Shown: positions 1 to 64,000 of the stretch, one piece after another | How the letters are laid out: each line of letters opens with the position of its first letter | How positions within the stretch are numbered: position 1 is the first letter of the stretch | NCBI GenBank assembly: GCA_963745025.1 | Contig: CAVUWD010000020.1 | Location: forward strand, 1 to 64,000 | DNA length: 64,000 nt | DNA from: an uncultured delta proteobacterium | GTDB taxonomy: Bacteria > Desulfobacterota > Binatia > JACPRU01 | Direction of reading: 5' to 3' | Notes under the pieces: generated by a model | Told to the model about the DNA's origin: nothing | The model's input: the letters and a program-made list of their open reading frames with translations, nothing else | Database searches by the model: none | Program-made: the position numbers and the translations under genes

Positions 1-151
1 TTCGCGCCCGTGGGTTAGCATGGTTCCGGGGGGCTTGCGGTTGTTTCATTGGTGAAGCCCTCCCTCGCACGGAGGGTTATCCCGTTTAGGAGATTTCTCA
101 CCTTCGACCCACCCGGCCCGAGCACATCCCAACTCCAAGGAGGTGTACTCG

Positions 152-256
152 ATGAAGGAGTCTATCAAACCCGGCGCAGGCCGAAAGAGAAAGAGCGTCG
201 CGCGAGGAACGGGGTTGCCCGCGAGCCTCAAGGCTGTGCACCTCAACGCCGCCGGC
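152..256 (+). pseudogene. 5' stump of a probable IS110-family transposase, truncated by the IS3 element
   Basis: Perfect SD AAGGAGGT (137-144) and ATG 152. Reads MKESIKPGAGRKRKSVARGTGLPASLKAVHLNAAG and breaks exactly at the IS3 end. 'xNAAG(ID)' is the usual lead-in to the first catalytic Asp of IS110 DEDD enzymes. Short, so tentative. Confidence 0.5.
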
Positions 257-328
257 CCCTCTCTGCCAATGACGGTGAGACAGTCGGGGTGGCATAATTT
301 ACTGTAGAGGGCGGGGGGTCGAATATGG

Positions 329-814
329 ATGAAGGTGGTTGAGAAGAAGGCGAGGGATGAGATGATCGAGGAGGCCGGGGAAACGGAAGGAGCCCGTAGG
401 GCGACTGGAGTGTTCCCGGCCGGCGCGCCGCCGGCGGGGGCCACCCCCGACGCGGAGGTGGTGGCCAAGGCGGAGCGGCGGCGGTTCACGGCGGAGTACA
501 AGCGGCGGATCGTGCGCGAGGCGGATCGCTGCACGAAGTCCGGTGAGATCGGGGCACTGCTTCGGCGCGAGGGGCTGTACTCCTCGCATCTGGTGACCTG
601 GCGCGCCGCCCGTGACCGGGGCGAGCTCGAGGGGCTGTCGGCGAAGAAGCGTGGACCGAAGGTGGCACCGCCCGATCCGCAGCAGAAGAAAATCGCCGAG
701 CAGGAGCGCGAGATCGCGCGATTGACCAAGCGCGCTGAGCGAGCGGAGGGGCTGGTGGAGCTCCAAAAAAAACTCGCAACTCTTCTGGGGACCCCACTCG
801 AGAGCGAGAAGTGA
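329..814 (+). CDS. IS3-family transposase OrfA (HTH + coiled coil)
   Basis: RRRFTAEYKRRIVREAD...GALLRREGLYSSHL motif. A8 slippery run at 765-772 whose -1 frame is open into OrfB. Confidence 0.9.
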   Translation: MKVVEKKARDEMIEEAGETEGARRATGVFPAGAPPAGATPDAEVVAKAERRRFTAEYKRRIVREADRCTKSGEIGALLRREGLYSSHLVTWRAARDRGELEGLSAKKRGPKVAPPDPQQKKIAEQEREIARLTKRAERAEGLVELQKKLATLLGTPLESEK

Positions 815-1214
815 CCATCGAGACGGTGCGCGAGGCAGGAGCGACGCTCGGGATTGCGCCGGCGTGCGCGGCGCTCGGCCTGCCGACGGCGACCTACTAC
901 CGGCGGATCGGGCCGAAGCCACCGCTCGAACTTCGTCCGAGTCCGCCTCGTAAGCTCGCCGCCCCCGAGCGCGCGGCCGTGCTCGAGGTCCTGCACGAGA
1001 CGCGCTTCGTCGATCTGGCTCCGCCCCAGGTCTTCGCCCAGCTTCTGGACGAGGAGCGCTTTCTCTGCTCGGAGCGGACGATGTACCGGATCCTGGAGGA
1101 GAATCACGAGGTGCGGGAGCGCCGCGATCAGCTGCGCCACCCGCAGTACCCGGCTCCCGAGCTCCTGGCCACCGCACCGAACCAGGTCTGGAGCTGGGAC
1201 ATCACGAAACTGCT
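811..1214 (+). pseudogene. IS3 OrfB transposase, N-terminal part up to WSWDITKL
   Basis: CSERTMYRIL...PELLATAPNQVWSWDITKL. Homology stops abruptly at 1214. Confidence 0.9.
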
Positions 1215-1714
1215 CGAAACCGTCACATACTGCGCAGTTTCAGCGGTCGGTAACGATTCACTATCGTTGGCACCCCCTGTTCGGCGAGATGCTCGCGGTC
1301 AAGCGACCGAGTTCATCTGCTGACGGCGGTCGAGCGTTCATCTGCCTTCTTCCGGACGGGACGTGGGGAGCTATCCCCGAGTGGGTGACTTCGCGGGAGC
1401 GCTGTAGCCGCCTCAGGTTGGTGGACACTCCCGAGGTCTCCCTCGGCGCCCTTCTCGAGCTCCGGGCGTGCCTTGCAGAATTGCCGTCGCAGAGCGCTCC
1501 CGCAAAGATCCGAGTCGACAGCGCTTGTGGCGGAAAGGAGACTCGGAGGAATGGCGAGGACAAAGGCAGAGGGTCAATTGGACCTGAGGTGGACCGAGGA
1601 GATGCAGTGGGAGGACGTGCCGTCGCCGATTCGGGAGCGAATCCGAGATCAGCTCGGCGAGCTGTTGCGAGGCGCCGCAGTACGCAGCGGGCGCACCGAG
1701 GAGGTGGGCGATGA
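1215..1714 (+). CDS. Start-less accessory ORF (DUF5372/Y4bD-like, 'HYRWHPLFG'); its start is supplied by the element right end on circularisation
   Basis: Open frame SKPSHTAQFQRSVTIHYRWHPLFGEMLAV...LPDGTWGAIPEW runs from the junction with no ATG/SD before the conserved motif. Stop overlaps the recombinase ATG (ATGA 1711-1714). Confidence 0.6.
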
Positions 1715-1721
1715 CCAGTAG
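1551..1721 (+). CDS. Small 56-aa accessory protein preceding the recombinase
   Basis: Purine-rich SD-like sequence before ATG 1551. MARTKAEGQLDLRWTEEMQWEDVPSPIRERIRDQLGELL; overlaps the recombinase start. Confidence 0.55.
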   Translation: MARTKAEGQLDLRWTEEMQWEDVPSPIRERIRDQLGELLRGAAVRSGRTEEVGDDQ

Positions 1722-3812
1722 AGAAAAGATTCGTCCGCAGCATCTCGCCCGATCGGCACTCGTCTACATCCGTCAATCCACGCTTGGTCAGGTACGGCAT
1801 AACCACGAGAGCCAGCGTCGCCAATACGAGCTCGCTGAGAAGGCTCGAGAGCTCGGCTGGAGCGAGGTGGTCGTCATCGATGACGATCTCGGTAAGTCGG
1901 GAGCCAGTAGCGCCGGCCGGGTCGGTTTTCAGCGACTGGTTGCTACGGTAAGCCTTGGGCAAGCCGGCGCGGTGTTTAGCCTGGAGGTCTCGCGCCTCGC
2001 CCGCAATAACCGGGACTGGTACCAGCTCTTGGACCTTTGCGGGCTGGTGGACACCCTGATCATTGATGCCGAAGGCATCTACGATCTGCGCCAGCTCAAC
2101 GATCGACTTCTGCTGGGACTCAAGGGGACCATCAGTGAAGCGGAGCTCGGCTGGATCCGCCAACGCGCCTACGAGGGGCTTCTCGCCAAGGCGCGGCGAG
2201 GGGAGCTGATCCTGCGCGTCCCGGTGGGCTACGTGCGCGCTCGAGACGGACGCATCGAGAAACATCCTGACCAGCGAGTGCAAGAGGCCATTGGTTCGGT
2301 CTTTCGGAAATTCACCGAACAGGGGAGCGTTCGCCAGACTCTTCTCTGGTTTCGACAAGAGCAGATCCGCCTCCCGGCCCTCGAGCAGGACCATGCGTGG
2401 GGAGATCGGATCGTGTGGCGCTTGCCGCTGTACCATACGCTCCTGCGCATGCTGCAAAATCCCATCTATGCGGGCGCCTACGCTTTCGGCAGGACGACGA
2501 CGCGGACGCGGGTATCGACGGAGCGGCGCGCAAGACCGGAGGGCACCGCAGTGAGTCGAGTGAGTGGATCGCCTTGCTGCGCGACCACCACGAGAGCTAT
2601 ATCGGCTGGGAAACTTACGAGCGAAATCGGGAGCTGATCGCTCACAACGCACAGAGCTGGGGGCCGATGGGGATCCGAGGAGCGGCGCGGCAAGGCCCAA
2701 GTCTACTGGCGGGTCTACTGCGGTGTGGTCGCTGTGGGAGGCGGCTGTACGTTCGCTACGCGGGAGGCACCAAGATGGCGTGCCGCTACAGCTGCCGCGG
2801 TGGCGTGATGAATCACGGTGTCCAAGGCGGCTGCATCTCGTTTGGGGGACTTCGCGTCGATGAAGCTATGGAGCGAGAGGTCCTGCGGGTGCTCATGCCG
2901 GCAGCGATCGAGGCGGCGCTTGAGAGCGCCGAGAAGGCGGGAAACGACATCGAGACGGCTCGCAGCGCTCTGGAGTTGGAGCTCCGCGAGGCGCGCTACG
3001 AGGCAGCGCGAGCCGGACGGCAATACGACGCCGTCGAGCCCGAAAATCGCTTGGTGGCTGATACTCTGGAGCAGCGCTGGAACGCTGCGCTGCAGAGAGT
3101 AGGAGCCCTGGAGAGCCGACTCGAGGATCTCAGGCGCTCCCAGCCCCAGCACGTCCCCCCGGATCGAGCCACTCTTCTTGAGCTGGCTCAGGACTTCCCT
3201 GCAGTTTGGAATGACCCCGCGACGGATCACCGGACCAAGAAGCGGCTGATCCGTCTCCTCGTGGAAGAGATCGTCGCTGGACTTCCAACCGAAGACACAG
3301 TCGAGCTGGTGATTCACTGGAAAGGTGGCAAGCACACGATTCTCCGCGTACCGAAGAACCGACCAGGACAGCACCGCTACACCACGAGTCGCGAGGTCGT
3401 GGACGTGGTCAGAGACCTCGCCCGCTGTCTCCCGGATGGTCAGATTGCCCGCGTGCTAAATCGTCTCGGGTATCAAACCGGCGCCGGCAACACGTGGACA
3501 CAGGATCGGGTCGTGGGTCTGCGCAGCTATCACCAAATTCCGATCTTCGATCCCGAAGTCGAACGAGGGACCACACTCACCATTGCTCAGGCTGCCAGCG
3601 AGTTGGGCGTGAGCGAGATGACCGTGCGACGAATGATTGTCAGGGGTCTCCTGCCCGCGAAGCAGCCTGTTCCCTATGCACCGTGGTCCATTCAGCGCGA
3701 AGCCCTCAATGCCGGCGCCGTGCAGCAGGCCATCAAGGCGGTGAAGCGAGGCCGTCCCGTTCCGCAAACAGCTCCGACAGGACAGCTCAATCTAATGAAT
3801 TCAGGCACATAG
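1711..3812 (+). CDS. Large serine recombinase (~700 aa; resolvase, recombinase, Zn-ribbon, coiled coil, C-terminal HTH) with one frameshift near 2512
   Basis: YIRQST catalytic motif, DDDLGKSG, SRLARN, NPIYAG, LLAGLLRCGRCG. Two overlapping ORFs join with a single missing base (RTRV/IDGAARK). Confidence 0.9.
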
Positions 3813-3842
3813 CGAGGTGGGGCATTATGTCGCGAGAGCGCT

Positions 3843-4617
3843 TGGGCCGGCGAAGTGGACCTACTTCTACCTCTACGTGATCCTGGACATCTTCAGCCGC
3901 TATGTCGTGGGCTGGATGGTTGCCCACCAGGAGAGCGCGGCGCTGGCGAAGAAACTGATCGAGCAGAGCTGCACCCGGCAGGGAATCGTTGCGGGCCAGC
4001 TCACGCTGCATGCCGACCGCGGGTCCTCGATGAAGTCGAAGCCCGTGGCACTGCTGCTCTCGGACCTCGGGGTGACCAAGACCCACTCGCGGCCCTACGT
4101 CTCGAACGACAACCCCTTCTCCGAGGCGCAGTTCAAAACCATGAAGTACCGTCCCGAGTTTCCCGAGCGCTTCGGATCGATCCAGGACTCGCGCAGCTTC
4201 GGCCACGTCTTTTTCCCTTGGTACAACACCGAGCATCGTCACTCGGGGCTCGGGATGCTCACGCCCCACGAGGTCCACTACGGGCTTGCTGAGAAGCGGG
4301 TCGAGGCGCGGGCCCGAGTGCTCGCGGCTGCCTACGCCGCCCATCCCGAGCGCTTCGTCGCAGGGCTTCCGCAACCGCCGGCACTGCCGACCGAGGTCTG
4401 GATCAACAAGCCCACGGCGCCGCTCGCCGAGCCCAAGTACGTTTCGGATCCCGAGGTCGTGACGACCTTCGCGCTCAGAGCCCCGAACAGCCCCGCAGCG
4501 GACTCGACCCAGACCCAGGTATCCCCCCGAATCGGCACCGGTGAGCCATTCGCATCGATCGACAGCGGACTCCACAGAGCGGCCGTGGTGCCGCTCAACA
4601 CGGAGGATCTACACTAA
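3843..4617 (+). pseudogene. IS3 OrfB transposase, C-terminal DDE part
   Basis: LGPAKWTYFYLYVILDIFSRYVVGW...HADRGSSM...SNDNPFSEAQFKT. Confidence 0.9.
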
Positions 4618-4657
4618 ACTCGGAAACCGACTGTCTCATTGTCATTGACAGGCTCCG

Positions 4658-5056
4658 CCGTACCATCTTGCCGTACTGGCCGCGGCATACGGCCAAGCAG
4701 GGCGCACAGACGATGCCCTCGCCCTCGTGGCCGAAGCCCTGGCTCTGGTGGAAAGCCGCGACGAACGCTGGTGTGAAGCGGAGATACACCGCGTGAAGGG
4801 GGAGCTACTGTTCGGGTCCGGGGGTTCTTCCGAAGCCGAGACGTGCTTTCGCCGCGCCACAGAAATCGCGCGCCGCCAGAGCGCGAAGTCTCTCGAGCTC
4901 CGCGCGGTGACGAGCCTGAGTCGTCTACTCAAGAAGCAAGGCAAGGAAGAAGAAGCGCGACGGATCCTCGCCGAGATCTACGGCTGGTTCACCGAGGGAT
5001 TCGACACGGCGGATCTGAAGGACGCGAAGGCGCTCCTCGAAGAGCTGTCAACCTGA
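4658..5056 (+). pseudogene. C-terminal TPR fragment of a cyclase-AAA-TPR protein
   Basis: In frame from the IS end: PYHLAVLAAAYGQAG...EAEIHRVKGELL...SLELRAVTSLSRL...YGWFTEGFDTADL. Confidence 0.8.
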
Positions 5057-5066
5057 CGGACGAAGC

Positions 5067-5604
5067 ATGCACTGCCAGGCCTGCGGAAACGAGAATCGCG
5101 AAGGTGCGAAGTTCTGCCGCGGGTGTGGCGCTTCGTTTTCATCTTCATGCCCGAAGTGTGGCGCGAACCTCTCACCGGAGGATCGCTTCTGCGACTCGTG
5201 CGGCCACCGCCTCGGACAGCAGACCGTTGCTGCTATCGAGCCTCCCGATCCTCGCACCTACACCCCGAAACACCTCGCCGAGAAGATCCTCACCTCTCGA
5301 AGCGCTCTCGAAGGCGAACGGAAGCAGGTGACGGTGTTGTTCGCCGACGTGAAGGGCTCGGTGGATCTGGCCGAGCAGCTCGACCCGGAGGAGTGGCACC
5401 GCATCATGGATCGTTTCTTCCAGATCCTGGCCGAAGGCGTGCACCGCTACGAGGGGACCGTCAATCAATGCACGGGCGACGGGATCATGGCGCTGTTGGG
5501 AGCTCCGACGCACGAGGATCACGCGAGGCGCACGTGTTACACAGCCTTGCGCCTGAAGAGGGAGCTGCGGCGCCACACGGAAGGTCTGCAGCGGACGCGG
5601 CGGA
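5067..5604 (+). pseudogene. N-terminal fragment of double zinc-ribbon class III nucleotide cyclase
   Basis: CxxC repeats, GERKQVTVLFADVKGS; paralogue of 6553-9912, truncated mid-cyclase domain. Confidence 0.85.
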
Positions 5605-6420
5605 TTAGCCCTTCAGCAGGGCCGAGATCTCGCGTCCCGTCACGCCGCCCAGCATGACGTCGAACCGCCCTTCCTCGGCGATCTGGCGCGCCGCCGCCAC
5701 CAGCCCGCCGTACGCCGCCTTCGCCAGCGACCCACCGACGCTGATGCGTCGCACGCCCAGGTCGGCGTACTGGGCCACCGTCAGTGGTGCGAAGCCGGCC
5801 AGCACGTTCAGCGGTTTGGGCGCGATCACCTTCACGGCTGCGGCGATGTCCTCGGCGGTCTTCAGGCCAGGCGCGTAGAGGCAGTCGGCGCCCGCCTCGG
5901 CGATCGCGACGAGTCGGTCCAGCGCCTGCTTCACATCCATGTGCCCGAACAGCACACCTTCGGCCCGCCCGACCAGCACGGCGCCGGTCCCATCCGCGTC
6001 GATCGCGGCGCGCGCGGCCTTGATCCGCTCGACCGCTTGGACGGTCTCATAGAGCGGCTTGCCGGGCCGGCGGGTGGTATCCTCGATGGAAAGCCCTGCC
6101 ACGCCGGCGGCGAGGGCCTTCCTCACGTTCGCGGCGACGCCTTCCGGCTCGTCGGCAAAGCCGTTCTCGAAGTCGGCGTTGAGCGGCAGGTCCGTCGCGG
6201 CGCTGAGTTTGCTCAGGTGCGACACCACCTCGTCCAGCGAGACGTCGTAGTCAGTGAGTCCCATCGACCAGGCCATGCCGGAACTGGTGGAGGCCAGCGC
6301 CTTGAATCCCAGGCCCTGCAGCAGCCGTGCGCTGCCCACGTCCCAGGGGTTCGGGATCACGAAACAGCCGTCCTCATGCAGCTTGCGGAACTGGGCGCGT
6401 TTGTCGGCGGCGGACGGCAT
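5605..6420 (-). CDS. Isocitrate lyase/PEP mutase family protein
   Basis: PNPWDVGSAR, ALASTSSG, NADFENG, SIED, LGVRRISVG. Confidence 0.9.
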   Translation of the reverse strand: MPSAADKRAQFRKLHEDGCFVIPNPWDVGSARLLQGLGFKALASTSSGMAWSMGLTDYDVSLDEVVSHLSKLSAATDLPLNADFENGFADEPEGVAANVRKALAAGVAGLSIEDTTRRPGKPLYETVQAVERIKAARAAIDADGTGAVLVGRAEGVLFGHMDVKQALDRLVAIAEAGADCLYAPGLKTAEDIAAAVKVIAPKPLNVLAGFAPLTVAQYADLGVRRISVGGSLAKAAYGGLVAAARQIAEEGRFDVMLGGVTGREISALLKG

Positions 6421-6552
6421 CGACCTCTCGCGGATGAAGCTTAACAATTAGATGGGGAGCCAGGAAGCGCGGGCGAAACGAATCGGGGCCGAACGCGGTT
6501 GAAACCTCGTAGCAAGCGGGCCTAGGGTGGCGATGGTCCCGAGGGCCCAGCC

Positions 6553-9500
6553 ATGCGGTGTTCGGCCTGCGGCTACGAAAGCCCGAGCGGCAAGAAGTTC
6601 TGCGGCGAATGCGGCGCAGCGCTGAAGCTCAAGTGCTCGAGCTGCGGCGGCGAGAACACTCCAGGGACCAAGTTCTGCGGCGATTGCGGGAATCCGCTCG
6701 CCGAGGCTGCAAAACAACCGCCCCCGCGTGAGCCGCGCAGCTACACCCCCAAGCATCTGGCCGAGAAAATCCTCACCTCGCGCAGCGCCCTCGAAGGCGA
6801 GCGCAAGCAGGTCACGGTGCTCTTCGCCGACGTGAAGGGGTCAATGGAGCTGGCCGAGCAGCTCGACCCCGAAGAGTGGCACCGCATACTCGAACGCTTC
6901 TTCGCCATCTTGACCGAGGGCGTGCACCGCTTCGAGGGCACTGTGAATCAGTACACCGGCGACGGCATCATGGCGCTGTTCGGAGCGCCGATCGCGCACG
7001 AGGATCATGCCCAGCGCGCGTGCTACGCAGCGCTGTCGCTGCGCGACGCCGTGCGCGAATATGCCAACGAGGTGCGCGCGCAGCACGGCATTCCGTTCGG
7101 TGTGCGCATCGGACTCAACTCCGGCGAAGTCGTGGTCGGCCGGATCGGTGACGATCTGCGTATGGATTACACGGCGCAGGGCCACACGGTCGGCCTGGCG
7201 CAGCGGATGGAGGCGCTCGCCGAGTCCGGGCACATCTGCCTTTCCGAGCACACGGCGCGGCTCGTTGAAGGTTACTTCCAGCTGCAGGACCTGGGACGCA
7301 CCAAGGTCAAGGGAGTGGGCGAACCAGTCCGGCTCTTCGACCTCGCGGGGGTTGGCCGGATACGGACCCGCCTCGACGTCTCGCACGCCCGCGGCTTCTC
7401 CAAATTCGTTGGCCGCAGTGATGAGATGACCGCTCTCAAGGCAGCGCTCGAGCGGGCAATCGCGGGCAATGCGCAGGTCGTCGGCATAGTCGCGGATGCG
7501 GGAACCGGCAAGAGCCGCCTGTGCTACGAGTTCGCCGAGCGATGCCGCGCGCGGGAGATCAAGGTCTACGAGGGACAGGGCGTGGCCCATGGGAAGGCGG
7601 TGCCGTGGTTCCCGATTCTCGCGTCCGTTCGTGGCTACTTCGGGATCACGGAGCAGGACGCACCAGAGGCCGCTCGCGACAAGATCGCCGGGCGCATGCT
7701 GCGCCTCGACGAGAATCTCGGCGAAGGGCTGGCGGTGATGTTCGACTTCCTCGGAGTGCCCGATCCCGACAAGCCCGTGCCACCCATGGGGCCGGAGGCG
7801 CGGGAGCATCAGCTCTTCGAGGTCATCCGCCGACTCACGCGCGCTCGGAGCGCCCGCGAGCCGGCCGTCTTCCTCTTCGAGGATCTGCACTGGTTCGACC
7901 GGGCGAGCGAGGCATTCCTCGAGAACATGGTCGAGGCCGCACCCGGAAACCGTAGTCTGCTGCTGCTCAACTTCCGCCCCGAGTACCACGCCGCGTGGAT
8001 GCAGCGGTCATATTACCAGCAACTTCCGCTCCTGCCGCTCGGCCCCGACGCGATCGCGGAGCTCTTCGCCGATCTCCTCGGCACCGATTCGTCGCTTCGG
8101 CACCTGACCGATCTCATCCAAGAGCGCACGGGTGGCAACCCCTTTTTCATCGAGGAGATCGTCCAGTCGCTGGTCGAAACGGGTGCCCTGGTGGGAACCA
8201 GGAGTGCATACCGCCTGGGCAAGCCCGCAGAAGAGATCGGCGTGCCCGCGACCGTGCAGAGCGTCCTCGCGGCGCGGATCGACCGGCTGCCGGAGCGGGA
8301 GAAGCGGGTGCTCCAGACCGCCTCGGTGATCGGCAAGAAGTTCTCCGAGCCGATTCTCCGCCGCGTGTCTGAACTCGGCGACGGAGACCTGGTCGCCGCG
8401 CTTGATGCGCTTACAGGCGCCGAGTTCCTTTACCAGGAGGCGCTCTATCCGGAGGCTGAGTATGTCTTCAAGCACCCGCTGACCCAGGAAGTCGCTTACG
8501 GCTCGCAGCTCACCGAGCGAAGAGCTCGCATCCATGCCGCGGTCGCGCGCGCGATCGAGGAAGTCGATTCGGGGAAACTCGGCGAGAGCGCGGCGGTCCT
8601 CGCCTATCACTGGGAGCACGCTGGCGACGCTCGGGAAGCAGCCAAGTGGCATCGCCGGGCGGCTGAGTGGGTGGGAGCCAACAATTCTGTCGAAGCGCTC
8701 CGGCACTGGGGGAGTGTGCGGCAGCTCCTCGACACGCTCGTGGAGACGCCGGAGAACCTCGCCGAGAGAGCGGCCGTGCGCGCCCGGATGATGAATCACC
8801 TCGCTCGCATGGGCGATCCGGAGGACCAGGCAACCTCGCTGTTCCGAGAAGGGCAGGAGCTCGCGAGACGGAGCGGCGACCCTCATGTCCTCAGCCAAGT
8901 TCTGAGCAGCTTCGGCTTTCTCCAGTCCAATTCCGGGGCTCTCGAAGAAGGACTGGGCCCGCTCCTCGAGTCGATTCGGCGCGCCGACGAGACCGAGGAC
9001 ATCGGCCTGAGAGTGGCCGTTCGGTACGGCCTCTGCGTCGCCTATTTTCTTGCTGGCCGGCTCCGCGAGTGCCTTGCCGTGGCAGAGAAAGGTCTTCGGC
9101 TTGCTAAGGGAGAGTTCGGCCTCGGCGCCGATCGAATCGGGTTTAGCCCGAGCCTCGGACTCTCGTGGTGGCGCGGCGTTGTCATGAGCCTGACAGGGAA
9201 TCCTCGCGATGGCGGGGCTGAGCTCGACCGGGTGATCGAGCTCGCGCGCACCTCTCAGCAGCTGCACCCGCTCGGGTTTTCGCACGCCTGGCACGTCCTT
9301 CACTGTGAGGTCACGGGCGAGGCAGCATCGGCGCTGGTGCACGGCCGGGAGGCGTTGGACTGCGCCGAGCAGATGGGCAGCCAGATCGGGCGAACCACCG
9401 CCTACCTCAACCTCGGGCTCGCGAACGCCTTGAGCGGCGCATGGAACGATGCGCTCGAAGTTCTGAACGAGGCGCAGGCGATCGGAAGGGAACGTCGGCT

Positions 9501-9912
9501 TTCGATAGTCGAAGGCGGCGTGCTCGCGGTGATGGCGGCGGCGCATCTCGGACTCAGTGATCGCGAAAAGGCCCTGGCGCTTGCGGAGGAAGCGCTCGCC
9601 GTCTGCCGGCGACGCGGAACCCGATTCTGGGAGTTCTCGGCTCTGCTCACCCGGATCCGCGCTCTCCGCGCGAGCCGGGGCGTCAAGGCGGAGCAAGAGA
9701 TCGAGGCGACGATCGTGCAAGCCGACGCCTGGCTCGAGATGTCGGGCGCGAAGAGCTACGAGCCGTTCCTCCACGTCGAGCGTGCCGAGCTGGCGCGACT
9801 GAGCGGCGACGAAGGCACCCGTCAGCGCGAGTTCCGCGAGGCGCACCGGCTCTTCACGGAGATCGGCGCGCCGATCCGCGCTGCCGAGGTCGCGAAGGAG
9901 CTCGAGTCATGA
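6553..9912 (+). CDS. Double zinc ribbon + class III adenylate/guanylate cyclase + AAA ATPase + TPR protein
   Basis: CxxC x4, FADVKGS/TGDG, Walker A DAGTGKS, Walker B FEDLHW, GGNPFF, helical repeats. Confidence 0.9.
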   Translation: MRCSACGYESPSGKKFCGECGAALKLKCSSCGGENTPGTKFCGDCGNPLAEAAKQPPPREPRSYTPKHLAEKILTSRSALEGERKQVTVLFADVKGSMELAEQLDPEEWHRILERFFAILTEGVHRFEGTVNQYTGDGIMALFGAPIAHEDHAQRACYAALSLRDAVREYANEVRAQHGIPFGVRIGLNSGEVVVGRIGDDLRMDYTAQGHTVGLAQRMEALAESGHICLSEHTARLVEGYFQLQDLGRTKVKGVGEPVRLFDLAGVGRIRTRLDVSHARGFSKFVGRSDEMTALKAALERAIAGNAQVVGIVADAGTGKSRLCYEFAERCRAREIKVYEGQGVAHGKAVPWFPILASVRGYFGITEQDAPEAARDKIAGRMLRLDENLGEGLAVMFDFLGVPDPDKPVPPMGPEAREHQLFEVIRRLTRARSAREPAVFLFEDLHWFDRASEAFLENMVEAAPGNRSLLLLNFRPEYHAAWMQRSYYQQLPLLPLGPDAIAELFADLLGTDSSLRHLTDLIQERTGGNPFFIEEIVQSLVETGALVGTRSAYRLGKPAEEIGVPATVQSVLAARIDRLPEREKRVLQTASVIGKKFSEPILRRVSELGDGDLVAALDALTGAEFLYQEALYPEAEYVFKHPLTQEVAYGSQLTERRARIHAAVARAIEEVDSGKLGESAAVLAYHWEHAGDAREAAKWHRRAAEWVGANNSVEALRHWGSVRQLLDTLVETPENLAERAAVRARMMNHLARMGDPEDQATSLFREGQELARRSGDPHVLSQVLSSFGFLQSNSGALEEGLGPLLESIRRADETEDIGLRVAVRYGLCVAYFLAGRLRECLAVAEKGLRLAKGEFGLGADRIGFSPSLGLSWWRGVVMSLTGNPRDGGAELDRVIELARTSQQLHPLGFSHAWHVLHCEVTGEAASALVHGREALDCAEQMGSQIGRTTAYLNLGLANALSGAWNDALEVLNEAQAIGRERRLSIVEGGVLAVMAAAHLGLSDREKALALAEEALAVCRRRGTRFWEFSALLTRIRALRASRGVKAEQEIEATIVQADAWLEMSGAKSYEPFLHVERAELARLSGDEGTRQREFREAHRLFTEIGAPIRAAEVAKELES

Positions 9913-9998
9913 AAGTGCGCCCATCAAGTCGCACACCTTGAGGCTCGCAGCTCAAGTAATAGTTAGGCCGCTTCAGGAAACGGGAGGGAGATGAAGCG

Positions 9999-10445
9999 AT
10001 GCATGAGCTAACCGAATCAGAGTTGAAGCAAGTACTGGTGAAGAATCTCCCGGCCGTCGATCAGCACGGCGAGACTGTTGAGCGAATCGGTCACGGGCAC
10101 GTGCGTCTCCGATTGCCCTTCCGAAAGGAGTATCTTGGAGCCGATCCGTGGGGGCACGCCCCTGGCGTCGTTTATTCAGGGCCGATGGTAATGGGCTTTG
10201 CGGACACTGCAATGTACGCGTGTGTTCACGCCGCACTCGGGCGTGAGGTCATCCCGGTCATCGCTAATCTGACGATCACCTTCTTACGTCCAGCCGCTGC
10301 GGCCGATCTCGTGGCAGAAGCCCGGCTGGTGCGGAGGGGAAAGCGACTCGCTTACCTCGAAACATACCTCTACTCTGAGGGCGATGCAGAGCCGATCGGA
10401 CATGTAACGTCAACTTATGCCATCCGCTTTCGCGAGCCCAAGTAA
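9999..10445 (+). CDS. PaaI-family hot-dog thioesterase
   Basis: SGPMVMGFADTA, LTITFLRP, RRGKRLAY. Confidence 0.85.
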   Translation: MHELTESELKQVLVKNLPAVDQHGETVERIGHGHVRLRLPFRKEYLGADPWGHAPGVVYSGPMVMGFADTAMYACVHAALGREVIPVIANLTITFLRPAAAADLVAEARLVRRGKRLAYLETYLYSEGDAEPIGHVTSTYAIRFREPK

Positions 10446-10458
10446 ACGCCAATGTCGA

Positions 10459-10600
10459 TCTGTGCGCATGGGGCTCAATTCGGGTGAAGTCGTCGTGGAA
10501 ACGATCGGCGACGATCTCAAGATGGTCTACACGGCGCACGGCAACGCCGTCGGACTCGGCCAGCGGATGGAGCAGCTCGCCACACCCGATCAAGTCTACA
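10459..10600 (+). pseudogene. Internal cyclase-domain fragment
   Basis: SVRMGLNSGEVVVETIGDDLKMVYTAHGNAVGLGQRMEQLA aligns with the 6553-9912 cyclase. Confidence 0.75.
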
Positions 10601-10975
10601 AGTCTATCATTTTTCGTTTGTGGCGTTTTCCCGTCGTATGATAATCGAGCGGCGAGTCCGTTAGAGCCCCGCAGCGCGACGAGCGCTTCGTGGAGGGCGA
10701 GCATGTCGCGCGTGCCCGGCGCGGATTCGAGACGCGCCATGCAGCACACGAGCCCCTTCTCGCCTGTCATCCGCCGCATCCGTGCGCGCCTCAACTTCGC
10801 GGCCCCGTAGCAACCTCTTCGTCCTGCTGCTGCGGGCTCAGTCTTGGTCGCATGGAGCTCGTTGTCATTCACTCACTCGCATTGCCCGCTCGCCGCGCGC
10901 CCTCTCCCCCGCGACAGTTGCCTGAGGACATTCCCGGGACTGCGTTAACGAACTCTTCAACAAGAGCAGGGAGGC

Positions 10976-11383
10976 ATGATCATGCTAGGCGATCAAATTG
11001 GCGAAGAAACTGGAAAGGTGCTCGCGCGGCGGGTGCTCCCAGGCGAGGGGCGCCCGAAGGTCGAGGTGTCCACCCAAACGACCGGAAAGCTGCTCGGCAT
11101 CGATACCCGAAGCATGGTGACCTACACGGCAACGGTCCGATCGGACGGCAGCCTCTACGGCGAAGGCCAAGGGATCGTGATGGGCAAGAACGGAGAGGCG
11201 GCCACCTTGAGGGGAGCAGGGGCCGGGAGGCTCCTCGGCGGCGGCGCCGTGAGCTACCGCGGCGCGCTCTACTTCGAGTCAGAGTCCGAAAAGTGGAAGC
11301 GGCTCAACACGATCGCGGTCGTCTTCGAGTACGAAGCTGACGCCGATGGAAATACGAAGTCGAAGGCGTGGGAGTGGAAGTGA
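10976..11383 (+). CDS. Conserved hypothetical beta-rich protein
   Basis: SD GGAGG, compact 135-aa ORF with good codon usage. Confidence 0.7.
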   Translation: MIMLGDQIGEETGKVLARRVLPGEGRPKVEVSTQTTGKLLGIDTRSMVTYTATVRSDGSLYGEGQGIVMGKNGEAATLRGAGAGRLLGGGAVSYRGALYFESESEKWKRLNTIAVVFEYEADADGNTKSKAWEWK

Positions 11384-11741
11384 TTCACCGCCCGCGAATT
11401 ATGCGCAACGGTGTGATTCGAGCATCGTAGCATTGCGGCGCTCTTAGAAAACGTGATCGCCCGCGACCTGGGTCGTGCGGGCTCGGGCCGCGGGCGCTGG
11501 CGGAGCTTTGCTCAGCCGAGACCGTGCGATTCGCGAGCGACATCGACAATGTCGGCGACGATCGCCAGCCCTACGTCGATCGCGCCGCCGTCCATCGACG
11601 CACGCTGGAGGTGGTCCTCTCCTTCCTCGACCGGGCTTCCACGTCGGGGCCGTGCGGCGGCCAGCGACTCGCCCCGCGTGCCACCGGTAACGCCCTCCGA
11701 CCATGTTCCGCGATCCGCGTTGGGTGTAGATAGCGAGGTCG

Positions 11742-13132
11742 ATGGAAGCCCCACAGCGGTCCGACGCGCTCGTCTTCTTCGGCGCCACTGGCGACCTCGC
11801 CCACAAGAAGATCTTCCCCGCCCTGCAGGCGATGGGCCGGCGCGGACGTCTCGACGTGCCGGTCATCGGGGTCGCGAAGGCGGGCTGGGGACTCGAGCAG
11901 CTCCGGGCTCGCGCCCGCGAGAGCGTCGAGCAGCACGGCGGCCTCGACCCGACGGCGTTCGAGCGGCTCGTCGCCCGGCTGCGCTACGTCGACGGCGACT
12001 ACCACGACCCCGGGACCTACGCGGCGCTGCGCAAGGAGCTCGGCACCGCGCGCCGCCCGACCCACTATCTCGCCATCCCGCCGAGCGTCTTCGCGACCGT
12101 CGTGGAGGGCCTCGCCCAGTCGGGCTGCTTCGAGCGACGCGCGCGTCGTCGTGGAGAAGCCCTTCGGGCGCGACCTCGCCTCGGCCCGCGCCCTCAACGC
12201 GACCCTCCATTCGGTCTTCGACGAATCGGCGATCTTCCGCATCGACCACTACCTCGGCAAGGAGCCGGTGCAGAACCTGCTGCTACTTCCGCTTCGCGAA
12301 CACGTTCCTGGAGCCGATCTGGAACCGCAACTACGTCGGCGAGCGTGCAGATCACCATGGCCGAGCGCTTCGGCGTGCAGGGCCGCGGCAGGTTCTACGA
12401 GGAGGCGGGCGCGATCCGCGACGTGATCCAGAACCACATGCTGCAGGTGGTGAGCCTACTCGCCATGGAGGCGCCGACCGACGACGTATCACGAGTCGAT
12501 CCGGGACGAGCAGGTGAAGGTGTTCCGGACGATCCGCCCGCTCAGCCCCGACGAGCGTCGTGCGCGGGCAGTTCCGCGGCTACCGCAAGGAGGCGGGCGT
12601 CGCGCCCGACTCGACGGTCGAGACCTTCGCCGCCGTCCGTCTCCACATCGACTCGTGGCGCTGGGACGGCGTGCCGTTCTACATCCGGGCAGGGAAGTGC
12701 ATGCCGGTCACCGCGACGGAGGTCATGGTGACGCTGCAGCGCCCGCCCCTCGTCCACATGTCGCCGAGCGAGACGAACTACTTCCGCTTCCGGCTGAGCC
12801 CGGAGATGATCATCGCGATCGGCGCCCGGGTGAAGCGTCCCGGTGACCAGATGCTCTCCGAGCCCGCGGAGCTGCGCGTCGTCCACCACGAGACGGCCGA
12901 GGAGCTGGATCCCTACGAGCGGCTCCTGGGTGACGCGATGGCGGGCGATCCGATCCTCTTCGCCCGCCAGGACGGCGTGGAGGCGGAGTGGGCGATCGTC
13001 GATCCCGTGCTCGACGGCGCGACGCCTGTCCACGAGTACGAGGCCGGCAGTTGGGGCCCGCAGGAAGCGGCGGCGCTCGCGGCCGAGGTCGGCGGCTGGC
13101 ACGAGCCAGTCGCCGCCGGCGGGGAAGGATGA
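11742..13132 (+). pseudogene. zwf: Glucose-6-phosphate dehydrogenase, multiply frameshifted
   Basis: [41 protein letters not shown] found in different frames. Confidence 0.9.
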
Positions 13133-13133
13133 G

Positions 13134-13635
13134 GTGACGATAACGCGCCCCGTGTTCCTCTTCGACGTCGACAACACGCTGCTCGACAACGACCGCATCA
13201 CCGCGGATCTCCGGCGCTATCTCGGCCGCGAGGTGGGCGCCGGCGCCGCCGAGCAGTACTTCGAGTTCTTCGAGGAGCTGCGGCGGGAGCTCGGGTACGC
13301 CGACTACCTGGGCGCCCTCCAGCGCTACCGCGATCCGCCACCCGCGCGACCCCCACCTGCTCGCCGTGTCGTCGTTCCTCGTGAACTACCCCTTCGCGAA
13401 CCGGCTGTTCCCGGGCTCGCTCGACGCGATCGAGCATGTCGCCGCCTTCGGAGCGGCGGTCATCCTCTCCGACGGCGACGTGGTCTTCCAGCCGCGCAAG
13501 GTGGAGCGCTCGGGGCTCTTCGACGCGGTCGAGGACATCACCATCGAGCGCATCGGCGAACTGGTCGGCTACGATTTGCCCGCGCTGCTCGGCGCGTCGC
13601 GGGCGAGGGAGGTACAAAGACGCGTCAGCCCCTAG
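13134..13635 (+). pseudogene. HAD-family hydrolase, frameshifted and apparently internally deleted
   Basis: FLFDVDNTLLDND, ILSDGDVVFQPRK; jumps from FDAVE directly to the C-terminal DITIERIG. Confidence 0.7.
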
Positions 13636-14366
13636 ACGACCTTCACCGCAAGCTCGAGCGGCACGTCGTGGAGCGACACCGCACCGTCCTTTGTCACCAC
13701 GTTCATGTCACCGATGAAGAATCCTCTCTGCAGGTCGGGTGTCACCGGGTTCGGCTCGATCACGATCAGTTGGTTCTCTCGGAAACGCTCGTCGAGCATC
13801 ACCGACCAGCAGGGATCGTTTGGAACCGACGCGAAGGGCGGCTGGAGGACCTGCGAATAGCCATGGATCACCGGGCATTGAATCGTGTAGCCCTCATCCA
13901 GAATCCGCTGCGAGCAGCTATAAACGTCTCTCGGGGTGTTGCCGACCTTCACGACCTTCTGCACGTCGAGGTAGAGCTGGATGGCGAGGTCGGCCATCTT
14001 TCGTAGCTCCGCTGGCGGCTCGCCAAGCGCGATCGGCCGGATGAGCTGGCCGGGGTAGCCGTAGTACGTTCCCGTGATCTCGGTGAGGATCAGGTCTCCT
14101 CTCTGGAGCTCGCGGGTAGAGCCGCCAGCGATCCACCACGAGTAAGGCACCGACGGGTTGTCCATGGGGCTCACGCCGATCGCGGCTCCGTAGAGTGATC
14201 CTCCGAGGCGGAGGTAGGTGCCGTGGATCACCCCGATGAGCTCGTACTCCTTCATCCCGGGGCGGGCCGCGTCGACGGCGGCCTCGAACGCGAGGTCGCA
14301 GAACCTCGCCCCCTTCCGATACCACTCGAGCTCCTCTTCGCTCGGGCAAAGGCGCACCTCGAACAT
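13632..14366 (-). pseudogene. M24 (Xaa-Pro peptidase/creatinase-like) C-terminal domain, 5' truncated
   Basis: [23 protein letters not shown]; the N-terminal domain is absent and the ORF abuts the integrase remnant. Confidence 0.7.
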
Positions 14367-14439
14367 TAGATCCCGTGCTTCGATCCGTCACCGCGCTACG
14401 CAGTCACGAGCGAGGGGCCTACGACGTCACACGACAACG

Positions 14440-14691
14440 CGCCGCCGACGGCCTCATGATTTTCGTCGCACCGCGGTTCGGAACATGGTACGTTCCGGCA
14501 TTCCAGAGCGGGTGGCGATGCAGCTGACCGGACACAGAACGCGGGACGTTTTCGAGCGCTACAACATTGTCAGCGAGGGCGACCTGCGCGAGGCGGCTAA
14601 GCGGCTCGGGGAGAGTTTCGCGGGCCGAACGGTTACAAGTTCGGTTACAGCCGACCAGCCGAGTCAGAGTGAGGGTCAGCTAACTCATTGA
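14440..14691 (+). pseudogene. Tyrosine integrase C-terminal remnant
   Basis: [15 protein letters not shown]...MQLTGHRT...RYNIV (HxxR, H, Y). Confidence 0.85.
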
Positions 14692-14704
14692 CCTAACAGC
14701 GCAC

Positions 14705-14776
14705 GGCGGCGTGGCCGAGTGGTTCAGGCAGAGGTCTGCAAAACCTCTTACTCCGGTTCAATTCCGGACGCCGCCT
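14705..14776 (+). tRNA. tRNA-Cys(GCA), CCA not encoded
   Basis: GGCGGCG/CGCCGCC acceptor stem, GAGGT-CTGCAAA-ACCTC anticodon arm, GGTTCAATTCC T-arm. Confidence 0.97.
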
Positions 14777-14789
14777 TTAATTTCTTGCC

Positions 14790-16013
14790 TCAAAACGGAG
14801 GTCCCTCCTCCGCCATCTCCGCATCGAGTAGGATCACCCGTACCGCCGTGCCCGCCCGGAGCTCGCGTTCCTCCGCGGGGCCGATGATCAGGCCTTGACC
14901 CTGCGCCATCGAGCTCAGCACCCCCGAGCTCTGTGTCCCCGTAGAGCTCGCCACCAGGCCGCCGCTACCTCGCTCGATCCGGCAGCGGATGAATTCCGTG
15001 AGGCCCGCTGCTTTTTTCACGTCGTGGCCGAGCGTTGCCGGGACGGTTGGCAGGTGAGCCGCGCGCAAACCCATCATCCGGCGCAGCGCGGGACGAGCAT
15101 AGAGATAGAAGCAGACGAGCGACGAGACCGGGTTGCCGGGAAGGCCGAAATAGGGCCGAGCGCCGAGCATGCCGAACGTCAGTGGCTTGCCCGGCTTCTG
15201 CGCCACTTTCCAGAAGAGCCGCTCCACACCGACTTCGTCCATCGCCGCTTTCACGTAGTCGAAGTCGCCGACGGAAACGCCGCCTGTCGACAGGATGGCA
15301 TCGGCGCGCGAGGCTTCACGGAACGCCTCGCGGATCTCTTCCGGAGTGTCGCGGGCGATCGCCAGCGGAATCGGCACTGCGCCAGCTTCCGCGACGGCCG
15401 CGGCTAGCGTGTACGCGTTGCTGTTCACCACCTGACCAGTCTCGACCGGCTGGTCGGCCTCCACGAGCTCGTTACCGGTCGACAGGATGGCCACACGCGG
15501 CCGACGGTGGACGAGCAGCAGTGTCCGGCCGACCGAGGCGGCGAGGCCGATGTCGGCAGGAGAGAGGCGGCGGCCACGCGTGAGCACGACCTGACCGGTT
15601 CGAAGGTCCTCGCCGGGAAGTCGGATGTGGCTGGCTTTGGCTCCACCACTCTCGATGATGACCTCTTCACCTTCGAGCCGAGTATCCTCGACACGGACCA
15701 CCGTGTCCGCCCCGGCGGGGATCGGCGCGCCCGTCATGACCTTCGCGGCTTCACACGGACCGACCACCGGGATCGAAGCGCCGCCCGCGGCAGAGGTGCC
15801 GACCACGCGCAGACGCGCCGGCAACCGATGGACGTCCGCGTGACGGACGGCGTAACCGTCCATCGCCGAGTTCGCGTAGCCGGGAACGTCGCGCAGCGAG
15901 CGAACGTCCTCGGCGATCACCCGTCCGACGGCTTCGAGCAGGCCGATTCGCTCCGCGCCGAGCTCCTGAACCGCGCCGAGGATCTGCTCGAGCGCCTCGC
16001 CGACCGAAATCAT
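14790..16013 (-). CDS. moeA: Molybdopterin molybdotransferase MoeA
   Basis: NSAMDGYAV, MTGAPIP, STGGVSVGDFD, GLPGNPVS. Confidence 0.95.
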   Translation of the reverse strand: MISVGEALEQILGAVQELGAERIGLLEAVGRVIAEDVRSLRDVPGYANSAMDGYAVRHADVHRLPARLRVVGTSAAGGASIPVVGPCEAAKVMTGAPIPAGADTVVRVEDTRLEGEEVIIESGGAKASHIRLPGEDLRTGQVVLTRGRRLSPADIGLAASVGRTLLLVHRRPRVAILSTGNELVEADQPVETGQVVNSNAYTLAAAVAEAGAVPIPLAIARDTPEEIREAFREASRADAILSTGGVSVGDFDYVKAAMDEVGVERLFWKVAQKPGKPLTFGMLGARPYFGLPGNPVSSLVCFYLYARPALRRMMGLRAAHLPTVPATLGHDVKKAAGLTEFIRCRIERGSGGLVASSTGTQSSGVLSSMAQGQGLIIGPAEERELRAGTAVRVILLDAEMAEEGPPF

Positions 16014-16126
16014 CGTCCGCGTCTAGTCTCGGGGATCTGGCGAGTCAATCGTGGGTGAAGAGGCCAGGTCGCTCCTTCGCCCCTTTCCCCTGGCAACGGC
16101 GAAAAAGGCGCTGTATGGGGTAGGAG

Positions 16127-17503
16127 ATGTCCGATCTGGTTCAGACGGGCGCCGAGCTCGATGCTCCGGTCACCCGCAGCGACGCGCTGATCGAGTATTT
16201 CGCCGCGGGGGCGAAGCCGCGCAGCGTTTGGCGGATCGGCACGGAGTACGAGAAGATCGCGGTGGACCGAAAGACCGGGCGCGCGGCGCGGTATTTCGGG
16301 CCGCGCGGCATCGAGGAGGTGCTCAAGAGGCTCGCCGACCGCTTCGGCTGGACGCCGCGCCTCGAGGGTGAGCACGTGGTCGCGCTCGAGGGACGGAAGG
16401 CGACCGTCACGCTCGAGCCGGGCGGCCAGCTCGAGCTCTCCGGCGAGCCCTGCGAATCGATCCACTGTGCCGAGGCCGAGCTCAGCCAGCACGTGAACGA
16501 GATCGTGACCGTCGCCGACGAGCTCGGGCTCGCCTTCCTCGGCCTCGGCATCCAGCCGCTCAGCCCGCTCGAGGACATCGAGTGGGTGCCGAAGCACCGC
16601 TACCGCATCATGGCGCCCTACATGGCGAAGGTCGGGACTCTCGGCCATCGCATGATGAAGCAAACGGCCACCGTCCAGGTCAACATCGATTTCGAGAGCG
16701 AGCGCGATGCGCTCGCCAAGTTCCGGCTGGCGATGGGCTTGTCGCCGATTCTCACCGCGGCATTCGCCAACTCGTCGATCAGCGAGGGTCGGCCGAACGG
16801 CTACATGAGCTTCCGTCAGCACGTTTGGACCGATACCGATCGCGACCGCTGCGGGCTCTTGCCGTTCGCGTTCTCGCGCGCAGCCGGCTTCGAGGACTAC
16901 GTCGACTGGGCGCTCGACGTGCCGATGTACTTGATCCGCCGTGACGGCAAGTTCATCGATCTGACCGGCCTGCCGTTTCGCGAGTTTCTCCAACACGGGG
17001 CGGCCGGCCATCATGCCACCATGGCGGACTGGCAGCTCCATTTGACCACGCTGTTTCCCGAAGTGCGGCTCAAGACCTACATCGAGATCCGTTCGGTCGA
17101 CAGTCAGCCGCCGGAGCGGATGCTCGCGCTACCCGCGCTCGTCAAAGGGGTGTTCTTCGACGACGACTGCATGCTCGGCGCCTGGGACTTGGTGAAGGCG
17201 TGGAGCTGGTCGGAGCGCCTGGAGCTTTACGACGCCTCACACCGAGACGCGCTCGCCGCGCGGATCCGCGGAGTTCGCCTGCTCGATCTCGCGCGCGAGC
17301 TCTCGGCCATTGCCCGCATCGGCCTCATACGTCAGGACGTGCGCAACGGACGCGGCGAAAACGAGGCCATCTACTTGGATGGCCTCGACCGCCAGCTCGC
17401 GCTCGGTCTGTCTCCCGCCTGCTTCATCCGCGAGCGTTGGGAGACCGAGTGGGAGGAGCGGATCGACAAGCTGATCGAGTTCTCGGCGTACCGGATCCAG
17501 TGA
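16127..17503 (+). CDS. gshA: Glutamate-cysteine ligase (GCS2, plant/alphaproteobacterial type)
   Basis: IGTEYE, TLEPGGQLELSG, FANS, HLTTLFPEVRLK. Confidence 0.9.
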   Translation: MSDLVQTGAELDAPVTRSDALIEYFAAGAKPRSVWRIGTEYEKIAVDRKTGRAARYFGPRGIEEVLKRLADRFGWTPRLEGEHVVALEGRKATVTLEPGGQLELSGEPCESIHCAEAELSQHVNEIVTVADELGLAFLGLGIQPLSPLEDIEWVPKHRYRIMAPYMAKVGTLGHRMMKQTATVQVNIDFESERDALAKFRLAMGLSPILTAAFANSSISEGRPNGYMSFRQHVWTDTDRDRCGLLPFAFSRAAGFEDYVDWALDVPMYLIRRDGKFIDLTGLPFREFLQHGAAGHHATMADWQLHLTTLFPEVRLKTYIEIRSVDSQPPERMLALPALVKGVFFDDDCMLGAWDLVKAWSWSERLELYDASHRDALAARIRGVRLLDLARELSAIARIGLIRQDVRNGRGENEAIYLDGLDRQLALGLSPACFIRERWETEWEERIDKLIEFSAYRIQ

Positions 17504-17802
17504 GCTCGAGCCCGAGAGCGATCGCGGAGCTCGACATGGGCTTCACCGTGGAAGAGGTCACGGACGGCATCGCCCGGCTGCTCGCCCGGACGGGTGCGGA
17601 CGCCGCGAAGATCTCGTCGGCCAATGGGTCTCGCTTCCGCGCGCCCGATGATGTGACGATCGACGTCGAGCCGATGCCCGAGGAGCGCATCCAATACCCG
17701 ATCCTGTTGCCCCGCACGCTGCTCACGTTGCGGGGCGATCCGACTGCCGTCGAAACCCTCCGCCGCCAGGTTCTGCTCGCGTTTCTCCGGGTCGGCGGTT
17801 GA
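17500..17802 (+). CDS. Hypothetical protein (100 aa)
   Basis: GTG overlaps the gshA stop; ends FLRVGG. Confidence 0.6.
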   Translation: MSSSPRAIAELDMGFTVEEVTDGIARLLARTGADAAKISSANGSRFRAPDDVTIDVEPMPEERIQYPILLPRTLLTLRGDPTAVETLRRQVLLAFLRVGG

Positions 17803-17813
17803 GGGACGTCCCC

Positions 17814-18068
17814 TCAGCGCCGCATCAGGTAGAATGCCGTCCCGATGCCGATCAGCGTGCAGAGATTCACACGCAGCGTCACGCCGAGGCTGAACGTCAG
17901 CGCGAGCAGGTTCACGCTGAAGTGCGGTATGCCCACGCTCACTCCGCGGCTGAAGACCGAGTGCAGGATGCCGCTCGGAACCAGCTGGCCGAGGATTTCT
18001 CCGAGCAGCGAGCCCGCCACCGCGCCGACGACGAGTACGAGGATCAGGAATCCGATGCCGTGTTTCAT
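17814..18068 (-). CDS. Small membrane protein (DUF4321-like)
   Basis: Hydrophobic 84 aa; GSLLGEILG...NL...IIG pattern. Confidence 0.7.
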   Translation of the reverse strand: MKHGIGFLILVLVVGAVAGSLLGEILGQLVPSGILHSVFSRGVSVGIPHFSVNLLALTFSLGVTLRVNLCTLIGIGTAFYLMRR

Positions 18069-18071
18069 GAG

Positions 18072-18140
18072 AGGCTACGCTCCGCGGGCTACGGGGAATG
18101 TGCCGCGGAGTCTTTGCCTGTAGCCCGAAGCCCGTAGCCG
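18072..18140. repeat. Heptamer-arm palindromic intergenic repeat
   Basis: GGCTAC...CCGCGGAGTCTTTG...GTAGCC. Confidence 0.75.
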
Positions 18141-18143
18141 CCT

Positions 18144-20318
18144 CTACCTGAAGAACTTCGCCACCGCGGTCAACACCTCGTCCGTCGGCCCGATCGCCAG
18201 GCGCGCCGGTGGAAGCGAGTGCAGGAACACTTCTCCGTATTGCTTCCGGGCGACGCGACTGTCCGCGATCACGACGACGCCCGTGTCGTCGTGGGACCGG
18301 ATCAGTCGGCCGAAGCCTTGGCGAAGCTTGATCACCGCCTGCGGCAGAGCATAGTCGGCGAAAGGGCTGCGGCCGCGGGCCGCGATCGCTTCCGATCGCG
18401 CGAGCACGATCGGGTCACTCGGCACGCGGAAGGGCAGGCGGGCGATGACGATCGCGCGCAGGCCTTCGCCGCGGACGTCCACGCCTTCCCAGAAGCTGTC
18501 GGTGGCGAACAGCACCGAAGCGCGGTCACGTCGAAAGCGGTCGAGCAGGGCGGTTCGTCCGGCCTCGCCCTGTCGAAGCACGGGAAAGCCTCGGCTCTGC
18601 AGGCGACCGAAGAGCGCCTCGTGCGCGCGAGACAGCGCGGCGTACGACGTGAACAGCACGAAGGCCCCGCCGCCGCTCGCCTCGATCGTCCGCGCGATGA
18701 CGTCGCTCAGGGCAGACTCGTAGCCGGCCGTGTCGGGGGGCGGAACGTCCACGGGGATCCCGATCAGCGCTTGGTCGCCGAAATGGTATGGGGACTCGAG
18801 GCGGAGCGTTTCGACGGAGCCTTGCGGCAGGAGATCCAACCCGACGCGCTCGAGGAAGTACTCGAACCGCCTCTCCACGCTGAGCGTCGCCGAGGTCAGA
18901 ACCGTCGACTCGAAGCTCGCAAACAGGCTGTCGCGAAGGACCGGTCCGGCCTCGACCGGCGCGCAGGCGAGAATGAGAGAGGGCGATCGCCCTGCGTGCC
19001 GCCGCACCGCGAACCAGCGGCAGAGATCCGGTGAATCGCCGAGGAAGCTCGTGAGATCGAGCGCGATCGCGGAGAGCCTTCCTGCGAGCGCTTCGAGCTG
19101 CTTCCCGAGGAACAGCGTCGCCTCGACACCGGAAGGAGAGAGCAGGGCGATCCGCTCGAGTACGGGCTCGACCTCGCCGACGAACGCATCGATCGTGCGA
19201 ACGAGCTCGCCGAGACTGCTTTCGGCGACCTTCCAAGCGGCGACCGCGCGTACCTCGGCGGTGATGCGCAGGCGCTGCTCGTCGGCGTCCGCGCTGCGCG
19301 GAACGAGCGGCGCCACCTCCAGGAGCAGGCGATCGAACGCCCGCGAGGCGTCGCGGACGAGCGCGGGAACCCGACGCCGCAGCCCCTCCTCGATCCATCG
19401 CGCGGCTCCCATGGCGGTGAGGCGGTCCTCGGCCGCTCCGAGCGAGAGGAGCTTCTGCTGCAGCGCGGGCAGCACGCCGCGCTCGGCCGTCCGCGGGTGC
19501 TGCAGCCGCCACAGCAGGCGCTCGATTCGGCGCACCGTCACCTCCGCGCCGAAGTGATCGGTCGTCACGTCCTCCAAATGATGTGCCTCGTCGATGACGA
19601 CCCGCGTCGCGGGCGGCAGCACACCGCTCGCCGCGTCGTCCGGCAGCAGCGAGCGAAGCTGTAGGTCGCTCAGCAGGAGATGGTGATTGACGACCAGCAG
19701 CTCGGCCGCGGCCGCTTCCTTTCTTGCCGTGTAGAAGAAGCAGCGGTCGTATTCCGGGCAGCGAGCGCGCAGGCAGTCGTCGTGCTCGGCGACGAGGGCT
19801 TCCCAGGCGTCGGGTCGCGGCACGAACGGAAGATCCGCGAGCGTCCCGTCACTCGTCGTGTCCGACCACTGGAGGATCGAGGCGATCTCTCGGTCGAGCG
19901 CTTCGTCCAGCGTGAGGCCCGGCGCGGAGCGCACCTCGGCGGCCTTGCGCAGGCAAAGGTAGTTGCCGCGCCCTTTGACGAGCGCCGCGCGAAACGCCAC
20001 GCCCAGGTGGGCGGCGAGCAACGGAAGATCGATGCGAACCAGCTGCTCTTGCAAGTTGATCGTGTTCGTCGAGACGACGACGCGCTCGCCTTGGGCACGG
20101 CTCCAGTGGATCGCCGGGACGAGATACGCGAGCGACTTGCCGGTGCCCGTGCCGGCTTCGACCACCAGGATGCCGCCCTGCGTGAATGTCTCCGCGACCC
20201 GCTCCGCCATGCGGATCTGCTCGCGACGGTGCTCGTAACCGGAAAGCGCCCGCGCGATCGGCCCGCTCGGGCCGAGCTCCGCGGCGATCGTCGCGGAATC
20301 GAAGTGGGGACTGCTCAA
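18144..20318 (-). CDS. dinG: DinG/YoaA-family helicase (Fe-S type)
   Basis: EAGTGTGKS, KGRGNYLC, DEAH, SFWEGVDV, QGFGRLIR. Confidence 0.9.
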   Translation of the reverse strand: MSSPHFDSATIAAELGPSGPIARALSGYEHRREQIRMAERVAETFTQGGILVVEAGTGTGKSLAYLVPAIHWSRAQGERVVVSTNTINLQEQLVRIDLPLLAAHLGVAFRAALVKGRGNYLCLRKAAEVRSAPGLTLDEALDREIASILQWSDTTSDGTLADLPFVPRPDAWEALVAEHDDCLRARCPEYDRCFFYTARKEAAAAELLVVNHHLLLSDLQLRSLLPDDAASGVLPPATRVVIDEAHHLEDVTTDHFGAEVTVRRIERLLWRLQHPRTAERGVLPALQQKLLSLGAAEDRLTAMGAARWIEEGLRRRVPALVRDASRAFDRLLLEVAPLVPRSADADEQRLRITAEVRAVAAWKVAESSLGELVRTIDAFVGEVEPVLERIALLSPSGVEATLFLGKQLEALAGRLSAIALDLTSFLGDSPDLCRWFAVRRHAGRSPSLILACAPVEAGPVLRDSLFASFESTVLTSATLSVERRFEYFLERVGLDLLPQGSVETLRLESPYHFGDQALIGIPVDVPPPDTAGYESALSDVIARTIEASGGGAFVLFTSYAALSRAHEALFGRLQSRGFPVLRQGEAGRTALLDRFRRDRASVLFATDSFWEGVDVRGEGLRAIVIARLPFRVPSDPIVLARSEAIAARGRSPFADYALPQAVIKLRQGFGRLIRSHDDTGVVVIADSRVARKQYGEVFLHSLPPARLAIGPTDEVLTAVAKFFR

Positions 20319-21391
20319 CCGAGCTCGACCCAGTGCTCGCGACGGGTGCTGACGCGGCCGATGCGCCGCGCGTTCGCCAAGCCCTGCGCGTGAAGATCGT
20401 CTAGCAGCCGCTCGGCTTGATCGGCTGGAAGCGCGATCAAGAGGCCACCGGAGGTCTGCGGATCGTACGCCGCCTCGCGCAGAGCGTCCGGCACGCTGCG
20501 CGCGACGAGCACCTTGCCTTCGAGATAGGCACGATTGCGCTTGCAGCCGCCGGTCAGATGCCCCGCGACCACGAGCGCCTCGAGATCCGGCAGCAGCGGC
20601 AACGCCGCCGCTTCGATCTCGACCGTGGCATCGCTACCGTGTGCCATCCCGTGCCCGTGGCCGAGGAGACCGAAGCCCGTGACGTCGGTCGCGGCGTGCA
20701 CGTCGTAGCGGAGCATCGCCTCGGAAGCCCCCTTGTTGAGCGTCGTCATCGATTCCACCGAGGCCGCATACGCCCGTGCGCCGAGCGCGTCTCGCTTGAG
20801 CGCCGTGGCGAGGATGCCGGTGCCGAGCGCCTTGGTGAGGACCAGCGCGTCGCCCGGCGTGGCGCCGACGTTGCGGATCACGCGCCGCGGGTCGATGATG
20901 CCGGTCACCGCCATGCCGTACTTGAGCTCCGGGTCGTCCACCGTGTGACCGCCGACGACGACGACGCCGGCCTCCTCCGCCTTCTCGGCGCCCCCGCGAA
21001 GGATCTCGGCGAGGATCTCGTTGTCGAGTTCCTTCCGCGGGAAGCAGACGATGTTCATCGCCGTCTTCGGCACGCCGCCCATCGCGTAGACGTCGGACAG
21101 CGAGTTCGCCGCCGAGATCGCGCCGAACGTGTAGGGATCGTCGACGATCGGCGTGAAGAAATCGACCGTGTTGACGATCGCCAAATCGTCGCGCAGGCGG
21201 AACACGCCTGCATCGTCGGAGGTGGCGATTCCCACGATCAGATCGGGATGCGTCGGCTTCGGCAGCCGCTCGAGAATGTCGGCCAGGTCCGCCGGACCCA
21301 GTTTCGCGGCTCAACCCGCCGCCTTGACCTTTTCCGTCAGGCGGATTCGCGGGCGCTGATCGCCGCGAAAGCGCTTCGTCAACACGCTCAT
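20315..21391 (-). CDS. selD: Selenide, water dikinase; selenoprotein with in-frame TGA (Sec27)
   Basis: ATG 21391; IRLTEKVKAAG-U-AAKLGP with TGA at 21311-21313; DDAGV, TVDFFTP, DPQTSGGLL. Confidence 0.95.
21283..21301 (-). promoter_or_regulatory. Bacterial SECIS hairpin of selD
   Basis: CUGGGUCC-GGC-GGACCUGG starting 10 nt after the Sec UGA. Confidence 0.75.
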
Positions 21392-21511
21392 GGGGTAAGT
21401 TTAGTGTGAGGACACGGGCGACACAACGAGGGATCTAACCGCCTCCTCCGATCGGCGGTCGGCCGAATGGCGAAGGGAGTTGTTTCACGGGTTGCAAGGC
21501 TCTGCACGATC

Positions 21512-21745
21512 GCTGTGAATTCCAAGAAGCGGTGGAGTTTCGGGTCGGGACGTACTCGGCCCGACCCGAAACTCCAGCACCGCGCGGAGCGCGGAAGGCA
21601 ATAGACCAGCCTCGAGAGTTATTGCTTTCCGCGCTTTCGCGCGGTTGCGGCTGGTTTGCGGTCGATCCGCGTAGGGATCGACCGCAAACCAGCCGCGTTC
21701 TCCAGCATGCCGTAGCGCTAGTACGGAGACTGAGACTGAGGCATT
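21512..21745. repeat. Triple-hairpin structured repeat, copy 1
   Basis: 17-bp perfect stem (21533-21576), long imperfect stem (21579-21645), 22-bp perfect stem (21647-21696); homologue at 45503-45730. Confidence 0.85.
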
Positions 21746-21758
21746 CTCACAAATTCTC

Positions 21759-23660
21759 TCATCCCTTGCGGAGCTTTCGCTGGTCGCCGACGCGAATGGT
21801 GAATCCGCTGCGGTCGAAGTACTCGAGCAAGGCGATCGAGAACTTGCGGCTCGCCTGGATGATGTCGCGGAACTCCGCGGCGCCGAGGGGCCCGGAGGCG
21901 CGGATCCGCGCGGCGATCATCTCGCGCAGCCGGGCGATCACGCTCGCGTGATAGTAGAGGTCGGTCGTCACCTTGACGGCCTTCCCCTCGCGCTCGAGCG
22001 CCTGCAGGAGCTCGCTCACCCGCTTCAGCGGCTGCTTCAGCTCCTCGGCCATTTGCTTCGCATCAGGCGGCGTGTAGCCGCCGTGCTCGAGCGCGCGCTC
22101 CAGCCCGGCGGTTGCCGCGCGCTCCTCGGTCTTGAGCTTGACCCGGTGCGCGGGCAGCCGAACCAGACTCTCTTCACGAACGAGCGCGTTGTCGCGGGTC
22201 AAGCGATCGACGATCGCGCGAAAGAGCTTCGGCGCCACGGCATACGGCAGCTGACCGCGGAGAAGCTCCATTTCCATCCCGGGAAGTAGAGGGTTGTCAC
22301 GGTGATAGGCAGCGAGCGCCGCCAGCAACGCCGCGAGCCACTGCGCCCACTTCGCCTTCGTCGTCAGGCCTTCGACGGGCCCGACCCCCGGGAGCGCAAC
22401 GATCTCGGGATGCGCGACGGCGAGGACTTCCGACTCGGAAACGTCGGCCGCTTGCGCGAGCCAGCTCGGCGAGGCGGCGAACTCGCGGTCCATCTCGAGG
22501 AGCGCGAACGCGCTCGTGGCGAGATCCTCGGAGCGGATTCGCTCGAGTAACAGCGGCACCGCCTTGTCCCCCGCTCGGTGGCGCGGGGCGGACGGGTGAA
22601 TGACGACTCCGCCCCCGAGCGTGCGGTCGGCACTCTCGCTTCTCAAGATGAAGCGGTCGCCGCGCAACGCGACGACGGGGGCCGCACAGACGAGCTGGGC
22701 GTAGGCCTTTCCCTTGGGCGCGAGCTCCGTGCGGCCGCCGAGCAGCACGAGCTTGGCCATGACCTCGGCCGTGCCGACGTGGAGCCGCACCCGCCGCCGG
22801 TTCGGCAACGGCTTCCTGGCGAGCGGCCGAATCTCGATCCACGCGTCGATCCGGTCGGTCGTCGCGGTGATCGAAGGATGAACGATCACGTGGCCGCGGA
22901 CGACGTCCGTCCGCTCGACACCGACGAGATTCAGGGCCACGCGCTGGCCGCGCTCCGCACGGGCGGTTTCGTGGCCGTGCACCTGCACGGTGCGCACGCG
23001 TGCTTCCTCGCCGCCGGGCAGGATCCGCACCGGCTCGCCTGCGGCAATCCTTCCGGCGATCGCGGTCCCCGTGACGACGACGCCGTGGCCCTTCATCACG
23101 AACGCGCGGTCGACGGGCATGCGAAAAGGCTTGTCGGAGCGCGCGGCGGCGACACGGCCGAGGCTACGGCCGATCTCGGCGCGAAGCTCCTCGATCCCCC
23201 GCCCCGTGAGGGAGGAGACGAGACAGGTCGGCGCGCCCTCGAGCGCCGTGTCGAGCGTGAGGATCTCGAGCTCTTCGCGAACCTCGGCGAGGCGTGCCTC
23301 GTCGACGAGGTCGACCTTGGTGACGACGACGATGCCGCTCTTCACCCCGAGCAGATGGAGGATGTCCAAGTGCTCTTCGGTCTGCGGCATCACGCCGTCG
23401 TCCGCGGCGACGACGAACAGCACGAGGTCGATGGCGTGCGCGCCCGCGAGCATGTTCTTGATGAACCGCTCGTGCCCGGGCACGTCGACGACGCCCGCGG
23501 TCTTTCCGTCGGGCAGGGTCAGCTCGGCGAAGCCGAGGTCGATCGAGATCCCGCGCTCCTTCTCCTCTTTCAGGCGATCGGTGTCTTGTCCGGTAAGCGC
23601 TTTGACGAGAGCCGTCTTGCCGTGGTCGATGTGCCCGGCGGTTCCGACGATGAAATGCAT
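21759..23660 (-). CDS. selB: Selenocysteine-specific elongation factor
   Basis: [21 protein letters not shown]-terminal [13 protein letters not shown] winged helix. Confidence 0.97.
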
Positions 23661-25033
23661 CAGTCGCGCGGAACCAGGGTTGCGGGGTCGAAGATCCCGC
23701 GCAAATCGAGAAGGAAGCGGTCGGCCTGCACGCGTCCGATGATCGGCGGATGGGCCGTGCGGAATCGCGCCGCGATCGCGTTCGGCCCGTCTTTGGGGTG
23801 CCGCAGCGCGATCACCTTGCTCGGCAGCGTCGCCGTCGGCAGCGCGCCGCTACCGACTTCGGCCGTCGAGTCGCCGAGCTCGATTTCGAACTCCGCGCCG
23901 AGCGCCTCGCGCAGCAGGCCGACCGCCGAGCGGCCGATCACCTCCATCTCGGCGACCGGCCGCGCGAGCCAGCGGAGCGTGGGGATCGCTCGCACCAGGT
24001 CGGGGGAGCGACGATAGAGCTTCAGCACCGAAGCGAGCGCGGCGAGCGTCAGCTTCCCGGGACGTAGCGCGCGCTTCAGCGGGTTGGCTTTGATGCGTGC
24101 GATCACTTCACGCCGCCCGACCAGAATCCCCGCTTGCGGACCGCCGAGGAGCTTGTCAGCGCTGAACGTCACGACGTCGGCTCCTTCGGTGATCCGTTCG
24201 GCGACGACCGGTTCCTTGGGCAGGCCGTATGCCGAGAGATCGACGAGCGCGCCGCTGCCGAGATCTTCGATCACCGGAATGGCTCGCTCGCGGCCGAGCG
24301 CGACCAGCTCTCCGAGCGAGACCTCCGCGGTGAAGCCGACCACGCGATAGTTGCTGGTGTGAACTTTGAGGAGCGCTCCCGTGTCGGCGCCGATCGCCTG
24401 TGCATAGTCCTTCCAATGGGTCCGGTTCGTCGTGCCGACCTCGCGGAGCTTCGCCCCGCTCTTGGCCAGCACTTCGGGGATCCGGAAGGAGCCGCCGATC
24501 TCGATCAGCTCGCCGCGCGAGACCACCACTTCTTTTCCTTCTGCCAACGTATTGAGCGCGAGCAGCACGGCGGCGGCGTTGTTGTTGACGACGGTCGTGG
24601 CTTCCGCGCCGGTCAACGCCCGCAGGTCGTCGTCCACCGTCGAGTCGCGATCACCGCGGCCGCCGGAGGCGAGGTCGAACTCGAGCGCCGCGGGGCTTCG
24701 TGCCACGCGCACGAGCGACTCGATCGCCTCTTCGGGGAGCAGGGCGCGGCCGAGATTGGTGTGCAGGACCACCCCGGTGGCGTTCACCACCTCCTCGGGC
24801 GCGGCCCGCTCACGACGTGCGATCTCCTCGACCGTGCGCCGCTCGATCTCTGGCTCGATCGAGGCGGTGCCGAGACGGCCGGCACGGATCTCGTTGCGGA
24901 GCTCGTCGCAGGCGCGGCGGAGCGCCGCGACCACGAAGGAGCGGGCATGACGCTCGGCGAGCGAACGCCCCCAACTCGTGGCGAGCAGCCGATCGATCGA
25001 GGGAATCTCGGCGAGTTGGGGCTTCGCATCCAC
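23660..25033 (-). CDS. selA: L-seryl-tRNA(Sec) selenium transferase
   Basis: [36 protein letters not shown]; start uncertain (25033 or 25057). Confidence 0.95.
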
Positions 25034-25075
25034 TGCGGGACAAGTATCCAGAAGCACAACGCCGGAGACAACAAG

Positions 25076-25142
25076 CGACTACCGGCTACCGGCAAAGACT
25101 CATGGTGCCTTGCGGTAGCCGGAAGCCGGTAGCCGGCAGCCG
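25076..25142. repeat. Heptamer-arm palindromic repeat (core inverted relative to the 59472 copy)
   Basis: (G[AG]CTACCG)n CAAAGACTCATGGTGCCTTG (CGGTAGC)n. Confidence 0.8.
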
Positions 25143-25174
25143 CCGAATTGACTGCCGACGCCTCGGACCCGAAG

Positions 25175-26512
25175 ATGGATCCCATGGCCGCGAACGGCGA
25201 GGGTGTGGCGCGGGGGATCGTTGCTCGCCTGCGCGATCGAGGGCACCAGGCCTACCTGGCCGGCGGATGCGTGCGCGATCGCCTGCTCGGCCTCGCGCGC
25301 CCCGCGGGCGATTTCGACGTGGCGACCAGCGCCCGCCCGGAGGAGGTCGAGCGCCTGTTCGGGCATACGATCGCGGTCGGAGCGCAGTTTGGTGTCATTC
25401 TCGTGGTCGAAGGCGACGTGCGGGTCGAGGTGGCGACGTTTCGCGCCGACGACGCATACGTGGACGGCCGGCACCCGTCGTCGATTCGCTTCACGACGCC
25501 GGAAGAGGATGCCGCGCGGCGCGATTTCACGATCAACGGCATGTTCGAGGATCCCGTCACCGGCGAGGTCCTGGATTTCGTCGGCGGACGCCGTGACCTC
25601 GAGCGCCGAATCGTGCGCGCGATCGGTGATCCGCGGCGTCGCTTCGCGGAGGATCGGTTGCGTCTCATTCGCGCGGTGCGGTTCGCGGCACGGCTCGGCT
25701 TCGCGGTCGAGCCGGAGACGGCCGCGGCGGTCCGTGAGATGGCTCCGGCGATCCATGAGGTCTCGGCCGAGCGCGTCGGTGACGAGGTCGTGAAGATCCT
25801 CACCGAGGGAGCGGCTCGCCGTGGATTCGAGCTAGCCTCCGAGCTCGGCCTTCTCGGCGAGGTGCTCCCCGAGGTCGAGCAGATGAGAGGCGTCGAGCAG
25901 GGGAAGGAATTTCATCCCGAGGGCGACGTCTTCACCCACACGATGCTCGCCCTCGAGCGCGTCGACTCGTCGGCGCGCCGCGGAGAGACCCTCGCCCTCG
26001 GTGTGCTGCTGCACGACGTCGCCAAGCGCGAATGCGCGGAGCGACGAGACGGCAAGATCACGTTCTATGGCCACACGGAGCGTGGCGCAGCGATGGCGCG
26101 TGAGATCTGCCGGCGCCTGCGGCGCCCGAACGCCGTTGCCGATCGCGTGAGCTGGCTCGTCAAGGACCACCTGCGCCTGGTGAGCGCGCCGGAGATGCGC
26201 CTTTCGACGCTCAAGAGATTCCTCCGCCAGGAGGGGATCGACGAGCTTCTCGAGCTCTGCCGCATCGACGCGGCCGCGAGCAACGGGAACCTCTACTACT
26301 ACGAGTTCTGCCTCCAAACGCTCGCGGAGATCGGCGTCGAGCGAATGAAGCCGCCGCCGCTGGTCTCGGGTCACGATCTGATCACTCTGGGACACCGGCC
26401 CGGCCCGGCCTTCAAGGAGATCCTCGACGCGGTCGAGGAAGCACAACTCGAGGGCAGCGTGGCTACCCGCGAACAGGCGCTCGCGCTCGTGCGAGAGCGC
26501 TTCCCGCCCTAA
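25175..26512 (+). CDS. cca: CCA tRNA nucleotidyltransferase with HD domain
   Basis: GGCVRD, DFDVAT, EDAARRDFTIN, EDRLR, HPEGDV...LLHD. Confidence 0.9.
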   Translation: MDPMAANGEGVARGIVARLRDRGHQAYLAGGCVRDRLLGLARPAGDFDVATSARPEEVERLFGHTIAVGAQFGVILVVEGDVRVEVATFRADDAYVDGRHPSSIRFTTPEEDAARRDFTINGMFEDPVTGEVLDFVGGRRDLERRIVRAIGDPRRRFAEDRLRLIRAVRFAARLGFAVEPETAAAVREMAPAIHEVSAERVGDEVVKILTEGAARRGFELASELGLLGEVLPEVEQMRGVEQGKEFHPEGDVFTHTMLALERVDSSARRGETLALGVLLHDVAKRECAERRDGKITFYGHTERGAAMAREICRRLRRPNAVADRVSWLVKDHLRLVSAPEMRLSTLKRFLRQEGIDELLELCRIDAAASNGNLYYYEFCLQTLAEIGVERMKPPPLVSGHDLITLGHRPGPAFKEILDAVEEAQLEGSVATREQALALVRERFPP

Positions 26513-26622
26513 TCCGGATCCCTCACTGCGCCAGACTTTCTGTGAACGATGGCTCCTGAGGAATACGGGTTCGAAGCGCCGCGTTTGACGCTTCGCGGCC
26601 GACGTGAAAAAAGGCGCCCGCC

Positions 26623-27423
26623 ATGACGAGCGCGCAGGGAATCGCCTACGGAGCCGTGCAGGGGCTCGGCGAATTTCTTCCCGTGTCGAGCTCTGCGCAT
26701 CTCGCATTGCTGCCGTGGTTCGCCGGCTGGGAAGACCCGGGCCTCGGCTTCGACGTGGCACTCCACGTGGGTACGCTACTCGCCGTGCTCTGGTACTTCT
26801 GGCGCGACTGGTGGGAGCTTGCCCAGGGCGCCATCGCGGGCCTCGGCGGAAGCGGGAAGGGCAGGGAAAACGGCCTCCTCTTCTGGAAGATCGTCGTCGC
26901 TTCGATACCCGCGGCAGTCGTCGGCGTCGCCCTCGAGCACAAGGCGGAGGAAGCCTTCCGCGCCCCCGTGCTGATCGCGGCCGCGCTCGCGGCTCTCGGC
27001 GCTCTGCTCTACTGGGGAGACCGCCAGCCGGAATCGCGGGTGCGGCTGCAGTCGATCGACTGGACGGATGCGCTATGGATCGGCGCCGCGCAGGCCGCCG
27101 CCATCGTTCCCGGCGTATCTCGCTCGGGAGTCACGATCACGGCGGCCCGCCTGCGAGGGATCGGCCGGGAGGCGTCCGCCCGCTTCTCGTTCCTCTTGTC
27201 GACGCCGGTGATCGCGGGCGCGTCGCTCCTCAAGATGCGTGCGCTCGCTGCCGCCGGCCGCGACCCCGCGCAGCTGCTCGCGCTCGTCGCCTCGGCATTC
27301 TTCGGCTTCCTGGCGATCGGCGGACTCATCCGCTACGTGCGCCAGCGCAGCTACTTGCCCTTCGTCCTCTACCGCTTCGCGCTCGCGGCGCTGGTGATCG
27401 CGGTCGCGCTGGCGAGAGCCTGA
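26623..27423 (+). CDS. uppP: Undecaprenyl-diphosphatase
   Basis: QGLGEFLPVSSSAHL, PGVSRSG, RFSFLLS. Confidence 0.95.
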   Translation: MTSAQGIAYGAVQGLGEFLPVSSSAHLALLPWFAGWEDPGLGFDVALHVGTLLAVLWYFWRDWWELAQGAIAGLGGSGKGRENGLLFWKIVVASIPAAVVGVALEHKAEEAFRAPVLIAAALAALGALLYWGDRQPESRVRLQSIDWTDALWIGAAQAAAIVPGVSRSGVTITAARLRGIGREASARFSFLLSTPVIAGASLLKMRALAAAGRDPAQLLALVASAFFGFLAIGGLIRYVRQRSYLPFVLYRFALAALVIAVALARA

Positions 27424-27451
27424 CCCGCGTGAGATCGGGGCTCGCGGGTCA

Positions 27452-28697
27452 CTACGGTAGATCCTTCAGACCTTCCCGCGGCGCGCCGACCAGGATCGCC
27501 ATGTTGCCGTGCGGATGGCGGTTCTCGTACATCAGCTGGTGGGCCTGCGGAACGTCGCGGAACGAGAAGACCCGCGAGAGACACGGATCCACTTTGCCGG
27601 CGATGACCAGCCGGTTGACGCCGTCGGCTTGTTCGTCGTTGGCGAAGTGCGAGCCCTGGAAGCGCTTCTGCCGCATCCAGTGGTAGCGGAGATCGAGCGG
27701 TCGCGTTGTAGCCCGTCGTGCCGGCGCAGATCACCACCATGCCGCCGGTGTCGCAGACGAAGATCGAGGTCGGCACGGTGTCCTCGCCGGGATGCTCGAA
27801 GACGATGCGCGGGCTCTTGCGCTCGCCGACCGCTTCCCAGAGCGCCGCACCGAACGCGCGCGCGCCCTTCAGCCACTTGCCGTACGCCGCGTCGTCCTTC
27901 CAGTGCGGCAACATGCCCCAGTGATCGAAGTGCTTGCGGTTGATCGAGCCCTTGCGCGCCGAGCTGACTTGCAGTACTCGATCTTGTCTTCGGACGAGAC
28001 GACGGCGACGGGGATCGCGCCGGCGGCGCGCGCGATCTGGATCGCCTGGCAGCCGAGGCCGCCGGCGCCGCCCCAGACGAGCACGACGTCGCCCGCGGCA
28101 AGCGTGTGCGGCGGCCAACCGTGGAGCATGCGATACGCGGTCGCGCCGACCAGCATGTAGGCCGCGGCGGCTTCCCAGGTGAGGTGCTTCGGCTTCGGCA
28201 GGCACTGATGTGCCTGGACCTTGGTGAACTGCGCGAAGCTTCCCCAGTTCGATCTCGTAGCCCCAGATGCGAAACGTCGAGCTGAACATCGGATCGGTGC
28301 CGGACTTCACGACGGGGCAGTTCCGATTCCACATGCCGCAGTGGATGACGACGTGGTCGCCGACCTTCGGGTTGCGAACCTCGCTCCCGACCTTGAAGAC
28401 GATGCCCGACGCATCGGAGCCGCCGATGTGGAAGGGCTCTGGCTCGCCCGCCTTCTGCCGCGCCTTGATGACGTCGACCGGGGTACCGAGCGCGGCCCAG
28501 ACGTTGTTGTAGTTGATGCCTGCCGCCATCACGTAGACCAGCACCTCGTCCGGCGCCACCTCGGGCACGTCGATCGGCTCGATCTGGAATGCCTTGGTGG
28601 GGACGCCGAACCGGTCCTGGCGGATGACCTGCGCAACCATCCGCTTCGGCACCTGACCGATCGGCAGCATCTCCCCGATCTCGTAAATGTCCTTCAC
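27452..28697 (-). CDS. ccr: Crotonyl-CoA carboxylase/reductase (several frameshifts)
   Basis: [42 protein letters not shown] in different frames. Confidence 0.9.
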
Positions 28698-28841
28698 GAG
28701 GGCCCTCCCGACTCGGAAAACGCCGACCTATAGCCCGCGGCTAACGCGACGCGCAAGCGAGGGACGGCAGCGATGCAGGCGCGGGGCTTCGAGACGCTCG
28801 ATTGACACCCACGGAGACCGCTGTTATCCGAAATCCACTCG

Positions 28842-29146
28842 ATGAACGGTCTTCGCCATCGCGTCATCCGCCTCTCGGGCGCTCTCTTCTTCGCCGCGCT
28901 GCTTGCTGGTGCCGCTGCTCGAGAGCGGTCACAGCCACGCCAACGGTGACCTCGCTCGTCCCTGTGCCACCTGCGTGGCGACGCACCACTCTCCAGCGAC
29001 GATCGCGCCGGTCGTAGCCGTCGTCCGCTCCGATCACTCGCGCAAGCGCCGCCGTCTTCTCGCCGGCCGTCGCGCTGGTGCGACGCGATCACTCGCCGCG
29101 AAGCGGGCGAGCCCCCCCGCCCTCCGCCTTCGTCGAAGGCATCTAG
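28842..29146 (+). CDS. DUF2946/CruR-like leader protein (TM, HSH, CxxC, C-terminal RAPP), frameshifted as assembled
   Basis: MNGLRHRVIRLSGALFFAALL / LVPLLESGHSHANGDLARPCATCVATHH / DHSPRSGRAPPPSAFVEGI* in three frames; TTGACA at 28802. Confidence 0.65.
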
Positions 29147-29224
29147 GCCGCCTCGGCTCCTCTGCGCCCACCAGCGCCCGGGCCGTGGCGAAACGGCATG
29201 GGTTCTGGGTCCAGGAGGAGTTCG

Positions 29225-30672
29225 ATGAAAGTTCGCTTCCGATTTCGTAGCGGCACCGCCGCTTGGCTGGTGGTGATCATGACGATCGCGCCCGGTGCGA
29301 CGTGGTCGCGAGCAGGACGGCAACTCGGAGCTCCGCAAGGAGCTCGACGCCGTCAAAAAGCAGCTCCGGCGCGTCGAAGAGCAGATGAAGCAACAAGAAG
29401 AGTTGATCCGCAAGCTGACCGCCGAGAGGCCGGTGGTGGCACCTCCGGCAACCGCCGCAGCGGCAGCCGCACCGCCTCCGCCTCCGCCCCAGCCCCTCGC
29501 CCAGGCGCCGCCGCAATGGTCACCGACGCAGCCGATCCGCTGTTCTCGGCGGAGGGCGCGGCTACCTGAACCTCTCGTTCGACTCGCTCGTCGACGTCGG
29601 CTGGTCGACGACCTCCGACGTGACCGTCGCTCGAGCTCGGCGATCACGATCCGAACCAGCGCGGCTTCACGATGCCGAACGCGGAGATCTTCTTCGACGG
29701 CGCGCGTCGATCCGTACTTCAAGGCGCGTCGCCAACATCGTCTTCAAGCTCGACGAGGACAACGAGACCGACGGTCGAGCTCGAGGAGGCCTACTGCCTC
29801 ACGACCTCGCTGCCCTGGAACCTGCAGGGGAAGGTCGGCCAGTATCTTGAGCGAGTTCGGGCGCATCAACCAGCAGCATCCGCACGCCTGGGACTTCGTC
29901 GACCAGCCCCTCGTCATCGGCCACATGTTCGGGCCCGAGGGCCTGCGCAACCCGGGCGCGCGGCTCTCGTGGCTCGTCCCGACGCCGTTCTACTCGGAGC
30001 TCTTCGGCACGCGTGCAGAACAGCCAGGGCGGGACCGCGTACAGCTTCCGGAACGAGGAGGATCGCTCTTCGGCCGAGCCCGCCGATCGAGCGCCCGGTG
30101 CGGGACCTCGGCGACATGCTCTACGTCCCGCGCTACGTCGCGTCCTTCGACCTGACCGACTCGCAGACGCTGGTCACCGGCATCTCGGGCGCGTTCGGCG
30201 CCGAACGCCTCCGGGACGACACGCACACGCAGATCGACGGCGGCGACCTCTACTGGAAGTGGAAGCCGACGTGGCAGTCGGGCGGCTTCCCGTTCGTGTC
30301 CTTCCAGACCGAGGCGCTCGGCCGCCGCTACGAGGCCGGGGCCGGAACGCCGAGGGCGACGACGGCCCGCCGGTGCGTCCTGCCGGCGACGATGTACGAC
30401 TGGGGCTTCTACGCGCAGGCCCTCTACGGCTTCCGCCAGCGCTGGGTCGCCGGACTCCGCGCCGACTGGGTGGGCGGCGACTGCGGCGCCGCCGAGACAT
30501 CGAAGCGCGCAGCGCTTCCGGCTGTCGCCCAACCTGACCTTCTACCCGACGCGAGTTCTCGAAGATCCGCCTCCAGTACAACTGGGACCACGTCCGCGAC
30601 CTCGGCAACGACAGCTCGGTGTGGCTGCAGTTCGAGCTCCTGCTCGGCGATCACGCCGCCCACAAGTTCTAG
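29225..30672 (+). CDS. Outer-membrane beta-barrel metal-uptake protein (many frameshifts)
   Basis: SD AGGAGG, N-terminal coiled coil, FGRINQQHPHAWDFVDQP, C-terminal GDHAAHKF. Confidence 0.7.
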
Positions 30673-30686
30673 AGGAGGCGACGACC

Positions 30687-31604
30687 ATGCCGATTCGAAG
30701 ACCTTCGCGACCCTCGCCTTCGCGCTCGGCGTGCTCGCTGACGCCGGCGACGCACGGCCGCCGACAAGCTCCGGGTCGTCGCCACGACGCCCGACCTCGC
30801 CGCGATCGCCCGCGCCGTCGGCGGCGACGCGGCCGAGGTGACCGCGCTCGCGCGTCCCGGCGAGGACGCGCACTTCGTCGACGCCAAGCCGAGCTTCATC
30901 GTGACGCCTGAACAAGGCCGACGTCCTCATCGAGGGCGGCGCGGCGCTCGAGGCGGGCTGGCTCCCGCCGCTCCTCGACGCCGCCCGCAACCCGCGCATC
31001 GCGGCGGGGGCGCCGGGACGCGTCGTCGCCTCGGACGGCATCTCGCTGCTCGAGGTCCCGACGCGCCTCGACCGCTCGATGGGCGACGTGCATCCCTTAC
31101 GGCAATCCGCACTTCGTCCTCGATCCGCGTGAACGCGAAGACCGTCGCGCGGCACGATCGCCGACGCGCTTCTGCGCGGTCGACGCAGCCGAGCGCTGCG
31201 CACGCCTACGAGCCGAGCGCTCGGCGCTTCGCCGGACGCATCGACGCGAAGCTGCCCCGACTGGCAGACGACTCTCGAGCGCTGCGCGGGGCCAAGGTCG
31301 TCACCTACCACAAGGACTTCGACTACTTCGCGCAGCGCTTCGGGCTCGAGGTGGTCGGACACCTCGAGCCGAAGCCGGGCATTCCGCCGTCGCCGACGCA
31401 TCTCGCCGAGCTGGTCCCGAAGATGAAGGCGCAGGGCGTCCGTCTGATCCTCGTCGAGCCGTACCGCGAGCGCGACACCCCGACTTCGTCGCCGAGAAGA
31501 CCGGCGCGCGCGTCGTCCCGCTGCCGATCATGCCGGGCGTGGGGAGGCGCCTGACTACGTCGCCCTGATCGATTACGACGTGCAGCAACTGCAAAGGGCG
31601 TTGA
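30687..31604 (+). CDS. Zn/Mn ABC transporter substrate-binding protein (frameshifted)
   Basis: EDAHFVDAKPS, MGDVHP.GNPH, TYHKDFDYFA, EPKPGIPPSPTHL. Confidence 0.8.
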
Positions 31605-31635
31605 GGCCAACGTGAGGTGGCGCGCGGCGAGTGAC

Positions 31636-32380
31636 GTGAGGTCGCGGGGCGCTGCGGGCGAGGAGCTCGGCCGGTCGGGCGCTCTGCTCGCGCTCGACGA
31701 CCTCACCGTCGGTCTACGACGGCAGCGCCGTCTTGCGTCACGTGTCCTTCTCCATCGTCGCGGGCGAATGCATTGCCCTTCTCGGGCCGAACGGGAGCGG
31801 GAAAACTACCTTGTTCAAGACCCTACTTGGGATTCTTCCGCCCATTGCCGGCGCGGTCCGAACCAGCGCGGAGGATCCGCCGCGCTTCGGATACGTGCCC
31901 CAACGGGAGCGTCTCGACTCGATCTTCCCGGTCACCGTTCGCGAGGTGGTCCGCATGGGCGCCTACCGTCGGCTGCGGCCCTTTCTTCGGCTTCCCGAAG
32001 CCTCGCACGAGGTCGTCGCCAACGCTTTGGGGCGGGTGGGAGCGAAGGGCTGGGAGGCCCGCGTTCTGAGCGAGCTGTCCGGTGGCGAGCGTCAGAGGGT
32101 GCTCATCGCGCGCGCGCTGGTCTCCCGCCCGAGCGTGTTGCTTCTCGACGAGCCGACGACCGGGGTGGACCTGGCGACGGAGGTCGCCGTGATCGAGCTC
32201 GTCAAGGAGCTGCTGGCAACCGGCTTGGCGGTCGTGATGGTCAGCCACAACCTCCGCACGGTGGAGCAGGTCGCCGGCCGCGTAATCTGGGTGCACCACG
32301 GGTCCGTCGAGAGCGGCTCGGCGGCCGACATGCTCACGCCCGAGCGGATTCGCGAGATGCTCACTCCAGAGGCGGGCTGA
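31636..32380 (+). CDS. Metal ABC transporter ATPase (5' frameshift)
   Basis: GPNGSGKTT, LSGGERQR, LLLDEP, VSH. Confidence 0.9.
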
Positions 32381-32385
32381 ACCCG

Positions 32386-33348
32386 ATGGCCACCTTGCTC
32401 GAAATTCTCCACCGCGACTTCCTGCTGCGCGACGCCCTCATGGCCGGCCTCCTCGTCGGCGTCGTCTGCCCGTGGGTCGGCGTCTACTTCGTCATGCGCC
32501 GCATCATCTTTCTCGGCGTCGCGCTGCCCCAGGTGTCGTCCGCGGGGATCGCGCTGGCGTTTCTCCTTCACAACCTCGGCTGGCATTTCCTGCCGCACGA
32601 CGTGGACGAGCGCTGGATGGCACTCGTCGGCTCGCTATCCCTCACGCTGCTCACCATCCTCGGGATGGCGCTCCTCGAGCGAGCCCCGGGGTCGTCCGAG
32701 GGGCGGATCGCCGTGGCCTTCATCGTCGCGGGCGCGGCGAGCATTCTCTTCGTTGCCGCCGACCCGTACGGCGAAGCCCACCTGCTCTCGCTCTTGAAGG
32801 GCGACATCGTGACCACCGGGCATGATGCCCTGCGGTTGATGGCGGTGGTCTACGGCGCGCTGTTCCTGGCGTTGTTGGCGTTTCACCGCGAGCTCCTGCT
32901 CGTCTCGTACGATCCGGAAACGGCGATTACCCTCGGCCGCTCGGTCACCGTCTGGCAGGTGGTGCTCTTCGCCATCGTCGGGATCACGATCTCGCTCGGC
33001 GTCATGACCGTCGGACCGATGGTCGTCTTCGGTCTGCTTCTGCTGCCGCCGCTGGCCGCCTATCGCGTCGTGCACGGCGTATTGCCGCTCTGTGCTGCAT
33101 CGTCCGCGCTCGGTGCCGCCAGCGCGTTCGTCGGCTTCTACCTTTCCTATCGGTACGATCTGCCACTCGGCCCGACCGACGTCATGGTCGCCGCGAGCTG
33201 GCTGGTGCTCGCCACTGCGTACCGCGTCGGGCGGCGCGCCGTGGTCAGCGCCGGGGCTCGGCGGTCAGCTCGAGCCGCCCTCGGCGTCGCCGGCGGCAGT
33301 CATGCACCTCGTCTCGCGCGAGATCGTCGCCTTTGGTCGACTACGAGT
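32386..33348 (+). CDS. Metal ABC transporter permease (ZnuB/MntB type); true 3' end uncertain
   Basis: GVYFVMRRIIFLGVALPQ, multiple TM segments, DLPLGP; the frame reads on to 33612 into the opposite-strand gene. Confidence 0.8.
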
Positions 33349-34401
33349 TCAGAACCCGACCGCCGCGAGCGCGCGCTCGAGCTGCACCTCGGTCGAACCG
33401 TAGTGGCCCTCGAGCGTCTTGGCGCGCTTGAAGAAGAAGTGCAGATCGAGCTCCCAAGTGAAGCCGATGCCGCCGTGCATCTGGATCGACTCGCCACACA
33501 CCAGCCGCGAAGCGTCTCCGGCGTACGCCTTGGCGCTCGCCGCGGCGAGCGCCGCGTCGGCCTCGGCGTTGTCGATCGACCACGCGGCGCGGTAGACCGC
33601 GGAGCGCGTTGACTCGACCCGCAGGAGCATCTCGGCGAGCCGATGCTGAAGCGCCTGAAAGGAGCCGATCGGCCGCCCGAACGCCTGTCGCGTTTTCACG
33701 TAGTCGAGCGTGATCTCGAAGGCCCGGCTCATCACCCCGAGCAGCATCGCCGCGGCGGCGGTTGCCATGAGCGGATCGAGCCGCGCGAGGATGCTCGGTT
33801 CTGCCACGAGCTCCGCTGCGTGATCGAATTCCACGCGCGAAAAGCGTTGCGCCGGGTCGAGCGTCTGGAGCGGCGTCGTCGCGAACGGACCCTCGGCGAG
33901 CGCGACGCCCTGCGGGGTGGCGACGAGCAAAGCGTCGGCGTCGGCTGCGAACGGCACGAAATATTTGGTGCCGCGCACGCGCCCATCGGCGTGGCGCGAC
34001 GCCGGCCTGGCGTCACCCGCATACGGCGAGTCGTCGCGAGCGATGGCGACGATCTTTCGTCCCGCGGCGACGTCGGACACGAGCTTCTGCCGGCCGCCGG
34101 CTTCGTCGAGCAGCGTGGCCGCGAGCACGACGTCCAGGTAAGGCCCGGGAGCGCAGGCGTGTCCCATCTCCTCGAGAACGATCGCCAGCTCGATCATGCC
34201 GAGCCCTTGGCCGCCGACTGCTTCGGGAAGGCGAAGGCCGAGGTAGCCCATATCGGCGAAGCGTGCCCAGATGGCGGCATCGAAGCCGCGCGAATCGTGC
34301 TCGATCGTCCGGCGCGTCTTCTCGAGAGGGCATTCCGCCGCGAGGAAATCGCGCGTCGAATCGCGTAGCAGACGCTGGTCCTCGGAAAGCTCGAACTTCA
34401 T
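33349..34401 (-). CDS. Acyl-CoA dehydrogenase, short partner subunit
   Basis: RQAFGRPIGSFQALQH, QMHGGIGFTWE; lacks the FSEPxxGSD motif. Confidence 0.9.
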   Translation of the reverse strand: MKFELSEDQRLLRDSTRDFLAAECPLEKTRRTIEHDSRGFDAAIWARFADMGYLGLRLPEAVGGQGLGMIELAIVLEEMGHACAPGPYLDVVLAATLLDEAGGRQKLVSDVAAGRKIVAIARDDSPYAGDARPASRHADGRVRGTKYFVPFAADADALLVATPQGVALAEGPFATTPLQTLDPAQRFSRVEFDHAAELVAEPSILARLDPLMATAAAAMLLGVMSRAFEITLDYVKTRQAFGRPIGSFQALQHRLAEMLLRVESTRSAVYRAAWSIDNAEADAALAAASAKAYAGDASRLVCGESIQMHGGIGFTWELDLHFFFKRAKTLEGHYGSTEVQLERALAAVGF

Positions 34402-34489
34402 GCGTCTCGCATCCGTGGGACGCCCGGCGCGGGTCCGGATGGAGCGCGATCGACGGTCGTCCCGTCTCTCCCTCTAACGACACAATCCA

Positions 34490-35668
34490 CTATCGGGGAC
34501 CCTCCGGCAGCCCGAGCGCTCGCTTGGCGAGGATGTTCCGCTGCACCTCCGAAGAGCCCGAGAAGATCGTCTCGGCGCGAGACCAGAGGAACTCGCGTGG
34601 CCAATCCACTTCCGAGCGTGCGTCCGGGCTCGTGCGCAAGAGCTGGCCGCCCGGGCCGAGGAGATCGAGCGCGGTCTCGCGGAAGCGCTTGTCGAACTCG
34701 CTCCAGAAGAGCTTCTCGAGCGACGCCTCGTGGCCGGGAATCTTGCCGTCGGCGAGGCTGGCGAGCATGCGCATGCCGTTGGCGCGCAGCACCTCATTCT
34801 CGACGAGGAGCCGCGCGAGCTTCTCGCGCACCGCCGCGCTCGTGCGGCCGAGCCCGCGGAGGGCTTCGGCGAGCAGAGCGAGGTCGCGCGCGTAGCGCGT
34901 GGAATGGGCGAGCGCGGCGCCGCCGCGCTCGTACGAGAGGACCGTCATGGCGATCTTCCAGCCCTCGCCGATCTTGCCGACCAAGTTCGCGCGCGGCACA
35001 CGCGCATCCTCGAAGAAGACCTCGCCGAATTCGCTCTCGCCGGTGATCTGGCGAAGCGGCCGGACGGTCACGCCGGGCGTGTCGAGCTTCACGAGGAGGA
35101 ACGAGATGCCGCCGTAGCGGTCCTTCGCGTCGGTGCGCGCGAGCACGAAGATCCAGTCGGCCCACGGCCCGAACGTCGTCCAAACCTTCTGGCCGTTGAT
35201 GACGAGTTCGTCGCCCTCGACGCGGGCGCTCGTCTTGAGAGAGGCGAGGTCGCTGCCGGACCCGGGCTCACTGAAGCCCTGGCACCAGATCTCCTCCGCC
35301 GACAGCATCGGCGGCAGGAAGCGCCGGCGCTGCGCCTCCGAGCCGTGATGGATGAGCGCTGGGCCGCAGAGCCCGATGCCGAGGAAGTTGACGATCGGCG
35401 GGGCGTCGGCGCGCGCCATTTCTTCCTCGAAGATCGATTTCTCGACCGCGGTGGCTCCCCGCCCCCCCCACTCCTTCGGCCAATCGAGGCCGAGGTAGCC
35501 TGCGTCGTTCAGCTTTCGCTGGAAGGCGCGACGCACCTCGATCAGCCGATCCGCGCTCGCCTGCGGATCACGGATTTCCTCGCGCCACGGCCGGGGGAGG
35601 TTGGCGGCGAGCCATGCGCGGAGCTCGTCTCGGAAACGGAGGTGCTCGGTGGACAGGGCGAGATCCAT
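34490..35668 (-). CDS. Acyl-CoA dehydrogenase
   Basis: WCQGFSEPGSGSDLASL, NGQKVWT, IFSGSSEVQRN. Confidence 0.95.
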   Translation of the reverse strand: MDLALSTEHLRFRDELRAWLAANLPRPWREEIRDPQASADRLIEVRRAFQRKLNDAGYLGLDWPKEWGGRGATAVEKSIFEEEMARADAPPIVNFLGIGLCGPALIHHGSEAQRRRFLPPMLSAEEIWCQGFSEPGSGSDLASLKTSARVEGDELVINGQKVWTTFGPWADWIFVLARTDAKDRYGGISFLLVKLDTPGVTVRPLRQITGESEFGEVFFEDARVPRANLVGKIGEGWKIAMTVLSYERGGAALAHSTRYARDLALLAEALRGLGRTSAAVREKLARLLVENEVLRANGMRMLASLADGKIPGHEASLEKLFWSEFDKRFRETALDLLGPGGQLLRTSPDARSEVDWPREFLWSRAETIFSGSSEVQRNILAKRALGLPEGPR

Positions 35669-35815
35669 ACCCGACCCGCTTATTGCGGGAACGTCGCCGA
35701 GTCAACGTGGCCCACGCGGCAAGCGGAGGGGATCTGTCGCTTGGTCCATGCGTTCATCGTCCCGAGAGCGCACCCGAGTTCCGGGCGGGACCGCTGCGTG
35801 CTAGGAAGCCGTCGC

Positions 35816-36085
35816 ATGGACGTTACGCGGGTGCTTCGCATCGGGGGAACGTTGGCGGCCGCCTGGGCATTCCTCTATCTGCGCTTTTCCGCCGGCTTGT
35901 TTCCGACGACCGAGGCGGACCCGATCGTCCATTGGGCGCTCCTGCCGATCGCCCTGCTTCTCGGCCTCGCCAACAGCGCGATGGAAGCGAGCGGCGCCGG
36001 ATCGGTGCCTCGCCGCGATGCGATTTGGGGTTTGGCGACCGCGCTCGCGAGCTTTGCGATCCTGCACTGGATCAAGATCGTCTAA
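35816..36085 (+). CDS. Small three-TM membrane protein
   Basis: 89-aa hydrophobic ORF filling the intergenic gap. Confidence 0.6.
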   Translation: MDVTRVLRIGGTLAAAWAFLYLRFSAGLFPTTEADPIVHWALLPIALLLGLANSAMEASGAGSVPRRDAIWGLATALASFAILHWIKIV

Positions 36086-36089
36086 GGTT

Positions 36090-36644
36090 TCACGTCCAGA
36101 ACTCCGGCTTCGCCAGCGCCTCGGGCCCCATGTATTCGTCGATCAGCACGCGCGCGGCGCGGTAGATCTCGCCGAGGTCGCGGAAGACGATCTCCTCTTT
36201 CCACTCGCCCCGCACCCACACGTCGAAGGTCGGCTCGTCGCGGTTGAAGTTGAACTCGAGGATCCGTTCCCCCACGGGGGTGCCCGTCACGATGGCGCGC
36301 ACGGATCGGCCGGAGTCGACGATCGCCGCGCGTGCCCCTTTCGGAAGCGGCAGCGCCCGCTTCACACGCTCGATGACGTTGGCCGGAACGCGCTCGTCGA
36401 TGAGGCTGAGGTAGCCGAAGCCGTCGTCCGGCGGATTGGCGGCCTCGAGGAGCTTGACGTTGAGATCGACGAGACCGGCGCGCGCGCGCTCCTGTTCGAA
36501 GCCCTTCGCGGTGATGTAGAAGCGCGCCGCCGCCGGCGCTGGCGTACTGTCTTGTCGTCCTTCACGCCCCGGCCGCTGCTGATCCACCCACCACTTGATC
36601 GAATCCTGCTCGCTCTTGGTGCTTGGCATCGCTTCCGGCACCAT
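36090..36644 (-). CDS. Hypothetical protein
   Basis: 184 aa, protein-like composition and codon bias. Confidence 0.65.
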   Translation of the reverse strand: MVPEAMPSTKSEQDSIKWWVDQQRPGREGRQDSTPAPAAARFYITAKGFEQERARAGLVDLNVKLLEAANPPDDGFGYLSLIDERVPANVIERVKRALPLPKGARAAIVDSGRSVRAIVTGTPVGERILEFNFNRDEPTFDVWVRGEWKEEIVFRDLGEIYRAARVLIDEYMGPEALAKPEFWT

Positions 36645-36675
36645 ACCCGTCCGCCCGAAGCGGCGGCAATACCCT

Positions 36676-37062
36676 CTATCGGTGGCCGTTGTGGCCGTTC
36701 ACGCCGCGCACCATGCGATAGGCGAAGGTGTCCGCCTTGCGCTCCGCGTCCGCCCAGAAGATGTAATGCCCCATCTCGTGATAAACGGTGTTGATCCAGC
36801 GCCGCTCCGAGTTGTACTTGCGGCCCCGCTTCCAGTTCTCGGGATGGACGAGGTGGACCTTGCCGTCCTCGTAAGTGCGGCCGCCGCTCTTCCCCCAATC
36901 GAGATACTCAAACCAGGCGACCCTCGGCGTCGGCAAGCGGTAGAAGCGGCTGACCGCGATCACCGCGCGGCGAAAGTCCGCGGGGCGGTAGTCGGCGAAG
37001 AAGCGGCTGAGTAGTTTGTCGATCTGACGCCGATCGCGCAGCGCCGGAAGCATCATTTTCAT
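36676..37062 (-). CDS. Small HExxH zinc-metallopeptidase-like protein
   Basis: TVYHEMGHY...AERKAD. Confidence 0.7.
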   Translation of the reverse strand: MKMMLPALRDRRQIDKLLSRFFADYRPADFRRAVIAVSRFYRLPTPRVAWFEYLDWGKSGGRTYEDGKVHLVHPENWKRGRKYNSERRWINTVYHEMGHYIFWADAERKADTFAYRMVRGVNGHNGHR

Positions 37063-37099
37063 CAGAACCGGCTCCCGTCCGAGGACCCCTGAGCCGCAA

Positions 37100-37129
37100 A
37101 GGCTAAGCGGCGACTCGGAGGCTTGTCAA
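37100..37129 (-). promoter_or_regulatory. Sigma70-like promoter
   Basis: TTGACA-N18-TAGCCT upstream of the HExxH gene. Confidence 0.5.
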
Positions 37130-37210
37130 ATCGGGTTGAAAGTCGCCCGCCACGGCGAGGCAAAAATCCTTGACTGCACATATGATTATCCATATTCGGC
37201 TCGGCCATCG

Positions 37211-38710
37211 ATGCCACGGTTGCCTTCCCGATTGGCGGCGATCGCATGCGCGATCGCGGCAACTGTGGCGGAGGTCGGAGCCTTTCCGGTTCGCATCCCC
37301 GATTTGCCCGCCTCCGTGCAAGCCGACCTCGAGGGCAGGCTCGAGTTCCTCGACGTGGAGCGGGTCGAGTCTTCGAGCCCGTACCAGAATCCGCAGGTGA
37401 AGCTGCGGCTCAACCTGACCACCGACTTCTCCCCGCAGTTTCGCTTCGTAACCGGCCTGACGGGTACCGCTGGGGGGACTCCACACAACGCCAACGGTGC
37501 GGGCGTCTACGACTTCGGTCACGTCCTTCAGGAGATCTCGCCGAGCCTGGAATTCGGTGAGGCGTATCTCGACTTTCACTCCTCGGCCGTCGACCTGCGC
37601 GCGGGCCTCCAGAAGTTCGCGTGGGGGAAGCTCGACACGCTGCAGCCGAACGATCTGCTGAATCCGCAGACGTTCTACGACCCGCTGCTCGAAGAGGAGA
37701 CCGACCGCAAGATCGGCATACCGGCACTCGCCCCGACGCTCTACCTCCCGTCCGTGGAGTCGCCGTTTTCGCTCGAAGAGCCTCGTCTGACGTTCGTGTG
37801 GGAGCCGATCTACGTCCCCTATTATTTTCCGGATCAGAACGAGCGCTGGTATCCGCCGCTCGCGCGCGCGCCGAGCGAGAGCCAGGTGATGGGCGTTACC
37901 GTCCAGAACCAATCGAGCTTCCGCAACGCCCCGGTGCCGGCGCGCACGTTCGACAACGGTACCTACGCCGTCCGCGCGGCGGGTCGGTTCGGGCGCGCCG
38001 ATCTCGCGCTCTACTACTTCGACGGCTTCGACACATCGCCGGCCCTCGACGCGTCGGCGCTCGGCTTCGCGCAGCTCGATCCGCTGAGCCCGCAGCTCGT
38101 CGACGTGCGGTCGGAAGTCCAGGTGTTTCCCGAGTTCAAACGCATTCAGGCGGCAGGGGCGGACCTCGCGTGGAGGCTCTACGAGGCCACGCTGCGGCTC
38201 GAGGGAGCGTACGTCTTCGACCGACTCTACACGCGGAACATCAGTGACATCATCGCCACCGAGCAATTCGGCCCGATCGATCAGGCCGCGCTGTCCACCG
38301 GACGCCAGATCGAAGTGCCGGTGACCTTGAGCCCGGCGAACGTGCGCCGCAACGGCGTGGCGTGGGGGGCCGGCGGCGATACGTTCATCGGCGATACCTT
38401 CGTGCTCTTACAGGCGAACCAGACCATCGTGCTGAACAACGACGTCGACCTGCTGATCAGTGACTACGAGACGCGATTCTCGATAACGATTCGGCGCGGC
38501 TTCCTCGACGATCGGCTGACGGCCGAGCTGAAGGGGCTCTACGGCATGCAGGGCGTGTACGGGATCGCGCACCCGCGACTCACTTACTCGGTGAACGATC
38601 ACCTCGATGTGCGCATCGGCTACCTCGCGATCGAGGGGCACGAGAATTCGCTCATCGGCCAGTACAAACACAACGACGAAGCCTACGTTCGCGCCAGGCT
38701 CCTGTTCTGA
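37211..38710 (+). CDS. Outer-membrane beta-barrel protein (DUF1302-like)
   Basis: Signal peptide, GLQKFAWGKLD..PND.LNP, C-terminal Phe. Confidence 0.75.
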   Translation: MPRLPSRLAAIACAIAATVAEVGAFPVRIPDLPASVQADLEGRLEFLDVERVESSSPYQNPQVKLRLNLTTDFSPQFRFVTGLTGTAGGTPHNANGAGVYDFGHVLQEISPSLEFGEAYLDFHSSAVDLRAGLQKFAWGKLDTLQPNDLLNPQTFYDPLLEEETDRKIGIPALAPTLYLPSVESPFSLEEPRLTFVWEPIYVPYYFPDQNERWYPPLARAPSESQVMGVTVQNQSSFRNAPVPARTFDNGTYAVRAAGRFGRADLALYYFDGFDTSPALDASALGFAQLDPLSPQLVDVRSEVQVFPEFKRIQAAGADLAWRLYEATLRLEGAYVFDRLYTRNISDIIATEQFGPIDQAALSTGRQIEVPVTLSPANVRRNGVAWGAGGDTFIGDTFVLLQANQTIVLNNDVDLLISDYETRFSITIRRGFLDDRLTAELKGLYGMQGVYGIAHPRLTYSVNDHLDVRIGYLAIEGHENSLIGQYKHNDEAYVRARLLF

Positions 38711-38789
38711 TGGGGGTCTCGTCCGATGTCGGTGAAGTACGCTTGGGGGTGTTCGTGCTCCGCGCGGTTGCCCTCGAGGGAGGTACGGG

Positions 38790-39599
38790 ATGATGGGGAA
38801 GAATTGCCTGGTCTGGCTGCTCTGCGCGGCACTGGCGCCGGCGCTTGCCCGTGCCGAGCCCGCTCGCGAGATGCTCGACCAGGCCAAGGCGGTCAACGAC
38901 GCTCGCGAACCGAAAGACACGTCGCAGCGAACCAAGATGGTCCTCATCGATTCGCGCGGCGGCCAGCGGGTTCGGGACCTCGAGGTGTACGGCAAGAACT
39001 ACGGCCACCGCACGCGCAAGGGCATCACCTTCTTCCTCTCGCCGCCCGAGGTGAAGGGGGTCGGCTTTCTCTCCTGGTCGTATCCCGACAAGGATGACGA
39101 TCAGTGGCTGTATCTCCCCGAGCTGAAGCGGGTGCGGCAGATCAGCGGCGCGACCCGCAAGCAGAGCTTCCAGGGCTCTGATTTCACCTACGCCGACCTC
39201 GATCTCTTCGACGACATCCGCGATTGGACGGAGGAGGAGGCGGCCTCGAAGCTCATTCGCGAAGGCGAAATCGTCGACCGCGTGCCGTGCGCGGTCATCG
39301 AGCTCGTGCCGCAAGAAAAAGAGTACGAGTATGCGCGCTTCCTGCTCTGGCTCGACCGCAAGGACTCGACGTTTCGGAAGATCGAGCTCTACGACAAGAA
39401 GGACGGCGCGCTCGCGAAGACGCTCACGCTCGCCGGCTTCGAAGCGATCGGCAACGTTCCGACGCCGCGCCGGATCGAGATGACGAACGCCAAGAAGGGG
39501 ACGAAGACGATCCTGGAGGTCTCGGACGTGCGCTACGACCGAGGCCTCGGCGACGACGTGTTCACAGAGCGGACGCTCGAGCGGGGGAAGGTGGATTGA
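38790..39599 (+). CDS. LolA-like outer-membrane lipoprotein-sorting protein
   Basis: DDQWLYLPELKRVRQI...FQGSDFTYAD, FTERTL. Confidence 0.85.
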   Translation: MMGKNCLVWLLCAALAPALARAEPAREMLDQAKAVNDAREPKDTSQRTKMVLIDSRGGQRVRDLEVYGKNYGHRTRKGITFFLSPPEVKGVGFLSWSYPDKDDDQWLYLPELKRVRQISGATRKQSFQGSDFTYADLDLFDDIRDWTEEEAASKLIREGEIVDRVPCAVIELVPQEKEYEYARFLLWLDRKDSTFRKIELYDKKDGALAKTLTLAGFEAIGNVPTPRRIEMTNAKKGTKTILEVSDVRYDRGLGDDVFTERTLERGKVD

Positions 39600-39613
39600 A
39601 GAGGCCTGTAGCC

Positions 39614-40117
39614 CTATTTCCCCATCTCCCGGTAGTAGTCGATCACGTCGGTAACCCCGGGATCGATGCCGAGCTGCGAGAGCAGCGTGGTGATTTGGCC
39701 ACGGTGATGGGCCTCGTGATTGAAGAGGTGCACGAGGGCAGGCGCCAGCGGATGCCTGTAGCCCTTCCCGGCCGTCGTCGCGTAGACGATGTCGGCGTTC
39801 AGCCGCTCATCGGTCAAATCGCGGCAGAATTCTTCGATCGCGGCGTCGGTCGACACGCGCCCGCGCTCGAGCTCGTCGAAATCGGCGTAGAGCTCCTGGT
39901 CTAGCGATCGAAAGGAGAGCGGCCGGCCTGTGAAGCGCCCGAGCCACGCGCGGTCGGTGAGCAGCAGATGGTTGAGCGTGCCGTGGATCGACCGGAAGAA
40001 CGCCCTGCGATCGCGCTTGCGCTCCTCATCGGACAACGTCGCGCAGAGCGCGTAGAGCTTCTCGTTCATCCAGCGATTGTAGCCGGCCATCAGGCGGAAG
40101 CTGTCCGACGAATTCAC
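39614..40117 (-). CDS. DinB-family protein
   Basis: YNRWMN, SIHGTLNH, HLFNHEAHHRGQ. Confidence 0.9.
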   Translation of the reverse strand: MNSSDSFRLMAGYNRWMNEKLYALCATLSDEERKRDRRAFFRSIHGTLNHLLLTDRAWLGRFTGRPLSFRSLDQELYADFDELERGRVSTDAAIEEFCRDLTDERLNADIVYATTAGKGYRHPLAPALVHLFNHEAHHRGQITTLLSQLGIDPGVTDVIDYYREMGK

Positions 40118-40158
40118 GGTTGTTTCCTCCCGCGGCGACCGCTATCAGCCGAAATGGC

Positions 40159-41637
40159 TTGAATCCAGAAGAGCGCCTTCCTTCGATCGTCTTCATCACG
40201 GCCGAGCTGACGCCGCTCGCCACGAGCGGCGGCCTCGGTGACGTCAGTCGTTCCTTACCCCGTGCGCTCGCCGCGCTCGGCCATCGTGTGTCGGTTTTCT
40301 TGCCGCTCTATCAGTCGGTGCGCCGCCGCGAGGTTGCGCTCGGAGCGGCCTGCGAGATTGCCATGGCGGGCGGCGGCCGCTTTCGGGTGTTTCACGCTCC
40401 CGGTGCCCTTACCCCCGCCTCGCTCTACCTCGTCGAGCACGACGGTTATTTCGATCGCCCGGGCCTCTACGGCGAACGCGGCGGAGAATACGGCGACAAC
40501 CTCGAACGCTTCGGATTCTTCTCTCGGGCCGCCCTCGAGACCGTGGCGGCCTTCGGTCTCCCGGCCGACGTCGTGCACGCCAACGACTGGCACACGGGCA
40601 GCGTCCCCGCGCTCTTGAAGACCGTGTATGCCGGCCACCCCTTGCTCGGTCGGGCGGCTTCCGTGTTCACGATCCACAACCTCGCCTACCAGGGCCGGTT
40701 TGCGGCCGAGCGGCTGCCCGCCACGGGGTTGCCGTGGAGCGTCTTCCACCTCGACGGTGTGGAGTACTACGGAGGGATCAATCTCATGAAGGCGGGAATC
40801 GCCTATGCGAAGGCGATTACCACGGTCAGCCCGCGGTATGCCGAGGAGATCCGCACCCCGGAGCTCGGCGAACGGCTCGATGGGCTGCTGCGCGCGCGAG
40901 CACGAGACCTCCACGGGATCCTCAACGGGATCGACGACGAGACCTGGAACCCGGCGACCGACCGTCACCTGCCGGCGGGCTACGATGCGGCCGCGCTCGA
41001 CGGCAAGCGCGTCTGCAAGCAAGGCCTTCTCGCCGAGGTCGGCCTGCCGCTCGCGCTCGACGCGCCCTGCGTCGGCATGGTCACGCGCCTGAACTCGCAG
41101 AAGGGCGGCGACATCGTGCTCGGAGTCGCCGATGATCTGCTGGATCTCCACGTCGGCCTCGTCGTCCTCGGCGCCGGCGAGGCCGGCCAGGAGCAGGGCT
41201 TTCGCGAGCTCGGCGCCCGGCGCCCGGATCGGGTCGCGGTGCGGATCGGCTTCGACGAGTCGCTCTCGCACCGCATCGAGGCGGGCGCCGACATGTTTCT
41301 CATGCCGTCGCGCCGCGAGCCCTGCGGACTCAACCAGATGTACAGTCTCCACTACGGGACGATCCCAGTCGTACGCGCCACGGGCGGTCTTGCCGACACG
41401 GTGCGCGATCCCGACGAGGATCCCGAGCATGCGAACGGCTTCAAGTTCGAGCGCCCGTGGGGAGCGGAGCTCGTCGCCGCCGTTCGCCGCGCCGTCGAGG
41501 CGTTTCGCGATCGGCCGCGCTGGCAGGGGATGATGCGCACAGCGATGGCGGAAGACTTTTCCTGGCGAGCCTCGGCGCGCCGCTACGGCGAGCTCTATCG
41601 GAGTCTGAAAGGAGACGCCGGTGGCGCCAAAGGATGA
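40159..41637 (+). CDS. glgA: Glycogen synthase
   Basis: GGLGDV, HANDWH, TIHNLAYQG, RLNSQKG, EPCGLNQMY; start uncertain. Confidence 0.93.
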   Translation: MNPEERLPSIVFITAELTPLATSGGLGDVSRSLPRALAALGHRVSVFLPLYQSVRRREVALGAACEIAMAGGGRFRVFHAPGALTPASLYLVEHDGYFDRPGLYGERGGEYGDNLERFGFFSRAALETVAAFGLPADVVHANDWHTGSVPALLKTVYAGHPLLGRAASVFTIHNLAYQGRFAAERLPATGLPWSVFHLDGVEYYGGINLMKAGIAYAKAITTVSPRYAEEIRTPELGERLDGLLRARARDLHGILNGIDDETWNPATDRHLPAGYDAAALDGKRVCKQGLLAEVGLPLALDAPCVGMVTRLNSQKGGDIVLGVADDLLDLHVGLVVLGAGEAGQEQGFRELGARRPDRVAVRIGFDESLSHRIEAGADMFLMPSRREPCGLNQMYSLHYGTIPVVRATGGLADTVRDPDEDPEHANGFKFERPWGAELVAAVRRAVEAFRDRPRWQGMMRTAMAEDFSWRASARRYGELYRSLKGDAGGAKG

Positions 41638-41865
41638 GATCTGGAAATCGGCGTTTGTGGTCCGCACGTTTCTCGAAGGTGTGCGCGGCGGGATTCCATT
41701 TGGCCGGCGCACTGAGCCCCTCTTGCGACGCGCTTGCCGGGCCACGACTCGGTCTATCGGCTCCGGGCGAAACCGGGGTCAATCTCTTGTTGCAGCCGGG
41801 CGAACCAGCGGCTACGCTGTCTTTCGTCACTCTCCGCCCCCGCTGCGCAGAAGGAGTGCGCGGCG

Positions 41866-42957
41866 GTGCGAGCCAGACATTGGATCGCTCTTCAGTCGAT
41901 CGCTGGGGTGGGAGCCGCGACATGCCGTCGATTGTTCGAGGCGTTCGGCAACGGCGAGGCCGTCTTCCGTTCCCTGCCAGAGCGCCTCGCCCGCGCCGGT
42001 GCCGGCGCGGATGTGATCCGCGCGATCGGCAGCTTCCGGCGCTGGGCGGAAGTTGACGAAGAGCTGCGGCGCGCAAGCGACCTCGGGGTCGCTCTCGTCT
42101 CGATCGAGGAGGAGCGCTATCCGGTCGGCCTGCGATTCATCCACGATCCGCCTCCCGTTCTCTACGTGCGGGGCCGGATCGACCGTGCCGACCTCGAGGC
42201 GATCGCCATCGTCGGTTCGCGCTCCGCGAGTCCCTATGGAATCGCATCGGCGGATCGGCTGGCACGCGAGCTCGCCGCCTGCGGCGTCACGGTCGTCAGC
42301 GGTCTCGCGATCGGCATCGATGCCGCGGCTCACCGTGGCGCGCTCGCGGCCGGTGGCAGGACGATCGCCGTGCTCGGCTGCGGCATCGATCAGGTCTACC
42401 CGTCACGGCATGGCAAGCTCGCAGTCGCGGTGGCCGAGGCGGGAGCGGTGGTCTCCGAGCTGCCGATCGGTACGCCTCCCGAGGCGCATCAGTTTCCTCG
42501 CCGCAATCGCATCGTCGCTGGCCTGTCGCTCGGCGTGGTCGTCGTCGAGGCGGGCGCGCGGAGCGGATCGCTGATCACCGCACGGCTGGCATTGGAGCAG
42601 GGGAGGGACGTGCTCGCCGTCCCGGGTGAAATCGGCCTCGAGCGCACCCGTGGCTCGCACCGGCTGATCCGACAAGGGGCGACGCTCGTCGAGAGCGCGG
42701 CGGACGTGCTCGAGAGCGCGCTCCCGTGGCGGGTGCCGGCCCCGGCACCGCGCTCCGCCAACCACGCGAGCGAGGATCTCTCCGTCGACGCCGCGCGCCT
42801 TCTCGGTGCCTTCGAGAGCGTCGCCGAGCCGGTCGATCGGCTGATCGAGCGAAGCGGGCTCGGCGCCGCCCGCGCACTCGAGATTCTCCTCGAGCTAGAG
42901 CTTGCAGGCAAAGTCCGTCCGCATCCCGGGATGGTGTTCTCCAAACGGGTTGGCTAG
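41866..42957 (+). CDS. dprA: DNA-processing protein DprA
   Basis: SD AAGGAG; IVGSR, VSGLAIGIDAAAH, FPRRNRIVAGLS. Confidence 0.95.
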   Translation: MRARHWIALQSIAGVGAATCRRLFEAFGNGEAVFRSLPERLARAGAGADVIRAIGSFRRWAEVDEELRRASDLGVALVSIEEERYPVGLRFIHDPPPVLYVRGRIDRADLEAIAIVGSRSASPYGIASADRLARELAACGVTVVSGLAIGIDAAAHRGALAAGGRTIAVLGCGIDQVYPSRHGKLAVAVAEAGAVVSELPIGTPPEAHQFPRRNRIVAGLSLGVVVVEAGARSGSLITARLALEQGRDVLAVPGEIGLERTRGSHRLIRQGATLVESAADVLESALPWRVPAPAPRSANHASEDLSVDAARLLGAFESVAEPVDRLIERSGLGAARALEILLELELAGKVRPHPGMVFSKRVG

Positions 42958-43060
42958 GAGGCTGCGTCACGGATCGCTCCCGGTGGTCGCGAACCGTCTC
43001 CGGCCGACGCAGCCTGCCGAGCTAGCGGCCCCCGCCAACGTCCGCTACGATCGCACGCGC

Positions 43061-45361
<2,301 letters not shown>

Positions 45362-45502
45362 GGGCGCAGGTCGGAAGACTTCCGCCCGTCCTGCCTCGAG
45401 CATTTCACGCCGAAGCCGTCGCGGGTCCCCGCTACAACGAGCGCTACATGAAGTGGGTCGACCGGTGAGCCTCTCCTGTATCCTCTCGCTCTTCGCCTCG
45501 AG

Positions 45503-45730
45503 TGCTGGAGATTCCGAAACGCTGGATTTTCCGGTCGGCCCGTACACGGGGCGACCGGAAAATCCAGCCACCGCGCGAAGCGCGGAAGCGATAGACCAAG
45601 TCGCGGGTTGATTACCTTCCGCGCTTCGCGCGGTGGCGGTCGGTTGTGATCGACCCGAGTACGGGCCGATCACAACCGACCGCGCTCTCCGTCCTTCGAA
45701 GCACTAGGCCTAGAGGCGAAGGCTGAGCCC
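45503..45730. repeat. Triple-hairpin structured repeat, copy 2
   Basis: Stems 45521-45568, 45569-45635, 45636-45683; same layout as 21512-21745. Confidence 0.85.
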
Positions 45731-45782
45731 CTACGCCGTCTCCTCTCTTTAACTCTCGCGCCGCTGACGTTAGTCTCAGACC

Positions 45783-47144
45783 GTGGGCGAGATCGTGAAC
45801 GTGGTTGGAGGGGGCCTCGCCGGCTCGGAGGCCGCCTGGCAGCTCGCCCGCCGCGGCGTGCGCGTGCGCCTGTACGAGATGCGCCCGCTGCGCGGCACAG
45901 AAGCACACCGCGGCGACCGGCTTGGCGAGCTCGTCTGCTCGAACTCGTTTCGTAGCGCCTCGCTCGACGCGGCCGTCGGGCTCCTCAAGGAGGAGATGTG
46001 CCGCCTCGGCTCGCTAGTCATGGAGGTCGCCCACCTGGCGCGCGTACCCGCTGGCGCCGCGCTCGCCGTCGATCGAGAGCTGTTCGCGGCCGAGATCACG
46101 CGGCGAATCGAAGCCGATCCCGCGATCGAGATCGTCCGCGAAGAGGTCGCCGGCCTCGACCGCTTCGACCCCGAGCTCGTGATCGTCGCCAGCGGACCGC
46201 TCACCTCGCCCGCGCTCTACGCGGAGCTCCGCCGCCTCTTCGGTCGTGATCATCTCTACTTCTACGATGCGATCTCGCCAATCGTCTCCGCCGAGTCGAT
46301 CGACCGCTCGGTCGCATTCTCCGCCTCCCGTTACCAGAAGGGCGGCGACGACTATCTGAACTGCCCGCTCAGCCGCGAGGAGTACCAGCGCTTCGTCGAC
46401 GAGGTGCTCCGCGCGGAGAAGGTGCCGACGCGCGAGTTCGAACGGTGCATCTATTTCGAGGGCTGCATGCCGATCGAGGAATCGGCTCGGCGCGGGCGCG
46501 ACACACTCGCCTTCGGGCCGATGCGTCCGGTTGGCCTCGTCGACCCGCGTACCGGAAGGCGGCCGCACGCCGTCGTGCAGCTCCGTCAGGACAACCGGGA
46601 AGCGACGCTCTATTCGCTGGTCGGCTTCCAGACCAAGATGACCTATCCCGAGCAGCGGCGCGTGCTGCGCATGATCCCAGGCCTCGAGCGCGCGGAGTTC
46701 ATCCGGCTCGGCAGCCTCCACCGCAACACGTTCATTCACTCGCCGTCGCTCCTCGAACCGACGATGGAGTTTCGCCGCCGCCGCTCGCTCTTCTTCGCCG
46801 GGCAGCTGATCGGCGTCGAGGGCTACGTCGAATCGGCGGCGAGCGGACTCCTCGCCGGTGTGAACGCCGCCCGCCGGGTCGAGCGCCGTCCGTGTGTCGT
46901 GCCGCCGCTGACCACGGCGCTCGGCTCGCTCGTGGCTTACGTCACGGCCAGCGAGCGCGACGAATTTCAGCCGATGAACGCCAACTACGGCCTCTTCCCG
47001 CCGATCGGCGGCAGTCTTCGCGGACGGGACAAGCGAGCGGAGCTCGGCCGCCGCGCGAGCGTGGATCTCGAGCGGTGGATCGACGGCGAGGAGATCCGCC
47101 CGCCGCTCGCCGCCGGCGCGGAGCGCCGGCGGGCGATGCCGTGA
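45783..47144 (+). CDS. trmFO: tRNA (uracil-54) methyltransferase TrmFO
   Basis: [35 protein letters not shown]. Confidence 0.97.
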
Positions 47145-50100
47145 ATCCCGCGCCGGTCGACGCCGCGCTGCCCAACTCGCAGGCGCTCGCCGGGTCTCTG
47201 GCGCGACTCGCGCCGTGGGCACGCGAGCGCGGAGTTCTCGACGAGCTGCCGCGATGGCTGTCGCGCGCTGCGGATCCCGCGGCGGGGGCGGCGAACCTCG
47301 AGGCGTTGCTCGCCGCCGGCTGGGATCCGGCTCCCACGCTCGTCGAGCCGCTGGTACGCATCTGCGGGGCGAGCCAGGCGCTGGCTTCGGTCCTGCTTTC
47401 GGTGAGCGGTGTCGACCCCGCGTGGCTCGAGGGAGCGCTGGCAACCGAGGCGGTGTCGTGCTCGGAGCACGTCGCCGAGCTCTCCGCGGCGGCGGGGTCG
47501 TTCGACGTGCCCGAGGTTGCGGCGCTGCTCCGGCGCCACAAGCGCCGCCACGTCTTGCGCATCGGCGGTCGCGACCTTCTCGGGCTCGCCTCCGTCCACG
47601 ACACCGTGCGCGAGCTCTCGGCGCTGGCCGAAGGAGCGAGCGAAGTCGCCGTCCGTCACGCGCGCGCACACGTGGAGAGAGACTACGGAGACTTCCTGGC
47701 GGACGACCGTCTGCGATTCGTCGTCCTCGGAATGGGCAAGCTCGGCGGCCGTGAGCTCAACTTCAGCTCCGACATCGACCTCGTGTACCTGTTCGACGGC
47801 GGGCAGAGCCAGAGCTCCGGCGGTCCGCGCGGCGCGCTCGGCGGGGCGGTGTTCGCCACGCGCATGGCCGAGCTCGCGACGCGGGTGCTCAGTGAGGTGA
47901 GCGGCGAGGGATTCGTCTTCCGCGTCGACCTTCGGCTGCGACCCGAGGGTCAGAACGGCCCCATCGTCAACTCGCTCGCCGCGGCGATCGTCTACTACGA
48001 GTCGCTCGGCCAGACGTGGGAACGCGCCGCCATGCTGAAGGCGCGCCCGGTCGCCGGCGATCTCGACCTCGGCTGGACGTTCCTCGAAGAGATCCGCCCC
48101 TTCGTCTACCGCCGCTTCCTCGACTTCACGACCGTCGAGGAGATCGAGGAGATGAAGGCGAAGGTCGACAGCCGCCACTCCCGCGCGCGTCTCGATCGCG
48201 ACGTCAAGCTCGGTCCCGGCGGCATTCGCGAGGTCGAGTTCATCGCCCAGGCGCTGCAGCTCGTGCATGGCGGACGCGATCGACGCTTGCGCCATCGCTC
48301 GACGCTCGAAACCCTGCATGCGCTCGCCGATCTGGGTCTGCTGGAGCGCGGTGAGGCGGGCACGCTCTCCGCCGCGTACCTCTTTTTACGCGACGTCGAG
48401 CACAAGCTGCAGATCGTCCACGAGCGCCAGACGCAGCGCATTCCCGCGGACCCCGACGAGGAGCGACTGCTCGCCCGCCGGCTTGGCTACCACCTACGCG
48501 CGATTCCCGACCCCGGCCTGCCCGAGGATGGCGTGACGCCGGAGGTCCGGCGCTTTCGGGCCGATCTCCGGCGTCATCGCGACGCGGTCCGGCGCTCCTT
48601 CGAGCACCTCTTCTTCGGCGCCCGCTCCGAGATCCGCCGCGAAGCCGACGACGACGCGGTCTCGCTCCTGCAGACGCTGGAGGATCGGCCCGCGGCCGAG
48701 TCTCGGCTCGCCGAGATGGGCTTTGTCGACGCGCCTGCGGCGGTTGCCAACTTGCTGCGCCTGCGGGACGGCCCGCGCTTCGCGCCGGCTTCGCCGAGGC
48801 GTAAGAAGGCGCTATTTGCGCTCGCGCCGGCGCTCCTGGCCGCGATCCGCAAGGCCTCGGACCCCGATCAGGCGCTTCTGCACATGGCGGAGTTCATCTC
48901 CGCGATCGGCGCTCGGACGAGCTTTCTCGCGCTTCTCGAGCAGAACCCGGAGACGCTTCGGCTGCTCGTGGGGCTCTTCGGATCGAGTCGGTATCTGTCG
49001 AACTTCTTCCTGCGCCATCCCGAGCTGCTCGACAACCTGGTCCGGGCGGACCTTGCGGTCGTGCGCAAAGACCGGGCCTCGCTCGAGGGCGGTCTCGAGA
49101 GCGTGCTCGCCTCGGCCAACGATTACGAGACCGAGCTCGATGCGCTTCGTCGCTTCCACAACGAGGAGTTGTTGCGGATCGGCGTCAACGACATCCACGG
49201 TCTGCTGGAGGCTGCGGAGGTCGAAGAGGAGCTTTCTGCGCTCGCCGAGGTCTGCCTGGGCGGCGCGCTCGACATCGCCCTCCGTGCGCTCGGCGAGCGT
49301 TACGGAGAGCCGCCGGGCCGCTTTGCGGTGATCGGCATGGGCACGCTCGGACGACGGGCGCTCGGCTACAATTCCGACCTCGATCTGATCTTCGTCTACG
49401 ACGGCGCGCGCGAGCCCGCTTCGGGGCTCACTGTGCGCGAGTACTATACCAAGCTCGCACAGCGGCTGATGGTCGTCCTGCAGCTCAACACCCGCGAGGG
49501 TTACGTCTACAAGATCGACACTCGTCTTCGTCCGTCGGGGTCGCATGGGCCGCTGGTCTCGTCGCTCGATGCGTTTCGCGAGTATCACCGTGCGAGCTCC
49601 GCGCTCTGGGAGCGCCAGGCGCTGATCTCGGCGCGTGGTGCGGCGGGCGATCGCTCGCTGATCGACGAGGTGGAGGGGGTCATCGAGGGCTTCGTCTACG
49701 GCAAGGGCCTGTCCGTCGAAGACGTCGCCGAGATCGCCCGACTGCGGTCGCGCATGGAGCATGAGCTCGCCCGCGAGAGCACCGGCCGCTGGGATCTGAA
49801 GACCGGGCGCGGTGGGATGGTGGACGTGGAGTTCGTGACCGAGGCATTGCAGCTTCGCTACGGCTACGACGATCCGCACGCTCGCTGCCGAAAGACCGAA
49901 GACGCGCTCGACGCGCTGCGCGCGCAAGGTCTTCTCGAAGAGGCTCATTACCATGGCTTGGTCGACGGCTATCGCTTTCTTCGACGGGTGGAGAGCCGGC
50001 TGCGCATCGAGCGCGACCAGGCCGTTCACTTGCTCGAGCACGATGATTCCAAGCTCGCGCCGCTCGCCCGCCGAATCGGCTACGACGGGCCAGATGCCGG

Positions 50101-50188
50101 CGCGCGGCTTCTCCGCGACGTGCAGGTCGCCCGCGAGCGGATTCGCCGCATCTACGAGCACTATTTCGGCCCGTCCGGCCCGCAGTAG
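47141..50188 (+). CDS. glnE: Glutamine synthetase adenylyltransferase/deadenylylase
   Basis: [16 protein letters not shown] and second LGYNSDLDL domain; GTG overlaps the trmFO stop. Confidence 0.95.
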
Positions 50189-50343
50189 TGGGGAAGAGGG
50201 ACCGACAACTTTTCGAACCGCAACGGAAGCTTGATTGTTGACGATTCGAAAAGCTGTCGAACCCTAATGACCCGCTACACCGGACCTTCTCATTGACACG
50301 GAATTGCGATCCGGTTAGCTCTCGGGGCCCTCCGGAGGAAGAC

Positions 50344-51261
50344 GTGCAAAAATCCGCAAAGATCTGGATGGACGGGCGCCTGGTTGACTGGGACGACGCC
50401 AAGGTCCACGTGCTCACCCACACGCTTCATTACGGATTCGGCGTCTTCGAGGGCATTCGCTGCTACCAGACGAGTGCCGGCCGTTCGGCGATCTTCCGCC
50501 TCCCCGAGCACAACCGCCGACTCTTCGATTCGGCGAAGATCCTGGGTCTGAAGATTCCGTTCTCGGCGGAGGAGATCGAGAACGCGTGCATCGAAACGGT
50601 GCGGGCGAACAAGCTTCGGGAGTGTTACATCCGGCCGATCGTGTTCGTCGGCGACGGCGAGATGGGCGTGCCCTCCGCGCTCTCCAACCCGGTTCGGGTG
50701 TCGATCATCACCTGGCCCTGGGGCGCCTATCTCGGCGACGAGGGGCTGAAGAACGGCATCCGCGTCGTCACCTCGTCGTTCGCACGCTTCCACGTGAACA
50801 CCCTGATGACGAAGGCCAAGGCGATCGGCCACTACGTGAACTCGGTGCTCGCCGCCTGCGAGGCGCGGGTCGCCGGCTTCGACGAGGCGCTGATGCTCGA
50901 CACGGATGGCTTCGTCTCAGAGGCGAGCGGCGAGAACGTATTCCTCGTGCGGCGCGGGGCGGTGAAGACCACCCCGCTCACGTCGATCCTCGAGGGGATC
51001 ACTCGCGACTCCGTGGTCGCGCTGCTCGCCGAGAGCGGCATCCGCGTGGTCGAGGATCGCTTCACCCGCGACGAGCTCTACATTGCCGACGAGGCGTTCC
51101 TCACGGGGACCGCGGCCGAGGTCACGCCGATTCGCGAGCTCGATCGCCGCCCGATCGGCCCTGGCAAGCCGGGCGAAGTCACCCAGCTCGTGCAGCAGAA
51201 ATTCTTCGCCATCCTCAAGGGCGAAGACAAGCGGCACGAGGAGTGGCTGACGTATCTGTAA
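50344..51261 (+). CDS. ilvE: Branched-chain amino acid aminotransferase
   Basis: LHYGFGVFEG, SEASGEN, LEGITR, TGTAAEV. Confidence 0.97.
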   Translation: MQKSAKIWMDGRLVDWDDAKVHVLTHTLHYGFGVFEGIRCYQTSAGRSAIFRLPEHNRRLFDSAKILGLKIPFSAEEIENACIETVRANKLRECYIRPIVFVGDGEMGVPSALSNPVRVSIITWPWGAYLGDEGLKNGIRVVTSSFARFHVNTLMTKAKAIGHYVNSVLAACEARVAGFDEALMLDTDGFVSEASGENVFLVRRGAVKTTPLTSILEGITRDSVVALLAESGIRVVEDRFTRDELYIADEAFLTGTAAEVTPIRELDRRPIGPGKPGEVTQLVQQKFFAILKGEDKRHEEWLTYL

Positions 51262-51263
51262 GA

Positions 51264-51331
51264 CGCTACAGGCTACCGGCTACAGGAACGAATCCGCGGC
51301 GTCTTTGCCAGGAGCCCGAAGCCTGTAGCCT
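51264..51331. repeat. Heptamer-arm palindromic repeat between convergent genes
   Basis: GCTACAGGCTACCGGCTACAGG...CCGCGGCGTCTTTG...CCTGTAGCC. Confidence 0.75.
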
Positions 51332-51332
51332 C

Positions 51333-51983
51333 TCAAGAATTGCGCGCAATCTCGTCGAGCCGCTCCTGCTTCAGATATTGCTGTCGGAAACGCAGCACCC
51401 GGGCGACGTAGTTGTGCGTCTCGGCGTACGGCGGAATGCCGCGGTATCGCTCGACCGGCTCACTGCCGGCGTTGTAGGCGGCCAGGACGCGCGGCAGATT
51501 GTTGCCGTGGCGGTCGATGAGCAAGCGCAGGTGGCGTACGCCGCCTGCGATGTTCTGCGCGGGATCGTAGACGTTGCGAACCCCGTGGCGCCGGGCGGTC
51601 TGTGGCATCAACTGCATCAAGCCGCGGGCTCCAGCGGAGGAGACTGCGAGCCGGTTGAAGCCGGACTCGGCACGGATCACGGCCTTGACCAGCGCGCTCT
51701 CGACGCGGAAGCGCTTGGCGAACTTGCCGATGATATCGTCGTACTGGTCGGTATCGGGGATCTGATGGTCGACTTCTTCCGCCGGGAGCTGCGCCACCGG
51801 GCGATCCACCATGAACGGCGCGGCATCGGGGCGCGGCACGTTGGTGAAATGGAAGACTCCGTCGGCATCCTTATAGTAATAGACGTCGGCTGAGGCGGGA
51901 GTTGCGAGCCAAGAAACGAGGCACAGCCCGGTACACGCCAGCACCGCCAACCACCCGTTGCTGATCTGGCTTGCAGGTCTCAC
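51333..51983 (-). CDS. Lytic transglycosylase (SLT) with N-terminal DUF4124-like segment
   Basis: AVIRAESGFN, GARGLMQLMP, AAYNAG, ETHNYV. Confidence 0.93.
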   Translation of the reverse strand: MRPASQISNGWLAVLACTGLCLVSWLATPASADVYYYKDADGVFHFTNVPRPDAAPFMVDRPVAQLPAEEVDHQIPDTDQYDDIIGKFAKRFRVESALVKAVIRAESGFNRLAVSSAGARGLMQLMPQTARRHGVRNVYDPAQNIAGGVRHLRLLIDRHGNNLPRVLAAYNAGSEPVERYRGIPPYAETHNYVARVLRFRQQYLKQERLDEIARNS

Positions 51984-52265
51984 GAGCACCTCCCTCCGCC
52001 AAGCGGCGTAAACCGCTCAAATCCCATCAGTGCGGCCATTCATGAAGAGGCTTGCCTTCCCGCTCAAACGGAACTCTTTGCGATTCGAAGCCACCGGCAC
52101 TCGCCCAATGGGATTTGGCGACTGCCACTGACTGGGTATTACGTCGCCCTCTATACCCCATGACCGAACAACCGTTCAAGCTTGTAGCGGGACTTACGGC
52201 ATCCGATCGGGGGAGGAACTTCGTGCCGCATTGCGTTGTTGTGGGCGACGAAGCGGTGAGCCTGC

Positions 52266-53066
52266 GTGGCCATCGAGCGAAAACGATGGATCTACGCGAC
52301 TCGGCGCGTTGGTGTTCCTGCAATCCCCCGTTCCTGGCCCCGGTTCGCGGCGGCCCTCGCAGTCGTGTTGCTCGCGGTCGCCGCGCTCGCGCGGGGAGCG
52401 GAGCAGACCCTGGACGTGGGCAAGTTCTCTGCCGCTCGCGAAGACGGTCCCCTGCCTGCAGGATGGCGTGCGCTCGAGTTCAAGAAGATTCCGCACCATA
52501 CGGTCTATCGGCTCGTTCGAGATGGCGAGGCGGTGGTCGTCGAGGCAAAGAGTGAGTCGTCCGCGTCGGGGTTGGTGCGGCCGATCCGCATCGATGCGAA
52601 GGAGTATCCGATCGTCGAGTGGCGCTGGAAGGTGATGAACCTGATCGCCAAGGCGGACGTTCGTCGGAAGAGCGGCGATGATTATCCGGCGCGGATCTAC
52701 ATCACGTTCGAGTGCGACCCCGCACGGCTCGGCTTTCTCGAGCGCTTGAAGTTCGAGGCGGCGAAAATTGTGTACGGGGAGTACCCGCCGATCGCGGCTC
52801 TCGACTACATCTGGGAGGCGCGGCTGGCCCCTGGCTCGATCGTGCCGAATCCCTATTCCTCGCGTGTTCAGATGATCGTGGTGGAGAGCGGACCAGAGCG
52901 GCTCGGGCGCTGGATCGACGAGCGCCGCGACGTGGTCGCCGACTATCATCAGGCGTTCGGCGAGGACCCGCCCCCGATCTCGGGCCTCGCTATCATGACC
53001 GACAGCGACAACACCGGGGAATCCGCAACCGCGTATTACGGGGACATCGTGTTCCAGAGGAAATGA
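52266..53066 (+). CDS. DUF3047 domain protein
   Basis: WRWKV, DDYPARIY, IMTDSDNT, YYGDI. Confidence 0.85.
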   Translation: MAIERKRWIYATRRVGVPAIPRSWPRFAAALAVVLLAVAALARGAEQTLDVGKFSAAREDGPLPAGWRALEFKKIPHHTVYRLVRDGEAVVVEAKSESSASGLVRPIRIDAKEYPIVEWRWKVMNLIAKADVRRKSGDDYPARIYITFECDPARLGFLERLKFEAAKIVYGEYPPIAALDYIWEARLAPGSIVPNPYSSRVQMIVVESGPERLGRWIDERRDVVADYHQAFGEDPPPISGLAIMTDSDNTGESATAYYGDIVFQRK

Positions 53067-53116
53067 CGGCTACCGACTACCGCAAAGGGAGTCGTGAAAT
53101 CTCTTCCGGTGGCCGT
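53066..53116. repeat. Heptamer-arm palindromic repeat (short copy)
   Basis: ACGGCTACCGACTACCG...TCGTGAAATCTCT...CCGGTGGCCGT. Confidence 0.65.
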
Positions 53117-54139
53117 TCAACTCCTGCGCCCCTGCACGAACTCCTGATACTCGCGCACGTCCTCGGGGCTGCCGAGCGCCACCGCCACGCGCTGGTGAAT
53201 GTCGGTCGGCTGAAGATCGAGGATGCGCTGGCGGCCGGTGGTCGCCGCACCGCCGGCCTGTTCGGCGATCATCGACATCGGCGCCACCTCGTAAAGCAGG
53301 CGGAGCTTCGGCTTGGGCTTTGCCGGGTCGCTGCTATCCGCGGGATAGAGAAACACCCCGCCCTTCAAGAGAATGCGGTGGAAGTCGGCAACCAGGGTGC
53401 CGATGTAGCGGAGTCCATACGGCCGGTTCGTCGCTTTGTCCTTCTCTTTCAGGTAGCGGGTGTAGCGCCGCGTGCCTTCGTCCCAGCTCCGCTCGTTGCC
53501 CTCGTTGACGCTGTAGCTCTTGCCGCGCTTGGGGATGCGGATGTTCTCGTGCGAGAGCAGGAACTCGCCGAGCGAGGGATCGAGGGTGAAGCCGTGTACG
53601 CCGCGGCCAGCCGTGTAGACCAGCATCGTGCTCGAGCCGTAAACCACGTAACCCGCGGCGACCTGCGCGCTGCCCTTCTGCAGGCAGTCCTCGACGGTAC
53701 CGTCGACGCCGGGCGTACGCTTGCGGTGGATCGAGAAGATCGTGCCGAGGCTCGCGTTGACGTCGACGTTGGATGAGCCATCGAGCGGGTCGAAGAGCAG
53801 CACGTACTTCCCTTTCGGAAAGTGCTCCGGGATGGGGATCAGACCGTCCGCCTCCTCCGAGGCCATGCAGCAAAGGTGCCCCCCGTGGTCCATCTGTTCG
53901 TAGATCCGGGCCTGCGCATAATCATCGAGCTTCGTCACTTGCTCGCCCTGCACGTTTTCCTTTCCCGCCAGGCCGAGGATCGCCGCGAGGCCGGCGCGGT
54001 TGACCTCGCGCGAGATCATCTTGAAGGCGAGAACCAGATCCCAGAGAAGCCGCGTGAATTCGCCCGTGGCCGCCGGATGCAGCGCCTGCTGCTCCATGAT
54101 GTGGCGCTGGAGGGTGACGATCTTCGTTTGACTCTCCAT
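53117..54139 (-). CDS. fbp: Class 1 fructose-1,6-bisphosphatase
   Basis: NVQGE..KLD, FDPLDGSSN, RYIGTLVADFHR, KLRLLYE. Confidence 0.97.
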   Translation of the reverse strand: MESQTKIVTLQRHIMEQQALHPAATGEFTRLLWDLVLAFKMISREVNRAGLAAILGLAGKENVQGEQVTKLDDYAQARIYEQMDHGGHLCCMASEEADGLIPIPEHFPKGKYVLLFDPLDGSSNVDVNASLGTIFSIHRKRTPGVDGTVEDCLQKGSAQVAAGYVVYGSSTMLVYTAGRGVHGFTLDPSLGEFLLSHENIRIPKRGKSYSVNEGNERSWDEGTRRYTRYLKEKDKATNRPYGLRYIGTLVADFHRILLKGGVFLYPADSSDPAKPKPKLRLLYEVAPMSMIAEQAGGAATTGRQRILDLQPTDIHQRVAVALGSPEDVREYQEFVQGRRS

Positions 54140-54317
54140 GAGTCCGTTCATCGCAAATTCACGTCGGTGCCGGCAAGCGGCGGAAGGGCTTTCGGCGGGC
54201 GGCCTTCGGCCTCGCGCAAAGACTCCTCGGAGCACTTGGCGGGACGCCGCCAGGCGATGTCTCGAGGTTGCGTGTTTGCCGCCCGTATGGTAGCTGAGCG
54301 GTTGGAGTTGGCCGCAA

Positions 54318-54346
54318 AAAAAGTGGGCCCCAAGCCCACTTTTTTA
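54318..54346 (+). promoter_or_regulatory. rimP leader hairpin/attenuator
   Basis: AAAAAAGTGGG-CCCCAAG-CCCACTTTTTT just before rimP, matching the widespread AGTGGG/CCCACT rimP leader. Confidence 0.75.
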
Positions 54347-54354
54347 TTTCAGGA

Positions 54355-54918
54355 ATGGAGATTCGAAACAAGGTGATCGCGCTGGTGGAGCCGGTACTCG
54401 CAGAGCAGGGACTCGAACTGGTCGACGTCGAGCACCGCCGCGAGGGACGGGGCCAGGTCGTCCGGCTGCTCGTCGACCGCGAGGGCGGAGTCGACCTCGA
54501 CACGCTCTCTCGTCTGAGCCGTGAGCTGTCGGTTCTGCTCGACGTCGAGGAGCCGGTGCCGGGGCCGTACACGCTCGAGGTCTCCTCGCCGGGCATCCAC
54601 CGCCCGCTGCGCAAGCCCGAGCACTTCGTCCCGTATCTCGGCAAGAGCGTGAGGATTCGCAGCCGCGTCGCTCTCGACGGACAACGAAACTTCCGCGGCA
54701 CGCTCGCCACGATCACGGGCGGCGGCGTGACGCTTCGCTTGGACGGAGGATCGGAACGCACGTTGTGCGTTCCGATGCCGACCGACGGGAGGCCGGGTCC
54801 CAGCCGCCCGGAGGGCGGCAAGACCGAGATCTACATCGAGTTCTCGAACATCGAGAAGGCCAACTACGAGCATGAGTTCTCGGCCGCCGACTTCGGCAAG
54901 CGCGCCGTCCCGCGGTGA
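54355..54918 (+). CDS. rimP: Ribosome maturation factor RimP (with ~24-aa palindromic insertion)
   Basis: YTLEVSSPG.RPL; position upstream of nusA. Confidence 0.95.
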   Translation: MEIRNKVIALVEPVLAEQGLELVDVEHRREGRGQVVRLLVDREGGVDLDTLSRLSRELSVLLDVEEPVPGPYTLEVSSPGIHRPLRKPEHFVPYLGKSVRIRSRVALDGQRNFRGTLATITGGGVTLRLDGGSERTLCVPMPTDGRPGPSRPEGGKTEIYIEFSNIEKANYEHEFSAADFGKRAVPR

Positions 54919-54927
54919 GGAGGTCTT

Positions 54928-56499
54928 ATGATCCATCCCGAGGTGGAACGCGTCATCGAGCAAGTGAGCAAGGAGAAAGGGATCAGCAAAGAGCTGGTCA
55001 TGGAAGCCGTCGAGGACTCGATGCGTTCGGCCGCGCGCAAACAGGTCGGGATGCAGTTCAACATCGAGGTGAAGTTCAACCCCGAGGTGAGGGAGCTCGA
55101 GGTCTTCAAGGTCTGGAAGGTCGTTCCGATCGTCAACGATCCCTACATCGAGGTCACGCTCGAAGAAGCGCGCAACCGCTTCGATCCCGAGGCCGAGGTC
55201 GACGACGAGCTGCTCGAGAAGCTCGATCCGAGCTACGGGCGCATCGCCGCGCAAGCGGCCAAGCAGAACTTGATGCAGAGACTTCGTGATGCGGAGCGCG
55301 AGATCATCTTCAACGAGTTCAAGAACCGCAAGGAAGAGATCGTCTCCGGTATCGTCACGCGCTTCGAGCGCAAGAATCTCATCGTCCAGCTGCGCCCGAA
55401 CGTCGACGCGATCCTGCCCGAGAAGGAGCAGATCCCGCGCGAGCGCTACCGGCCGCAGGACCGCATCCGCGCCTACGTGCTCGACGTCGACATGACGAGC
55501 AAGGGACCGCAGATCGTGCTCTCGCGCACGCACCCGGGCTTTTTGAAGAAGGCCTTCGAACAGGAAGTGCCCGAGATCTACGAAGGGATCGTCGAGATCA
55601 AGGCGGTGGCGCGCGAGCCCGGAGGCCGCGCCAAGATCGCCGTCGCCTCCAACGACACCGACGTCGATCCAGTCGGCGCTTGCGTGGGCATGAAAGGCAC
55701 CCGCGTGCAGGCGGTCGTGCAGGAGCTTCGCGGCGAGAAGATCGACATCGTCCCTTGGACGCCCGATCCCGCCGAGTTCGTCTGCCGCGCGCTCGCCCCC
55801 GCCAAGGTCGCGAAAATTATCATGGACGAAGACGACCGGGGCATGGAAGTCATCGTTCCCGACGACCAGCTCTCGCTCGCCATCGGCAAGAAGGGCCAGA
55901 ACGTGCGACTCGCGTCGCGCTTGACGGGCTGGAAGCTCGACATCCGCAGCGAAGCCGAGGCCGAGGAAGAGCAGCGGCGCGTGCGCGCTTCGCTGATCGC
56001 GATCCCGGGCGTCGGCGACGTTACTGCCGAATATCTGCTGCAGGAGGGATTCAAGTCCGCCGAGGAAGTCGCCGAGTCGGATCTCGAGACCCTCGTCGAG
56101 ATCGAAGGGATCGGGCCAGAGCGGGCTGAGGCAGTGTTGCAGGCGGCCCAGGAGCATGTCGAAGCGCTGCGCAAGGCCGAAGCCGAAGCGGCCGCAGCAG
56201 CGGCAGCGGAGGAAGCCGAGCGCGTTCGCAGCGTGTTGAAGACGCTCGAGGGGGTCGATGATTCGGCTGCAGACAAGCTGGTGGCAGCGGGTCTCAATTC
56301 GATCGAGGCGGTGAGTCAGGCGGGGGCGGGCAAGATCGCTGCCGTTCTCGAGCTCGCTGCCGAAGACGCGCAGCGAATCGCCACCGCGGCGACAGCGGTC
56401 GCCGAAGCCGCGCGACAGGCGGCCGCGGCGGCGGCGGCCGACGCGGCCGCGGCCGCCGAAGGAGAGGTGGTCGCCAATTCGACGGGAGGGAATGAGTGA
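54928..56499 (+). CDS. nusA: Transcription factor NusA
   Basis: GRIAAQAAKQ, DPVGACVGMKG, LAIGKKGQNVRLA. Confidence 0.97.
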   Translation: MIHPEVERVIEQVSKEKGISKELVMEAVEDSMRSAARKQVGMQFNIEVKFNPEVRELEVFKVWKVVPIVNDPYIEVTLEEARNRFDPEAEVDDELLEKLDPSYGRIAAQAAKQNLMQRLRDAEREIIFNEFKNRKEEIVSGIVTRFERKNLIVQLRPNVDAILPEKEQIPRERYRPQDRIRAYVLDVDMTSKGPQIVLSRTHPGFLKKAFEQEVPEIYEGIVEIKAVAREPGGRAKIAVASNDTDVDPVGACVGMKGTRVQAVVQELRGEKIDIVPWTPDPAEFVCRALAPAKVAKIIMDEDDRGMEVIVPDDQLSLAIGKKGQNVRLASRLTGWKLDIRSEAEAEEEQRRVRASLIAIPGVGDVTAEYLLQEGFKSAEEVAESDLETLVEIEGIGPERAEAVLQAAQEHVEALRKAEAEAAAAAAAEEAERVRSVLKTLEGVDDSAADKLVAAGLNSIEAVSQAGAGKIAAVLELAAEDAQRIATAATAVAEAARQAAAAAAADAAAAAEGEVVANSTGGNE

Positions 56500-56765
56500 G
56501 CCAGCGAACCGCGCGCGTGCCGACTCGGTCTTGTGCGGGTTGCAACGGGCGAGACTCGCAGCCATGCCTCGCACGCTTCACGCTCGTCGAGGGGCGGCTC
56601 GCTTGGGATCCCACCCGGCGGCGGCCTGGCCGCGGCGCGTACCTCCATCTGCAACGCGAATGCCTCGATGCGTTTTTGTCGCGCAAGCCGTTCCTGCGAT
56701 CGCTACGCGCGTCGGTGTCACCTGCCGAGCGAGCACGGCTCGTCTCCGAACGTTCGGTGAGCTAG
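56496..56765 (+). CDS. ylxR: YlxR/DUF448 family protein
   Basis: PTRSCAGC...GRGAYL. Confidence 0.85.
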   Translation: MSQRTARVPTRSCAGCNGRDSQPCLARFTLVEGRLAWDPTRRRPGRGAYLHLQRECLDAFLSRKPFLRSLRASVSPAERARLVSERSVS

Positions 56766-56775
56766 GGTAATCGAG

Positions 56776-59467
56776 ATGGCGAAGAAAACCGTTTCTGAGG
56801 TTGCCAAAGAGCTGGGGATCGAGCGCAAGGACCTCATCGGCTACCTCGAGAAGCAGGGCAAGACCAAAGTCACCGCGAAGACGACGCTTGCCGAGGACGA
56901 AGTCGAGCGGGCGAAGGAAAATCTGGGCCTCGGGCCGAAGCCGCAAGTGCGCATCGGCGAGGAGCGCGTGGTCGCCGACAACGTCGTCAGTGAATCCGGA
57001 GGGACGACTCGTGAGCGCGTCACCGAGCTGCGCACGACAGGCACGCTGATTCGCCGGCGCAAGGTCCGAGAAGAAATCGCGAGGGAGCCAACGCACGAGT
57101 TGCCCTCGGAGGGCGATGCGCTGTCGCTTCCCGCGGAGATGATCGGTGAGATGAGCGAGGATCTTCCCCCGCTTCCTCCCGAGGCGCCGATCGCTCCGCC
57201 GCCACCCGAAGTCATTGCTCCGCTCGAGCCGCCGACCGCCGAGGCGAGGCCGGAACTCCCTCCCGAGCCGGCACCGGTCGTCACTGCCAAACCTCCTGGC
57301 CCGGCGGCGCCGCCGCAGCCGAGCACGGCTGCGCCCGCTCCGACGGAGACCACGATGCGTTCGGCGCGTGTGCTCGGCCGCATCGATCTTCGCAAAGTCG
57401 AGCCGCCGCCGCGGCCTACGGCCCGGCCCGGCGGCTGCGCCGACGGACGCCGAGCGTCGCGGCCGGCCGGACATCGCGCCGAAGCCTGCGGCTCCCGCCG
57501 AAGAGGAGTCGAAGGACCGCAAGGGTCGGAAGAAGCTCAAGGTCATCAAAAAGGACCCCCTCGAAACCGAGCGCGACTACCGCGGCGGTCGCATGCCGAA
57601 GAAGAAGCGGGCGCTTCCCGGCAAGGAACAGAAGAGGACGGAAATCACCGTCCCGAAGGCGAGCAAGCGTGTGATCCGCATCTCGAACATGGTGCCGGTC
57701 GGCGAGCTCGCCAAGCAGATGGGGGTCAAGGGTGGCGAAGTCCTGAGGAAGCTCATGGACCTCGGCATGATGGCCACGATTACCCAACAGCTCGATTTCG
57801 AGACCGCGACGCTCGTCGCGCAGGACTTCGAGTACCTCGTCGAAAACGTCGCCTTCGACGCCGAGTCGGCGATCGAGATGGAGCACGAGAGCGACGAGGG
57901 GGCGGAACCCAAGTCGTCGCGCCCACCGGTCGTTACGATCATGGGGCACGTCGACCACGGCAAGACCTCGCTGCTCGATGCGATCCGCAAGACCAACGTC
58001 ACCGAGGGCGAGGCGGGGGGCATCACGCAACACATCGGCGCCTACAGCGTGACCTGGAATGATCGCCGAATCACGTTCGTCGACACGCCGGGCCACGAAG
58101 CGTTCACCGCGATGCGCGCTCGCGGCGCGAAGGTGACGGACATCGTCGTGCTGGTGGTTGCCGCCGATGATGGCGTCATGCCGCAGACGATCGAGGCGAT
58201 CTCCCACGCGCGCGCAGCGAAGGTGCCGATCATCGTTGCGGTCAACAAGATCGACAAGCCCGGCGCCGATCTCGAACGCGTCAAGCGCGAGCTCGCCAAT
58301 CATGGCCTCGCAGCCGAGGACTGGGGCGGCGACACCTCGATCGTAGCGGTCTCTGCCAAGACGCAGCAGGGCATTCCCGACCTGCTCGAGATGATCCTGC
58401 TCCAAGCCGACGTCCTCGAGCTCAGCGCCAACCCCACGAAGCTCACCCGCGGCGTGATCATCGAGGCCAAGCTCGAGCGCGGGCGCGGGCCGGTCGCGAC
58501 CGTGCTGATCCAGGAAGGAACGCTGCACGCGGGCGATCCGTTCGTCTGCGGCACGCAATACGGACGCGTACGCGCGATGATGGACGAGAACGGTCAGAAG
58601 CTCGAAGAAGCGGGACCCTCCACTCCGGTGGAGATCCTCGGTCTCGGCGGCGTGCCGGAGGCCGGGGACGTCTTCAGCGCGGTCGGCGACGAGGCCACGG
58701 CGCGCCAGGTGGCGAGCGCTCGGCTCGACAAAAAGCGCCAAGCGCAGCTTTCGACCACCAGCAGGGTCTCGCTCGAGGAGCTCTACGACAAGATCAAGGC
58801 GGGCGAGGCCAAGGAGCTGCGCGTGATTCTGAAGGCCGACGTGCAGGGCTCCGTCGAGGCGGTGCAGAAGGCACTCGGCCTGTTGTCGACCGACGAGGTG
58901 AAGCTCAACGTGCTGCACGCCTCGGTGGGCGGCGTCTCGGAGAGCGACGTGCTGCTGGCGTCTGCATCGAAGGCGATCATCATCGGATTCAACATCCGCC
59001 CCGAGTCGAAGGCGTCGGAACTCGCCGATCGCGAGGGTGTGGACATTCGGCTCTACACGATCATCTACGAGGCACTGAACGACATGCGCTCCGCGCTCGA
59101 GGGGATGCTCGCCCCGACGCTTCGCGAGAAGGTTCTCGGCCGCGCCGAGGTCCGTCAGCCCTTCCCGATTCCCGGCGTCGGCACCATCGCCGGCTCCCTC
59201 GTGAGCGAAGGCAAGATCGCACGATCCTCCCGCGTACGGTTGGTGCGCGACAGCGTTCCCGTCTACGAAGGCAAGATCGCGAGCCTGCGTCGGTTCAAGG
59301 ATGACGTCCGCGAGGTTACCTCGGGCCTGGAGTGTGGCATCGGGCTCGAGAATTTCAACGACGTAAAGGCGGGCGACGTCATCGAGGCGTTCGAGGTCGA
59401 AGAGATCGCGCGCCGCCTCGCGCCGCCGTCGCAACGCGCGGGCGCGCAAGCGGAACGCACGGCGTGA
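56776..59467 (+). CDS. infB: Translation initiation factor IF-2 (one +1 frameshift near 57430)
   Basis: [25 protein letters not shown]; N-terminal domain in the adjacent frame. Confidence 0.97.
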
Positions 59468-59471
59468 TGAA

Positions 59472-59547
59472 CGGCTGCCGACTACCGGCTACCGGCTACC
59501 GGAAAGGCACCGCGGAGTCTTTGCCGGAAGCCGGAAGCCGGTAGCCC
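59472..59547. repeat. Heptamer-arm palindromic repeat
   Basis: (GCTACCG)n GAAAGGCACCGCGGAGTCTTTG (CCGG[AT]AG)n. Confidence 0.85.
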
Positions 59548-59558
59548 AGGGGCGTGTC

Positions 59559-59846
59559 GTGGTGGTGGGCGTCTTGCGCCTCATCGTCTACATCCCCGAG
59601 AACCACTCGCTGAAGGGCAAGCGCGGGATGCTACGCAAGATCAAGGCGCAGGTCTCCAATAACTTCAACGTGTCGATTTCGGAGTGCGACGATCAGGATC
59701 TCTGGCAGCGTGCCACGCTCGGCGTGAGCCACGTGGGCACCGACGAGGGACAAGTCGACGGCAGTCTCCGGGCGGTCGTGAAGTTCATCGAAGGTCTCGG
59801 GCTGGTCGAAGTGGGGGAGGAGAAGTTGGAGTTCTTACACTACTGA
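59559..59846 (+). CDS. DUF503/YlxP family protein
   Basis: HSLKGKR, FNVSISE.D.QDLWQ; conserved position between infB and rbfA. Confidence 0.9.
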   Translation: MVVGVLRLIVYIPENHSLKGKRGMLRKIKAQVSNNFNVSISECDDQDLWQRATLGVSHVGTDEGQVDGSLRAVVKFIEGLGLVEVGEEKLEFLHY

Positions 59847-59848
59847 CG

Positions 59849-59928
59849 AACGGCTACCGGCTTCCGACTACCGGCTACCGCGAGAGACTTCACGAATCCT
59901 TTCCGGTAGCCTGTAGCCGGTAGCCGTT
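59849..59928. repeat. Heptamer-arm palindromic repeat
   Basis: AACGGCTACCG...GAGACTTCACGAATCCTTT...CGGTAGCCGTT. Confidence 0.85.
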
Positions 59929-59934
59929 TCCCCC

Positions 59935-60288
59935 ATGTCCCGTCGTGCCGAACGCTTCTCCGACTTGCTGCTCGAGACGCTGTCGGAGCTACTCTTGCGC
60001 GAGGTCAAAGATCCACGCATCGGCACCGTCACGCTGACGCGGGTGAGCGTCGCGGACGACCTTCGTCAGGCCCGGGTCGGCTACTGCACGCTCGGCGACG
60101 CCTCCGCACGAGCGCGAGCCCAGAAGGGGCTCGAGAGCGCCGCGCGATTCATGCAGGGCAAGGTCGCGCGGTTGCTGCGCATGCGCTACGCCCCGGAGAT
60201 TCACTTCGAGTACGACGACGCCTTCGAGAAGGCCGACGAGGTCGACCGCCTTTTGAAGGGCGTGCGTCCCGAAAATGAGCCGGAATAG
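59935..60288 (+). CDS. rbfA: Ribosome-binding factor A
   Basis: KDPRI, DLRQA, RYAPEIHFEYD. Confidence 0.95.
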   Translation: MSRRAERFSDLLLETLSELLLREVKDPRIGTVTLTRVSVADDLRQARVGYCTLGDASARARAQKGLESAARFMQGKVARLLRMRYAPEIHFEYDDAFEKADEVDRLLKGVRPENEPE

Positions 60289-61195
60289 GGCATCGCTCGA
60301 CGGGATCTTGCTGATCGATAAGCCCGCCGGCCTGACCTCGGCCGGGGTGGTCCGCGAGGTCAAACGGCGACTCGGCGTGTCGAAGGTCGGGCACTTGGGA
60401 ACGCTCGATCCCTTTGCCACCGGCCTCTTGCCGTTGGCGGTCGGCGAAGGCGCCAAGGCCGTACCCTTCCTGAACCGAGAACAGAAGGCTTACACCGGCA
60501 CGATCACGCTCGGCCGCGCGACCGACACGCTGGATTCGACGGGCGAGACGACTGAGACGGCGGCGGTGTTGCCGTTGACGACGGAGCGACTGGAGGAAGC
60601 GGCGAAGCGCTTTCGCGGCGAGATCGAGCAGATTCCGCCGATGTTCTCCGCGCTGAAGCGCTCCGGCGTGCCACTCTACAAGCTTGCGCGGAAAGGGGTC
60701 GAGCTCGAGCTCGACCCCCGCAAGGTACGCATCGACTCACTCTCGCTCGCCTTCGCTACCGACGGCGCACTTGCGTTATCGGTCCGTTGCTCGAAGGGGA
60801 CCTATGTTCGCTCGCTTGCGCGCGACATCGCGCGAGCTCTCGGCACTGTCGGTCACCTCTCTTCGCTCCGGCGTACCCAATTTGGTCCCTTCGAGTTGTC
60901 AAACGCCGTACCGCTCGACGGGGTTTCGGCCGCGGCGACGGTGCCGATCGTCACGCCGCGTGAGGCACTGTCAGGCATGCGCGAGCTCGAGGCCGGTGAA
61001 CGGCTCGTCGGCGAGATTCGCCTCGGTCAGCAATGGGGCTTGGCTGGGCTTGCGGATGCCCGGGCTCAGGGTGAGACAGCCAAGGTCGTGAGTCCGCGGG
61101 GGGAGCTGGTGGCAATCGTCACCGCCGGAGCAGGCGGATGGAGGATTCTCCGCGTGTTTCCCGAGCCCGCCGGGGCTTGTGACCCCCGCTTGTGA
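60275..61195 (+). CDS. truB: tRNA pseudouridine(55) synthase
   Basis: KVGHLGTLDP, PPMFSALK, CSKGTYVRSL. Confidence 0.97.
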   Translation: MSRNRASLDGILLIDKPAGLTSAGVVREVKRRLGVSKVGHLGTLDPFATGLLPLAVGEGAKAVPFLNREQKAYTGTITLGRATDTLDSTGETTETAAVLPLTTERLEEAAKRFRGEIEQIPPMFSALKRSGVPLYKLARKGVELELDPRKVRIDSLSLAFATDGALALSVRCSKGTYVRSLARDIARALGTVGHLSSLRRTQFGPFELSNAVPLDGVSAAATVPIVTPREALSGMRELEAGERLVGEIRLGQQWGLAGLADARAQGETAKVVSPRGELVAIVTAGAGGWRILRVFPEPAGACDPRL

Positions 61196-61202
61196 CCCGC
61201 TC

Positions 61203-61232
61203 TTGACAGTTTGCGAAGCCCGTCGTTAGGGT
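61203..61232 (+). promoter_or_regulatory. Sigma70-like promoter upstream of the rny region
   Basis: TTGACA-N18-TAGGGT. Confidence 0.5.
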
Positions 61233-61433
61233 GCTTAACTGTAGATCGTTCGAAGCACCCTTCGAGCGCATACAGCCTCGAGGCTCGAGACGAGGACAGG
61301 GAGATACACCGAAGACCCACGATACGACATCCATAATCGGGAGCACGGCGGACACAGTTTTCTATTTTTGGCGTCGGTAAAACGGTCGATATCAGCTTGA
61401 AGATACCGGAAATCAGCAAAGAATTAGCGGAAA

Positions 61434-61607
61434 TGGGGACTCCAGTCATACGCGAAGCGATGGTCGTACGACTCGACGAGAACGTGCTGCTGGCAGCGAA
61501 CCATGCCGATCCACGGCGATCGGGCCGCCCCTTGCAATCGAACCGGACCGGTTGAGGCCTTCCGACCCTAAGCACCTCGCTCGCGTTCATCTCGCCGTCT
61601 CTCCCCC
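61434..61607. ncRNA. Candidate rod-like structured RNA (possible 6S RNA)
   Basis: Nested complementarity GGGGA/TCCCC, CGCGAAGCGA/TCGCTCGCG, GGTCG/CGACC, CCGATC/GATCGG in a 470-bp gap before rny; not model-verified. Confidence 0.3.
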
Positions 61608-61664
61608 AAAATAGGGCCTGACCCCAAGGCCCTGAAGCTGTGTTTTTCTCCGAAGGGAGGAGAG

Positions 61665-63227
61665 TTGAGTCTTCTAGAAATCGTCGTCGCATCATTGATT
61701 CTCGCAGGCGCGCTCGCCTTCGCGATCGACTGGCTCCGGCAGAAGAGCCGCTCCTCGGAGGCGGAGCAGGCGAGCTCCACCGCTCTGCGCATTCTCGATG
61801 AGGCCCGTAAGGAATCGGAAGTCGTCCGCAAGGAGGCACAGGTCCAGGCGAAGGACATCGTTCTGAACGCGCAGCAAGTGGCTGAGCGAGAGATCAAGGA
61901 GCGCCGTAGCGAGATCCAGCAGATCGAGAAGCGCATTCAGGGCAAGGAAGAAGCGATCGAGAAGCGTCTCCAGTCGCTCGAAGCTCGCGATCTCGAGAAT
62001 ACGCGTCGCGAGACGGCGGCCCGCGAGCGCGAGGCGAAGATTGCCGAGCGAGAGCGCGAGCAGGCGGAACTCGTCCGACAGACTCGGGAACGTCTCGAGC
62101 AGGTCGCCGCGATGACCCGCGAGGAGGCCAAGCGGACGCTTCTCGACGATATGCTGGGGGAGGCCCGCCACGAGGCGGCAAAGAAGATCCGCCAGGTCGA
62201 GGAGGAGGCGAAGCAGGAGGCCGAACGCAAGGCCAAGAAGATCATTTCGATCGCCATCGAGCGGCTGGCCGGTGACTTCGTCGCCGAGCGCACCGTGACG
62301 GTCGTGCCGATCCCTTCCGACGACATGAAGGGGCGCATCATCGGCCGCGAAGGCAGAAACATCCGCGCAATCGAGGCGGCGACCGGCGTCGATCTGATCA
62401 TCGACGACACGCCGGAGGCGGTGGTGGTGTCCTGTCACAACCCCATCCGCCGGGAGATCGCGCGTCTGGCGCTGCAGCGGCTGATCTCCGACGGGCGCAT
62501 TCATCCGGGCCGCATCGAGGACGTGGTTCGCAAGGCCGAGCAGGAGCTCGACGGCAACATCCGCGAGATCGGCCAGAAGGCGGTCTTCGAAGTCGGCATC
62601 CACGGTGTCCATCCCGAGCTCGTCAGGCTTCTCGGTATGCTCAAGTATCGCTACAGCTACGCCCAGAACGTCCTCCAGCATTCGCTCGAGGCGGCGTTCA
62701 TCTGCGGGGCGATGGCGGCCGAGCTCGGCCTCAACGAGAAGCAAGCGCGGCGCGCGGCGCTGCTACACGACATCGGCAAGGCGCTCACACACGAGGTCGA
62801 GGGCTCGCACGCGATCATCGGCGCCGAGATCGCGCGCAAGTACGGCGAGTCTGCCAAGATCGTCAACGCAATCGCCGCCCACCACGAGGAGGTTCGCGCC
62901 GAGACCATCTTGGCGCCGCTGGTCGACGCCGCTGATGCGCTCTCCGGAGCGCGCCCGGGTGCCCGGCGCGAGGTGCTGGAGAGCTACGTGAAGCGGCTGG
63001 ACGATCTCGAGCGAATCTCCACGTCGTTCAAGGGCGTCGAGAAGGCATTCGCCGTGCAGGCCGGGCGGGAGATCCGCATCATCGTTGAGCCGGCCGCGGT
63101 CGACGACGATCAGGCGCTGCTCCTCGCCCGCGACGTTGCACGCAAGATCGAGAGCGAGATGACCTATCCCGGCCAGATCAAGGTCACGGTGATTCGCGAG
63201 ATGCGGGCCTCGGAGATGGCGCGGTGA
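61665..63227 (+). CDS. rny: Ribonuclease Y
   Basis: N-terminal TM and coiled coil, KGRIIGREGRNI (KH), LLHDIGK (HD), YPGQIKVTVIRE. Confidence 0.97.
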   Translation: MSLLEIVVASLILAGALAFAIDWLRQKSRSSEAEQASSTALRILDEARKESEVVRKEAQVQAKDIVLNAQQVAEREIKERRSEIQQIEKRIQGKEEAIEKRLQSLEARDLENTRRETAAREREAKIAEREREQAELVRQTRERLEQVAAMTREEAKRTLLDDMLGEARHEAAKKIRQVEEEAKQEAERKAKKIISIAIERLAGDFVAERTVTVVPIPSDDMKGRIIGREGRNIRAIEAATGVDLIIDDTPEAVVVSCHNPIRREIARLALQRLISDGRIHPGRIEDVVRKAEQELDGNIREIGQKAVFEVGIHGVHPELVRLLGMLKYRYSYAQNVLQHSLEAAFICGAMAAELGLNEKQARRAALLHDIGKALTHEVEGSHAIIGAEIARKYGESAKIVNAIAAHHEEVRAETILAPLVDAADALSGARPGARREVLESYVKRLDDLERISTSFKGVEKAFAVQAGREIRIIVEPAAVDDDQALLLARDVARKIESEMTYPGQIKVTVIREMRASEMAR

Positions 63228-63232
63228 GAGCG

Positions 63233-63298
63233 TACCGGCTACCGACTACCGGCTACCGCAAAAGAAGGCAGGAGGTTTTTACCGGTAGCCGGTAGCCG
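63233..63298. repeat. Heptamer-arm palindromic repeat
   Basis: TACCGGCTACCGACTACCGGCTACCG...CCGGTAGCCGGTAGCCG. Confidence 0.85.
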
Positions 63299-63306
63299 AT
63301 TTTTCT

Positions 63307-64000
63307 ATGAAGATCCTCTTCTTCGGAGACGTCGTCGGAAAGCCCGGCCGGCTGGCCTTGAAGTTGCGCGCCCAGGCGCTTGCCGAGAGCGAGGGTGCCG
63401 ACCTGCTCGTCGCCAACAGCGAGAACTCGAGCGGCGGCATCGGCGTCGACCCCGGAAGTGCCCGGGAGCTCTTTTCGACCGGCATCCACGTGCTCACCTC
63501 GGGCAACCACGTCTGGCACCGTAAAGAGATCTACGATTACCTCGATGCCTCGGATCGGCTGCTCCGCCCCGCCAATTTTGCCCCGGGAGTGCCCGGGCGG
63601 GGATGGTCGGTGTACGAGACGGCAAAGGGCCCGGTCGCGGTGCTGAACCTGATCGGCCGGGTCTTCATGGCCCCCGCCGACTGCCCGTTCCGCGCCGCAG
63701 ACGCGATCCTCGAGCGGATCGGCACGCGCGCGCGCGTGATCCTCGTCGACATGCATGCCGAGGCGACTTCCGAGAAGATGGGGATGGGACGCTACCTCGA
63801 CGGGCGGGTATCGGCGGTGGTCGGCAGCCACACGCACGTCCAGACCGCGGACGAGATGGTGTTGCCCGGCGGCACGGCATACATCACCGATACCGGAATG
63901 TGCGGGCCGCTCGATTCGGTGATCGGCATGCGTACCGAGCAGGTCCTCAAGCGCTTCGTCGATCAGCTGCCCGTGCGCTATGACGTGGGCGAGGGCGCCC
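63307..64000 (+). CDS. ymdB: YmdB/TIGR00282 metallophosphoesterase (runs off the window)
   Basis: MKILFFGDVVG, TSGNHVW, DMHAEATSEK, GSHTHVQTAD. Confidence 0.93.
   Translation, partial: MKILFFGDVVGKPGRLALKLRAQALAESEGADLLVANSENSSGGIGVDPGSARELFSTGIHVLTSGNHVWHRKEIYDYLDASDRLLRPANFAPGVPGRGWSVYETAKGPVAVLNLIGRVFMAPADCPFRAADAILERIGTRARVILVDMHAEATSEKMGMGRYLDGRVSAVVGSHTHVQTADEMVLPGGTAYITDTGMCGPLDSVIGMRTEQVLKRFVDQLPVRYDVGEGA

Follow-up and report, generated by a model that had tools for sequence, protein, structure and literature searches.

A two-gene large serine recombinase element integrated in an IS3-family transposase gene, with a partner gene probably completed by excision

The window analysed here, a stretch of 64,000 nucleotides, contained a site-specifically integrated mobile element at 1213-3840, inside the transposase gene orfB of an IS3-family insertion sequence (IS). 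The element carries a large serine recombinase (LSR) gene and, directly before it, a second gene, orfX. Our overall explanation, which we consider likely with a probability of roughly 0.8, is that this two-gene element recombined at a CT dinucleotide and would be excised by its LSR as a circle; in this explanation full-length OrfX would be made only from the circle and would bias the direction of recombination. The element represents a very large, multi-phylum family of two-gene units of about 2.6 kb, of which no published description was found, and each LSR clade in the family has its own target: a stretch coding for a conserved motif in a transposition or recombination gene.

The host insertion sequence and the insertion site

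The host IS starts with a left end at 256-287 (+ strand; terminal inverted repeat about 264-287, starting TG) and finishes with a right end at 4625-4654 (+), whose inverted repeat ends in CA at 4648; an inverted match between the two ends was found. The right end was placed by comparison with a second IS copy of the same genome (C13:482792-484556, with another left flank) and with the copy in a sister species, G001, and at the left end the similarity to both begins at 253-256. The orfA gene (329-814, +) encodes 161 aa with an HTH_Tnp_1 domain and contains an A8 run at 769-776, just before the orfA/orfB overlap. The N-terminal part of orfB (811-1212, +) ends with ...VWSWDITKL, and the C-terminal part (3844-4617, +) starts with GPAKW and contains rve and rve_3 domains. 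The host thus has the features of the IS3 family: an HTH in orfA, a -1-frame orfB that encodes the rve DDE core, a slippery A-rich run and TG...CA ends. The best NCBIfam family for both orfB pieces was transpos_IS3 (E = 1.2e-13 for the N-terminal part), with scores below the full-length cut-off because the pieces are fragments.

The orfB reading (frame 1, from 811) breaks after ...WSWDITKL at 1212 and picks up at 3841/3844 with LGPAKW. Between these points lies the inserted element (1213-3840, equally 1215-3842, +; 2,628 bp), oriented in the sense of orfB just after the W-D-I-T motif (given as five codons past), of which we take the D to be the first catalytic Asp of orfB. In the occupied copy the orfB frame continues into the element to a stop at 1323. 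The integration cuts the IS transposase before the DDE core. The rve profile match of the C-terminal piece begins at profile position 19, which places the junction near the start of this core. The two junctions (1212-1214 and 3840-3842) have only GCT in common, and the target is therefore not duplicated.

The second IS copy on C13 is empty, lacks the whole element and reads through the junction intact and in frame; it is 100% identical to the window IS across 956 bases left of the junction. In metagenome contigs from all four runs examined (two studies), 1211 is joined to 3840 with exactly 2628 bases skipped. Neither a circle-junction contig nor an excision event was seen among these contigs, which do not reach rare forms.

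These results bear out most of what a preliminary description of the window had proposed about the insertion: orfB is split at DITKL|LGPAKW, nothing beyond (G)CT is duplicated, and the expected product of scarless, in-frame excision corresponds to the empty C13 copy. This copy also matches the reconstituted attB exactly, and the empty copies of G001 match it at the junction; the proposed attB is a conserved coding stretch of the IS3-family transposase directly past the W-D-I-T motif. Riding of the element within the IS ends and reversible switching of the transposase, also proposed there, stay conjectural, the window and G001 composites being independent insertions and not a single transposed unit. 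The description of the host as a multicopy IS holds in that there is more than one copy, but the source assembly contains only two. Likewise the term minimal recombinase element was right about the LSR, but the element is not recombinase-only: integration splits a second conserved gene, orfX.

Crossover core and att arms

At the junctions the ambiguous bases read GCT in the window; in G001 they read CTCG. Because CT alone is common to both, the crossover was pinned to this dinucleotide, found at 1213-1214 (+) in the left junction (attL) and at 3841-3842 (+) in the right junction (attR). The left arm of the element (P' arm of attP; 1215-1234, +) carries the distal motif ACATAcTGC, which is kept in the consensus of the IstB-targeting clade, and the right arm (P arm; 3821-3840, +) carries GCAtTATGT. 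Compared with the reverse complement of the right arm, the left arm agrees at 12 of 20 positions (p = 0.004 against random 20-mers from the window), an attP-like inverted repeat therefore beyond chance, and its symmetry centre is exactly CT. The target arms match each other at 6 of 20 positions (p = 0.5). Identical columns across all four arms are offsets 8, 11 and 14 (p = 0.017), which suggests a shared four-arm pattern that is marginal when taken alone.

The four 8-mers at offsets 7-14 had been read correctly in the preliminary description, and its 2-bp CT crossover between imperfect inverted half-sites agrees with the window, C13 and G001 junctions and with the arm match. As to the sGysAnrT half-sites, the symmetry of the element arms stood, but their extension to the target arms did not go beyond the marginal pattern just given. 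Conservative exchange at a 2-bp core without target duplication was read by comparing the junctions of the window copy, its empty counterpart on C13 and G001, and the uninterrupted paralogue L103 of the TA clade likewise fits it. Across the family, an IR of at least 9 was found in 47 of 81 loci at offset 14, compared with 0-8 loci at other offsets.

The large serine recombinase

Judged from its domains, the recombinase is an LSR of roughly 700 aa, and its earlier identification as a serine recombinase is supported by Resolvase, Recombinase and Zn_ribbon_recom domains. The N-terminal part (1711-2512, +; protein 100% identical to G001) contains the resolvase-type catalytic domain (PF00239, E = 1.7e-22, residues 16-165) and the Recombinase domain (DBD1; PF07508, E = 4.7e-8). 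The C-terminal part (2514-3812, +, frame 3) contains the zinc ribbon (DBD2; PF13408, E = 4.2e-7), a putative coiled-coil region, the HWKGG hairpin and, at the C-terminus, a further extension that carries HTH_17. In 45 aligned family members the nucleophile Ser of the YxRQS motif and four Cys (C339, C342, C362 and C375, G001 numbering) are invariant. In an LSR alignment a helical, heptad-like stretch is visible at about 400-475.

The gene is not intact in the source assembly, where it lies in two frames (1711-2637 and 2397-3812). The frameshift point is at 2513 (+), where this assembly is one base short; the extra base is present in G001 and in both metagenome runs covering that place. The LSR is intact in all of these, and the frameshift is confined to the source assembly. 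The source genome contained no second close LSR copy, its only other match being a 26-29% identical paralogue on C8. As its LSR is frameshifted, the window copy may be inactive, and it would be unable to move by itself if the frameshift is real.

orfX and a proposed start codon across the joint

The orfX reading frame without its first five codons occupies 1214-1714 (+, frame 2), and its TGA stop overlaps the ATG of the LSR gene (ATGA), an overlap present in 45 of 56 loci. It comprises a conserved domain of about 95 aa (Y.WHP ... P.WM) followed by a disordered tail. That it is coding is indicated by the substitutions against G001 in 1214-1450, 8 of 10 of which fall at frame-2 third positions, and orfX is conserved across the 45 aligned family members; with tblastn, a match directly upstream of the LSR gene was found in 32 of 80 loci. 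DUF5372 (PF17342) was matched by 10 of the 45 family members (best E = 4.2e-7), and the window's own orfX gave no match to it at E <= 1. orfX may thus be a distant DUF5372 relative, with weak family membership for the window copy. A full-text literature search found no paper mentioning DUF5372. At locus L037 a DUF5372 reading frame adjoins the element.

At the right end of the element lies an SD-like motif with an ATG, GAGGTGGGG (3814-3829, +), the crossover falling 14-15 nt past the A of the ATG. Because this SD and ATG sit at the right end, an undivided orfX would exist only in the excised circle. This end is conserved from clade to clade: 52 of 56 loci have an SD-like motif ahead of its ATG. 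An in-frame start between the joint and the Y.WHP motif is rare (ATG in 3 of 56 loci; any ATG, GTG or TTG in 12 of 56). Since this ATG is within the binding arm of the LSR, its conservation could partly reflect DNA recognition. A search for joint-spanning open reading frames was positive in 59 of 81 loci at the true offset and in 32-54 of 81 at control offsets, a weak signal by itself that is specific only in combination with the arm symmetry. No sigma-70-like promoter was found inside the element; all three such sites in 200-4700 fall in IS sequence, one of them in the IS left end (269-298). A look for RNA runs gave none, which carries no weight in either direction.

Models of the OrfX-LSR complex reached ipSAE values of 0.70, 0.69 and 0.71, against 0.00 for the best control, with a partner pLDDT of 72-73 and agreement between runs in at least 75% of contacts. 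The mark used was reached by 58 of 80 solved complexes and 2 of 110 mismatched pairs, a calibration that is only roughly valid here because custom alignments were used. The predicted interface covers LSR residues 335-345, 390-407, 484-517 and 534-544. OrfX is thus predicted to sit at the junction of the zinc domain and the coiled coil, where directionality factors act; recombination directionality factors (RDFs) of diverse folds bind the DBD2-coiled-coil junction (PMC12286644).

Family size and targets

Taking one genome per species, 550 relatives were confirmed; at least 8,000 protein clusters were scored as matching, and 491 plasmid records hold a match. The family unit is always about 2.6 kb (measured units 2544-2677 bp). 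Fifty-six of the 64 resolved loci lie in transposition or recombination genes: the targets were 40 rve-YN, ten IstB, two IS3, two IS91, two tyrosine recombinase, three non-mobile and five unknown genes, several of the 64 being assigned from junction motifs and not by family search. Searches of interrupted fragments against Pfam gave rve for 21 of 26 and IstB_IS21 for 13 of 15; further matches were Y2_Tnp, Zn_Tnp_IS91, Phage_integrase and Y1_Tnp. All 40 rve insertions hit the same Tyr codon of the YNxxRPH motif in one orientation, and all ten IstB insertions hit the same Walker-A codon. In the largest clade the core is a palindromic TA and the insertion orientation is uniform; one TA-clade junction was confirmed by a paralogue that is uninterrupted and 93% identical.

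On the LSR tree the target classes fall into clusters (four changes for rve-YN, compared with 17.2 after shuffling). The closest relatives of the window element (LSRs 52-67% identical) insert in IstB Walker-A codons, and the G001 lineage falls within the IstB clade (support 100); read from this tree, the IS3 site is a derived target. The insertion sites of close homologues, which the preliminary description had proposed to map, are these Walker-A sequences, and they resemble the IS3 site, most in the right half.

In G001 the corresponding site is occupied by the same element, which is 97.5% identical to that of the window (66 substitutions over about 2,596 bases, 2.5%), whereas the IS copy around it reaches only about 86% identity (227 substitutions over 1,659 bases, 13.7%). 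Third-position differences number 15 per 267 codons in the N-terminal part of the LSR and 57 per 258 codons in the C-terminal part of orfB. The element has therefore moved between diverged IS copies, as had been suggested before, and in G001 four of five related IS copies are empty.

Proposed mechanism and alternative explanations

In the proposed mechanism, the LSR would excise the element as a circle with exact restoration of the IS gene, and the circle joint would be a 19+2+19 imperfect palindrome (attP). Solely in this circle would the right-end SD and ATG be joined in frame to orfX, which may be translationally coupled to the LSR gene through the ATGA overlap, and full-length OrfX would therefore be a marker of the excised state. 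OrfX would then bind the LSR at its zinc-domain/coiled-coil junction and bias the direction of the reaction, most coherently toward integration. The wider picture, a hyperparasite family with clade-specific homing into codons of conserved catalytic or nucleotide-binding motifs (of transposases, IstB helpers or tyrosine recombinases), a split orfX as state sensor, circle-made OrfX licensing integration as an inverse directionality factor and the LSR alone excising, is offered as a tentative and rather doubtful extension. In phage systems the RDF drives excision and blocks integration; by this analogy a circle-only directionality factor would contradict the rule, and this counts against the proposal.

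Intact IS ends around the element in both the window and G001, with the two composites at different genomic places, would fit a passenger that transposes within the composite with transposase supplied in trans and not via its own recombinase. This is most improbable, as divergence in the element is only about a fifth of that in the carrier IS, so that the two composites are separate insertions and not one composite copied, and as relatives occupy unrelated IS families. The bias to transposases might also be one of survival, if the LSRs used loose short motifs genome-wide and only insertions in dispensable genes persisted. Non-mobile genes (DNA polymerase III alpha, DUF1559 and DruA) account for three of the 64 insertions, identical LSRs occur in different genes (L061 and L063), and the target arms of the TA clade are only partly conserved; but the single codons and single rve orientation described above, the tracking of target class with LSR phylogeny, and the near absence from the set of dispensable genes outside transposition make this very unlikely.

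For the window copy itself, a dead relic, with a real frameshift, an immobile element and a permanently inactivated IS, has a substantial chance of being true, somewhat short of even. Besides the frameshift in the assembly and the lack of another close LSR copy in the source genome, 12 of 25 substitutions against G001 in the C-terminal part of the LSR fall at codon positions 1/2 (1 of 16 in the N-terminal part), and internal stops also occur in 8 of 63 relatives' LSR genes examined. On the other side stand the extra base in both covering metagenome runs, one with many contigs at least 99% alike, and four 1-bp indels in a stretch of about 90 bp in the other IS copy of this assembly, which suggest local assembly errors. 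Concerning OrfX, it might be an ordinary excision RDF made in the integrated state from an unrecognised start, with the right-end ATG kept only as part of a binding arm. Its predicted site on the LSR is the site used by known RDFs, the ATG lies within the P arm and is palindromic to a motif on the other arm, and the 12 of 56 loci noted above do have some start before the conserved motif. We regard this as unlikely, since the stretch from the joint to the conserved N-terminal motif lacks a canonical start in 44 of 56 loci, many of the flanks show an in-frame stop and no start ahead of the joint, the SD-like motif precedes the right-end ATG almost throughout, and the frame across the joint is preserved between clades with an orfX identity of only about 20%. 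Completion of orfX in the circle is thus the reading we prefer.

Comparison with known systems

The element resembles TnpX (Tn4451/Tn4453) and TndX (Tn5397) systems in a lone LSR, a small element, a (here proposed) circular intermediate and a 2-bp crossover without target duplication. Tn4451, Tn4453 and Tn5397 carry cargo genes and have GA cores, and the circle joint of Tn4451 reportedly creates an expression signal for the recombinase. Unlike these transposons, the present element has no cargo, a C-terminal HTH_17, a second gene split by integration, and motif codons of transposition genes as targets. The TnpX and TndX enzymes belong to a DUF4368-bearing multi-targeting LSR clade in which 63% carry that domain (PMC10083194). 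DUF4368 had no match in either LSR fragment (Pfam, E <= 0.01).

With phage LSR integrases (Bxb1, PhiC31, A118/LI and SPbeta) the enzyme shares the order of domains, from the catalytic domain through the recombinase domain to a zinc ribbon with a putative coiled coil; attP is likewise an imperfect palindrome round a 2-bp core, and a small partner is predicted at the DBD2-coiled-coil junction. Unlike in phage systems, the element is 2.6 kb with no phage, and the partner gene straddles attP, so that it would be complete only after excision, the opposite of the timing required by an excision factor.

Use of a serine recombinase as transposase by a minimal element without DDE-type inverted terminal repeats or target duplication recalls the IS607 family. 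The TnpA of IS607 is described as a small serine recombinase with an N-terminal DNA-binding domain and minimal target specificity (PMC4058570, PMC6188088). Our element differs in its 700-aa LSR with defined targets. Circle-junction promoters occur in IS3, IS911, IS30 and IS21, and in SSV1-type elements the integrase gene is split by integration. In these, as proposed here, excision or circularisation assembles an expression unit and integration dismantles it again, and gene expression therefore reports the state of the element. Those systems involve DDE transposases or an archaeal tyrosine integrase; here, unlike in them, the split would separate the start codon and ribosome-binding site of an LSR-coupled accessory gene.

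Significance

In current annotation the LSR is a "recombinase family protein", orfX a "hypothetical protein", and the transposases that they interrupt stay annotated as fragments. Should the family behave as proposed, it would provide a very compact, self-contained LSR system of about 2.6 kb and two genes, whose att sites can be taken straight from many natural pairs of an occupied and an empty site. Natural retargeting, from the IstB Walker A to the IS3 site, can be traced on the tree and bears on the evolution and engineering of LSR specificity. Restricting a partner gene to the excised state would be a novel means of setting recombination direction, and a palindromic TA core with a single insertion orientation would call into question the rule by which polarity depends on the central dinucleotide alone. 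The family would also offer a clear example, in bacteria, of selfish DNA of one class specialised on another, and it could hold down IS activity in soil bacteria and on the plasmids of rhizobia, 491 plasmid records holding a match.

Insertion into an IS3 transposase gene

The start of the window (C20:1-64000 in an assembly of 20 contigs and 5.6 Mb) is occupied by an IS3-family insertion sequence. Its orfA (329-814, forward strand, HTH_Tnp_1 domain) contains a run of eight A just before its end, and orfB starts at 811 on the same strand, in the -1 frame relative to orfA. The N-terminal part of orfB (811-1212) ends with VWSWDITKL, in which the D of W-D-I-T is the presumed first catalytic Asp of the transposase, and is then broken off by an insert of 2,628 bp; the C-terminal part, with rve and rve_3 domains, begins with LGPAKW at 3841/3844 and continues on the forward strand to 4617. 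Only the bases GCT (1212-1214 and 3840-3842) are common to both junctions. The preliminary description had recognized an element interrupting an IS3 transposase gene, and this core of its reading is right: the insert is an integrative element of known kind, based on a large serine recombinase (LSR). It is single-copy in the genome, where the sole other LSR-like match is a paralogue on contig C8 with 26-29% identity.

Empty IS copies with an intact junction, which had been predicted, were found in the same genome, in metagenomes and in a sister species. The second IS copy of this genome (C13:482792-484556) has a different left flank. Its 956 bases left of the junction are 100% identical to the window, the junction is uninterrupted and in frame, and over the whole alignment the two copies agree at 1,761 of 1,768 positions. 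The differences, four 1-bp indels and some substitutions, all fall within about 90 bp of orfB (around 484,050-484,140, window 4150-4240), a patch that reflects either decay of the transposase gene or misassembly at this place. Contig C13 terminates exactly at the right end of the IS. The joint from 1211 to 3840, skipping 2,628 bases, was detected in contigs of all four soil and groundwater metagenome runs examined (two studies). Further contig joints at this site contain replaced letters, and we read them as putative empty sites of diverged IS relatives.

Recombinase gene

The LSR is encoded in two overlapping forward frames (1711-2637 and 2397-3812), with Resolvase and Recombinase domains followed by Zn_ribbon_recom and a C-terminal HTH_17. 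In G001, a genome of a sister species in the same genus, the LSR is a single ORF of 699 aa with one extra base at window position 2513. Since this base is also present in both metagenome runs covering the position (2/2), the frameshift, a mutation or an assembly error, is private to the window assembly. Programmed -1 frameshifting was rejected, because no slippery heptamer was seen at 2513 (by eye) and the orthologues are single ORFs. The N-terminal 268 residues do not differ from those of G001, and identity over the C-terminal part is 97%. Of the substitutions, 1 of 16 in the N-terminal part and 12 of 25 in the C-terminal part fall on first or second codon positions. A consensus scan revealed no promoter-like site inside the element, though host promoters may differ from the consensus. 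Among relatives, eight of 63 LSR genes contained internal stops or frameshifts (L019, L025, L043, L049, L067, L083, L085 and L087), so decayed copies are common in the family.

Independent insertion in a sister species

We searched 41 related genomes, that of the window among them, and six contained an LSR match. G001 carried the entire composite of IS and element at a different genomic location. The elements differ by 66 substitutions in about 2,596 bases (2.5%), whereas the IS parts differ by 227 in 1,659 bases (13.7%), and the lower divergence of the element was seen at third codon positions as well. Because the element is far less diverged than the IS, the same site was reached in two already diverged IS copies. 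The bases shared by both junctions are CTCG in G001 and GCT in the window, overlapping only in CT. G001 contained five related IS copies, one occupied and four empty at the site, the latter 77-92% identical to the occupied copy.

Family size and target genes

A scan with one genome per species confirmed 550 relatives. The best 80 of them were 42-100% identical, came from many phyla and were often found on contigs of 2.5-4 kb. The protein search gave at least 8,000 homologue clusters, and the clusters listed carried no labels other than "DNA invertase Pin-like", "excisionase family" and "recombinase family protein". A match was found in 491 plasmid records, mostly of Rhizobium, Sinorhizobium and Bradyrhizobium. 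Through pairwise comparison the shared unit was always about 2.6 kb, and the resolved units measured 2,544-2,677 bp.

Mapping the insertion sites of recombinase homologues had been proposed as a check, and it resolved the junctions in 64 of 81 loci, window counted, mostly in transposition or recombination genes; in the other 17 the element met the end of a contig, had decayed at its ends or involved a second insertion (locus L013, for example). Forty loci were inserted in an rve transposase, at the Tyr codon of the C-terminal YNxxRPH motif. These comprised 35 of the 38 loci with a TA crossover core and five given another core by the script, four of which were filed by reading the junction, three as mis-set junctions. 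Ten loci (cores GG, GT and GA) were inserted in IstB, at the Walker-A codons GP|PGxGK(S/T)HLA. The IS3 site of the window was used in two loci (window and G001, core CT), an IS91-family transposase in two plus G023, and a tyrosine recombinase in two. Three loci were in non-mobile genes (DNA polymerase III alpha, DUF1559 and DruA), and five had an unknown target: L019 and four whose target fragments had no Pfam match (L025, L042, L078 and L090).

The family search matched rve in 21 of 26 target fragments (from 25 TA-core loci and L073, with L036 omitted as a duplicate of L035) and IstB_IS21 in 13 of 15 fragments from eight loci; target classes outside this search rest on the reading of junction motifs. 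Y2_Tnp, Zn_Tnp_IS91, Phage_integrase, Y1_Tnp and DruA were also matched in target fragments, and Y1_Tnp in the flank of G031. In an annotated Mesorhizobium plasmid, the LSR adjoins a truncated "ATP-binding protein" and istA. One junction among the TA-core relatives was checked against an uninterrupted paralogue in the same genome (93% identical). For the target of L063, a search of its own genome for an empty paralogue returned the occupied copy alone.

Several loci had individual features. In L013 (893-5594), the first 28 or so codons of the small partner gene orfX are set apart from the remainder, 4.7 kb further upstream, and the gap contains an IS21-like pair, in which an IstA-like product with HTH, rve and Mu-transpos_C_2 domains accompanies an intact IstB; the LSR element has thus itself been invaded by the family that it usually targets. 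On a Bradyrhizobium barranii plasmid (L092, NZ_CP088281.1 100063-108102), an annotated IS66 family transposase gene is located between two units of "hypothetical protein + recombinase family protein" that belong to the present family, which suggests IS66 as another target class and the possibility of two hits in a single gene. In L037 (2857-3423, minus strand), the frame continuing the IS91-family target past the left junction has a clear DUF5372 domain (E = 1.6e-24) and could represent orfX from a second element of related kind lying in the opposite orientation. In L075, the Druantia defence protein DruA, which is not a transposition gene product, was matched on both sides of the junctions (1-165 and 2713-3348).

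Attachment sites, retargeting and orientation

The four arm octamers of the preliminary description had been read correctly. The symmetry it saw in the element arms also held: they form an imperfect palindrome (12/20, p = 0.004), with a distal motif kept across the IstB-targeting clade. The target arms are not mutually symmetric (6/20, p = 0.5). As for the pattern claimed to be shared by all four arms, there is identity at offsets 8, 11 and 14 (p = 0.017), and the summed identity of element against target arms gave p = 0.047, but this locus alone does not carry the pattern. A shared half-site pattern is plausible, carried by the family comparison rather than by the single locus.

Target class was clustered on a FastTree phylogeny of 57 LSRs (the window and eight loci with internal LSR stops left out), with four changes for the rve YN target against 17.2 with shuffled labels, and three against 8.5 for IstB. 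The G001 lineage is nested in the IstB-targeting clade with support of 100, and the right target arm of the window agrees with the right arm of the IstB site at seven of nine consensus positions (hand count). The IS3 site thus arose by retargeting to a look-alike of the IstB site.

Relative to the target gene, every one of the 40 rve and 10 IstB insertions was antisense. At the TA-core loci, which form the largest clade (e.g. L067 at 5464 and 8093, L039, L070 and L076), the junctions share only the self-complementary TA, and under the usual LSR rule such a core should permit either orientation, contrary to the uniform orientation observed.

A partner gene probably split across attP

Upstream of the LSR we found orfX (1214-1714, forward strand, frame 2), open from the left junction to the LSR start. 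Between 1214 and 1450, eight of ten substitutions against G001 fall in third positions of this frame. With tblastn, 32 of the 80 related loci had an OrfX match immediately before the LSR. An alignment of 45 members revealed a conserved domain, some 95 residues long and with Y17, H20, P21, P55 and W57 invariant, ahead of a variable tail. At 45 of 56 loci the LSR start codon overlaps the orfX stop in an ATGA, and at five more the overlap reads GTGA. Ten of the 45 members matched Pfam DUF5372; the OrfX of the window matched no family in Pfam or NCBIfam, DUF5372 included, and nothing among PDB sequences. A frame-3 ORF (1551-1721, "orfY") was rejected as a second gene, the family-wide gene being the frame-2 orfX that reaches the LSR start; orfY had weak matches only, in four close loci, and no family in Pfam or NCBIfam.

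Homology of orfX starts with the first codon past the junction, and before the Y.WHP motif an in-frame ATG was found in three of 56 loci and any canonical start in 12 of 56. Across clades, the elements share a strongly conserved right end, where the stop codon of the LSR is followed by an SD-like GAGGTG and then by an ATG, with the crossover 14-15 nt past the A of this ATG. When the right end is joined to the left end, as in attP of the excised circle, the right-end ATG is in frame with orfX. A search for joint-spanning ORFs was positive in 59 of 81 loci when the true offset was used and in 32-54 of 81 with control offsets, and used alone this heuristic is too permissive to discriminate. Arm symmetry of at least 9/20 was found in 47 of 81 loci at offset 14 (mean 10.2), and in 0-8 of 81 at control offsets (means 5.0-6.6). 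The offset-14 geometry matches the independent boundaries from the empty site of the window and from G001, and also fits three copies in one Planctomycetaceae MAG and four Paraburkholderia/Caballeronia loci with different flanks.

We infer that a complete orfX with its ribosome-binding site would be present only in the excised circle. The joint of right end to left end was not found among the metagenome contig joints. One odd back-joint, from 3275 to 1442, was detected in these contigs at depth 2. Frame 2 also stays open across the 134 codons before the left junction (815-1213, from just past the orfA stop), in G001 as well; high G+C is the probable cause, though in the IS3 target of the window orfX may be read as a fusion begun upstream.

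OrfX structure and a possible element cycle

The AlphaFold2 model of OrfX, made from the 45-sequence alignment, has a small confident domain of four strands and then helices (mean pLDDT of at least 88 in ten-residue blocks across residues 11-90) and a disordered tail. Foldseek returned only weak Tudor/SH3-like barrels for it, the best with E = 0.019 and none at or below 0.001. When the G001 LSR (699 aa, 45-row alignment) was predicted together with OrfX residues 1-100, the complex passed the mark of the prediction tool, with ipSAE of 0.70, 0.69 and 0.71 against 0.00 for the best control, a partner pLDDT of 72-73 and at least 75% of contacts agreeing between runs. Of 80 solved complexes, 58 reach this mark, as do 2 of 110 mismatched pairs, a calibration that is only rough here with custom alignments. 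On its LSR partner, OrfX is predicted to touch the zinc knuckle (335-345), the base helices of the coiled coil (390-407 and 484-517) and the HWKGG hairpin (534-544); the predicted contacts on the OrfX side include residues 66-84. Known recombination directionality factors, of diverse folds, bind the junction of DBD2 and coiled coil, according to PMC12286644. The predicted complex supports binding of OrfX to the LSR.

A joint promoter has been reported for Tn4451 and a junction promoter for IS911, and in SSV1 the integrase gene is split by integration. We could not find a description of the fixed two-gene 2.6 kb format, of a specialization on motif codons of transposition genes, or of a partner gene that begins on the far side of attP, and a full-text search gave no paper on DUF5372. 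We also found none on serine recombinases targeting transposase genes, though Supplementary Fig. 1b of PMC10083194, on Pfam domains enriched in LSR target genes, could include rve or IstB. The main-text passages of that paper on LSR target-gene clusters and a DUF4368 multi-targeting clade name no transposase genes among the targets.

Under the phage rule, an excision factor produced only after excision would make no sense, so a coherent cycle would have the LSR excise the element and the circle integrate. In the integrated state, the LSR would be transcribed by read-through and would alone excise the element; the excised circle would then make OrfX plus LSR and integrate. We offer this cycle as a tentative proposal, with a probability of about 0.3.

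Follow-up and report, generated by a model that had tools for sequence, protein, structure and literature searches.

The promoters that form at the junctions of excised circles are reportedly connected with the work of Lyras and Rood (2000). In the excerpted account of such systems, namely Tn4451/Tn4453 (TnpX), ICEclc (Pcirc) and ICEKp1 (P3'end), the joining of the ends creates an expression signal that is absent when the element is integrated; the joining either builds a promoter or places one upstream, and it is the recombinase that is switched on (PMC13023037). The family described here resembles Tn4451, for which the same excerpts also give a large serine recombinase (LSR) (PMC13023037), but differs from the junction-promoter systems in that the split lies inside a coding sequence, with an SD and five codons on one side and the body of the gene on the other, and an accessory protein would be switched on.

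Recombination sites that lie within genes have also been described. In the portion of the source that covers the SSV-type 'suicidal' integrases of archaeal viruses and plasmids, the site is inside an open reading frame and the gene is whole only in the circle, as in the present case; however, the enzyme there is an archaeal tyrosine recombinase and the integrase itself is cut mid-gene (PMC7253208), whereas in our bacterial family the serine recombinase is left intact and its partner alone is parted from its translation start. A further likeness is found in the integration-dependent immunity of mycobacteriophage BPs and its relatives, where, according to the excerpted source, attP lies in a regulatory gene and integration alters the protein, the 3' end of the repressor being exchanged and both forms being translated (PMC4557955). 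In the IS-sized element studied here it is instead the 5' end that is removed, and one of the two states should yield no protein. The core was found to lie in codons 5-6 of this gene, termed ORF1, and the element works like the SSV-type and immunity families while being a member of neither. The IS607 family and the gin element in gerE of Bacillus cereus are similar as minimal mobile or excisable DNA with a serine recombinase as the main gene, but no junction-split gene is reported in the excerpts of the sources on them (PMC4058570, PMC6188088, PMC5595907). Our literature search by title and abstract, in openly accessible papers, returned no description of the family and no start codon split by attP.

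Serine integrases have recombination directionality factors (RDFs), such as phiC31 gp3 and Bxb1 gp47, and an RDF is needed while the element is integrated. ORF1 is likewise a small element-encoded protein that is predicted to sit at the zinc-ribbon / coiled-coil base of the LSR, but neither a PDB sequence search nor Foldseek related it in sequence or fold to phiC31 gp3 or Bxb1 gp47. As ORF1 would be makeable only after excision, it should therefore act opposite to an RDF if it sets direction at all. We consider it likely that the family consists of compact (~2.6 kb) elements of ORF1, ORF2 and LSR in which ORF1 is translatable only after the ends are joined and reports excision to the LSR.

The window is the whole stretch of DNA that was analysed, 64,000 nucleotides long, and corresponds to positions 1-64,000 of contig CAVUWD010000020.1 (GCA_963745025.1) from an uncultured delta proteobacterium. 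A 2628-bp LSR element at 1215-3842, the sole copy in this genome, sits within the orfB of an IS3-type insertion sequence (IS). The features are the following, in window positions.

329-814, + strand: host IS3-type orfA, context only (Pfam HTH_Tnp_1, E 1.5e-06; the same IS is intact in G000:C13)
811-1214, + strand: 5' part of the host IS orfB and left half of the target site; the frame resumes at 3840-4617
1213-1214, no strand: crossover dinucleotide CT of the left junction (attL), placed by the flank overlap; the family core begins 55 nt before the W codon
1215-1250, + strand: left arm of the recombination site, with the mirrored GCAnnATG in reverse complement; the CAT of this motif encodes the invariant His of ORF1
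1215-1714, + strand: ORF1 body, beginning with the second base of codon 6 and ending at TGA 1712-1714, without a start of its own
about 1217-1500, + strand: DUF5372-like N-domain of ORF1; the tail beyond it is unconserved and overlaps ORF2
1551-1721, + strand: ORF2, 56 aa, with its own SD, in frame +1 relative to ORF1 and ending 7 nt after the LSR start
1711-3812, + strand: LSR gene, here in two frames (1711-2637 and 2397-3812) by a 1-nt deletion near 2514
3806-3840, + strand: right arm of the recombination site, also ORF1 codons 1-5, placed by arm consensus and junction reading
3814-3829, + strand: ORF1 SD (GAGGTG, 3814-3819) and ATG (3827-3829), the ATG beginning 17 nt downstream of the T of the LSR stop TAG (3810-3812)
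3841-3842, no strand: crossover dinucleotide CT of the right junction (attR), placed by flank matches and junction reading
3843-4617, + strand: 3' part of the host IS orfB and right half of the target site (Pfam rve 3e-16, rve_3 6.9e-13)

The ends of the element were set with the help of an uninterrupted copy of the IS in the same genome (G000:C13, L002), which matches window positions 1150-1214 and 3840-3900 at 100% and in which the orfB frame runs straight across the insertion point. Since the two flank matches overlap by only 3 nt, GCT (1212-1214), the length of the element is 2628 bp, and the crossover was placed at CT within this overlap because of the geometry shared by the family. The insertion is conservative, with the same 2-bp core at both junctions, imperfect inverted arms and no longer target duplication. 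Logan contigs of runs X1, X2, X5 and X8, compared with window positions 900-4200, contain joints that skip exactly 2628 bases and represent empty IS3-type sites; among the joints listed for these four runs there is none from right end to left end, and assembled contigs cannot reveal rare circles. A right end in front of ORF1 was found in none of 80 metagenome loci, L164 having been flagged on account of a chance GTG. A sigma-70 promoter scan inside the integrated element gave 0 sites, a scan that says little for this organism.

The SD and ATG of ORF1 were found at the right end, 14 nt ahead of the 2-bp crossover, and come into frame with the ORF1 body once the ends are joined, the crossover falling between codons 5 and 6 in the window and in the relatives. 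In the integrated state this ATG reads 17 codons before a TGA. The body frame (p mod 3 = 2 for position p) has no stop before TGA 1712-1714, and this stop shares bases with the LSR ATG at 1711 (ATGA); the joined gene has 16 + 500 nt and encodes 171 aa. The LSR stop, the SD, the ATG, the stop overlap and the protein length had been given in the original prediction and proved exact to the base. Its proposal of a circular, translationally coupled operon also fits, at the level of sequence, the way in which stop and start codons overlap at either end of ORF1: an NTGA overlap, usually ATGA with the LSR start, ends 108 of 133 distinct ORF1s, and where the LSR end is intact the distance from the LSR stop to the ORF1 ATG is between -1 and +18, with ATGA again in some loci. 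Two other routes to an ORF1 product were considered and rejected. Read-through from the host IS orfA would use a frame that is open from 815, yet elsewhere in the family the element is antisense to its target; a programmed frameshift that fuses ORF1 to ORF2 was set aside as a separate SD precedes ORF2 in 15 of 15 lineages.

The original prediction had noted that one in-frame join could be due to chance (1 in 3), and had named a comparison among homologous elements as a check. Collecting homologues, defining their ends, circularising them in silico and checking the frame of the SD-ATG gave a consistent picture in many lineages from several phyla. The species genomes contain 57 loci with an LSR end, of which 55 are testable, and the right-end ATG geometry holds in 47 of them: 45 are strict fits, L069 is one codon shorter through a 3-nt deletion that leaves the frame intact, and L043 has its motif further downstream. 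Six of the 55 have the SD-ATG in place with unequal cores, and two (L023 and L026) do not fit and are without a canonical right end. A scripted replication on metagenome contigs found the geometry in 30 of 39 loci, the loci of both sets being kin that amount to about 30 lineages judged by eye and not to 94 independent cases; three to four of the 39 are without a canonical right end. Cores are one letter different in about one element in eight. The random frame that the prediction had named as evidence against it is therefore not seen among these homologues. When the left core is read at a set distance from the WHPL codons, 40 of 53 loci show an ATG followed at +14/+15 by that same dinucleotide, whereas other offsets between 6 and 25 are matched in 2-16 loci, and the pattern thus exceeds chance. 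L014 (G051) was discarded as a spurious match.

Three distant relatives (51%, 36% and 28% identity) had their ends set independently, by restoring the interrupted istB or IS91-type gene, and in all of them the ATG lies 14 nt before the core, which differs among the three (GA, TC and AT), and the distance from M to W is 24 codons, in frame. Once restored, the target genes are continuous across conserved motifs of IstB_IS21, DDE_Tnp_IS66, Y2_Tnp and DUF559 genes, and the element boundaries are therefore exact. Several genomes hold multiple copies with different flanks, and comparison of such copies shows their flanks parting exactly at the predicted cores. Together with the empty sites, the multiple copies speak indirectly for excision to a circle and re-integration. 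The family is abundant, with 145 relatives among contigs from one genome per species, over 440 among metagenome contigs and 215 plasmid records that are mostly rhizobial; these hundreds of elements share a common layout and lie mostly inside other mobile genes. Cultured soil bacteria that carry an intact element include Sinorhizobium meliloti RU11/001 and SM11, Azospirillum brasilense and Caballeronia sordidicola. Judged by its targets, which are conserved motifs of other transposons' genes, the family is a clear example of mobile DNA that lives off other mobile DNA.

The LSR pieces of the window match Pfam Resolvase (1.5e-22), Recombinase (4.1e-07) and Zn_ribbon_recom (3.9e-07), and the intact LSR of L015 (699 aa) carries the same three together with HTH_17. 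The resolvase catalytic domain, the 'recombinase' domain and the zinc beta-ribbon with coiled coil that define an LSR are hence all present, and the LSRs of the family, of ~690-700 aa, have an extra C-terminal excisionase-type HTH. The deletion near 2514 was seen against L015, a 97%-identical copy, and a relative in run X1 has an extra C behind 2513 compared with the window LSR. With a frameshifted LSR and no other copy in the genome, the window's own element may be dead, unless the deletion is an assembly error. The final ~55 codons of ORF1 are also covered by ORF2, read in a different frame. GC3 peaks in the ORF2 frame, and ORF2 is conserved with a GGAGG-type SD in all 15 lineages listed; it matches no Pfam or NCBIfam family, and the protein atlas returned only unnamed clusters below 0.9 for it. 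Both the frameshift and ORF2 had escaped the original prediction.

ORF1 had been called DUF5372-like, a description that holds for the family as a whole. The window's own ORF1 has no Pfam DUF5372 match even at E<=10, an absence that the prediction had missed, while PF17342 matches were found in 13 of 37 ORF1 relatives (best 5.3e-07), hhalign of alignment A1 against a bona fide DUF5372 member (86 bits) gave 78% probability and E 1.8e-05, and the top 30 protein atlas matches are all DUF5372 clusters at 0.92. By these matches ORF1 is a divergent DUF5372 relative and no formal family member. Canonical DUF5372 genes also occur beside other LSRs, for example in L089 (2857-3170, minus strand). No papers were found on 'DUF5372' or 'PF17342'. 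The AF2 model of the N-domain, a small beta-barrel with helices, has a pLDDT of 89-95, and H4 is invariant in alignment A2. Nothing was found by PDB sequence search (best E 0.67), nor by Foldseek with the ORF1 model at E<=0.001.

A complex model of the L015 LSR with ORF1 residues 1-95 scored 0.69, the best of three controls scoring 0.00; 58 of 80 solved complexes and 2 of 110 mismatched pairs attained this mark, counts that are rough since own alignments were used. At least 78% of the contacts are in common between runs, with a partner pLDDT of at least 73. The modelled contacts involve LSR residues 338-345, 390-407, 484-499, 509-522 and 534-544 and ORF1 residues 18-21 (WHPL) and 65-89, and the interface holds the WHPL residues together with LSR residues C339, C342, W537, G539, G540 and H542, which are invariant in alignment A3. 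From this model we infer that the ORF1 N-domain would bind the LSR at its zinc-ribbon / coiled-coil base. The directionality factors of phage serine integrases act at this same base. The alternative that survives best, improbable in our view, accepts that ORF1 is made only from joined ends and has it act in circle maintenance, or on the host or the target IS, and not in control of the recombinase. It can point to a generic small beta-barrel fold whose best PDB match is a Tudor domain (E 0.036), to matches in Pfam and NCBIfam that include no family of known function, and to binding evidence that comes from a model. It is opposed by the difference in score between complex and controls, by the conserved residues on both sides of the interface, and by the make-up of an element that has no other genes and in which ORF1 is locked to the LSR gene by overlaps at both ends.

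Across 30 lineages the two arms of the recombination site agree at 0.7-1.0 identity over positions -21 to -12, whereas the purine run (SD) at -29 to -21 is confined to the right arm; by this comparison the mirrored site does not include the SD. The right-end ATG lies within the recombinase half-site, as had been foreseen, and GCAnnATG is mirrored in the left arm, so that conservation of the ATG by itself is weaker evidence. An ATG at this place would be conserved for DNA recognition alone, and the fixed geometry of the site holds the frame constant by descent. The second alternative, also unlikely, builds on this mirroring: the right-end ATG and the G-rich run would serve recombinase binding only, ORF1 would be translated while the element is integrated, whether from an internal start, from a codon other than ATG or through read-in from flanking DNA, and the junction frame would be a by-product of rigid site geometry. 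Lineages L012 and L089, which have no recognisable SD, are in line with it, as are a GTG or TTG at codons 15-20 in 20 of 131 distinct left ends and an in-frame ATG within the flank in 18 of the 131. These GTG and TTG are, however, Val or Leu codons that are not conserved, and 111 of the 131 left ends hold no ATG, GTG or TTG at all. None of the 131 has an ATG before WHPL, and codons 7-23 contain neither ATG nor stop, in agreement with the original claim that the left-end ORF has no start ahead of its HPL motif; the conserved internal start that was named there as counter-evidence is absent. Every candidate internal start, moreover, comes only after the invariant H, Y and WHPL. The elements have inserted into unrelated targets and may face either way with respect to the target gene, therefore read-in cannot be general. 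The restriction of the purine run to the right arm, the operon-like distance of the ATG from the LSR stop and the frame kept by the L069 deletion also speak against binding as the sole function.

At the ORF1 start region the entropy by codon position is 1.10, 0.94 and 1.54, and in the Y-x-W-H-P-L codons positions 1-2 are fixed and position 3 is free; as third positions vary most, the stretch ahead of WHPL is coding. The ORF1 tail frame is open over ~70 codons and always reaches the LSR start in 35 lineages, whereas the third frame holds 103 stops across them. That the left-end region is a non-coding, conserved cis-acting site whose frame is open through high G+C is very improbable, for while frames are easily open at 62-70% G+C and the first codons overlap the recombinase half-site, the strong third-position periodicity, the PF17342 and hhalign matches, the confident fold and the stops in the third frame all argue for a protein.

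The reading of end-joining as a translational switch for ORF1 is thus supported by sequence comparison, and circles presumably form and serve as the source of the protein. In the integrated state, ORF1 would remain untranslated and transcripts that leave the LSR gene would enter flanking DNA. Upon excision the joined ends would give a closed ring of coupled cistrons, with the LSR stop leading to the ORF1 start and the ORF1 stop to the LSR start, and ORF1 would be made only in this circle, where it could signal 'I am excised' to the recombinase. Ribosomes translating ORF1 would also read across the SD and start of ORF2. The direction of the ORF1 effect on the LSR and any role of ORF2 are guesses; the version we prefer, with the lowest confidence of these steps, is that ORF2 with LSR favours excision and that ORF1 replaces or represses ORF2, by which the circle would be pushed to integration. 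A wider model that we regard as tentative, and rather doubtful as a whole, is a self-contained state-sensing switch in which the circle is a coupled ring, ORF1 docks on the coiled-coil base and overrides ORF2, and the same LSR excises when integrated and integrates when free, the state being stored in the connection of the start codon; the elements would be hyperparasites, with the site of each lineage, core included, tuned to a conserved transposon-gene motif (IstB Walker A, IS66 DDE domain, IS91, IS3).

If true, this would be a new form of state sensing by a mobile element, in which recombination connects a coding sequence to a ribosome-binding site, and not a junction promoter, and provides an all-or-none protein signal for 'excised'. 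Should ORF1 set the direction of the LSR, it would be of practical interest for genome-engineering integrases, which are limited by directionality control.

Finally, ORF1 would represent an unannotated protein family partnered with serine recombinases and invisible to gene finders, which miss it for want of a start codon in the integrated state. In two plasmids (Sinorhizobium and Azospirillum) RefSeq has no ORF1 annotation, and the ORF1 relatives that have been called carry their W anywhere from position 4 to 197. Eight called proteins have it at residue 25. Another three, P0004 (from a 2766-bp contig), P0032 and P0127, have W at residue 24 and an N-terminus that resembles the junction-coded one, and may come from contigs with joined ends.

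The element and its host insertion sequence have the following features in the window:

329-4617, an IS3-type insertion sequence, host of the element
329-814, orfA of the host insertion sequence (HTH_Tnp_1)
1215-3842, the 2628-bp insert that interrupts orfB (rve and rve_3) of the host insertion sequence
left end to the TGA at 1712-1714, the open frame of ORF1, the DUF5372-like accessory ORF
1551-1721, ORF2, a small gene in frame +1 with its own Shine-Dalgarno sequence (SD) and the region's clearest GC3 signal
1711-3812, the large serine recombinase (LSR) gene (Resolvase, Recombinase, Zn_ribbon_recom and a C-terminal HTH_17)

A search of the host genome with window 1150-3900 returned a single additional place, in contig C13, where window 1150-1214 and 3840-3900 adjoin at 100% identity with a 3-base overlap (GCT). 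A read-out of this locus gave the same IS3-type insertion sequence minus the insert, which therefore spans 1215-3842 with one copy of the core, the crossover dinucleotide, counted. No target duplication was made beyond the shared core and the element is single-copy in this genome. The LSR of the window is split over two frames, one base being missing near 2514 relative to L015, a 97%-identical copy from a related genome; the extra base is also present in a ~95% relative from a public run, and the window's copy is either dead or carries an assembly error. Single-base indels in this assembly include the one at 2514, which breaks the recombinase, and several (L002 1900-1990) that distinguish the two copies of the host insertion sequence close to where contig C13 ends; all may represent real decay or consensus errors.

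The LSR ends with a TAG at 3810-3812, followed by GAGGTG at 3814-3819 and an ATG at 3827, all as originally located. In the integrated state this ATG opens a reading of 17 codons, and joining 3842 to 1215 places it in frame with ORF1 to give 171 amino acids, with the ORF1 stop overlapping the LSR start as ATGA. The ORF1 frame is also open upstream through the host insertion sequence (815-1214), back to the stop of orfA in the same frame, which we attribute to chance, the DNA being G+C-rich. In such cases gene callers run the flank and ORF1 together (e.g. the called proteins P0001 and P0064).

Relatives of ORF1 were found in five genomes besides the window's own among the 61 related genomes searched, the one in G051 being spurious. 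The ends of three of them were located where the interrupted host gene resumes, with no rule taken from the window. The G046 element (51% identity) lies antisense in an istB gene, within the Walker A codons. IS91-type transposase genes, entered at two distinct points, hold those of G023 (36%) and G026 (28%). The three have GA, TC and AT as cores. All three have an ATG exactly 14 nt ahead of the core at the right end, and in all three the joined reading is open and in the ORF1 frame, with the tryptophan of the invariant WHPL motif at residue 24 as in the window. The stop-SD-ATG string is nearly letter-for-letter the same in G046 and G026, and a clear SD is absent at the G023 right end. The G026 element (L013 2165-2845, in an IS91-type gene) is only 681 bp long and retains both ends, SD-ATG, ORF1 and a C-terminal LSR remnant; it looks like a non-autonomous, MITE-like form.

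A scan with the N-domain alignment of the ORF1 family, using one genome per species, gave 145 relatives, of which the best 80 loci were taken. Carriers among the matches listed are Myxococcota-like, Binatia, Acidobacteriota, Gemmatimonadota and Alpha-, Beta- and Gammaproteobacteria, with cultured Azospirillum, Caballeronia, Paraburkholderia and Gemmobacter included. The distance from the predicted left end to WHPL is equal in 77 of the 79 loci with the motif found (L038 is off by one base and L069 shorter by one codon), and in multi-copy genomes the flanks diverge right to the predicted core on both sides. The left core was assigned by its fixed distance to the W codon, and an ATG was sought 3' of the LSR stop whose +14/+15 bases equal that core. 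Leaving out cases where the ATG overlaps the LSR stop, 40 of 53 loci have this arrangement, against 2-16 loci at other offsets. A fuller count allowing the overlap covers 57 loci with an LSR end, 55 of them testable as two contigs end too early; 45 fit strictly and L069 and L043 fit upon inspection. Six have SD-ATG at the canonical place with unequal cores, namely L024, L032, L079, L084 and L094 (one letter) and L071, where the left flank is rearranged, and a canonical right end was not found in the remaining two (L023 and L026). These loci are kin, representing about 30 lineages by eye from the junction peptides.

In a second, independent collection of metagenome contigs, more than 440 relatives were found and 80 loci taken; 30 of 39 fit by the same script, one of them doubtful (L164). 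Five of the nine misses have a canonical SD-ATG and a core off by one letter (L106, L109, L128, L136 and L142), one sequence ends at the core, and three have no canonical right end within the stretch examined. The cores at both junctions thus differ by one letter in about one element in eight, which suggests either integration at an imperfectly matching core or later mutation; such elements may be unable to excise cleanly. Joining the flanks restored open frames running through conserved motifs, and the interrupted genes were named by Pfam as IstB_IS21 (3/3 tested), DDE_Tnp_IS66 (4/4), Y2_Tnp with Zn_Tnp_IS91, and DUF559, confirming the boundaries to the base. The window's arrangement of right-end ATG, core and ORF1 frame recurs in all three independently bounded relatives, 47 of 55 species-genome loci and 30 of 39 metagenome loci. 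The original prediction, that ORF1 acquires its start codon only once the ends join in the excised circle, appears to hold under this comparison, and the observation behind it was confirmed.

The conservation of the ATG might instead reflect recombinase binding. As predicted, the ATG lies within the recombinase site, since GCAnnATG is common to both arms at -21 to -12 from the core, so that its conservation alone proves little; the mirrored CAT of the left arm codes for the invariant histidine of ORF1. A purine-rich SD at -29 to -21 occurs in the right arm only, the distance from LSR stop to ATG is -1 to +18 nt in all loci with an intact LSR end (an ATGA overlap in six, TAATG in three), and a single indel was seen between site and WHPL, of one whole codon. 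These three features are not explained by DNA binding.

A rival reading has ORF1 start internally. No ATG or stop occurs in the 17 codons between the left end and the W codon in 131 distinct left ends; ATG, GTG and TTG are all absent in 111, while the other 20 have GTG or TTG at codons 15-20, in Val or Leu positions. For 97 of these 131, the ORF1 frame meets a stop in the flank before any ATG. Entropy by codon position in 34 lineages is 1.10, 0.94 and 1.54, variability being greatest at the third; the Y, W, H, P and L codons are fixed in their first two bases and vary freely in the third. This stretch is therefore under selection at the protein level, ahead of any possible internal start. Among 121 called relatives with the motif, W ranges from residue 4 to 197, as expected if callers borrow any start that the flank offers.

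The ORF1 N-domain (residues ~10-90) is predicted at pLDDT 89-95 as four strands plus helices, and the ORF1 tail as disordered; no solved fold matched significantly, the nearest being Tudor/SH3-like barrels. Pfam did not recognise the window's ORF1; of 37 relatives, 13 were called as DUF5372. When profiles were compared against a bona fide DUF5372, a chance find from L089, E was 1.8e-05, and hits in a protein atlas agree. That find belongs to an element of a different kind at L089 (1-3170, minus strand), the second in the same IS91-type gene, where a canonical DUF5372 ORF (PF17342, 86 bits) is followed by an HTH protein and serine recombinase genes; the ~110 codons leading up to its HPL motif contain no Met, so canonical DUF5372 genes may share the split-start layout. 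On rhizobial plasmids, RefSeq annotates the LSR and sometimes ORF2, and ORF1 is left without a gene, as in L175 (S. meliloti RU11/001 pSmeRU11d) and L176 (A. brasilense plasmid); in the latter an antisense 'hypothetical protein' is called across ORF1 and ORF2 is called in part only.

The ORF1 stop is the TGA of an LSR-starting ATGA, GTGA or TTGA in 108 of 133 distinct ORF1 sequences. Reaching the LSR start keeps ORF1 open for ~70 codons across ORF2, and these tail codons are unconserved and predicted to be disordered. In 35 lineages, picked for having the overlap so that ORF1's own stop count is zero by construction, 103 stops fall in the third frame of this stretch, which only 4 lineages keep open. 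Selection seems to act on the point where the ribosome stops, the mark of translationally coupled genes. In all 15 lineages listed, a GGAGG-type SD of ORF2's own sits inside the ORF1 reading frame. The loci compared show the SD, ATG and five codons of ORF1 to be separated from its body by the crossover, and ORF1 to be locked to the LSR gene at both ends.

ORF1 would be silent in the chromosome. Once the circle is excised, ribosomes coming off the LSR gene would re-initiate at ORF1, pass over the ORF2 start and terminate at the start codon of the LSR. Binding of ORF1 to the LSR is supported by a complex model that pairs the intact L015 LSR with ORF1 residues 1-95: the score is 0.69 (best of three controls, 0.00). 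Among solved complexes 58 of 80 score at least this high, as do 2 of 110 mismatched pairs, figures only roughly valid here as our own alignments were used. The runs have at least 78% of contacts in common, with partner pLDDT of at least 73. The modelled interface sets the WHPL motif and helices of ORF1 against the LSR zinc ribbon, both coiled-coil feet and an invariant HWxGGxH stretch; this region is the one through which the directionality factors of phage serine integrases act. LSR residues ~500-699 (L015 4995-7091; window 3200-3809) form a ~200-residue C-terminal extension beyond the usual core, containing an excisionase-type HTH (HTH_17; TIGR01764 'excise', E 1.8e-05) and HWxGGxH. As ORF1 would exist only after excision, it could not be needed for excision, hence our guess that it tips the balance in the free circle to integration, perhaps opposing ORF2.

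Related in idea are the junction promoters of Tn4451, ICEclc and ICEKp1 (PMC13023037), SSV-type integrases whose gene is split by their own attP (PMC7253208) and integration-dependent immunity (PMC4557955). We found no description of this family, or of a start codon that attP parts from its gene, in the titles and abstracts searched. State-dependent expression via joined ends is the known kind; the additions here would be a hidden serine-recombinase partner protein and a striking target choice.

The targets are mostly conserved motifs in the genes of other transposons (left flanks of L016-L028 and L095-L174; window 1201-1214). In istB (IS21) the Walker A codons are entered in antisense, so placed that the core lies in the codon just ahead of GxGK; the core varies by lineage (GG, CT, GA, GT, AT) in step with that codon in the allele entered. 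The IS66 DDE domain is entered towards its end, at a conserved block; IS91-type genes are targets as well, and the window's element lies in IS3 orfB. The right flank of L084 codes for a catalytic-domain motif of another serine recombinase, an apparent case of one element lying within another's recombinase gene. Rhizobial plasmids carry the family frequently, with 215 records.
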